DNA of 34,093 nucleotides from a virus (lineage: Duplodnaviria > Caudoviricetes). Both the position numbers and the translations under genes were made by a program. Location: IMG/VR virus record IMGVR_UViG_3300037424_001480, positions 1-34,093 of that record; one strand, 5' to 3'. Positions 1 to 34,093 of this stretch are shown in pieces. Every line of letters begins with the position of its first letter. Positions within the stretch are counted from its first letter, which is position 1. A model generated the notes under the pieces. The model was not told the origin of the DNA. It did no database searches and saw nothing but the letters and a program-made list of their open reading frames with translations.

Positions 1-198
1 TTGGAAACTGTCCGAGGGCAGATGTCCGAGGGGAGGAATGCACCTCCGGCCACGCCTGAAGAAAGGCGGGAGGTGGTTTTGCGGCTTGTCCGGGAGGGGC
101 AGCCGGTGGATGTGATGGCCGGACAGTTGGGGGTGAGTGCGAAGACGATCCGGCGGGATTTGAAGGCGTTGAATGGGAAAGGCCATGTTTGGAATTGA
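1..198 (+). CDS. C-terminal part of an HTH DNA-binding protein (probably 5'-truncated by the window edge)
   Basis: VDVMAGQLGVSAKTIRRDLKAL is a DeoR/HTH_11-like helix-turn-helix; ORF starts at base 1. Confidence 0.65.
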   Translation: METVRGQMSEGRNAPPATPEERREVVLRLVREGQPVDVMAGQLGVSAKTIRRDLKALNGKGHVWN

Positions 199-243
199 TT
201 GAAATGATTTATGTGACCATTATGTGAACCACTCCCCCCTTTC

Positions 244-271
244 TTGACTTCCGGGCAACCCCCCATAACAT
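244..271 (+). promoter_or_regulatory. Putative sigma70-type promoter
   Basis: TTGACT(244-249)-16 nt-TAACAT(266-271), upstream of an AAGGA RBS and the ATG at 302. Confidence 0.5.
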
Positions 272-301
272 GAAGTCATTCAAAAATAAAGGAATGACCT
301 G

Positions 302-508
302 ATGAATACCGAAATAATGACCATCTATAAAGAGCGCAAGGCCCAAATTTTAGAGCACCTGGAGATCATCAAAAAGCACATTAAAGCCAATGGCAACACG
401 CCTCTAAATGAAATCCATTGGGGACATGTAGGCGACCTGGGGCGCATCGCAGAGCAATTGCGCGAGCTGACCGACATGATCAATAGAACTGGCGAATATC
501 GTCCATGA
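302..508 (+). CDS. Hypothetical phage protein
   Basis: 68 aa, RBS AAAGGA, IHWGHVGDL motif typical of small phage proteins, ATGA overlap with next gene. Confidence 0.7.
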   Translation: MNTEIMTIYKERKAQILEHLEIIKKHIKANGNTPLNEIHWGHVGDLGRIAEQLRELTDMINRTGEYRP

Positions 509-810
509 AAACAGCCACGCTCAAATTCACCGAAGAAAACTTCCGCGAAAAACTGACCATTGACGGCCATGTTCTGCGCCGGGCGATTGACCAACACGTC
601 GAAGAGCTTGTTGAAAAGATGAACAGTTTGCGGGATGAACTGGATCGGGAAATCACTCGCTTCCAGGAAGAGGGAATTGAACATAGCTTCAACTCGCTCG
701 GCATCGTGCAAGGTCGCGGCACGGAAATTGACCGGCTCTGCGGGGAGTTGGACGTTTTAAAAGAGGTATTGCGAAATAGTGGGGTCTGGAAAGAAAGCTG
801 GCGGAAATGA
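505..810 (+). CDS. Hypothetical coiled-coil protein
   Basis: 101 aa; ATGA overlaps on both sides. Confidence 0.65.
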   Translation: MKTATLKFTEENFREKLTIDGHVLRRAIDQHVEELVEKMNSLRDELDREITRFQEEGIEHSFNSLGIVQGRGTEIDRLCGELDVLKEVLRNSGVWKESWRK

Positions 811-1031
811 TGATGACCGCCCAAGACATAATCAATGAATTACAACAATTTCCACCTGACACGCCAGTGCATTTTGCTTTTCCATCTGGCGATCACTGGC
901 ATACGACGCTGGCCCGCGGGGTGAAGGCTATCGAGGAAGGTGAGATTACGTATTCGCAATATCACGAGGAATACCGGCTGCTCGATGAGGAGGAAGATAC
1001 GGGTGCAAAGACAGCGATCATTTTAAGATGA
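807..1031 (+). CDS. Hypothetical phage protein
   Basis: 74 aa; MTAQDIINELQQFPPDTPV is a common phage small-protein N-terminus; coupled to the upstream gene. Confidence 0.7.
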   Translation: MMMTAQDIINELQQFPPDTPVHFAFPSGDHWHTTLARGVKAIEEGEITYSQYHEEYRLLDEEEDTGAKTAIILR

Positions 1032-1035
1032 GGGC

Positions 1036-1063
1036 TTGACGGGTAGAGCATTTGTGCTAGAAT
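1036..1063 (+). promoter_or_regulatory. Putative sigma70-type promoter with extended -10
   Basis: TTGACG(1036-1041)-16 nt-TAGAAT(1058-1063), with TG at 1055-1056. Confidence 0.65.
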
Positions 1064-1069
1064 CGCCTT

Positions 1070-1172
1070 CGTTGGTGGGCAGGGTGCCCCCCTCACTCTG
1101 GTCATCAACGCAATTATTAGGGAATGACCCTAATTTAAAAAGACCCCCGATTTTTCAGGGGTCTTTGCGTTT
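1070..1172 (+). ncRNA. Candidate small RNA or leader with three hairpins
   Basis: Hairpin 1070-1110 (CGTTGGTGGGCAGGGTG/CACTCTGGTCATCAACG), hairpin ATTAGGG/CCCTAAT 1116-1134, then a terminator; lies directly after a promoter; no ORF recognised. Confidence 0.45.
1139..1172 (+). terminator. Rho-independent terminator, possibly bidirectional
   Basis: AAAGACCCC/GGGGTCTTT stem 1139-1166 with T-rich 3' and A-rich 5' flanks. Confidence 0.65.
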
Positions 1173-1220
1173 AAGGAATAGTACCGGAATTCTATTGGGA
1201 TTTTGACTGTGATCAAGAAT

Positions 1221-1234
1221 ATTTGTGCTAAAAT
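1221..1234 (+). promoter_or_regulatory. Putative extended -10 promoter for the lysis/late genes
   Basis: TG-c-TAAAAT (1226-1234); shares ATTTGTGCTA with the promoter at 1050-1059; TTGACT at 1203 is 20 nt upstream (suboptimal spacing). Confidence 0.45.
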
Positions 1235-1407
1235 GATGAAAATTGAATGGCACTGCGTCTGGCGGACTCTGTCCGTTTTGACTCAGTGCCTGTTATTTTA
1301 AGGCGTAGTGCCATTCATGTGTTCTATATGGCCAGGGCAGGGGTTGTGCACCCGGTTGCGACACGATCCATGTCCCTGGCCTGAAAAATCATTTTTGGAG
1401 GCGCATT

Positions 1408-1578
1408 GTGAAGGAACCGTTTTGGAAGTCTGGTAGATTTTGGGTGGCGGTGATTGGGGTGGTGGTGGTGGCTGCTGCCGATACGCTGAAGGTACCGGAA
1501 GAGACAGCCTGGCAGGTGGCCGGGTTGATTGCGACGTACATCCTGGGGCGGTCGCTGCGGAATACGGCGGCGAAGTAA
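1408..1578 (+). CDS. Putative holin (56 aa, missed by the ORF track)
   Basis: GGAGG RBS at 1397-1401, GTG start; MKEPFWKSGRFWVAVIGVVVVAAADTLKVPEETAWQVAGLIATYILGRSLRNTAAK has two hydrophobic helices and a basic tail; lies upstream of the endolysin. Confidence 0.7.
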   Translation: MKEPFWKSGRFWVAVIGVVVVAAADTLKVPEETAWQVAGLIATYILGRSLRNTAAK

Positions 1579-1610
1579 ATGTTATCAGGAATCAGGAGCT
1601 AGTTAGCCGG

Positions 1611-1757
1611 ATGCTGGATTTGAATTTTTTGCGTGAGTATTACCGGGGCCGTGGTTGCACCTGCCGGAATATGCGGCGGGTGATCGAGGGGGGGCGGCAT
1701 AGCCGGGCCTGCCCGCTTTTTGAGCGTCGGGTCAGTGGAGTGGTCAAATGCAGATGA
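1611..1757 (+). CDS. Small Cys/His-containing hypothetical protein
   Basis: AGGAG upstream; 48 aa with CTC..H..C; 3' part of track ORF 1440..1757. Confidence 0.35.
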   Translation: MLDLNFLREYYRGRGCTCRNMRRVIEGGRHSRACPLFERRVSGVVKCR

Positions 1758-1863
1758 ACGGCGATTGTGTACAATCGGGCGGTCGGGTACGACCGGGCGG
1801 ATTCACGCGGGTAAACGGCGGAATGTAAACACTTCGATAAATTCAGTGTAAACGTTTTGGTCT

Positions 1864-2313
1864 ATGAGCGATAGCACTCCTGAGGTATTCCGGCATAATC
1901 GCGCAGTTTCCAGGATTTTGATCCAGATTGCTCTGCGCCTGTTTTTCGAGGGGGTTGTCCATGATAAGGACAAACTTTTTACTGGCATCAAAGAAGTGTG
2001 GGATCGCTTTACTCCCCGCAAGAAGCTGGTTTATGGTTCGCGGGAATATTACGAGCATCTGGCCGGGATGGACCCGGCCCGGCAGGAACACTACCGGCTG
2101 GCCGATCACCATCCTGAACATTTCCCCAATGGGGTAAATGGAATGACGCTGGTGGGGTTGTGTGTGTATTTTGCCGATAACGTGGATACCTGCCGGCAAC
2201 ATGGAGATGGGAACATTGCGAATTCGTTCCGGATCAATGAGAGGCGGCACAAATATGGCAAAGTGTTGGAAGATATTTTTATCAATACGGCGCGGGAGTT
2301 GGAACTGTTGTGA
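1864..2313 (+). CDS. DUF5662-like HD-type phage protein
   Basis: H..V...HDKDK...HY..DHHPEHF..G..M.......AD pattern. Confidence 0.65.
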   Translation: MSDSTPEVFRHNRAVSRILIQIALRLFFEGVVHDKDKLFTGIKEVWDRFTPRKKLVYGSREYYEHLAGMDPARQEHYRLADHHPEHFPNGVNGMTLVGLCVYFADNVDTCRQHGDGNIANSFRINERRHKYGKVLEDIFINTARELELL

Positions 2314-2740
2314 ATTGGTTAGAAGTTGTTGGTTTGATAGTTGGATCGTCGGTGTTTACCGCGTTGGTCAATAATCTGTTTTCCCGCCGGAAAGCGAAAG
2401 CCGATGTGGCCAGCGTCCTCGTCGGCAGTGCGGTGGACGTGGTCGAGCTGAAAGATGAGGTGATCAGGCAATTGCGTGCGGAATTTGCCGTTGATCGCCA
2501 GGAACTGAGAGATGAAAAAAAAATTTACAAATACAGGTTGATGCCTTACAGAGTGAGCGCGTCCAACTCAAACAGCAAATCGGGATCCTCACGCTTGATA
2601 AGGAGCGGCTGGAAGGTGAGGTTATCGTCTTGAAAACTAAAACTGCTCACGCGGAAACCCGCCTATCCAATATCGAGGACAAGGCGACGGAGAGTGCCGC
2701 GGAAATTATGAAAATGAAAACGGGAGAAATCAAATTATGA
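2310..2740 (+). CDS. N-terminal TM plus coiled-coil lysis-module protein; needs a -1 shift at the A9 run (2515-2523)
   Basis: TM segment VVGLIVGSSVFTALV; the -1 frame continues as heptad-like NLQIQVDALQSERVQLKQQIGIL...GEIKL and its TGA overlaps the endolysin ATG. Confidence 0.65.
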
Positions 2741-3759
2741 CCCGGATGGCATTTACGGATACTTCGTTTTGGCAAAAGGAGATTGATTACTTGATGATGC
2801 ACGCGGCAGGGGCGGAGGCTACCATCCTGCGTGGTGGTTCGGCGGATAAGTTTACGCTGGTGCCGTACACGGATTTTCGCTTTGAGGAAAATGCACCGAA
2901 GGCGATCTGGGAGATGGCGGCTTCGGTATATTGGTATCTACGCCTGGCAGGGAAAATCGTGGAGCAGATGGAATATTTCGCGGAGTTGTGGGGAGCGTAT
3001 CCATTTCATTTTGAGCCGGTGTTGGATGTAGAGGATGTGTGGTATTCGAATGGGAACGTGATTCCGAAGGCGACGTGTCTGGCGAATTTGAAGCTGGCGG
3101 TGGATACGCTGAAGAATTTGACAGGATATTATGCGATTTTGTATTCCCGAACAAGTTTATTTAAACCATATATTGGCACGGCTGCCTGGATGTCGAACCA
3201 TAAATTATGGATCAGCCGGTATCCGTTTACAAGTTATCATCCGGATGTATTGACGTTGTGCCAGACGATGCAGCCGGGGGTGCTGCCGCAGCCGTGGGAG
3301 GAGATCGAGGGCGAGGATACCGATGATATCTGGTGGGGGTGGCAATGCAGCGCCGATGAGAATCAATTGGGGGCGACGTATGGGGTGCAGAGTGCGGCGA
3401 TTGATTTGAATCTGACGAAGGTGGAGAAGTCTGTTTTTTATGCGGGGTTGCTAAGGCCATTTGTGCCGGGCATCCCCCCCGGAGGTGATCCTGTGATTCC
3501 TGCACCTGTTGTGTTTGCGAGGGTGATTGATAAGGGGACATATGAGTGGATCAATTTACGTGATTTCCATGCGATTACGGGGACGGATGTAGGAGATGTG
3601 CCAGTCAATACTGTTTTTCCGGTGTTTGCGGAATGGAAGAAGACGGTGGGATATAACGGGAAGCCAGAGCATTGGGTGATCACACGGCATCCGTTAACGG
3701 ATGAGGCGGGGTGGGTGGCGATGGAGTGGAATGGGAGTATGTTGTGTGAGTGGGTATAA
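2737..3759 (+). CDS. Endolysin, GH25 muramidase family, with a C-terminal SH3-like wall-binding domain
   Basis: DTSFWQ, LDVE (DxE), LWISRY, WQCS and IDLN motifs; Pro-rich linker; INLRD...VG..P C-terminal domain. Confidence 0.85.
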   Translation: MTRMAFTDTSFWQKEIDYLMMHAAGAEATILRGGSADKFTLVPYTDFRFEENAPKAIWEMAASVYWYLRLAGKIVEQMEYFAELWGAYPFHFEPVLDVEDVWYSNGNVIPKATCLANLKLAVDTLKNLTGYYAILYSRTSLFKPYIGTAAWMSNHKLWISRYPFTSYHPDVLTLCQTMQPGVLPQPWEEIEGEDTDDIWWGWQCSADENQLGATYGVQSAAIDLNLTKVEKSVFYAGLLRPFVPGIPPGGDPVIPAPVVFARVIDKGTYEWINLRDFHAITGTDVGDVPVNTVFPVFAEWKKTVGYNGKPEHWVITRHPLTDEAGWVAMEWNGSMLCEWV

Positions 3760-3780
3760 AGGGTGTAAAGTGAGAAGAAG

Positions 3781-3867
3781 ATGCCCGATTTGAAATTTGA
3801 TCCAAGAAATGCCCGGCGGCATCCCGACGACAATAAAGCGTTGATTGGTCATGGCTGTTTCGTTTGA
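3781..3867 (+). pseudogene. Possible truncated ParB/Srx-like N-terminal remnant
   Basis: MPDLKFDPRNARRHPDDNKALI resembles the L..DP.NAR.H...N...I start of phage ParB-like proteins; stops after 28 aa inside the TerS start. Confidence 0.45.
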
Positions 3868-4531
3868 TGCCGAAAGGCCATTAAAATTGGTTAAGGGTGA
3901 ATCGCTTGAGGCGAATACTGCGCTGAGGGATTACGCATTGATGGGGGAAGGGCGCAGTCTGGCAAAATTACATGCACGTTATCAAGAGAGAACAGCGACG
4001 CTGCACGAGCAGCAGCGGGGGCAAAGTGGGGGTAAGGCGGGGGTGAAATTCGGTGCTCCAGTATCAGTGGAATTGCCTGATCTTCCGCCAACGAAACGAT
4101 TGAAGACGCTAGAGGGGTGGTCAGTAAAGTTTGGGTGGCAGGTCCGGATTGAAGCGTGGAAAGGGCTGCTCGATGCCGAGGAGGATGCCAAGTGGAAAAA
4201 GCGCCGGTGGCAAATCCGAGAGGACGAATGGGAGCATGGGTCAGAAATGCTTGATTTGGCAAAGAGCATCCTGGCAGAGGGGCCGAAGTTTATTCGGACG
4301 ACACGCCGGTATGATCAGCAGAATGAGCGGGAGATCATTACGCTGGCATTGGATAGCCAGGCGTTGGTTAAGGTATCAGAAATAAGTGCGAAGCTGCGTA
4401 GGCAGGCCGCTGGCATGGAAACGGAGCATGTGAAACTGGAAGGAACGGTTGTGCAGGTGTCTGCGGATGAGATGGTAAAGGCGCGTGAGAGGGCGCGTGA
4501 GTTTGAAGAGAAACTCGAAAAAGATGAATGA
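3851..4531 (+). CDS. terS: Terminase small subunit (putative)
   Basis: Directly upstream of and overlapping TerL; Y..MG.GRSLAK...WS.KF.W..R..AW HTH-type pattern; terminal EHVKLEG segment. Confidence 0.7.
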   Translation: MAVSFDAERPLKLVKGESLEANTALRDYALMGEGRSLAKLHARYQERTATLHEQQRGQSGGKAGVKFGAPVSVELPDLPPTKRLKTLEGWSVKFGWQVRIEAWKGLLDAEEDAKWKKRRWQIREDEWEHGSEMLDLAKSILAEGPKFIRTTRRYDQQNEREIITLALDSQALVKVSEISAKLRRQAAGMETEHVKLEGTVVQVSADEMVKARERAREFEEKLEKDE

Positions 4532-5976
4532 CGGACGAGGAGAAGCTGGAATGGCTGACTTGTGCGGAATCGCCGTCCTATTTCATCCATCATTATTGTT
4601 ATGTGTATGATGCGACGGCGCGGGAGTGGTTGCCCTTCCGGCTGTGGCCGGCACAGGGCCGGACGCTACGCACGATCTTTGATAATTTATTGACCATCAT
4701 CCTGAAAGCCCGCCAGTTGGGGATGACCTGGCTGGTCTTGGGGTATGCGCTGTGGTTGATGCTCTTCCGGCCTGTGGCGACGGTCCTGCTCTTCTCGAAG
4801 CGGGATGACGAGGCCGTGCAATTGCTGGATTTCCGCATGAAGGGGATGTACCACCGGCTGCCGGAGTGGTTGCAGTGCCGCAGCGTACAAACGGATAACG
4901 ACCACGAGTGGACGCTTTCTAATGGCTCGATGGCGTTTGCGTTTCCTACGACAGCCGGTGACAGCTACACGGCCACGCTGGCGATCATTGACGAGGCTGA
5001 TCTGGCCCCCAATCTGGGCAAGCTGATGGGATCGGTGAAGCCGACGATTGACGCCGGAGGCCAGATGATCCTGCTGAGCCGGGTGGATAAGGGGAAGCCG
5101 GAGAGCGAGTTTAAGAATATCTACCGGGCGGCGAAGCAGAAGCTCAACGATTGGGCATCCGTCTTCTTGCCGTGGTTTGCCCGGCCAGAGCGGGATCAGG
5201 CGTGGTACGAGGCGCAACGGCGCGACATCCTTTCCCGGACGGGCGCGCTCGATGACCTCCATGAACAATATCCGGCGACGGATACCGAGGCGCTGGCTCC
5301 CCGGTCGCTGGATAAGCGGATTCCGGGGATATGGCTGGAGCAATGTTATATAGAGGTGTCAGGGGATCAGGTGTCGAGTTCGAGTACGAACTACGGTGTC
5401 AGGGGGGAGGGGGTTCCGGCGATTCCTGGGTTGAAGTTGTACCGGCTGCCGGAGAAAGGCCGGTTCGTGATTGGGGCTGACCCGGCTGAAGGCAACCCGA
5501 CCTCAGACGACAGCGCGTTGACGGTGCTAGATCGGGAGACTGGGGAAGAGGTAGCGGCGCTGTCCGGCAAATACCAGCCTTCGACGTTTGCCGGGCATAT
5601 TGATGCACTTGGAACATTTTTCAACCAGGCCAATGTGATGGTTGAGCGGAATAACCATGGCCATGCGGTTTTGTTGTGGTTGCGAGACAACTCAAAAATG
5701 AAACGGCTTAAAGGCCACGATGGCCGGGAAGGCTGGCACTCGACCAGTCTGGGGAAGACGCTGCTGTATGATACGGCGGCAGATGCGTTCAGAGATGGAG
5801 AGACGGTGTTACATTCATTTTCTACTTACACACAGTTAGCAAGCATCGAGGGGGCGACGCTCCGCGCGCCGGAAGGCCAGTTCGACGACCGGGCGGATGG
5901 GTATGCTTTGGCGCTGTGTGGCCGGCTGGTGGCTCCGGCGAAATTGCAGACGAAGAAGAATCCGTTCTATGGATAA
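4528..5976 (+). CDS. terL: Terminase large subunit
   Basis: LWPAQ Q-motif, LKARQLGMTW Walker A, IIDEAD Walker B, IGADPAEG and VERNNHG nuclease motifs, DDRADGYALA. Confidence 0.95.
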   Translation: MTDEEKLEWLTCAESPSYFIHHYCYVYDATAREWLPFRLWPAQGRTLRTIFDNLLTIILKARQLGMTWLVLGYALWLMLFRPVATVLLFSKRDDEAVQLLDFRMKGMYHRLPEWLQCRSVQTDNDHEWTLSNGSMAFAFPTTAGDSYTATLAIIDEADLAPNLGKLMGSVKPTIDAGGQMILLSRVDKGKPESEFKNIYRAAKQKLNDWASVFLPWFARPERDQAWYEAQRRDILSRTGALDDLHEQYPATDTEALAPRSLDKRIPGIWLEQCYIEVSGDQVSSSSTNYGVRGEGVPAIPGLKLYRLPEKGRFVIGADPAEGNPTSDDSALTVLDRETGEEVAALSGKYQPSTFAGHIDALGTFFNQANVMVERNNHGHAVLLWLRDNSKMKRLKGHDGREGWHSTSLGKTLLYDTAADAFRDGETVLHSFSTYTQLASIEGATLRAPEGQFDDRADGYALALCGRLVAPAKLQTKKNPFYG

Positions 5977-6005
5977 ACGTAGAGCGTAGAATGTAGAACG
6001 AATGA

Positions 6006-6227
6006 ATGACGATGAATGATATTTTGCCCGGAACAGTCATATATTGGCCTTTGGGATTTCCCGAAACGGAGGGGTCGGCGTTGTATATGAGGATGAAGTC
6101 TCCGGAAACCCAACTGGCACTAGCGCGATCGGCGCAATTACCGGCAATGTTGAAATGCGCTTATTGTGGAACAAAAAATAAAGTGGATTTTAGCCGGTGC
6201 GAGAGTTGCGGAGCACCGTTGGAGTAA
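6006..6227 (+). CDS. Zinc-ribbon protein
   Basis: CAYCG...CESCGAPL. Confidence 0.6.
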   Translation: MTMNDILPGTVIYWPLGFPETEGSALYMRMKSPETQLALARSAQLPAMLKCAYCGTKNKVDFSRCESCGAPLE

Positions 6228-6229
6228 CG

Positions 6230-6670
6230 ATGGCAAACCCAAGAATTTGTCCTTATTGCAATAACATGAACCATCCCGATAACCCGGCGTGTCTGGCATG
6301 TGGAGGGCCATTGGGTTCGACCGACTTGGTCAACGAGGAGCGGACGCGGGGGATGCCGTTTGCTTATAACGGGTATATCGTGTGGCCGTTGGTGGATTGG
6401 GCAAGAGCGGTTGACGAATTTCATTTTTATTTGGGGTTAGAGCTTCAGGGCATTGTTGAGTTTCCTCATCATTTGCAAAGGGAACTGGTCCCGATGGGGA
6501 CTGAGTATATGCCGTTGGTGTGGGATTTGTTTCTATTGGGGCGAGGGGAGCAGGAGACGGTGGTCTGGCAGGTGGAGCCGTTTGAATTTAAGATCATATG
6601 CCGTGATCGGCGATGGAATGATGATTGGGATTTTTTCCCAAGGAGCACAATTATCTATGAACGAGCTTGA
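6230..6670 (+). CDS. Zinc-ribbon domain protein
   Basis: GGAG RBS, ATG 6230; CPYC...CLACGGPL at the N-terminus. Confidence 0.65.
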   Translation: MANPRICPYCNNMNHPDNPACLACGGPLGSTDLVNEERTRGMPFAYNGYIVWPLVDWARAVDEFHFYLGLELQGIVEFPHHLQRELVPMGTEYMPLVWDLFLLGRGEQETVVWQVEPFEFKIICRDRRWNDDWDFFPRSTIIYERA

Positions 6671-6875
6671 ATATTGGACCGGTGTTTTAAATGAGCGGGC
6701 GGCAGAACTTGGCCTGGAAAAGACCGTGCGGCCGGTGCAGCCCGGCGAGGGCGAGGGGTATGCCATCCATTGGGTATACGAGTCCGGCGACACCCTGGTT
6801 GAACTCGGCTGGAGTGTCGAGGAGGCTGAACGCGCGCTGCATATGGTGGCGATGCAAATGCAGCAGATGGGGTAG
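6657..6875 (+). CDS. Hypothetical protein
   Basis: AGGAG RBS, ATG 6657 (MNELEYW..., 72 aa). Confidence 0.6.
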   Translation: MNELEYWTGVLNERAAELGLEKTVRPVQPGEGEGYAIHWVYESGDTLVELGWSVEEAERALHMVAMQMQQMG

Positions 6876-6916
6876 AGAATTCTACACCACGAAGATACAC
6901 AAAGGATGTCTTTATT

Positions 6917-7222
6917 ATGAAATGTAACTATTGCAATCAGAATAATGCGGCTGACGAGTCCTATTGTCTCAATTGCGGTGCACCACTGCCGGCTGCGTAT
7001 GCTGCCTGCTTATGCGAACACGGCCAATTCAAGGGCGAATGTCAGTTATGCCTATCCCAACAAAATAGAGCGCGGGTGGCGAAGGCCCTCCGGGAAGTAA
7101 CACCGTCTATGGTTGAACGACGCGGCAGTTCGCTCTGGCGATTGAGGGTGCCAGAGAATCCTTTACCGGATTGGCTGCTGCGCTTCAGGAGCACAAAATC
7201 GGGAGGCAGTGATGGCCGATGA
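6917..7222 (+). CDS. Zinc-ribbon protein
   Basis: CNYC...CLNCGAPL plus C.CEH...CQLC. Confidence 0.6.
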   Translation: MKCNYCNQNNAADESYCLNCGAPLPAAYAACLCEHGQFKGECQLCLSQQNRARVAKALREVTPSMVERRGSSLWRLRVPENPLPDWLLRFRSTKSGGSDGR

Positions 7223-8822
7223 CGTTCGTTTTGGACGGCATGTTGCGGATTTGCCGGTAGAACTGGAGTTTGGCGAGTGGGGGACGCTGGAAACGGTGCA
7301 GGCGCTGGATTTGTTCGAGGACGCGCACACGTATTTTGATCAGGAGGCGGTGCAGAAGGCGGAGAAGGCGCGCAAGTTGTATATCCAGGCAGCCTGGCAG
7401 TATTACGACGGCTGGCACAAGAAGCCGCTGGTCGTCCGGCCCGGCGAGCGAGACGATAATATCCTGCTCAATTTTTGCCGGGTGTTGGTGAATGATGCGG
7501 TGGCCTGGCTGTTTGGGCATCCAGAGACCGGCGTGCTGCAATTCGAAGTGGACGAACCCGGCGTGCCGGAGGATGTCGAAGACGCCGAAGTGATCGAGGA
7601 CGCGACCCTGTCCGGACTGGAGCAGGCGATTGTGCTACTGGAGGGCGTGTACACGTCCTCGGGCGGGTTCGTCTTCTTCCAACGTTGGGGGATGCAGGGG
7701 ACGGTGGCCGGACATTTTTTCATCAAGCTGGTTCCTCGCAAAAATCCGGGCAGCGCCGATCCTACGCAGGGGGAGTTGATGACGCTCGATGTCGCCCACC
7801 CCGCCCGGCTGGTGGTGCTGGACCCTGAGCAGGTGAGCGTGATGACCGATCCGGTAGATATCACCCGCCCGGTGGCGTTCAAAATCGAGTGGGAGCGGAC
7901 GATTAAGGAGGATGGCCGGAAGAATACATATTTGTACCGGCAACTGGTTGTCCGGCAGGATAAGTCCGAAGGCGACCCCGAAGCCTGGGTGGTGGCCGAT
8001 TTCCGCGCCAAGAAGCAGTTCCGCAAGCGGGCATGGGAGCTAGTCAACGGGCCGTTTGCCTGGCCGTGGAACTGGTGCCCGATCGTGGACGGGCCGAACC
8101 TGGTGCATGGAAAACGCTACTGGGGGCTGACGGATTTGGAGGACGTGACCGGGGTGAACGATGCGATCAATTTCTCGGCCTCCAACACAGGCCGGATTTT
8201 GAATATCCATGGCCACCCGAAGACGGTGGGGACGGGGTTCACGGCTGACGAGGTGCAGGATACGTCCATCGATTCGATGTGGACGATCCCCAGTGCCGAG
8301 GCGAAGGTGCAAAACCTGGAGATGGAATCGGACCTGACGGCGGCGCAGAATTTCATTGAACTATTGAAGATGGCGTTTTGGACGATTGGGAGGGGGTTGG
8401 ATTTGAGTGTGTTCAAGGACAGGATCGGGCAGGTGACGAATTTCGGGCTGCGGATATTGGCACACCGCGCCCTGACCAAAAATGGGGATAAGCGGATTTT
8501 GTATGGGGCGGCCTTGACTAAAATCAATGCTCATCTGCTGGAGATGGGGGGATTGAAGGGCTTCACCACTTCGGTGAAATGGCCGGACCCGCTGCCGGAT
8601 GATCCGCAGATGACGGTGAATGTTCAAAAGTCCGAGAAGGAGATGGGATTAGTTTCGAGGCAAACCCTGGCCGAGGAGCGGGGCCGGTCGTGGGTGGTGG
8701 AGAAAAAGCGGATGGAGGAGGAGGGGAAGGAGCGGATGAATCTGGGTAAGTTCCTGACGGATCAGTTTGATCGAGGGGTTGGAGATGGAGAGGAGGCTGA
8801 AGAAGATGGTCAAGACTCTTAA
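7212..8822 (+). CDS. Portal protein (SPP1 gp6-like)
   Basis: About 536 aa after terminase; WQYYDGWH, NFCRVLVNDAVAWLFG, WGLTDLE, V.WPDPLP and LVSRQT motifs; GGAGG RBS. Confidence 0.9.
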   Translation: MADDVRFGRHVADLPVELEFGEWGTLETVQALDLFEDAHTYFDQEAVQKAEKARKLYIQAAWQYYDGWHKKPLVVRPGERDDNILLNFCRVLVNDAVAWLFGHPETGVLQFEVDEPGVPEDVEDAEVIEDATLSGLEQAIVLLEGVYTSSGGFVFFQRWGMQGTVAGHFFIKLVPRKNPGSADPTQGELMTLDVAHPARLVVLDPEQVSVMTDPVDITRPVAFKIEWERTIKEDGRKNTYLYRQLVVRQDKSEGDPEAWVVADFRAKKQFRKRAWELVNGPFAWPWNWCPIVDGPNLVHGKRYWGLTDLEDVTGVNDAINFSASNTGRILNIHGHPKTVGTGFTADEVQDTSIDSMWTIPSAEAKVQNLEMESDLTAAQNFIELLKMAFWTIGRGLDLSVFKDRIGQVTNFGLRILAHRALTKNGDKRILYGAALTKINAHLLEMGGLKGFTTSVKWPDPLPDDPQMTVNVQKSEKEMGLVSRQTLAEERGRSWVVEKKRMEEEGKERMNLGKFLTDQFDRGVGDGEEAEEDGQDS

Positions 8823-9042
8823 GGCAATAAACATTGCCTTTATTGCTCCGCTTGTATTTCCGGCTCGGATAGCCATCCGTATCGCTCAGGAAGCGGCAGA
8901 TTTTGAAACCGAGGTCATCAGACTTAGGGTACTGACTGGACAGACTAAGGAGGAAACAAAGGCTGTTATTAATCAATCACCTGGCCTTACCAAATTAGAC
9001 GCAGCGCGACGGCTGCGGGAAGCAATGGAGTTGATACTATGA
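8806..9042 (+). CDS. Small protein resembling a tape-measure N-terminal fragment
   Basis: AGGAGG RBS; IAPL.......AADFETEVIRLRVLTGQTKEE. Confidence 0.55.
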   Translation: MVKTLKAINIAFIAPLVFPARIAIRIAQEAADFETEVIRLRVLTGQTKEETKAVINQSPGLTKLDAARRLREAMELIL

Positions 9043-9347
9043 AGATTCCGATCAAAAATTTACGGCCATGTGACAACTGCGGAGAGCCTATTGCTCCGGT
9101 GTTTTATGTGGTGAGAGTTCAGCAGGCGGTCATCAATTACAACTCCTTGCGGTCGCACATGGGACTGGCGCTGATGTTTAACGGGAACAATGCGCTGGCT
9201 GATGTTTTCAATCCTGGTTCGGACCAAGGGGCGGAGACACTTGACGACGACAAAGAATATTTCGTCTGCCAGGGGTGCGTTATTGAGAATGAATTACTGA
9301 GAAAACTGGTGTTCCAGGATGAAGAAAGTGACCAACCAACCGACTGA
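9039..9347 (+). CDS. Hypothetical Zn-binding protein
   Basis: CDNC and CQGC; ATGA overlap with upstream gene. Confidence 0.65.
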   Translation: MKIPIKNLRPCDNCGEPIAPVFYVVRVQQAVINYNSLRSHMGLALMFNGNNALADVFNPGSDQGAETLDDDKEYFVCQGCVIENELLRKLVFQDEESDQPTD

Positions 9348-9777
9348 CGAGTCGACCGGATTCGATATGTCGCCTAAAAACCAGGCGACTACTCAACCGG
9401 CTTTGCAACCCCGCATGGTGAGTATTTATGAGCTGCGGGCGAAGCTGATGACGTTGATGCAGGGCTATGCGTGGGCAGAAGATGCGCTGATGGATTTGTG
9501 GAAGTTGGGCGCGCCGGACCCCTCGCCAGCTTCAATACCCTGTGGACTGGCCTTTGGCCCGCACGCCTGCGCGAAGGCCATGAACGGGCAGGCTCGCTGT
9601 GGGATTTATGGGTGTGCGCGGGAGAAACGGATTCTGCTGCCCACCCAGTTTGAGAAGTGGTGGGGAGACGTGGCGAAACGGCAGGGGTCGGAGTTCCTGG
9701 CGCGGGATATTTTGAAGCCGGGGGTTGATTCTGGTTCAACACGGAGTACACGGAGAGCACGGAGAAGGAAGAGATGA
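9319..9777 (+). CDS. Hypothetical protein
   Basis: 152 aa, Cys cluster, basic tail; overlaps both neighbours. Confidence 0.6.
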   Translation: MKKVTNQPTDESTGFDMSPKNQATTQPALQPRMVSIYELRAKLMTLMQGYAWAEDALMDLWKLGAPDPSPASIPCGLAFGPHACAKAMNGQARCGIYGCAREKRILLPTQFEKWWGDVAKRQGSEFLARDILKPGVDSGSTRSTRRARRRKR

Positions 9778-10097
9778 ATCTTTCCGCAAATCAACAAGAC
9801 GAGAAAATCAAAATCTTAGGCTACTATTACGATATGGTCGAAGATGGGGATTATGACTCCACCGGTGCGTTTGGCCGGATGAATCCAAAAATTCACAAGA
9901 TTCAGATTGCCTCGGATTTATGCCAGCAGGAAAAGGAAACGACCGTGTTGCATGAAATCATCGAATCTATCAATTACCACCTGGAATTGAAACTAGAGCA
10001 TCCAGTCATTATGAGTCTGGAGGCATCTTTGTACCAGGCCTTGACGGATAATGGAGTCAGTCTGGCTCCGTTGACGCGATTTATCAAGCCGAAATGA
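9774..10097 (+). CDS. Zincin-like (HExxH-variant) phage protein
   Basis: G......I.I..DL.Q..KETTVLHEIIESI; second His replaced by Glu. Confidence 0.6.
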   Translation: MNLSANQQDEKIKILGYYYDMVEDGDYDSTGAFGRMNPKIHKIQIASDLCQQEKETTVLHEIIESINYHLELKLEHPVIMSLEASLYQALTDNGVSLAPLTRFIKPK

Positions 10098-12184
10098 CCT
10101 TTCCGATCCCTCCTGACTTTCCGGTTGAAGATCATCCGATCTTTAAGGCGATGATTGCAGCGCGGCGACGGCTGCTGCGCCGGGACGCGGCTGCGCTCCG
10201 GGAACTGGCGGGGATGTACGAAAAGGCGTTGACCCGATTGAGGGTTGACCGGAACGCGCTGTTGAAGGTGATCCGGGAGGTGGGGCCGGATCGGAATCAG
10301 TTGATCCGGCTGGCGTCGTTCGAGAATCTAATTCAGGGTGTCCAGCGTGAGATGGGAAATCTGGCGAAGGAGATGGCCGGGAAGCTGGCTGATGAGATCG
10401 CTGTGGAACTGGCGAAGGCTGCCGAAGATGGGTTACTGCTAGTGCAGCGGGCGCTGCCGGGCCTGGAGGCGGCATACATCAAGGGTAAATGGGTGTTTTT
10501 GAACCCGGATCAAGTGACGACGATGTTCGGGTTTCTGGATACCGACGGCCCGCTGATTGCGGGAATTCGCACAAACTACGGGTCGGCCATGGCTGAGTTC
10601 GTGCGCGAGGCGATTGCGACAGGCTTCATCTCCGGCATGAACCCGCGCGATGTAGCACGGTTGATCAATGGGGCGATGGGGGAGGGGCTGCACTGGGCGA
10701 TGGTAACTGCCCGGACGGCACATTTGTGGGCGTACCGGGCGGCGAACCATCAAAGTTTCCTTAATAATTCGTGGGTGGTGCAGTCGTGGATTTGGTTTGC
10801 CCAGTTGGACGACCGCGTGTGTATGAGCTGCGTGGCCGAGCATGGGAGCGAACATCCGCTGACGGAAATTTTAGGGGATCATCACCAAGGAAGATGTATA
10901 GCTGGTGATACCATTGTCTCAGGCCCGGCGACTATGAGCCTGATATCCCGGTATTATCAGGGTGATCTCGTCATCATTCGCACTGCCAGTGGAAAGCTCC
11001 TGTCCGTCACCCCGAATCACCCAATATTGACGAGTCGCGGCTGGCTGGCTGCGGGTATCTTGCAGGCGGGAGATAATGTAATCGGCTACACTCTCGACGA
11101 GGGGGCTGCGCGTCGCATTGACCCAAACAAATATCAAGTGCCAACCCTGATCGAAGATATAGCGCGCACGCCGGGCATGCTTCGGCTTGGAAGCGTGCCA
11201 ACCACCCCCGAAGATTTCCACGGCGACGGGTGCGGCTCCGATGTCTACGTTGTATGGGCCAATCGCTTGCTGAGCGATACACTCAACGCCGCGCATAGTG
11301 AGCCAATTTTTGAGCAGGGCTTCAGTGGGGGAAACGCTGATCTCCCGCTCCTGTCGGGTTCGAGCGGCCTTGATTTGTTGAGCGAGCGGCATGGGTTTTC
11401 CCCGTATAGCGTCCTGCGCGAACTTAATCCGCCTGCGATGCTCATCGATAGGGGTTTGTTCGGCCAGCAACCGGTTGGCGTCCGTGCTGCCTCGCATGGG
11501 AACTTCCGCAGCATCTATGCGGTTCCTGATGGCTGTACGAGACACGTCGAATTGTTTGGCGAGAGAATTGGCAGAGTGCCCTTCGATGTAGAGTCTAACA
11601 ATCTCATCATCGGGCAGGCCGGCCTTCGCCCGTTGGGTGGCCCGGTTTTTTTCTCCGACAATTTGATAACGGACCGCGCGCGCGCGCAACAACCCGCGTC
11701 GCTTGAGTTCATGCGCGAGACGCTCACCGCTGGTGTGGAAAAAGGCGGCGGCCTTCTCGGCGCTCTCGCCAGTCAGATAGAGTTGGATAGCATTCTCGAA
11801 GTCAATGTCACTCACTTTAGTGGGCATGTTTATAATCTCCATAATGCGGAAGGGTGGTACAACGCCAATGGTATTGTAACACACAACTGCACACCCATGC
11901 CACATACTAAGAGTTATGCGGAGTTGGGGTTTCCGGATATCCTGGATTTAAGGCCGGTAGTCGAGAAGGGGGAGGTGTGGTTTGGGAAACAGCCGTCTGG
12001 TGTTCAACGGCTATTAATGGGGCCTGGGAAGTTGAGCGCGTGGAAGGCCGGGCAGTTCGATTTTAGTCAATTGACGGTGCCATATCAGGACCCGGTGTAT
12101 GGGAGGATGCTGAAGGAGAATTCTTTGAAAGGGATTCTCGGCGCGGACCTGGCGCAGTTGTTTTATGGAGGCAAAAAGCCGTGA
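10094..12184 (+). CDS. MuF/SPP1 gp7-like minor head protein precursor containing an intein (365 aa after splicing)
   Basis: ARTAH, W.W.AQLDDRVCMSC..EHG, and spliced junction DHHQGR|CTPMP matching the MuF H.x.x.RC..P motif. Confidence 0.9.
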   Translation: MTFPIPPDFPVEDHPIFKAMIAARRRLLRRDAAALRELAGMYEKALTRLRVDRNALLKVIREVGPDRNQLIRLASFENLIQGVQREMGNLAKEMAGKLADEIAVELAKAAEDGLLLVQRALPGLEAAYIKGKWVFLNPDQVTTMFGFLDTDGPLIAGIRTNYGSAMAEFVREAIATGFISGMNPRDVARLINGAMGEGLHWAMVTARTAHLWAYRAANHQSFLNNSWVVQSWIWFAQLDDRVCMSCVAEHGSEHPLTEILGDHHQGRCIAGDTIVSGPATMSLISRYYQGDLVIIRTASGKLLSVTPNHPILTSRGWLAAGILQAGDNVIGYTLDEGAARRIDPNKYQVPTLIEDIARTPGMLRLGSVPTTPEDFHGDGCGSDVYVVWANRLLSDTLNAAHSEPIFEQGFSGGNADLPLLSGSSGLDLLSERHGFSPYSVLRELNPPAMLIDRGLFGQQPVGVRAASHGNFRSIYAVPDGCTRHVELFGERIGRVPFDVESNNLIIGQAGLRPLGGPVFFSDNLITDRARAQQPASLEFMRETLTAGVEKGGGLLGALASQIELDSILEVNVTHFSGHVYNLHNAEGWYNANGIVTHNCTPMPHTKSYAELGFPDILDLRPVVEKGEVWFGKQPSGVQRLLMGPGKLSAWKAGQFDFSQLTVPYQDPVYGRMLKENSLKGILGADLAQLFYGGKKP
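10919..11827 (-). CDS. Putative homing endonuclease: two HTH repeats plus Vsr/DUF559-type PD-(D/E)xK nuclease, antisense inside the intein
   Basis: 302 aa; GGAG RBS before ATG 11827; HTHs AIQLYLTGESAEKAAAFF and IVRLYIEGHSANSLAKQFDVSRTAIRNRI; nuclease SPTE..L..WL...G....QQAIGPYNVDI....VAVEIFGGGWH...R..I...GWHLIFVW. Confidence 0.85.
   Translation of the reverse strand: MPTKVSDIDFENAIQLYLTGESAEKAAAFFHTSGERLAHELKRRGLLRARAVRYQIVGEKNRATQRAKAGLPDDEIVRLYIEGHSANSLAKQFDVSRTAIRNRIDAAEVPMRGSTDANRLLAEQTPIDEHRRRIKFAQDAIRGKPMPLAQQIKAARTRQEREISVSPTEALLKNWLTMRGVECIAQQAIGPYNVDIGAAPVAVEIFGGGWHASKPKHARRARYIFDQGWHLIFVWVNATRSPLVESVADYIISRLQDTRSQPAATRQYWVIRGDGQELSTGSANDDEITLIIPGYQAHSRRA
11873..11883 (-). promoter_or_regulatory. 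Putative extended -10 promoter for the antisense endonuclease
   Basis: Minus strand TGTG-T-TACAAT, 45 nt upstream of the ATG; no convincing -35. Confidence 0.45.
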
Positions 12185-12432
12185 GTATCAGCACCACATT
12201 ACCCCCCGTTCAAATTGATGGCTTCGACACTTTACAGTTTCACGAATCGGTAGCGGCTTTTCGTGAGGGGATCAGCGAACATTTGGAGATGATGGCGGCG
12301 GCTTTTTTGAAGGCAACGGACATTCCACCGGAAGAATGCCATCTTGTTGTGCAGGCATTTCCGGAGAAAAATACGATGGTTTATTATTTTGAACGGCGTA
12401 ATCTGGGAGAGAATGAATATGCAACAAAATAA
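12181..12432 (+). CDS. Hypothetical protein
   Basis: GGAGG RBS, GTGA overlap with the MuF stop, 83 aa. Confidence 0.6.
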   Translation: MSISTTLPPVQIDGFDTLQFHESVAAFREGISEHLEMMAAAFLKATDIPPEECHLVVQAFPEKNTMVYYFERRNLGENEYATK

Positions 12433-12646
12433 GACTACCGAACTATTGAGTGAGGCTGAGTTGAAATTTATCCGGCGGTTGCGTGGCTTGCACGCCGGGA
12501 GTCATTTGATTATAATTATCATCAATGGCGAGGGAGTTGCTTCGCTTTCGATTTTGAATTCTGGAAAGTTCGAGCGGCTTCAAGCGGAGGGAAGACCTCC
12601 GCCGTCGCCATCACAATCCATACAACCAGGAACGACTGCACTCTAA
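12413..12646 (+). CDS. Small hypothetical protein preceding a structured RNA
   Basis: GGGAG RBS; helix then beta-rich SHLIIIIINGEGV. Confidence 0.5.
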   Translation: MNMQQNKTTELLSEAELKFIRRLRGLHAGSHLIIIIINGEGVASLSILNSGKFERLQAEGRPPPSPSQSIQPGTTAL

Positions 12647-12660
12647 TTGTTTCTGGAATT

Positions 12661-12813
12661 GCCGGGATACCACCGGCAGGCTGTCGGACGCCCCACCCCG
12701 TCCCTCCCCCTTTGCTGCTGGAGAAACGATTTCTCCGTAGAAAACGGGGAGGGGGAAGAGAAGGTAAACACACGGCCACCAAGATCATGTGATCTTGGTG
12801 GCCGTTTTTGTTT
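12661..12813 (+). promoter_or_regulatory. Structured leader/attenuator, copy A, ending in an intrinsic terminator
   Basis: 33-nt 5' block is 31/33 identical to 26972-27004; perfect stem ACGGCCACCAAGATC/GATCTTGGTGGCCGT 12772-12805 followed by TTTTGTTT. Confidence 0.75.
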
Positions 12814-12840
12814 AAGTTTTTGTAAAGTGTACCCATCCTC

Positions 12841-13383
12841 ATGCACCCACTTCGCACCCAGGCCGTCAAAGGCCACACCAACCTTTTGAAAGCGGTCAAT
12901 CTGTCTGCCGATGAGATGCAGGCGTATAGCGACCGGATTCAAAAGCTGGCTAAACACGCGCCGGAGTTGACGGCGCTGTGTGATTTCACGGCCACGATCC
13001 AGGTACGGCGGCTGCTCAAGGTCCCGCCCAAGTCGTGGCAGGTGCTCGAAGTCCGCTGGTGCGGCCAGATGTTGGCGCGGATGGCTGAGTTGAAGAAAAC
13101 GACCGGCGACGCGGCCACGCTGGCATTGGTTTGCCTGGGGCATGCGAGCGATGAACTCCCGGCTGCTCTGGCTATATTGGAAAATCCGCCCCAAACTGAG
13201 GCGGAAAATCCAGTCCCTGTGACCAGCGGGAAGGCCAGATCCAAGGCCGCCCCACCCCTGGCCCCTCCCCTTTTGTCGCTAAAGCGAAAAATGGGGAGGG
13301 GGGAAGAAGACGAACTCGACCCCGAGACCGAGGCCCAGCTTGCTAAACTCAAAAAGCAAGTCGAAGCCGAGGCCGGGGCTTGA
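12841..13383 (+). CDS. Hypothetical protein upstream of scaffold
   Basis: 180 aa; contains an in-frame palindromic insert at about 13251-13301; RBS not obvious. Confidence 0.6.
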   Translation: MHPLRTQAVKGHTNLLKAVNLSADEMQAYSDRIQKLAKHAPELTALCDFTATIQVRRLLKVPPKSWQVLEVRWCGQMLARMAELKKTTGDAATLALVCLGHASDELPAALAILENPPQTEAENPVPVTSGKARSKAAPPLAPPLLSLKRKMGRGEEDELDPETEAQLAKLKKQVEAEAGA

Positions 13384-13427
13384 TTTATTCCTTACGCCAC
13401 GCAAGCGGTTAATTGCGGGAGGTTTCC

Positions 13428-14207
13428 ATGTTTGTTCCAGCACATTTCAATTGGCATGACCTGCTCAGATATGAGAAGGAAGATGGCGGAGGTGGAACTC
13501 CACCTCCTGCTACCGATCCGCCCGCGGCTACTCCCCCCGCCGTTCCCCCCACGTCTGGGGACCCCAAAGACGGAAAAGGCGAGGGTGACGGTGACTTGCT
13601 GAAGTTCACTTCAGTACAACTCAAGGAACGGCTCGACCGGGCGAAGGAATCGGAGCTTTCTTCTATACTCAAGACCCTTGGGGTTTCGAGCGTGGAAGAT
13701 GCTAAAAAACTTCTCAAGGATGGGCAGGATGCGCTGCGGGCCAGGATGTCGGAGCAGGAAAAGCTCCAGGCAGACCTGGCGGCGGCGCAGCAAGCGACCC
13801 AGGAGGCCGCTGATCGTGCAACCAAAGCGGAGACTGCGGCGACGCAGGCCCGCCTGGAAGCCAGTGCGCTGAGCCTGATGGCCGGGAAGTTTGCCAATCC
13901 CAAAGCGGCCCTGAAATTGCTGGAACTGACAAGTGTAGACCTCGCCGATCCCAAATTCCCCGGTTTGCCGGAGGCGGTTGAAAAACTGGCCAAGGACGAA
14001 CCCTGGACTTTACTAACCAATCATAAAACTGGCAAACCGCTTGTACCCAACCTCGGCCCAACCAACCCGGAAACGACCGGGAAGCCGGCCATAACCGACG
14101 CAGAACGCCACCAGCGTTACTTTGGCGGCGGCGTCAAAAACTCCAGCTTCTTCCAAGGAGGCGGAGTGAAGGTGTCAGGCGGCAGCCAGAAGATAGGTGG
14201 AGCATAA
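13428..14207 (+). CDS. Capsid scaffolding protein
   Basis: GGAGG RBS; Pro-rich N-terminus, FTSVQLKERLDRAK, coiled coil, VEKLAKDEPWTL; directly before the capsid gene. Confidence 0.85.
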   Translation: MFVPAHFNWHDLLRYEKEDGGGGTPPPATDPPAATPPAVPPTSGDPKDGKGEGDGDLLKFTSVQLKERLDRAKESELSSILKTLGVSSVEDAKKLLKDGQDALRARMSEQEKLQADLAAAQQATQEAADRATKAETAATQARLEASALSLMAGKFANPKAALKLLELTSVDLADPKFPGLPEAVEKLAKDEPWTLLTNHKTGKPLVPNLGPTNPETTGKPAITDAERHQRYFGGGVKNSSFFQGGGVKVSGGSQKIGGA

Positions 14208-14228
14208 CGCCTCCACCTGGAGGATATC

Positions 14229-15074
14229 ATGGCTATTACGACCACTGACGACCTCAACAGCCTGTTCAATCTGATCTACGACGATGCCCTGTTCGTCGCC
14301 AGGGAGACCAACATCATGGTCGGCCTGGTGCGAAATTTCAATGCGACCGGCTACATGCAGCGCAAGGGCAGCATCCGCCCTCAGATTACGGCTGTTGAAA
14401 AACCCGAGGGTGTGGACTTCGCGAACCCGACTACGTTCGGCAGGTCTTTGAAGTACACGCTGACCCCGACGGTGAAAATGGCGCAAGCGCTGCTCACCGA
14501 TGAGGACGTGCAAACCGACCCCGATAATGCCGTACAGGATTGTGCGGCGGAACTGGGCGGGGCGATGGCAACCAAAATTGACGTGGACCTGGTGGGACTA
14601 TTTTCCGGTTTTTCGGCCGGGAAGGCTTCGGCCGGCAACGCCCTGACTATTGCCAATTGCGCCGCGGCCATTTCGGTCTTACGTACCAATAAAACCCCCA
14701 ACCCCCTGTACTTCATGCTGCATCCCTACGGCTGGCACGATGTCTGGGTGGAGCTGGGGCAGCCAGGGGCAAACCAGGCCTTCCTGGGCGACATCGCCAA
14801 TCAGGCTCTGCGGAGCTTTTTTGTGGGGGCGTTCCTGGCCGCGAACTGGTTTACGAACGCGAACATCACGATTGATGCGAACGCAGATGCTATCGGGGCG
14901 GTGTTCAGCCCGCAATCGCTCGGCTTCGACGAACGAGAAGCCCCCAGCCTCGAACCGGAGCGCGATGCCAGCCGCAAAGCTACCGAACTCAATCTGAGCG
15001 CGGGATATGCGGTCGGCGAATTGCGCGACGAGTACGGCGTCAAGCTCACGCATGACGCTACAGAGCCGACTTAA
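14229..15074 (+). CDS. Major capsid protein
   Basis: 281 aa after scaffold; strong RBS; ELGGAMATKIDVDL, MLHP, ERDASRKATEL...GYAVGELRDEYGV patterns. Confidence 0.88.
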   Translation: MAITTTDDLNSLFNLIYDDALFVARETNIMVGLVRNFNATGYMQRKGSIRPQITAVEKPEGVDFANPTTFGRSLKYTLTPTVKMAQALLTDEDVQTDPDNAVQDCAAELGGAMATKIDVDLVGLFSGFSAGKASAGNALTIANCAAAISVLRTNKTPNPLYFMLHPYGWHDVWVELGQPGANQAFLGDIANQALRSFFVGAFLAANWFTNANITIDANADAIGAVFSPQSLGFDEREAPSLEPERDASRKATELNLSAGYAVGELRDEYGVKLTHDATEPT

Positions 15075-15086
15075 GGAGACACTGAA

Positions 15087-15488
15087 ATGAACGCTCCCTT
15101 TACTCACTCTATCAATGTTTCCGATCCTGCTGCGAGCAAACGGATCCCTCTGCTACGGGTCCCGGATGATCATAACTACACCATCGAAAAGTGCTATGTG
15201 GCGCCGGATACGACCCAGGCCGGGGCAGCGGGAACCTATTGGGAACTCTCGCTGGAAAACGGCGGGACGTCCGGGACGGCCCAAACTCTGATCAGCGGCA
15301 CGGCCGGCGGAACTCCGGGTTGGACTGCCAATACCCCGCAGGAAGTCGCTGTAACTGCCGGCAGCGGAAAATTGACCGCCGGGCAGTGGCTCAACGCCAA
15401 CTATGCCGAAACTGGAGCTCCGGCTCCGGGCCGCTTCACGATCAATCTCGAAGTCCGAGATGGGATCGGAAGCAAGGCAAACGCGTAA
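15087..15488 (+). CDS. Putative head decoration protein
   Basis: AAGGAG RBS; 133 aa Gly/Thr/Ala beta-rich; follows the capsid gene. Confidence 0.6.
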   Translation: MNAPFTHSINVSDPAASKRIPLLRVPDDHNYTIEKCYVAPDTTQAGAAGTYWELSLENGGTSGTAQTLISGTAGGTPGWTANTPQEVAVTAGSGKLTAGQWLNANYAETGAPAPGRFTINLEVRDGIGSKANA

Positions 15489-15552
15489 GCAGGTGTCAGG
15501 TTTTTAAGTATCAGGTGTCAGGTAGGGCTGCATGCGCTATCTGACACCTGCT
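15488..15552 (+). repeat. CAGGTGTCAG direct and inverted repeats forming an intergenic hairpin
   Basis: Direct copies at 15490 and 15512; inverted CTGACACCTG at 15541-15550. Confidence 0.7.
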
Positions 15553-15560
15553 GAGGTTGT

Positions 15561-18302
15561 ATGAGTTCGAATAACGGCCATTCTCAGCTTTTGTCATCCC
15601 CAACACCAGGAAAACGCGTGCTCTGGTATTCGAATGCGCCGTATGCGCCGACGGGATACGGGAACCAGACGGGGCTGGTGTGCGCGTATTTGCCGCAGTT
15701 TGGGCATCCGATGGCGGTGCTGGCGAATTATGGTTTGCAGGGGACAAAGCTCGAAATCGGGGGGGTGAAGATTTATCCGCAGGGGCGGGATGGGCTTTCG
15801 AATGATATCGTCCAGGCGATGGCGGACGATTGGGAAGCGGATGTGATCCTCACCCTGTATGATGCCTGGCCGTTGAATTTCAAGACGCTGCCGGGACATC
15901 ATACGCCCTGGGTCGCCTGGGTGCCAATTGACCATGAGACGGTCCAGCCGCCATTGGTTGAGAGCCTGCGGAGGGCAGACGGGGTGGTGGCTTATTCCAA
16001 ACATGGGCAGGCCGCGCTGCAAGCAGCCGGCTTCGATGCCGCGTACATCCCGCATGGGGTGGAGACGAAGACCTTCAATCCCGGCTCTCAAAATAAAGCC
16101 CGGGCGGCAATCGGCTTCCCGGAGGACGTTTTTATGGTGGGGATGGTGGCTGCCAATAAGGGCTATCCCAGCCGGAAGTGCCTCCCCGAGGCGTTGATGG
16201 CTTTCCGGCAGTTTCATGAGGAGTATCCGAATGCGCTGCTGTATTTGCATACGCGGACGGATGAAAGCAACGGGGTGGATATCGATGAAATTATTAAATC
16301 ATTGGGTCTGGAGCGAGCGGTTTTGCTCTGCGACCAGTTCCAACTTCAGTTAGGATATCCCGCCCCGTACATGGTGGACCTGTACCGGGCGTTTGATTGT
16401 TTACTAAATCCCAGCCGGGGGGAGGGTTTCGGGATTCCGATTTTGGAGAGTCTGGCATGTGGGACGCCGGTCATTGCGACTGATACCACGGCCATGAGTG
16501 AATTGGTTGGTTTCGATACGCCCGGAAAAGCACCGGGCTACTCAACCAACGGGCAATGTGGGTGGCTGGTGGAAGGGGAGCCGTTTTGGTCATCTCAGGG
16601 GGCCTGGCAGCGAGTACCGAGGGTGGATGAGATTACAAGGGCGCTGGCCGAGGCGTGCGAGATGAAGGCGTTTGCTCCTGTGGCCTGGCTGGCTTTACAA
16701 GACCGGTGTGTGGCGCGTGCCCAGGAGTATGACTTTGGCACGGTCGTGGCTCCGCTGTGGGATGCGTATTTGCGGTCGGAGGTGTGGAAGCCGGAGCTTC
16801 GACAGGCTCAGCTACCGCGCGTGAGTGTGATCACGCCGTGGAGGGATCATCCGGAGTTGATCCCGTTGTATGAGCGGGCGGTGCAGGGGGCAGATGAGGT
16901 GATTGTCGTTGATAATGGGAGCGATGGGGGCGATTTGAAAATCGCCGAACAATTGGCCGAGATGTGTCACAGGTTGGGTGCAGTGTATGTCCGGCACGAG
17001 GAAAACCATTGGTTTAGCCGGGCGTGTAATGAGGGGGCGGACAAGGCCACCGGCGATATTTTACTTTTCTTAAATAACGATATCGCTGCCCCACCGGGCT
17101 GGATTGACCAGCTGCGGAAAGAAGTGCGGCCCGGCGCGTTGTATGGGCCTTCGAAGGCGTTTGCGCCGGTGGATGGGTTCGATGTGCCTTATATTGAGGG
17201 CTGGTGTCTGGCCGTCCGGCGGGATGATTGGGAATCGCTGCAAGGCTTTGATGAGTTTGCTTATGCCCGGCCGTATTACGAAGACACCGATTTGAGTTTC
17301 CGGGCCGTTGAGGAGTGGAAATTGAGGCTAGTGGAAACGGACTGGCCGGTGATCCATTTGGGAGAAACGACGACCCGGTCTACCCCTGGCGCATTGGATA
17401 GCGCAGAGACCAACCGGGAGACGTTCCTGGCACGGGTGCGCGAGGCGCGGCAAGGCCAACCGATTTTTCGGATTCCCCGTCCGCATGTACACCAATGGCC
17501 CCCGACCGGTCTGTACGCGGGCGAGGGGATCTGCGTCCCCTGTAAAGACCCGTCCTGCAGCGCCGGTCTGATGATTGCCCAGGGCAGTCAAAAAATCATC
17601 GAAGGCTTTTTCCCGATGGCCGTGTACGGGCTCCCTCTGGATATCGAGGACGACCCGGACGGCGGCGTAGCGAAGATCATCTGTAAAGAAATTGAGCATG
17701 CCTACCGGCTGGACGAGATTGATTTCCGGCCAGGGGATGTGGTCCTGGATATCGGGGCGCATGTGGGGATTGTGAGTATTTATCTGGCGAAGAAGCATCC
17801 GGGGCTGCGGATCATTGCCTTCGAGCCGGTGAAGGAAAATTACGAACGGCTGCTGCGAAATATTCGCGCTAACGGGGTGCAAGTGGGGGCGGTCAATTGG
17901 GCACTGACCGGGGATGGTTTGCCGGTTTCTCTGGGTGGCGATCTTCATCAGAACAGTGGGGGGATGTCAATTCTGAAAGGGGATAGGAGTGCTAAGGGGG
18001 AGGGCATCCCAGTGTTTGTGAAATCCGTCACGCTGGCCGAGGCGTTTGAAATTTTTGGGGTCCAGCAGGCGAAGCTGCTGAAGATTGACTGTGAGGGGGC
18101 AGAGTATGAGGTTTTAGGGGCCATGCCGGAGCTCTTAAGCCGGGTGGAATATTTACGTGGTGAGTTTCATGATTTTCCGGGCGGGAATCCTGATGAACTG
18201 GAGGCGTTGTGCCGGCAATTTATCCCGGCTGAAAAGGTCCGGGTCAGTGTCTCCAAAATCCAGATTGACGAACCCGTTATGGAGGCGGAATATGCATATT
18301 GA
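15561..18302 (+). CDS. Tri-domain GT4 (GT-B) glycosyltransferase / GT2 (GT-A) glycosyltransferase / FkbM-family methyltransferase
   Basis: TGYGNQT, IPHGV, PSRGEGFGIPILESLACGTPVI (GT4); VSVITP, VVDNGS, LFLNND, YYEDTDL (GT2); VLDIGAHVG, AFEPV, LKIDCEGAEY (FkbM). Confidence 0.92.
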   Translation: MSSNNGHSQLLSSPTPGKRVLWYSNAPYAPTGYGNQTGLVCAYLPQFGHPMAVLANYGLQGTKLEIGGVKIYPQGRDGLSNDIVQAMADDWEADVILTLYDAWPLNFKTLPGHHTPWVAWVPIDHETVQPPLVESLRRADGVVAYSKHGQAALQAAGFDAAYIPHGVETKTFNPGSQNKARAAIGFPEDVFMVGMVAANKGYPSRKCLPEALMAFRQFHEEYPNALLYLHTRTDESNGVDIDEIIKSLGLERAVLLCDQFQLQLGYPAPYMVDLYRAFDCLLNPSRGEGFGIPILESLACGTPVIATDTTAMSELVGFDTPGKAPGYSTNGQCGWLVEGEPFWSSQGAWQRVPRVDEITRALAEACEMKAFAPVAWLALQDRCVARAQEYDFGTVVAPLWDAYLRSEVWKPELRQAQLPRVSVITPWRDHPELIPLYERAVQGADEVIVVDNGSDGGDLKIAEQLAEMCHRLGAVYVRHEENHWFSRACNEGADKATGDILLFLNNDIAAPPGWIDQLRKEVRPGALYGPSKAFAPVDGFDVPYIEGWCLAVRRDDWESLQGFDEFAYARPYYEDTDLSFRAVEEWKLRLVETDWPVIHLGETTTRSTPGALDSAETNRETFLARVREARQGQPIFRIPRPHVHQWPPTGLYAGEGICVPCKDPSCSAGLMIAQGSQKIIEGFFPMAVYGLPLDIEDDPDGGVAKIICKEIEHAYRLDEIDFRPGDVVLDIGAHVGIVSIYLAKKHPGLRIIAFEPVKENYERLLRNIRANGVQVGAVNWALTGDGLPVSLGGDLHQNSGGMSILKGDRSAKGEGIPVFVKSVTLAEAFEIFGVQQAKLLKIDCEGAEYEVLGAMPELLSRVEYLRGEFHDFPGGNPDELEALCRQFIPAEKVRVSVSKIQIDEPVMEAEYAY

Positions 18303-18843
18303 GGCTTATCGCTTTTTGCAAGAAGCCACCGAGGGGTTGGATTTAACGGGGGCGCTGGTGCTGGAGATTGGCAGCCGGAATGTGAACGGGACGCCACGTC
18401 CGCTCTTCGACGGGTGCGCGCTGTACCTGGGGATTGATCCCCGGGCCGGGAGCGGGGTAGATCATTATGTCCGCGCTGCGGATTATGATGGTCACCAGAA
18501 TTTTGATTATGTCGTCACTGCGGAGACGATGGAACACGCCGATCCGCGCGAGATTGTGAATTGCGCCTGGCGGGCCTTGAAACCCGGTGGGCTTTTTATT
18601 TTGACGGCAGCGACCGAGGGAAGGGAGGTACATTCGAACGACGGCGTATTGGGGATGTTCGAGGGGGAGTATTACGGGAATGTGTCTCGTGAGCAGTTGG
18701 AGCAATTGCTGGCGGAGTGGGATGTGGTGCGCTTGGAGGTGGATGAGGCGCATCATGATATTTATGCGGTGGCCCGGAAGCCTGACCTACCTCCGACCGG
18801 AATTCGAGTACCAACTCTTCCCCTTGAGGAAGGAATTCTATGA
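18292..18843 (+). CDS. Class I SAM-dependent methyltransferase
   Basis: GGAGG RBS, ATG 18292; VLEIGSRNVNG, FDYVVTAETMEH, ALKPGG. Confidence 0.85.
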   Translation: MHIEAYRFLQEATEGLDLTGALVLEIGSRNVNGTPRPLFDGCALYLGIDPRAGSGVDHYVRAADYDGHQNFDYVVTAETMEHADPREIVNCAWRALKPGGLFILTAATEGREVHSNDGVLGMFEGEYYGNVSREQLEQLLAEWDVVRLEVDEAHHDIYAVARKPDLPPTGIRVPTLPLEEGIL

Positions 18844-20180
18844 AGCAAAAAATTTTTTTTCCAGTTGCAGTTTTCCTTATTTTGGTTTTTCTGGCAGCCT
18901 GCGCGGTGCCGGCCCCGACCGAAACTATTTTACGTATTACGAGCACCCCCTCAGCACGCGCGACTCCCACGGGAACGCCAATATCCGTGACTGAGACGGC
19001 GGTCCCGAAACCTACCTCCACGCCCATTCCGATAGCGACTGAGACGCCAACCTTGATGCCACCAGGGGTCTGCCCCCCCCATGAAAATGCCTGGCACGCA
19101 CCGGCTGACGTACCATGTATGCACCACCATCATGGGGTTGATCCGCGCAGTGAGGAAGTTGAGACCATCTTCAACCTCAGCGGATATGACATCGAACGAG
19201 ATCTGCTCGATCCTTATGGTGAGCTCTGGAACGACCTCTGGCTAACCTCCCCAATTGAGGAAAAAGACGGATTTATCTACGCGCTTTTTATGCCAGAGGG
19301 CTGCCCACAAAACGGACAACCCGAGGGATCATCCGAATACGGGTGCATTACGGCGGTTCTGGTTGAATTCCATGACCCTGGGACTCTTGATCATTTGCCA
19401 AAACGGTCCCATACCCAAAGGTTAGTCGCGAAAATATGCGCAAACCAGGATGGGCAACCCGACCTGACTGCATGTGGAATTTTGCAAATTGCAGCAGAAC
19501 ACGCAGATTATGGACACTTTGATCCGCGCTACAAGACCGATCTCTGTCATTTGGATGTAGAGCCAGGGTATCCATACCCACAAAGTTTAATTGATCAGCC
19601 GAGCTATCGGACGAGCGCGGTGAGTTTATCTAATACCGAGTTTATCGAGGCCTTGGGTGGGCTGCCCGTCAACAATAGCTATTGGGTCAGCACCCCCCAG
19701 AACGAGATCGTAAAAGAGTTCTACGACCCATTAACAAACCGGTTCCGGCACATGGCATGGAGCAGCCTGGACGTGTTCCAGTTGTTCCCGTCCATCCCAG
19801 GAGGAGCGCGCGGTATCCCAGACCTGGAAACCTATTGCGATCTTCCGGGCGGTTTGGCGGAAACGCAAAGCAAGCTGGCTGAGGTGCCCCCACTGCCTAG
19901 CTATGAACACCGCACATTCCAATTGGTTCATCTGCAATTCGATCAGCTGCCGACCCAGCCGGGAACGTACTGGTATGATCTAAATGGAGCTCCTCGGCCA
20001 ACAGGGGCATGCGAGGGGATTTCGGCAACCTGTGTTCCCTATCTTGTGGCGGGAAACTTACCGCCACGCGCCATGTTGAAATATGATGCGTTTTTCGGTG
20101 GGAATTGTGCCTTTATCCTCTGTTTCATCGCAGAAACCAACGGGGTGAAATTGATAATGCCGGGGCTGGATGTTCCGTAA
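18840..20180 (+). CDS. Predicted lipoprotein with Pro/Thr linker and His/Cys-rich domain
   Basis: Signal peptide with lipobox LAA-C; TPSARATPTGTP..PTSTPIP linker; WH....C.HHHHG.DP. Confidence 0.8.
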   Translation: MKQKIFFPVAVFLILVFLAACAVPAPTETILRITSTPSARATPTGTPISVTETAVPKPTSTPIPIATETPTLMPPGVCPPHENAWHAPADVPCMHHHHGVDPRSEEVETIFNLSGYDIERDLLDPYGELWNDLWLTSPIEEKDGFIYALFMPEGCPQNGQPEGSSEYGCITAVLVEFHDPGTLDHLPKRSHTQRLVAKICANQDGQPDLTACGILQIAAEHADYGHFDPRYKTDLCHLDVEPGYPYPQSLIDQPSYRTSAVSLSNTEFIEALGGLPVNNSYWVSTPQNEIVKEFYDPLTNRFRHMAWSSLDVFQLFPSIPGGARGIPDLETYCDLPGGLAETQSKLAEVPPLPSYEHRTFQLVHLQFDQLPTQPGTYWYDLNGAPRPTGACEGISATCVPYLVAGNLPPRAMLKYDAFFGGNCAFILCFIAETNGVKLIMPGLDVP

Positions 20181-21679
20181 TGGCAAACCTGGCAGCCCAA
20201 CTACGCGCAAACGCGCAAAGCATCTGGCCGGGGGCGAGTGTTGCCGCGCGCGGGCGCGACTATCTGCTGCACCAACATCCCACCGACCCTACCCGGCGGA
20301 TGGTAGACATAAGCCTGGGGGCCATCCATTATGGCGCGCAATTCGACCAGGAAATAGATACAGCCTGGATACCTACAAGCGCGCCGGAAGATTCGCCTTA
20401 CATCCGCAAAATGGATTTGGCCGACTATAAAGCCCTCTTTGGCAATGGCAACCTGTTGTTCACCCCGGCGTTTCCATTCCGGTACATCAACCCCACAACC
20501 GGAGATTTTCTTTCCTGGCAGGCCAACCCGAATCTGCAATGGACGAATGATCAAAACTCAGTAGCAAACATCGGCCTCGCCAAACAAGCAATTGAGGCTC
20601 AAATCACCGATGACGCCCTGTTTTTTCCGGGGGTGTATGGGACGGGGTTTGATTTTACGATAGAGTTGCAAACCACCCGCCTAATGAAAAAGTTGACCGT
20701 TGCCAATGCCGCGACCATTGGGACACCACCCCAAAACATCATTGACGGCGGAAACCCGGTAATGATGTTGTCGTTTCAGTTTCAACGCTCAGCGGGGGTG
20801 ACGATTTGGGTGGACGGGGTGCAATGGGGGGAGGGGACGGGGCAAGGTAATGCCATTGCGACTGTCAACACAGTAGAATTTAAGGACAGCCTGGGGAATA
20901 TTCTATGGGCAATGCCGCCCGCCTGGGCGGTTGGCGCAAACGAAAATAGCCCTCCCAATGTCGTGACCCGTTTTCGACGGGCTGGCTCATCGTTTTTCAT
21001 CGAGTACCGCCTGGCCTGGCCATGGCTGCAAACGGCAGCCTATCCCATCACGCTCGATCCTACCGTAGACACGCAAGTAGCAGCCGGGGCAGATGACGCA
21101 CATGAATTAGACGATGGGACGGGTTTCGCCGGCACAAACGCCAGCATCCGCGCAAGCAGCAATACGAGTGCCGCCAGCCGCTTCAATGCCGGGACACGCT
21201 TCACATTAACCGGCCCGGCCAATGGGGATACTATTAACGTTGCCTACCTCCCGATCCATGCCCTTAATGGTGGTTCCGATGACCCGAACAGCGAGATTTA
21301 CTGCGAGGACGTGGATAATGCCGCCAATTACACGACTACTGCCGATGTAACCAGCCGCGTCCGCACAATCGCGTTCACTAACTGGACAGCTACTGGGATT
21401 GGAACGGGGGAAGTCAACAGCCCCTCGGTGGTCAGTGCGGTTCAGGCGGTCATTGATCGGGCAGGTTGGGCTAGTGGCAACGCAATAAATTTCATCTGGC
21501 ATGGTAAAAGCGATGTTAATCAAGCATTCACCATGGATGCTTTTGAGGGCACTTCCACCGAGTGTGCCAAGCTGCATATTGAATATACGGCGGCGGGGGG
21601 GGCAGCCGGGCAGCCGTTTCCGGTGCGGATGCAAGGAATTCCAACAGGGCGACGGGATCGGCCGAGCCGTTGGAATTGA
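20180..21679 (+). CDS. Putative virion structural protein (beta-rich)
   Basis: 499 aa from ATG 20180; WLQTAAYPITLDPT, DDA.E, GWASGNAI and KLHIEYT segments. Confidence 0.7.
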   Translation: MANLAAQLRANAQSIWPGASVAARGRDYLLHQHPTDPTRRMVDISLGAIHYGAQFDQEIDTAWIPTSAPEDSPYIRKMDLADYKALFGNGNLLFTPAFPFRYINPTTGDFLSWQANPNLQWTNDQNSVANIGLAKQAIEAQITDDALFFPGVYGTGFDFTIELQTTRLMKKLTVANAATIGTPPQNIIDGGNPVMMLSFQFQRSAGVTIWVDGVQWGEGTGQGNAIATVNTVEFKDSLGNILWAMPPAWAVGANENSPPNVVTRFRRAGSSFFIEYRLAWPWLQTAAYPITLDPTVDTQVAAGADDAHELDDGTGFAGTNASIRASSNTSAASRFNAGTRFTLTGPANGDTINVAYLPIHALNGGSDDPNSEIYCEDVDNAANYTTTADVTSRVRTIAFTNWTATGIGTGEVNSPSVVSAVQAVIDRAGWASGNAINFIWHGKSDVNQAFTMDAFEGTSTECAKLHIEYTAAGGAAGQPFPVRMQGIPTGRRDRPSRWN

Positions 21680-21692
21680 TCCAGGAGCTCTT

Positions 21693-22049
21693 ATGAATAT
21701 GGAAATGGAACATGGAAAAGTTTATAAAATATGGCACAAACGGAAAGGGCCTTTCGTGGCCCAGTTTCTAGGAATCGTCGAGGGCGACGAGGTGGACCCC
21801 CAATTCATTTACGTGCGCTATGATGTGCGTGTGGGGACGGATCAGGCGCATTTATCCACCAATCCAGGTAAACAAAATGTCCGGGAGAGCAACCTGCGTC
21901 CCTCGTTGATTACAAATATCGAATTGTTTACGGACAATCACTGGCTGCGGGAACTGAAGTCTCCCGAACCGCCGATTCCCACGCCTGCTCCAGTAAAAAC
22001 CGGATTCCTGGCGCGTCTCAAGAGTGCCTTCGGGCACAAGGAGCAATAA
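21693..22049 (+). CDS. Hypothetical protein
   Basis: AGGAG RBS, ATG 21693, 118 aa. Confidence 0.6.
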   Translation: MNMEMEHGKVYKIWHKRKGPFVAQFLGIVEGDEVDPQFIYVRYDVRVGTDQAHLSTNPGKQNVRESNLRPSLITNIELFTDNHWLRELKSPEPPIPTPAPVKTGFLARLKSAFGHKEQ

Positions 22050-22050
22050 T

Positions 22051-23307
22051 ATGGCAGATTGGCCCCCGAAAAAGAACTCAGCCTTTACGGCCACCTACCC
22101 GATCTACGACAACGATGGGGATTTGGTGACCGGCGCAGCCGCGCTGGACAGCGAGGTCAGTAAAGATGGCGGGACGTTCACCGATGCCACGAATGAGGCC
22201 GGTGAGATCGCTACTTCGAGCGGCATCTATACTCTGGCGCTCACCGCGACGGAGATGAACGCCGACATCGTGGCGACGATCACGAAGACCACTACCACGG
22301 ACGCCAAGACCGCCGTAAACGTGATGTACACGGCGACGCGGCAACTACTGGATCTGGCCTACCCTACGGTCAGTGGGCGCAGCATGGATGTGGATGCCTC
22401 TGGCGGGGTGGAAGTCGGCTCACACCAGGCTGGCGCAATAACCTCCGCTGCATTTGCGGCCGGGGCGATTGACGCGGCCGCGATTGCTACCGGCGCAATA
22501 GACGCCGACGCACTGGCGGCTGACGCCCTCACCGAAATCCGATCACTGGTGTCAGGAACGGCGGACAGTGGTTCCACGACCACGATGGTAGATGCCGCCC
22601 GCACGGAGGCCGATACCGATTATTGGAAAGGGAAATGGGTTTTGTTTACCAGTGGTTCGATTGCCAACCAGGTGCGGTTGATTACCGCCTTCGACCCGGC
22701 GACCGACACGTCCACCTTTGCCCCGGCGACGACCCAGGCCGTGAGCACGAATACCTATGAAATCCTGCCTGCTGCGGCAATGGATTTGCGGCTATGGCTT
22801 GGCTCTGCGCCGAACGCGCTGCAATCCGGGCGAGTGGACAGCTATTTAGGCGCGACGGCTGCGGCGGTCATCGCGGCGGCCTCGTTTGCGGCCGGGGCCA
22901 TTGACGCCAATGCCATCGGCACGGGTGCGATTGACGCCGATGCGATTGCAGCGGCAGCGATCACGGCGGCCAAATTTGCCGCCGGCGCGATTGATGCGTC
23001 GGCCATTGCAACCGGGGCGATTGATGCCGATGCGATTGCGGCGAATGCGATTGGCGCGTCCGAACTGGCCGCCGACGCCGCCCTCGAAATTGCGGATGCG
23101 ATTTTGCAACGCGACATGGATCAGGTCGAGGCGGCTGCCCCGGTACATAGCCTGGTCGTCGCCATCCTGAAAGCGGTTTCGCGCATCCGGGATAACGCCG
23201 GAACGCTGGAAGTCTACCAGACGAACGGCACGACGTTGAAGATGAGCCAGACGGTGACGACCGATGCAGCCCTCAATCCGGTAGATGAGCTCTCAGCAGG
23301 CAGTTAA
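22051..23307 (+). CDS. Ala-rich repeat virion protein
   Basis: AAGGAG RBS; SEVSKDGG N-domain; tandem AAGAIDAxAI / ATGAIDADAI decamers. Confidence 0.75.
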   Translation: MADWPPKKNSAFTATYPIYDNDGDLVTGAAALDSEVSKDGGTFTDATNEAGEIATSSGIYTLALTATEMNADIVATITKTTTTDAKTAVNVMYTATRQLLDLAYPTVSGRSMDVDASGGVEVGSHQAGAITSAAFAAGAIDAAAIATGAIDADALAADALTEIRSLVSGTADSGSTTTMVDAARTEADTDYWKGKWVLFTSGSIANQVRLITAFDPATDTSTFAPATTQAVSTNTYEILPAAAMDLRLWLGSAPNALQSGRVDSYLGATAAAVIAAASFAAGAIDANAIGTGAIDADAIAAAAITAAKFAAGAIDASAIATGAIDADAIAANAIGASELAADAALEIADAILQRDMDQVEAAAPVHSLVVAILKAVSRIRDNAGTLEVYQTNGTTLKMSQTVTTDAALNPVDELSAGS

Positions 23308-23546
23308 TGGCAGCCAAACGTGGCAGAACGATCAGCAATCACAGCCAGCTTTTTGCCGGGCTGAGCGGCGGGCAGGCCGAGGCTGCACCCACCGGCCAAC
23401 CGGTCATGGTGCGGATGTTCGGGATTCCGACGATGCCTGGGTATCGTGACCGGCCTGGCAAGTGGAATTTGTTCCCGTTTATCTTGCCGCCGCTGCTTCT
23501 GGAGGGGCTGCGGCGGCTGGCCGGGCTGTTGAGCCGGTGGTCATAG
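23307..23546 (+). CDS. Small modular protein
   Basis: TAATG overlap; shares motifs with the 20180 and 23548 genes. Confidence 0.6.
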   Translation: MAAKRGRTISNHSQLFAGLSGGQAEAAPTGQPVMVRMFGIPTMPGYRDRPGKWNLFPFILPPLLLEGLRRLAGLLSRWS

Positions 23547-23547
23547 T

Positions 23548-23754
23548 GTGGCTGCCAAACGCAAACGCACCATTACGACATTCGGCCAGCTCTTCGAGAG
23601 CCTGGCCGGTGGTGGGCTGCCCGCCGCGGTGTCGCCGGGAACAGTGACCCTCAGTTTCGCCGAAGTGTATTCCATATCTCTTTCTTATGTGGATGTCACC
23701 TCGTTGAATCTGGCGTTTGCCGAAGTCTACACAATCACGATAAGTGAGACATGA
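23548..23754 (+). CDS. Small modular protein
   Basis: N-terminus paralogous to the 23307 gene; LSFAEVY-type repeats; ATGA overlap downstream. Confidence 0.6.
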   Translation: MAAKRKRTITTFGQLFESLAGGGLPAAVSPGTVTLSFAEVYSISLSYVDVTSLNLAFAEVYTITISET

Positions 23755-24044
23755 CCGTATTTGTCAAAGGAAAACTCGTTCGCTCCTCAGCCGCGTTTAC
23801 CAATAGCGCGGGGGCTGCCATAGACCCCACGGCGGTCAAGGTTACTGTCCGCACGCCGGCAAAGGTTTCGACGACTTACGTGTATGGCACCGACGCCGCG
23901 CTGGTAAAGGATTCGGCCGGCAATTACCACCTTGATATTGATGCGAGTCTGTCTGGTTTTTACTACACCTATTGGTTCAGCACCGGCACCGGCCAGGCGG
24001 CTGAAGAAAGTTTTTTTGAGGTCATTGACCCGATAGCAGGTTGA
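23751..24044 (+). CDS. Small Ig-like virion protein
   Basis: F....G.AIDPT.V...V..P....G.Y..D....G.Y...W...G pattern. Confidence 0.65.
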   Translation: MTVFVKGKLVRSSAAFTNSAGAAIDPTAVKVTVRTPAKVSTTYVYGTDAALVKDSAGNYHLDIDASLSGFYYTYWFSTGTGQAAEESFFEVIDPIAG

Positions 24045-24062
24045 TCAGGAGTTTGATTGACG

Positions 24063-24668
24063 ATGGCAGACATTCGAGCAGGCATGGAAGAGATTTTGCT
24101 GCGGCTGCGCCAGGTGGGAGAGGCCGGGACGGCGGATTATTCCGTCGCAGGGAAAACATACTGGCACTCCGTCGATCTGCAATCCCAGGCCGACCGGCAC
24201 CGGCAGTATTTCCACGCGGTGAATCTGGTCCCTGAACCCCAACAGATCGGGGTGACGACATATTACTATCGCTACCGGTTTCCGGCGGGGTTCAAACCTG
24301 ATGCGCACGCGGTGGAAGGCACGGCGGGGGGGACGGCGGCTTTTCGGGTGGATGATTCGACCGGGGCGTTGATCTCCGGGACACTGTACACGTTCAACGC
24401 GGATGCGTTTGATCTGGTTTTCACAAATGATCAGGCCGGGAGTGCCCGGTATTGGACCGGATTTGCGTATGATTTGAATGACATCGCGTACGATCTTTGG
24501 CGTACCAAAGCCGGGCACGTCTGGACGGCGATCAACTTCAGTGCGGATGGGCACCGGTTTGATCGGGCGGGGCTGCATGCCAACTGCCTGCGGATGGCTG
24601 AGATGTTCGCCCAGGCGCAGGGCGTGAAGACGACGCGGATGGTACGGTCAGACGTGGCGTCAGGTTGA
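24063..24668 (+). CDS. Head-tail adaptor (putative)
   Basis: LRLRQVG, YDLNDIAYDLWRTKA, FSADG..F.R; position before neck genes. Confidence 0.7.
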   Translation: MADIRAGMEEILLRLRQVGEAGTADYSVAGKTYWHSVDLQSQADRHRQYFHAVNLVPEPQQIGVTTYYYRYRFPAGFKPDAHAVEGTAGGTAAFRVDDSTGALISGTLYTFNADAFDLVFTNDQAGSARYWTGFAYDLNDIAYDLWRTKAGHVWTAINFSADGHRFDRAGLHANCLRMAEMFAQAQGVKTTRMVRSDVASG

Positions 24669-24678
24669 GAGGTGTCAG

Positions 24679-25050
24679 GTGTCAGGTTTGTTGAGTGATG
24701 CAGAACTAACTGAAATCCGGGATTTCGTGGAGGAGAATGCGTTGCCTTCGACGTGTACGATCCAGACGCCGACGGAGACCAATACGAAGGGCAGCGTCGT
24801 GACTACGTATGCGAACACGTACACGGCTGTACCCTGCCGGATCATGCCGATCCGGGGTGAAGGCCGGGAGTATGTGACCGGGGAGAAGATAACCCGGCGG
24901 GCGACGTACATCGGGACATTTCCGTTCGATCAGGCTCTGGATGCGACGTACCGTGTGGTGGCTGGCGGCGATACCTACCAGGTGCTTCAAGTTTGGGATG
25001 ATCACGATTTTCGGACGGCGCGCCGGGCTGATCTGGCGAAGGTGGCGTGA
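24679..25050 (+). CDS. Head closure protein (SPP1 gp16-like)
   Basis: CTIQ......G......VPCRI...RVV.GG.TYQV pattern. Confidence 0.75.
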   Translation: MSGLLSDAELTEIRDFVEENALPSTCTIQTPTETNTKGSVVTTYANTYTAVPCRIMPIRGEGREYVTGEKITRRATYIGTFPFDQALDATYRVVAGGDTYQVLQVWDDHDFRTARRADLAKVA

Positions 25051-25053
25051 GGA

Positions 25054-25105
25054 GGTGTCAGGTGATCTGTTTCAGGTGTCAGGTGATCCAGTGTCAGATG
25101 TCAGG
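25054..25105 (+). repeat. Degenerate GGTGTCA heptamer repeat cluster
   Basis: AGGTGTCAGGTGATC twice plus GTGTCAG and ATGTCAG in the intergenic space. Confidence 0.7.
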
Positions 25106-25116
25106 AAGAAGGTGAG

Positions 25117-25533
25117 ATGAGTATTTTTCGGGATCGAGAAGCGGTTGTTACGGTGGAGCTGGGGCCGCTGCAGAAACTGAGGGAGAGCTTGCAACCGAAG
25201 GCTCATGCCATTTTGGATAAGGCCTCATTCGATATGCTGGCGTCTGCTCAGGCCAATGCGCCGGTGGATACCGGGGCGATGCGGGCCTCGGGCTATGTGA
25301 GTGGGACGGACGGCGGCCAATCGAATTACAGCGAGGCCCTGGCCGAGGCTTCCTCGAGGCGGGAGACTGAGTTCAACGCGGAGGAAAAACCGGGCACACC
25401 GTTCGAGCGGGTGATCGGGTTTTCGGTGATTTACGCGCTGATTCAGGAGATCGTTCACCAGGCGTATTTACGGCCGGCGGTCGAGCGCCACCGGACGGCA
25501 TTTATGAATGCGTGGAAGGGCCTGTTTAAATAA
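25117..25533 (+). CDS. HK97 gp10-like neck protein
   Basis: AQANAPVDTGAMRAS, YALIQE, YLRPAVE. Confidence 0.8.
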   Translation: MSIFRDREAVVTVELGPLQKLRESLQPKAHAILDKASFDMLASAQANAPVDTGAMRASGYVSGTDGGQSNYSEALAEASSRRETEFNAEEKPGTPFERVIGFSVIYALIQEIVHQAYLRPAVERHRTAFMNAWKGLFK

Positions 25534-25934
25534 TGGATGCCCTCGAAGATGCCATCTATGACAAGATTGCCGGGGTGAGCGGGATCACCACGCTGGTGGG
25601 GACCCGCATTTATGATAAACCGGCTCCGGCCGGGGCGACGTACCCGTTCGTCGCGTATTCGTTCGCGGGCGGTGGTGAAGACCGGGAGACGCCGAAACAC
25701 CGGAAGGGGCTGGTGTATTTGCTGCAAGGGGTGTCGAACGTTTCCAAAAAGGAGGCCAATAGCCTGGCTGAACTGTTGGAGACGGCTTTCGATGAAGCGG
25801 TTTTGGTTGTGAGCGGCTGGACGAACTTTTGGACAGCCGTCGAAGATCACCTGAAGGCGGTTGAATTGGATACGCAATCAGGTATTCAAACCTGGCGGGC
25901 CGGGCGTTATGTCCGGATCCGCCTTTCTAAATAG
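25533..25934 (+). CDS. Tail terminator/completion protein (DUF3168-like)
   Basis: LVGTRIYD.PAP.GATYPFV. Confidence 0.8.
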   Translation: MDALEDAIYDKIAGVSGITTLVGTRIYDKPAPAGATYPFVAYSFAGGGEDRETPKHRKGLVYLLQGVSNVSKKEANSLAELLETAFDEAVLVVSGWTNFWTAVEDHLKAVELDTQSGIQTWRAGRYVRIRLSK

Positions 25935-25943
25935 GAGGCTGTT

Positions 25944-26339
25944 ATGCCTGAATATACTGGTTCTGCTTTGTATATCTCGTTTGCCGGGACGGTTTTGTCC
26001 AGCCGGTTTCGTTCGATGGACAACGACGAGACGCAGGCATTCGTCGCCAAGGATGCCGGCGCGGACACGGTGATGACCTACCTTAATACCCTCGCCGACG
26101 GGAAGTCTACCGTCGAGGTGCTGGCTGAGGAAGGTGGAACGGCGCTGTGGGCTGCCATTGCCAAGGGTGCGAGTGGCACACTGATCTATGGCGAGGAAGG
26201 CACCGCTTCCGGAAAGCCCAAGCATACAGTGCCCGCCCGCGTGGGCCGCCGCCGGAAAAACGTCGTCTATAACGATGTGACGAAGTTGACGTTTGATTTC
26301 CAATACAATGGCACGATGGTGGATGGGACGTGGACGTAA
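25944..26339 (+). CDS. Tail tube protein (putative)
   Basis: AGGAGG RBS; 131 aa beta-rich, between terminator and chaperone genes. Confidence 0.7.
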   Translation: MPEYTGSALYISFAGTVLSSRFRSMDNDETQAFVAKDAGADTVMTYLNTLADGKSTVEVLAEEGGTALWAAIAKGASGTLIYGEEGTASGKPKHTVPARVGRRRKNVVYNDVTKLTFDFQYNGTMVDGTWT

Positions 26340-26353
26340 AAGCTGGAGGCAAC

Positions 26354-26752
26354 ATGAGCAAAAAAAATGGTCGCTTTGTGCCGAGCCGGGAGCAAATCCT
26401 GGCTCAGGCCGGGAATCTACCCCAGGAATGGGTGTCCGTGCCGGAGTTTGGCGAAGGTGCGGAAGTGCTCGTCGAGGGGGCAGACGCGGATGGACGCGTG
26501 CTGTGGTACGAGAAAGCGCAGATCGATGGGAAGGTTGACTTGCGGATCGCTCAGGCGATGGCGCTTGTGATCGGTATTAAGGAACCGCGCTTCACCGAAG
26601 CAGATGTGCCGGCGCTTCGTAAATTGAGCGGAGCCGCGGTCGGGCGCATCCAGGAGGCCTGGCAGCGCCTCTCTGGTCTCAAAGACGATGCCCTTTTGGA
26701 GGCCCGAAAAAACTCCTTGCCAGTCCTGCCCGCCTCTTCCTCTACAACTTAG
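26354..26752 (+). CDS. Tail assembly chaperone (lambda G-like)
   Basis: GGAGG RBS; VSVPEFG, PRFTEADV..L, RLSG.......EARKN. Confidence 0.8.
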   Translation: MSKKNGRFVPSREQILAQAGNLPQEWVSVPEFGEGAEVLVEGADADGRVLWYEKAQIDGKVDLRIAQAMALVIGIKEPRFTEADVPALRKLSGAAVGRIQEAWQRLSGLKDDALLEARKNSLPVLPASSSTT

Positions 26753-26967
26753 CTGACCGGAAAGGTCTCTCTCTGACGCAGGCGTTCACTTTGCCCTCCT
26801 GGGAGCTCACCGAGTGGCAGGCCTATTACGAAGTCACGGACTGGATTCAGCAGGGGTTGGGAAAGGAGAATGACTACCGGCGCGGCCTGGCGTTCGCCCA
26901 ATCTGTGCAGGCGATTGAGGAGGAACGGCACGAGCGGAAGACCGGGCGAAAAGTCGGACAAAGATAA
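26354..26967 (+). CDS. Tail assembly chaperone GT-like product via programmed -1 frameshift
   Basis: Slippery A AAA AAC at 26707-26713; -1 frame reads LLASPARLFLYNLADRKG...ELTEWQAYY...GQR to TAA 26967. Confidence 0.8.
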
Positions 26968-26971
26968 CTAA

Positions 26972-27126
26972 GCCGGCATACCACCGGCGGGCTGTCGGAC
27001 GCCCTACCGGGGTTGAGTACAACCCTGCCCTCCCCATTTGCGGCTGAAGCCGAAAACAGGGAGGGGAGAAGAAGGCAAACACACGGCCATAAGGATCAAT
27101 TTTGATTCTTGTGGCCGTTTCATTTT
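26972..27126 (+). promoter_or_regulatory. Structured leader/attenuator, copy B, ending in an intrinsic terminator
   Basis: Homologous to 12661-12813; stem 27083-27118 followed by TTCATTTT. Confidence 0.75.
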
Positions 27127-27160
27127 AAGGTCTCGATTTACTCGACCTAAAGGAGACTGC

Positions 27161-29590
27161 TTGGAAATTGCGGCTCTGTTCGCCCGAATTGGGGCGGACC
27201 TGACCGGTTTGGAGAAGGGGCTAGGCCAGACCGAATCCATGCTCATGAGCGCGGGAAAGAAGATGAGCAATCTGGGCAGTGATTTAACGCGCAATCTGAG
27301 CCTGCCCCTGGCTGCCCTGGGGGGCATTGCGGCGAAGTCGGCGATTGAGCTGGATACGGAGATGCGGAATATTCAGTCCATCTCCAAACAAACGGATGCG
27401 GAGATCGCCGCGCTTTCGGATACGTTTTTGGACATGTCTACGGACATGAGGAAGACGACCGATACTGCCAAGAATCTGGCGGCCGGGTTCTATCAAATCC
27501 AGAGTTCCGGGTTTGCCGGGGCGGAGGCCATGGAGGTGCTGGAGAAGGCAACGAAAGCGGGGAGCGCCGGGCTGGCCAGTACCGACGTGGCGGCCACTGC
27601 GCTGGCAGCCACTCTGAATGCCTATGGGAAAGGGGCTGATCAGGCCGGGCATATCTCCGATCTGTTATTCGAGACGGTGAACAGAGGCGTGGTGACGTTT
27701 GGGGAACTGTCGGGTTCGCTGTCGAACATCGTGGGGACGGCAGCCCAGGCCGGGGTCAGTTTCGAGACCGTTTCCGCTGCGATTGCGACGATGTCGAAAC
27801 AGGGGCAGTCCGGGGCGGAGTCAACCGTCGCCCTCAACCAGTTGATTTTGGGGCTGATCAAGCCGAGTGAAGACCTGGAGAGGGCGATTCAGAACCTGGG
27901 TTATAGCTCCGGCCAGGCGATGCTCAACGCCCTCGGGCTGGGGGGGACGCTCCAGGCCTTGAGCGCGGCCGGCTATGATTCCACCGAAGCCATGGCCACC
28001 TTGTTTCCGAATGTGCGCGCGCTCCGGGCGGCCCTGGCCCTGACCGGCGAAGGGGCGCAGATGTTCGTGGGCGACCTGGCAGCGATGGAGAACGCAGCCG
28101 GGGCCACGGATGCCGCCTTCGAGCAGCAAACCAAATCCATTTCCGCGCAGTTGAAGAATCTCAAGAATGAATTTACCGCGCTCGGCATCGAACTGGCGCA
28201 GGTCGCGGTCCCGGCGCTGATGGAGAGCGTGGGCTGGCTGAAGCAGCAGGCTAAAGCTTTTCGGGATTTGGATCCGGAAATGCAGAAAAATATTGTGGTC
28301 TGGACGGGGATCGCTATCGCTGCCGGGCCGGCGCTGAAGATCATCGGTGGGTTGGCGACGGGGATCGGGACGCTGGTGGGGTGGTTTCCAAAAATAGCCG
28401 CGGGGGGTATTGCCATAGCAACGGCGATGTCTCAGGTGGGGGCGGCGTTTGCTTTGATGGCCGAGGGCCAGGGAGTGTTTGCGGTGGCGACTGCGGGTGT
28501 GGCGGGTTTGACCGCCGCTTTGATCCCAGTTGTCGCAGCAATTGCGGCCATTGGCGTAGCCTACAATCATTTAATTATCAAGACGCAAAAAACCGGGCTA
28601 GAAGATACAGCCAATACCTGGAGCAAATTTTTTGCTGATCTGACCGCTAAGGGGGCGAGTGCGGCTACGATTGCCAACGAGTATGCCAAGGCCCAGCAGC
28701 GGGTCAACGAACAGATGGAGCAGGGGGGCTTGATTGCGAAGTTATTTGTGGACGATCAGGAAATCTTGCGGCAGGGGCAGGCAGGAGTTGCGGCGGCGAT
28801 CCTGGAAAGCGCCGTTTCCTATACCGAGTATGCGGCCGCCATGGCGCAGGCTGGCCTGGCCTCCGAGGCCTTGGGGAAGGCTCAGTTCACCGCCATGACC
28901 GGAATTTCTGAAAATATCCCGGTCGCGGAAGATTACCTGGCTACGCTGTATAAAACGGAACGCCAGGCGATGGATGCTGCTATGGCCGAGTACCAGATGG
29001 CACAAAATGCCAAACAAGTCGCCGATGAGTTCAGAGGGATGCACGAAGAGGTGATCAAGTTCGAGGATGGCAGCGAGAAGGTGGTTCTAGTCTTTGGAAC
29101 GATAGCTGAGTCAATGGGTATTTTCGCCGACAAAACATATTTTGCCCGCGACCAGGTGAGCAGGTTGATGGCACAATTCGACTCCGCAGGGTCCGGTGGG
29201 AAAAAGAGCGCCTTCCAAACCCTTGTTGAAACCTATGGGTTGGCGATGGCACAGTTGATGAGCAATGCCAAATCCGCGCTGACCGAGTTACAGAACCTGC
29301 TTGAGTTCCTGGAAGCCAATCCGCAAATCAATCCTAACCAACGGATTTTCCTGCCCGTTTTGGAACCGCCGGGAGGCACAGGCCCCACCGGCCCATATAT
29401 TCCCCCTCCTCCCGGTGAGGGCGGAGGAGGAGGAGAGGGTGAGGGTGAAGGTGGGAATCCGAACGGGGCCACGTTGCGCGCCGGGGATACTTTCAATATC
29501 AGTATTAACGACAGCCAATCGGCTGCGATGATGATGGCGGAGATAGATCAACGCAGGCGGATGCGGCTCTCCGCCCGGATGGGAGGCTAA
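27161..29590 (+). CDS. Tape measure protein (TP901-family core)
   Basis: AAGGAG RBS before TTG 27161; LFARIGAD, SLPLAALG, YQIQSSG, D.LFETVNRG..TFGEL; Ala-rich helical, 809 aa. Confidence 0.9.
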   Translation: MEIAALFARIGADLTGLEKGLGQTESMLMSAGKKMSNLGSDLTRNLSLPLAALGGIAAKSAIELDTEMRNIQSISKQTDAEIAALSDTFLDMSTDMRKTTDTAKNLAAGFYQIQSSGFAGAEAMEVLEKATKAGSAGLASTDVAATALAATLNAYGKGADQAGHISDLLFETVNRGVVTFGELSGSLSNIVGTAAQAGVSFETVSAAIATMSKQGQSGAESTVALNQLILGLIKPSEDLERAIQNLGYSSGQAMLNALGLGGTLQALSAAGYDSTEAMATLFPNVRALRAALALTGEGAQMFVGDLAAMENAAGATDAAFEQQTKSISAQLKNLKNEFTALGIELAQVAVPALMESVGWLKQQAKAFRDLDPEMQKNIVVWTGIAIAAGPALKIIGGLATGIGTLVGWFPKIAAGGIAIATAMSQVGAAFALMAEGQGVFAVATAGVAGLTAALIPVVAAIAAIGVAYNHLIIKTQKTGLEDTANTWSKFFADLTAKGASAATIANEYAKAQQRVNEQMEQGGLIAKLFVDDQEILRQGQAGVAAAILESAVSYTEYAAAMAQAGLASEALGKAQFTAMTGISENIPVAEDYLATLYKTERQAMDAAMAEYQMAQNAKQVADEFRGMHEEVIKFEDGSEKVVLVFGTIAESMGIFADKTYFARDQVSRLMAQFDSAGSGGKKSAFQTLVETYGLAMAQLMSNAKSALTELQNLLEFLEANPQINPNQRIFLPVLEPPGGTGPTGPYIPPPPGEGGGGGEGEGEGGNPNGATLRAGDTFNISINDSQSAAMMMAEIDQRRRMRLSARMGG

Positions 29591-29593
29591 ACG

Positions 29594-30937
29594 ATGGCGA
29601 TCCGTTTACGGCTGGCGAACCTGGCCCAGACCACGACGTTCAATTTTTGGGATGGTGTCTTCCGGCTGCGTAATAACGGCTGGCAGAGCCGGCGCGCCGG
29701 GGGGCAGATGATCGAGACTTTCCAACTCATCGCCGAAGGGGTGGATTCGGCCATTATCACGGCGGAAAACAGTTTGGAAGACCTGTTCGAGGCGATTGAA
29801 AAATTCGGCATTGACTCGCTGCGGGGGGAGAGCATCTGGCTGGAAGCCAATGCCGACGCGGAGACGGCCAAACGAGCATTTCTATACCGGGGGGAACTGC
29901 TCCCCGCGATGGTACAAAACATCAGCCCGCTGTTGGGCAAGTCCGGCGCGTTTTATAGTCTGGGGCTGACCCGGCATCCGTTGTGGGAGAAGGTGGCGGC
30001 ACAAACGGGTTCGACGACCGACATCAGTTGTCTGGGCGGCAAGTGGGCGCTTGCCGACCTGGGGGGCACGGTGGATGGAAGGATGTCAAAATTTGCGCTG
30101 ACCGGGCGGAGCGGCGGCGGCGGGCCGCTCAGCCGGTTTTGGGTCGGCGTCCGGCCGCTATACGATGGGCATGCCACTCTGACGTTCCCCTGGGAGTGCG
30201 AAAGCGGTGATCTGGGCACCGATGCCAGCAGCGAGGCAGATGCAGCTTCGAGCGGGGGCAACCGGGTAAAAGTGACTTTTGCGACGGTGGCCACGCTGGA
30301 CGAACGGGTGGGGCTGGAACTGCAGGACTTTGTCACCAACACCTATGACGCCAAAGGGCGCTATCTCGTGCTGGTGCGCGCCTGGGTCTCCGCGGGCGTG
30401 GTGGCTCTGCAAATGCGGACTGGGTTCGATCTGGGCAGCAATACCAATCTCCAACCGCACAAAACCATTTACGTCAGTAACACGGCCGCCCATCTGCTCG
30501 AACTGGGCGAGATCGTGCTGCCGCCGGTGGCCTACCGGGACGTGGTCCAGGATGACCAGTTCCTGGATTTTTTCAATCTCAAATTTTTCGCCGAACGCAT
30601 CTCAGGCGCTGGCAATCTGTACCTGGACTGCGTGGTACTGATCCCCTCGGAACACTCATTTTTCGTGGATGGCGCAGCCGTCCAATACGATACCAGCGCC
30701 GACAACATGACGGCCTACACCTTCGAGGATGATGAAAACCAGGCGATTTTTTATGAGAACGATGGGAGTATCTCCCGGCCCGGGCCCGGGCTGGACGTGA
30801 GCTTCACAAACTGGAAGTACCCGGTTGGGGGCGGGGTAGTCTTCATCGCCGGGGAACGGGCGGCCGGGATGACGATCACCGATGACGTGAACCCGTCCTT
30901 CGAGATGTACGCCCGCTGGCGTAATCACGCCGGCTAG
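29594..30937 (+). CDS. Distal tail / tail-tip protein (putative)
   Basis: GGAGG RBS; follows the tape measure; internal carbohydrate-binding-like segment (ECESG...GRYLVLVRA...LDCVVLIP). Confidence 0.65.
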   Translation: MAIRLRLANLAQTTTFNFWDGVFRLRNNGWQSRRAGGQMIETFQLIAEGVDSAIITAENSLEDLFEAIEKFGIDSLRGESIWLEANADAETAKRAFLYRGELLPAMVQNISPLLGKSGAFYSLGLTRHPLWEKVAAQTGSTTDISCLGGKWALADLGGTVDGRMSKFALTGRSGGGGPLSRFWVGVRPLYDGHATLTFPWECESGDLGTDASSEADAASSGGNRVKVTFATVATLDERVGLELQDFVTNTYDAKGRYLVLVRAWVSAGVVALQMRTGFDLGSNTNLQPHKTIYVSNTAAHLLELGEIVLPPVAYRDVVQDDQFLDFFNLKFFAERISGAGNLYLDCVVLIPSEHSFFVDGAAVQYDTSADNMTAYTFEDDENQAIFYENDGSISRPGPGLDVSFTNWKYPVGGGVVFIAGERAAGMTITDDVNPSFEMYARWRNHAG

Positions 30938-30954
30938 TTTCCAATTTAAGATTG

Positions 30955-32160
30955 ATGCCAGTCTCCACCCCGATCACTTTCCCTGCCCCTACAAGCGGCC
31001 CGCGCAAAATTCCCATCGGGCGGGCCATCCCCCCCCGGCCAAAGACCCAGGTCCGAGAGTATTCACTGCGGTTGTTTGCGCCGCTGCTGGTGGATGCCGG
31101 GGCGTTCGTCGAGGACCTGACGGACAAGGTGCAGACCTGGCGGCGCAGCATCCGGGCGCGGCGCGGGCCCTGGCTGGGGACGTTCCGACTGTACGGCGAT
31201 GAGCCGTATCTGCGGAAGTGGTTCCATGAATATTTGGCGTTCCATATAGAGGAACGTTCCCAGGGAATAACCTGGGAGGGGTTGGTGTGGGAGATGGAGT
31301 ACGCGCACCAGGGCGTCACCCGGCGGAGGTCACTGGACACGGTCCAAAACGCGGTAAAGGCCATTTATACCGACACCGCCGATGCGGTGGCCGAGTCGAG
31401 CTGGGCCACCCAGGCCCAGAGCCTGGGTCTTTATGGGAGGATGGAGGAGATTTTGATCATGGATAATTATCCCCAGGCCACTGCCGAGGGGCGGCGGGAT
31501 AAGGTCCTGGCTGAGCGGGCCTGGCCCTGGGCGCGCCCGGTGGGGGGCCGCCGCGGGGGGGACACCTACCTCGACGTGAGCGTGGCCGGGTATATTTTTA
31601 CCGCCAACAATAAATACGTGACGAGCGCGGACGGGGCCACCGGCAACGCCAGCGCCTGGGTCAGCAGCATCGTCTCGACCGACCTGCAATTTCTGACGGC
31701 GGGGAAAATCGGGACCAACACTTTCCAGATGCAGCGCACGCTCAACGTCCCCCAGCGGGCGGGCGATACGCTGTTCGAAATTGCGGAAATCGGCGACAAC
31801 AGCCAGGTGCCATGGCGGTTCTATGCCGACGTGGGGAGGGTGGTGCATTACGTCCCGTTCGACACCACGCCGCGCTATTTCCTGCGGAACGGCGAGTTTT
31901 ACACCTCCACGTCCCTGAAGCAGACCATCTCGCCCTGGGAGATGGAGCCGGGCGTCATCCGGGACATGGATTACCCGGTGCGCGGCCCGGAGCAGGGCAG
32001 CTGGCTGGACGACGTGCGCGATATCCTGCTCGAAGAGATCACGGCCAGTGAAAACGGGGTCAGCTGGAGCACTGACGATTTCAGCGAGGCCGAACTGCTG
32101 GCCGCCCAGCAGGATTACGCCACTTCGATTGGCACGTTTATGGAGGATGGCCTGTTATGA
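30955..32160 (+). CDS. Tail tip/hub protein (putative)
   Basis: About 400 aa, WEGLVWEM; position between distal tail and fibre; start uncertain. Confidence 0.6.
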   Translation: MPVSTPITFPAPTSGPRKIPIGRAIPPRPKTQVREYSLRLFAPLLVDAGAFVEDLTDKVQTWRRSIRARRGPWLGTFRLYGDEPYLRKWFHEYLAFHIEERSQGITWEGLVWEMEYAHQGVTRRRSLDTVQNAVKAIYTDTADAVAESSWATQAQSLGLYGRMEEILIMDNYPQATAEGRRDKVLAERAWPWARPVGGRRGGDTYLDVSVAGYIFTANNKYVTSADGATGNASAWVSSIVSTDLQFLTAGKIGTNTFQMQRTLNVPQRAGDTLFEIAEIGDNSQVPWRFYADVGRVVHYVPFDTTPRYFLRNGEFYTSTSLKQTISPWEMEPGVIRDMDYPVRGPEQGSWLDDVRDILLEEITASENGVSWSTDDFSEAELLAAQQDYATSIGTFMEDGLL

Positions 32161-34093
32161 CCGATAGATTGGGGCGGAAGAACATCGAACACGAAGCCCG
32201 GAAAATCCGGGTGCTGGCCGGGTATTCCGGCACCCCATCCGGCACCACCGACCACGGCAGCCTGACCGGACTGGGAGATGATGATCACGCGCAATACGTC
32301 CATATTTCTGCGGTGCGGACGATTACGGCGCAACATTCGTTTTCCCCGGCGGGCACGCAACCGCCGTTTGTGCTGGGGGCCAACGCCCAAAGCCAGCTTG
32401 TGACCGGACTGCGGGCGGATCAATTGAGTAAAACGGTGACTGCGGGCGCGGGGTTGACCGGGGGTGGCACGTTGACCGGAAATATCACGCTCACCATTGG
32501 GGCGGGGAATGGCATTACCGTGAACGCGGACGACGTGGCAATCAATCTCGGTTCACCATCCGGCCTGACTTTTTCCGGCAGTGCATTGGTGGTGGATGAC
32601 GCGATTGCCGGGGCGGGGTTAACGATTTCGAGCAAAGTGCTGGCAGTCGGGGCCGGGGATGGGTTGGCGGTCAACGCCAACGACGTGGCCCTGAAAACTC
32701 CTGGCACGCTGAGTGTTGCTACTATCAATGATGCCACGAATGCCCACACGCATGAAATTACTTCATCGTCCAACCCCGGCGCGGCGGCGAGTCTGCTGGC
32801 CAGTAATGCGAGTGGTTATCTTCAGTTGGTCCGGCTGGGGGCTGGGGTGTCGCCGTCATATCCATTGCATGCCAGGCTCACGACGGAGCAGCTCCGGCTG
32901 GATTATGATGCGAGCAATTACAGCAGTTTCACGGTGGGGAGTGGGGGGAATCTGACGGTTGCACCGACCGGGGATTTCATTTTCGACCCGGCGGGGAACG
33001 ACATCCTGCCGACCACCGGCTACGACCTGAATATTGGCAGTCTGCAGAAAAAGTATTTGACGCTGCACGCGGCGGAATTGTGGGTGGAGACGCTGGTGGC
33101 TCAAAATACGATTGCGACTATTGGGGGCCGGATTGTCGTGACACCGACGACAACGCTGATTGCGGACCTGGCGAGCGGGGGGACGACGATGGATGTGAAA
33201 CATAACCAAATGAGCAATGGGGACCGGGTGCTGATGCAGGCCAATGGCAGCGTGGAATGGATGGCGATCACGTCCGCACCCACGGCCATCGCCGGGGGGT
33301 ACCGGTATTCGGTGACCCGGGACCTGGACGGGACGGGGGCGAACAACTGGTATGCGGGAGACGCGGTGGTCAACACCCGGCAGACAGGCAGCGGGTTCAT
33401 GGATCTGTACAGCCTGGAATCGGTGACCGCCAAAGCGCCCGATTACATTTTTGCTTTCGACGCATCCGCCGGGACGTACAGCGCCAATTATGCGGATTTA
33501 TCCAACTTCGAGTTGTACCCGACCACCGGGGAGACGGGAGACCGGTTCTATATCGGGTTCAGCACACAGTGGGCGGCAGTATATTTTTATATGCTGGTGG
33601 CCGGGGTCTATACCTCCATAGGCCCGCAGTGGAAATACTGGAATGGGGCCTGGACGAACTTCACTCCTACGACCACCCCGGATTTCAAAAGTACCGGCGA
33701 ACAAGACCTGGTGCTCGGGACGTTGTCCGGGTGGACGACGACGAGCGTGAACGGGAAGACGGCCTGGTGGGTGACTTACGATATCGGGACGGTCTCTTCC
33801 TGGACGACCACGCCCCAGCAGGGGACACGGCGGGTACTGGGGGAGAAGAGCCAGTGGGGGCCGACGATTGTAGGATGGGGACGGAATTCCAGCACCTATA
33901 ACGATCTCACCGAGCACTGGGCGATTGGGAATCTGAATGGGCTGTACGGGTACGGGGTGGATACCTATGGCGTGGGGTTGGGGAAGTATGGGACGGGCAG
34001 CCAGAGTTACATCACGATTGACGCGAGTAATGGGCTGCGAATTTTCAATGGCTCGACGATTATCGGAAAATGGGACACCTCGGGTAATGTGCA
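32157..34093 (+). CDS. Tail fibre / receptor-binding protein, 3'-truncated (absent from the ORF track)
   Basis: GGAGG RBS, ATGA overlap; frame open to the window end: MTDRLGRK...DHGSLTGLGDDDHAQY...AGAGLTGGG...AGNGITVNADDV...AGDGLAVNANDV...HTHEI. Confidence 0.8.
   Translation, partial: MTDRLGRKNIEHEARKIRVLAGYSGTPSGTTDHGSLTGLGDDDHAQYVHISAVRTITAQHSFSPAGTQPPFVLGANAQSQLVTGLRADQLSKTVTAGAGLTGGGTLTGNITLTIGAGNGITVNADDVAINLGSPSGLTFSGSALVVDDAIAGAGLTISSKVLAVGAGDGLAVNANDVALKTPGTLSVATINDATNAHTHEITSSSNPGAAASLLASNASGYLQLVRLGAGVSPSYPLHARLTTEQLRLDYDASNYSSFTVGSGGNLTVAPTGDFIFDPAGNDILPTTGYDLNIGSLQKKYLTLHAAELWVETLVAQNTIATIGGRIVVTPTTTLIADLASGGTTMDVKHNQMSNGDRVLMQANGSVEWMAITSAPTAIAGGYRYSVTRDLDGTGANNWYAGDAVVNTRQTGSGFMDLYSLESVTAKAPDYIFAFDASAGTYSANYADLSNFELYPTTGETGDRFYIGFSTQWAAVYFYMLVAGVYTSIGPQWKYWNGAWTNFTPTTTPDFKSTGEQDLVLGTLSGWTTTSVNGKTAWWVTYDIGTVSSWTTTPQQGTRRVLGEKSQWGPTIVGWGRNSSTYNDLTEHWAIGNLNGLYGYGVDTYGVGLGKYGTGSQSYITIDASNGLRIFNGSTIIGKWDTSGNV

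Follow-up and report, generated by a model that had tools for sequence, protein, structure and literature searches.

Can a contiguous intein in a phage head gene carry its mobility gene on the opposite strand, codon against codon, and is each of the two proteins kept by selection? The question was raised by a MuF-like gene in the window, that is, the whole stretch of DNA that was analysed (34,093 nucleotides, positions 1 to 34,093 of record IMGVR_UViG_3300037424_001480; Duplodnaviria; Caudoviricetes). Pfam and PHROG matches showed the gene content of a tailed-phage structural region (endolysin, terminase, portal, MuF, scaffold, capsid and tape measure), with the head module ordered terminase, portal, MuF, scaffold, capsid. 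The MuF gene was assigned from a Phage_Mu_F match (PF04233, E 3.6e-7, above the cut-off), from PHROG head protein matches and from its neighbours; its product is a precursor of 696 aa, predicted to become 365 aa if spliced. A small plus-strand gene (9774-10097), which encodes the HExxE-like motif LHEIIE and matches phrog_1233 (function not assigned), overlaps the MuF start. The features at issue are:

10094..12184, plus strand: MuF-like minor head protein gene.
10895..11887, plus strand: contiguous intein of 331 aa, C1 to HN and then Cys+1, placed from the translation and the splicing motifs.
10919..11827, minus strand: 302-aa gene with HTH units (about 7-43 and 73-106), a helical linker and a Vsr-like nuclease domain (about 163-282), assigned from the ORF, a structure model, a fold match and Pfam.

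In the explanation that we favour, and hold to be highly probable, the MuF intein likely splices itself and likely homes, and its predicted Vsr-like endonuclease is a separate opposite-strand gene in exact codon register. The head-operon mRNA would be translated into the 696-aa precursor, from which the HINT domain would excise 331 aa and join the 365-aa MuF, as the complete class 1 motifs and the fold suggest. Transcription of the other strand would begin near 11866, from an extended -10 box in the block G codons, and translation from a Shine-Dalgarno sequence and an ATG in the block F codons would give a 302-aa HTH-HTH-linker-nuclease protein; codon bias points to these signals. MuF alleles lacking the intein would be cut by the nuclease close to the His-x-x-Gly-Arg/Cys site and would acquire the intein during repair, both steps being suggested by knowledge of the family and by the patchy distribution. 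A possible reason for this layout, as we infer, is that a host-type promoter of its own frees the nuclease from late structural-gene timing.

Class 1 inteins are defined by Cys or Ser at position 1, TxxH in block B, a penultimate His, a terminal Asn and Cys, Ser or Thr at +1. All of these residues are present in the window (C1, T39-H42, H330, N331 and Cys+1). The intein lies in frame directly after the conserved His-x-x-Gly-Arg of MuF, with the motifs C1, TPNH (39-42), VYNL (312-315) and terminal HN followed by Cys, as expected from the original prediction of a contiguous 331-aa MuF intein with all splicing blocks. C1, T39, H42 and N331 were invariant in 45/45 aligned rows (two rows had been trimmed too far upstream). 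The Pfam Intein_splicing match on the 696-aa ORF was weak (E 4.6e-5, below the cut-off), and a HINT fold was found in the structure model of the sense product. The HINT domain would consist of residues about 1-67 and 292-331 and is predicted to excise the 331 aa. A few family members (L014, L018 and similar loci; 8/114 by the parser, some perhaps mis-parsed) begin the intein with Ala instead of Cys and may splice by another route.

Related loci were collected from several searches. With tblastn, the intein was matched in 120 phage records and the antisense protein in 126, the MuF genes concerned being largely the same. Scans contributed 5, 80, 80 and 45 loci, where each set of 80 is the top of a longer list (587 and 524 confirmed stretches, respectively); together with three named phages and the window they made up 213 loci, partly redundant. 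Both intein ends were parsed in 153/213, the other 60 being dropped for contig ends or unmatched motifs, and 114 loci below 80% intein identity were kept from the 153. These span a GC content of 42-74%, and the nearest has 46% intein identity to the window. The size of the family was estimated at about 750 (viral) and 950 (metagenome) stored stretches. Among the matches listed, the closest relatives were Anaerolineae genomes (52-55% identity); other carriers were phages of Salmonella, Pseudomonas, Klebsiella and Vibrio. The insertion site across the family is of the MuF His-Pro-x/Cys-x-Cys type or its His-x-x-Gly-Arg variant and, among the rows listed, the antisense gene was always tied to the intein at one MuF site. 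The phage records of Malisha, Vivi2 and Aaphi23 annotate the sense gene only.

The antisense ORF of the window runs for 302 codons without internal stop, from the ATG at 11827 to a stop codon (10921-10919) that sits on intein codon 9. The minus frame remains free of stops upstream of 11827, passing further ATGs in the same frame at 11842 and at 11905, the latter for a product of 328 aa, and only the starts at 11827 and 11842 fall within the intein borders. The gene had been described as lying wholly within the intein; this holds from the ATG at 11827, but the frame is open on to the ATG at 11905, beyond the border. The register is codon against codon, as had been noted: EDFHGDG of the intein (106-112) lies on the codons of antisense residues 206-200, which read PVAVEIF from 200 to 206.

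The structure model of the antisense product had a mean pLDDT of 90.1. In the model, the C-terminal part gave a fold match to Vsr (1CW0) and the N-terminal part was helical; Pfam found HTH_28 (E 2.8e-7), and the Pfam and fold matches at the N-terminus were to HTH units, with no NUMOD family in the Pfam result. The model and matches support the two HTH repeats and Vsr-type nuclease originally predicted. MTES_1575 matched 37/42 aligned nuclease domains, the window's own domain not being among those matched. A search of the PDB sequences with the antisense protein as a single sequence yielded nothing meaningful, and profiles were required.

Profile alignment to 3R3P and 1VSR placed E169, D195, E204 and H211 as the equivalents of Glu170, Asp196, the conserved Glu and His213 of I-Bth0305I, and these four predicted active-site residues were invariant in 42/42 aligned domains. 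The final Asp of EDxHD (D222; D97 in Vsr) aligned to His217, a mapping made by sequence profile and not by superposed coordinates. Asp was found at this position in 0/93 parsed homologues, 88 of which have a second His in that loop. The nuclease is therefore likened to the EDxHD enzymes but not filed in their family, since one defining residue fails. Doubt had been cast on the activity of the protein because the usual E-x-D-G reads EIFG. EIFG is the norm across the homologues, and decay was rejected as its explanation; the caveat survives in another place, as a different residue of the motif, the final Asp, is absent.

Intein-free alleles exist at the same site: 143/147 codon-pattern matches were MuF-like and intein-free, and a close one (L329, with the insertion point between its positions 1218 and 1219) has 85% identity to the window N-extein. 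These relatives were found by codon patterns; a single MuF protein search gave no close ones. In an N-extein tree of 95 rows and 135 columns, the 14 intein-bearing rows needed 10 changes, against 13.2 for shuffled labels, with 5/500 shuffles as low as 10; the intein label is thus more clustered than shuffled labels, and only 5 of the 10 changes are forced by well supported branches. The scatter fits repeated gain or loss. From 109 distinct inteins, 13 independent pairs were compared, and none combined near-identical inteins with distant exteins, the pattern that recent homing would leave; the sole pair above 90% intein identity had exteins 99% identical. Contigs from four DNA runs, a kind of assembly that drops rare variants, contained no joint skipping the intein.

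These results bear on the alternative that the antisense gene is real and expressed but no longer homes, encoding a DNA-binding or nicking protein that serves some other function, such as repressing the head operon or recombination within it, in an intein that is mostly inherited vertically. The want of a final Asp in all parsed homologues, the divergent active-site loop of the Vivi2 nuclease (EVHRSAQH) and the missing recent-transfer pair speak for it, as does the vertical-looking inheritance of most VSR-like groups in the main text of a preprint by Gosselin, Arsenault and Gogarten (bioRxiv 10.1101/2025.01.02.630785). Against this, the four other active-site residues do not vary, the gene does not part from the intein and its single MuF site among the rows listed, and intein-bearing alleles are scattered among intein-free ones. 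We regard loss of homing as unlikely and retain an intein that likely homes.

The signals by which the nuclease would be expressed were located in the C-terminal splicing blocks:

11825..11827, minus strand: likely start codon ATG, the reverse complement of block F His311.
11837..11840, minus strand: Shine-Dalgarno-like GGAG, 9 nt before the ATG, on the Leu315/His316 codons, from sequence and codon bias.
11873..11881, minus strand: probable extended -10 box TG-n-TACAAT on the block G Ile-Val-Thr codons, from sequence and codon bias.

The block F position is His in 93/114 loci, its codon reading in reverse as ATG in 70 and as GTG in 23 (CAT in 70 against 39.0 expected). The Leu codon of VYNL was CTC in 91/109 loci, against 28.4 expected from extein usage, which places GGAG or GAGG 9 nt upstream; a Shine-Dalgarno match of at least 4 nt was present in 102 of the 114 loci (66.7 expected). 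Block G codons ended in the bases required for TATAAT or TACAAT (z 9 to 20), and a -10-like hexamer occurred in 64/114 loci (13.7 +/- 3.2 expected), a good -10 being absent in 50/114.

Controls were collected with a pattern for inteins of other F-G spacing (113 loci, 100 non-redundant), and 89 were kept after dropping eight with a nuclease match and three with long open antisense frames. No bias was detected in the control inteins (z -0.3, -2.3, 0.0 and -0.3): CTC occurred in 5/57 Leu codons (5.7 expected) and the -10 in 30/89 (29.4 expected), or 3/28 when matched for GC (4.4 expected). Six of the eight loci removed for a nuclease match had both signals, with 0.7 expected. In the three with long frames (L218, L237 and L251), which did not match the nuclease profile, the antisense frame stays open from block F for 343, 243 and 166 codons; they may carry another antisense gene. 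The start codon, the Shine-Dalgarno sequence and the probable -10 box of the nuclease are thus written in block F and G codons, with a synonymous bias that is strong in the 114 loci and absent in the 89 controls; transcription from these signals would follow.

A scan for -35/-10 pairs found no promoter or -35 box at the expected place and one site elsewhere (1.2 expected by chance). The predicted 5' leader showed no unusual RNA fold (z -0.23), and a translation-blocking hairpin such as that of Dassa et al. (PMC2677866) was not supported.

The nuclease could also be read from signals lying elsewhere, the bias in blocks F and G having been inherited from one ancestor. All loci share ancestry, which the statistics ignore, the scan found no -35 box, and either His codon reads ATG or GTG in reverse. 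Nevertheless, the loci differ widely (below 80% intein identity, 46% for the nearest to the window, and 42-74% GC), and the signal sites, at z 14-20, stand out from neighbouring synonymous sites, which show little bias or a weaker one (z -0.5 for the block G His codon, 1.2 for the block F Tyr codon and 4-6 for others). Moreover, two codon registers are used for the -10, suggesting that selection acts on the hexamer. We judge an origin of expression elsewhere to be quite unlikely, and place the signals in blocks F and G.

Double coding was examined across the family. The host frame, codon to codon with the nuclease frame and not selected on by the search, was open across the nuclease match in 213/213 loci, and the remaining four frames in 0/213. 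Within the match the nuclease frame had no stop in 166/213 loci and one stop in 47/213; among the rows listed, most of the single stops were the terminal one, with breaks flagged for L038, L053, L203 and L212. The frame was open from block F to intein residue 21 in 105/114 loci. With extein codon usage, the minus frame of the window intein would be open by chance with P about 5e-4. Among non-redundant loci it was open in 102/102 (4.9 expected; loci found through the antisense protein), in agreement with the expectation that the antisense ORF would stay open in related MuF inteins. Double coding is confirmed as real and conserved in many phages.

Selection was analysed in 102 of the 114 loci, column by column, for residues conserved beyond what the other frame forces:

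11003..11095, both strands: intein 37-67, with block B (T39, N41, H42), on codons of nuclease 275-245 (YxVIxGDG region); both frames constrained, with 10 intein-specific and 9 nuclease-specific conserved columns of 31.
11096..11272, both strands: intein 68-126 (I86, E87, EDFHGDG 106-112) on codons of the nuclease active-site region (Q186, N193, D195, E204, G207, G208, W210, H211, R220); both frames constrained, with 9 intein-specific and 19 nuclease-specific columns of 58.
11273..11764, plus strand: intein 127-290, filler that is open but unconserved in the sense frame and for the most part disordered in the model; of 114 columns scored, 18 are nuclease-specific and 0 intein-specific.

Intein 312-331 had 11 intein-specific and 1 nuclease-specific conserved columns of 20. 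Block B residues T39, N41 and H42 sit on the conserved nuclease residues G273, I271 and V270, and the sense frame conserves EDFHGDG as well (F108 observed at 0.96 against 0.33 expected, D111 at 0.98 against 0.37). Codons that would put a stop in the sense frame numbered 0 in the nuclease gene, with 463.6 expected. The z-values, here as for the expression signals, take related loci as independent and are inflated, and because the nuclease was used to find the loci, its conservation is favoured in this set; thirteen independent close pairs agreed with the column-based result. The sense frame is thus free of stops throughout, both sequences are kept over intein 37-112, and only that of the nuclease over 127-290.

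The original prediction saw the whole sense insert as filler. Of the insert, only residues 127-290 are filler, and over 37-112 the sense frame is constrained as well. The roughly 900 bp of dual-strand constraint that had been proposed shrink in the same way: both proteins are constrained over 37-112, and over 127-290 the sense frame is merely open beneath the nuclease sequence. In the sense model, residues 164-267 are disordered (pLDDT <50), and residues 81-130, conserved in the sense frame, are modelled at pLDDT about 60-88.

That the antisense ORF is a shadow which codon bias casts from the sense gene, with the sense insert a real domain, was rejected as very improbable: open antisense frames in codon register are common in GC-rich DNA, and antisense runs of 166-343 open codons occurred in 3/100 control inteins, none of the three with a nuclease match, but an open frame was not expected by chance in the window, the antisense product has a confident model with Vsr and HTH matches, the antisense frame alone is conserved over intein 127-290, and the sense middle is disordered in the model.

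The conserved part of the sense insert may be connected with a second peculiarity. The block B His is at 42-43 in 101/114 family loci and at 62-100 in 13 control inteins, and the N-terminal splicing region is short, with about 20-25 residues after block A missing relative to the controls. A sequential structure alignment of the intein model, by an order-dependent method, spanned about 107 residues, as many as the two ends together contain. We hypothesize that the conserved stretch 79-125 (VPTLIED...EDFHGDG) completes the HINT fold. A profile of intein 76-128 matched none of 57 control intein hosts, which gives the idea of a relocated segment no support in sequence. Taken together, the locus might hold two folded enzymes locked on opposite strands of the same 230 bp, a rearranged splicing domain in which 79-125 supplies the missing post-block-A residues from behind block B, and blocks F and G from which the nuclease would also take its promoter, ribosome site and start codon, so that the endonuclease would have a separate schedule within a late structural gene. 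This combined reading is tentative, and we would sooner bet against it than for it.

What counts against the separate antisense nuclease of a likely splicing and homing intein is thus the missing D222 equivalent, the negative promoter scan, the loci without a good -10, the lack of a recent-homing pair and the clustering of the intein label.

Several other elements were observed in the window. An element of roughly 145 nt occurs at 12660-12804 and 26972-27125, 14.3 kb apart, with a partial third copy at 13262-13300; the copies precede the scaffold region and the tape measure gene. It folds into several hairpins (fold z -6.2 and -4.7), in which the stems are preserved and the loops vary, and at its end stands a terminator-like hairpin with a T run. 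The element had no Rfam match at the gathering score and is possibly a phage regulatory RNA or a repeated promoter/terminator cassette. Directly after the capsid genes, a 913-aa gene (15561-18302, plus strand) fuses family 1 glycosyltransferase, family 2 glycosyltransferase and FkbM methyltransferase domains, perhaps for virion or host-surface glycosylation. CAGGTGT-type repeat units in three short intergenic stretches (15490-15525, 24654-24689 and 25073-25108) are possible operator or spacer repeats. Imperfect 45/90-nt repeats (22420-23076, plus strand) lie in ORF 22024-23307, the gene for an Ala-rich virion protein.

The original prediction did not know this architecture as a described class. 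It has been described in the main text of the preprint cited above (10.1101/2025.01.02.630785): full inteins with 'anti-sense VSR-like' endonucleases in actinobacteriophages, the endonucleases being matched to 1CW0 and 3R3P. The text counts 63 non-canonical inteins in four host types, including the minor capsid protein, whose inteins all carry non-canonical endonucleases in that data set. The layout is therefore already published, and the window copy is not a discovery of kind. As in those inteins, a full intein is combined with an antisense nuclease ORF and a Vsr (1CW0) match in its C-terminal part. Since Gordonia phage MuF genes match both strands of the window (intein match E down to 2e-32), the window intein very likely belongs to the same class, and presumably to the clusters of those authors. 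The MuF genes of Gordonia phages Affeca, Angelicage, Keitabear and Sedona (L473 and tblastn matches) match the window intein, and those of Affeca and Angelicage also the antisense Vsr-like protein; the preprint text places all four under endonuclease VII-like inteins, a mismatch that may reflect a second intein or differing labels.

Differences were also found. In the window, the nuclease ORF begins on block F and extends across block B, whereas the second ORFs in the preprint text typically lie outside the splicing domain, and the host range of the family, with Anaerolineae and phages of Salmonella, Pseudomonas, Klebsiella and Vibrio, is far wider than actinobacteriophages. The words 'promoter', 'ribosome binding' and 'start codon' are absent from the preprint's main text, and a literature search over listed titles and abstract openings, subscription journals apart, found no description of expression signals in intein blocks. 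The block F/G signals, and the constraint on both frames over 37-112 including block B and EDFHGDG, go beyond that main text.

I-Bth0305I (PMC3239194), in which mutation of D222 is reported to abolish cleavage, and the fractured-gene endonucleases of split inteins (Dassa et al., PMC2677866) resemble the window nuclease, as described there, in the C-terminal Vsr-like catalytic fold, the N-terminal DNA-binding modules and the conserved Glu, Asp, Glu and His. The window nuclease differs from I-Bth0305I in having no D222 equivalent and probably in having HTH units instead of NUMOD repeats, and its gene lies within a contiguous intein on the other strand, whereas theirs lie in an intron or between split-intein halves. 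Further parallels are reported for a cyanobacterial dnaX intein with a LAGLIDADG endonuclease in the +2 frame (bioRxiv 10.64898/2026.09.14.751524), for antisense LAGLIDADG inteins cited in 10.1101/2025.01.02.630785 and for ShiLan, an out-of-frame HNH insert without splicing domain (PMC11855218). There too a mobility gene in a second frame is under purifying selection while the host frame stays open, but the nuclease families differ, and dnaX and ShiLan use the same strand. The locus described here is one of the clearest natural cases of opposite-strand proteins with measurable selection on both, catalytic motif over catalytic motif. With a mapped start codon, Shine-Dalgarno sequence and -10 box and an intein-free allele at hand, the questions raised in the preprint on expression of the antisense nuclease and on homing become directly testable.
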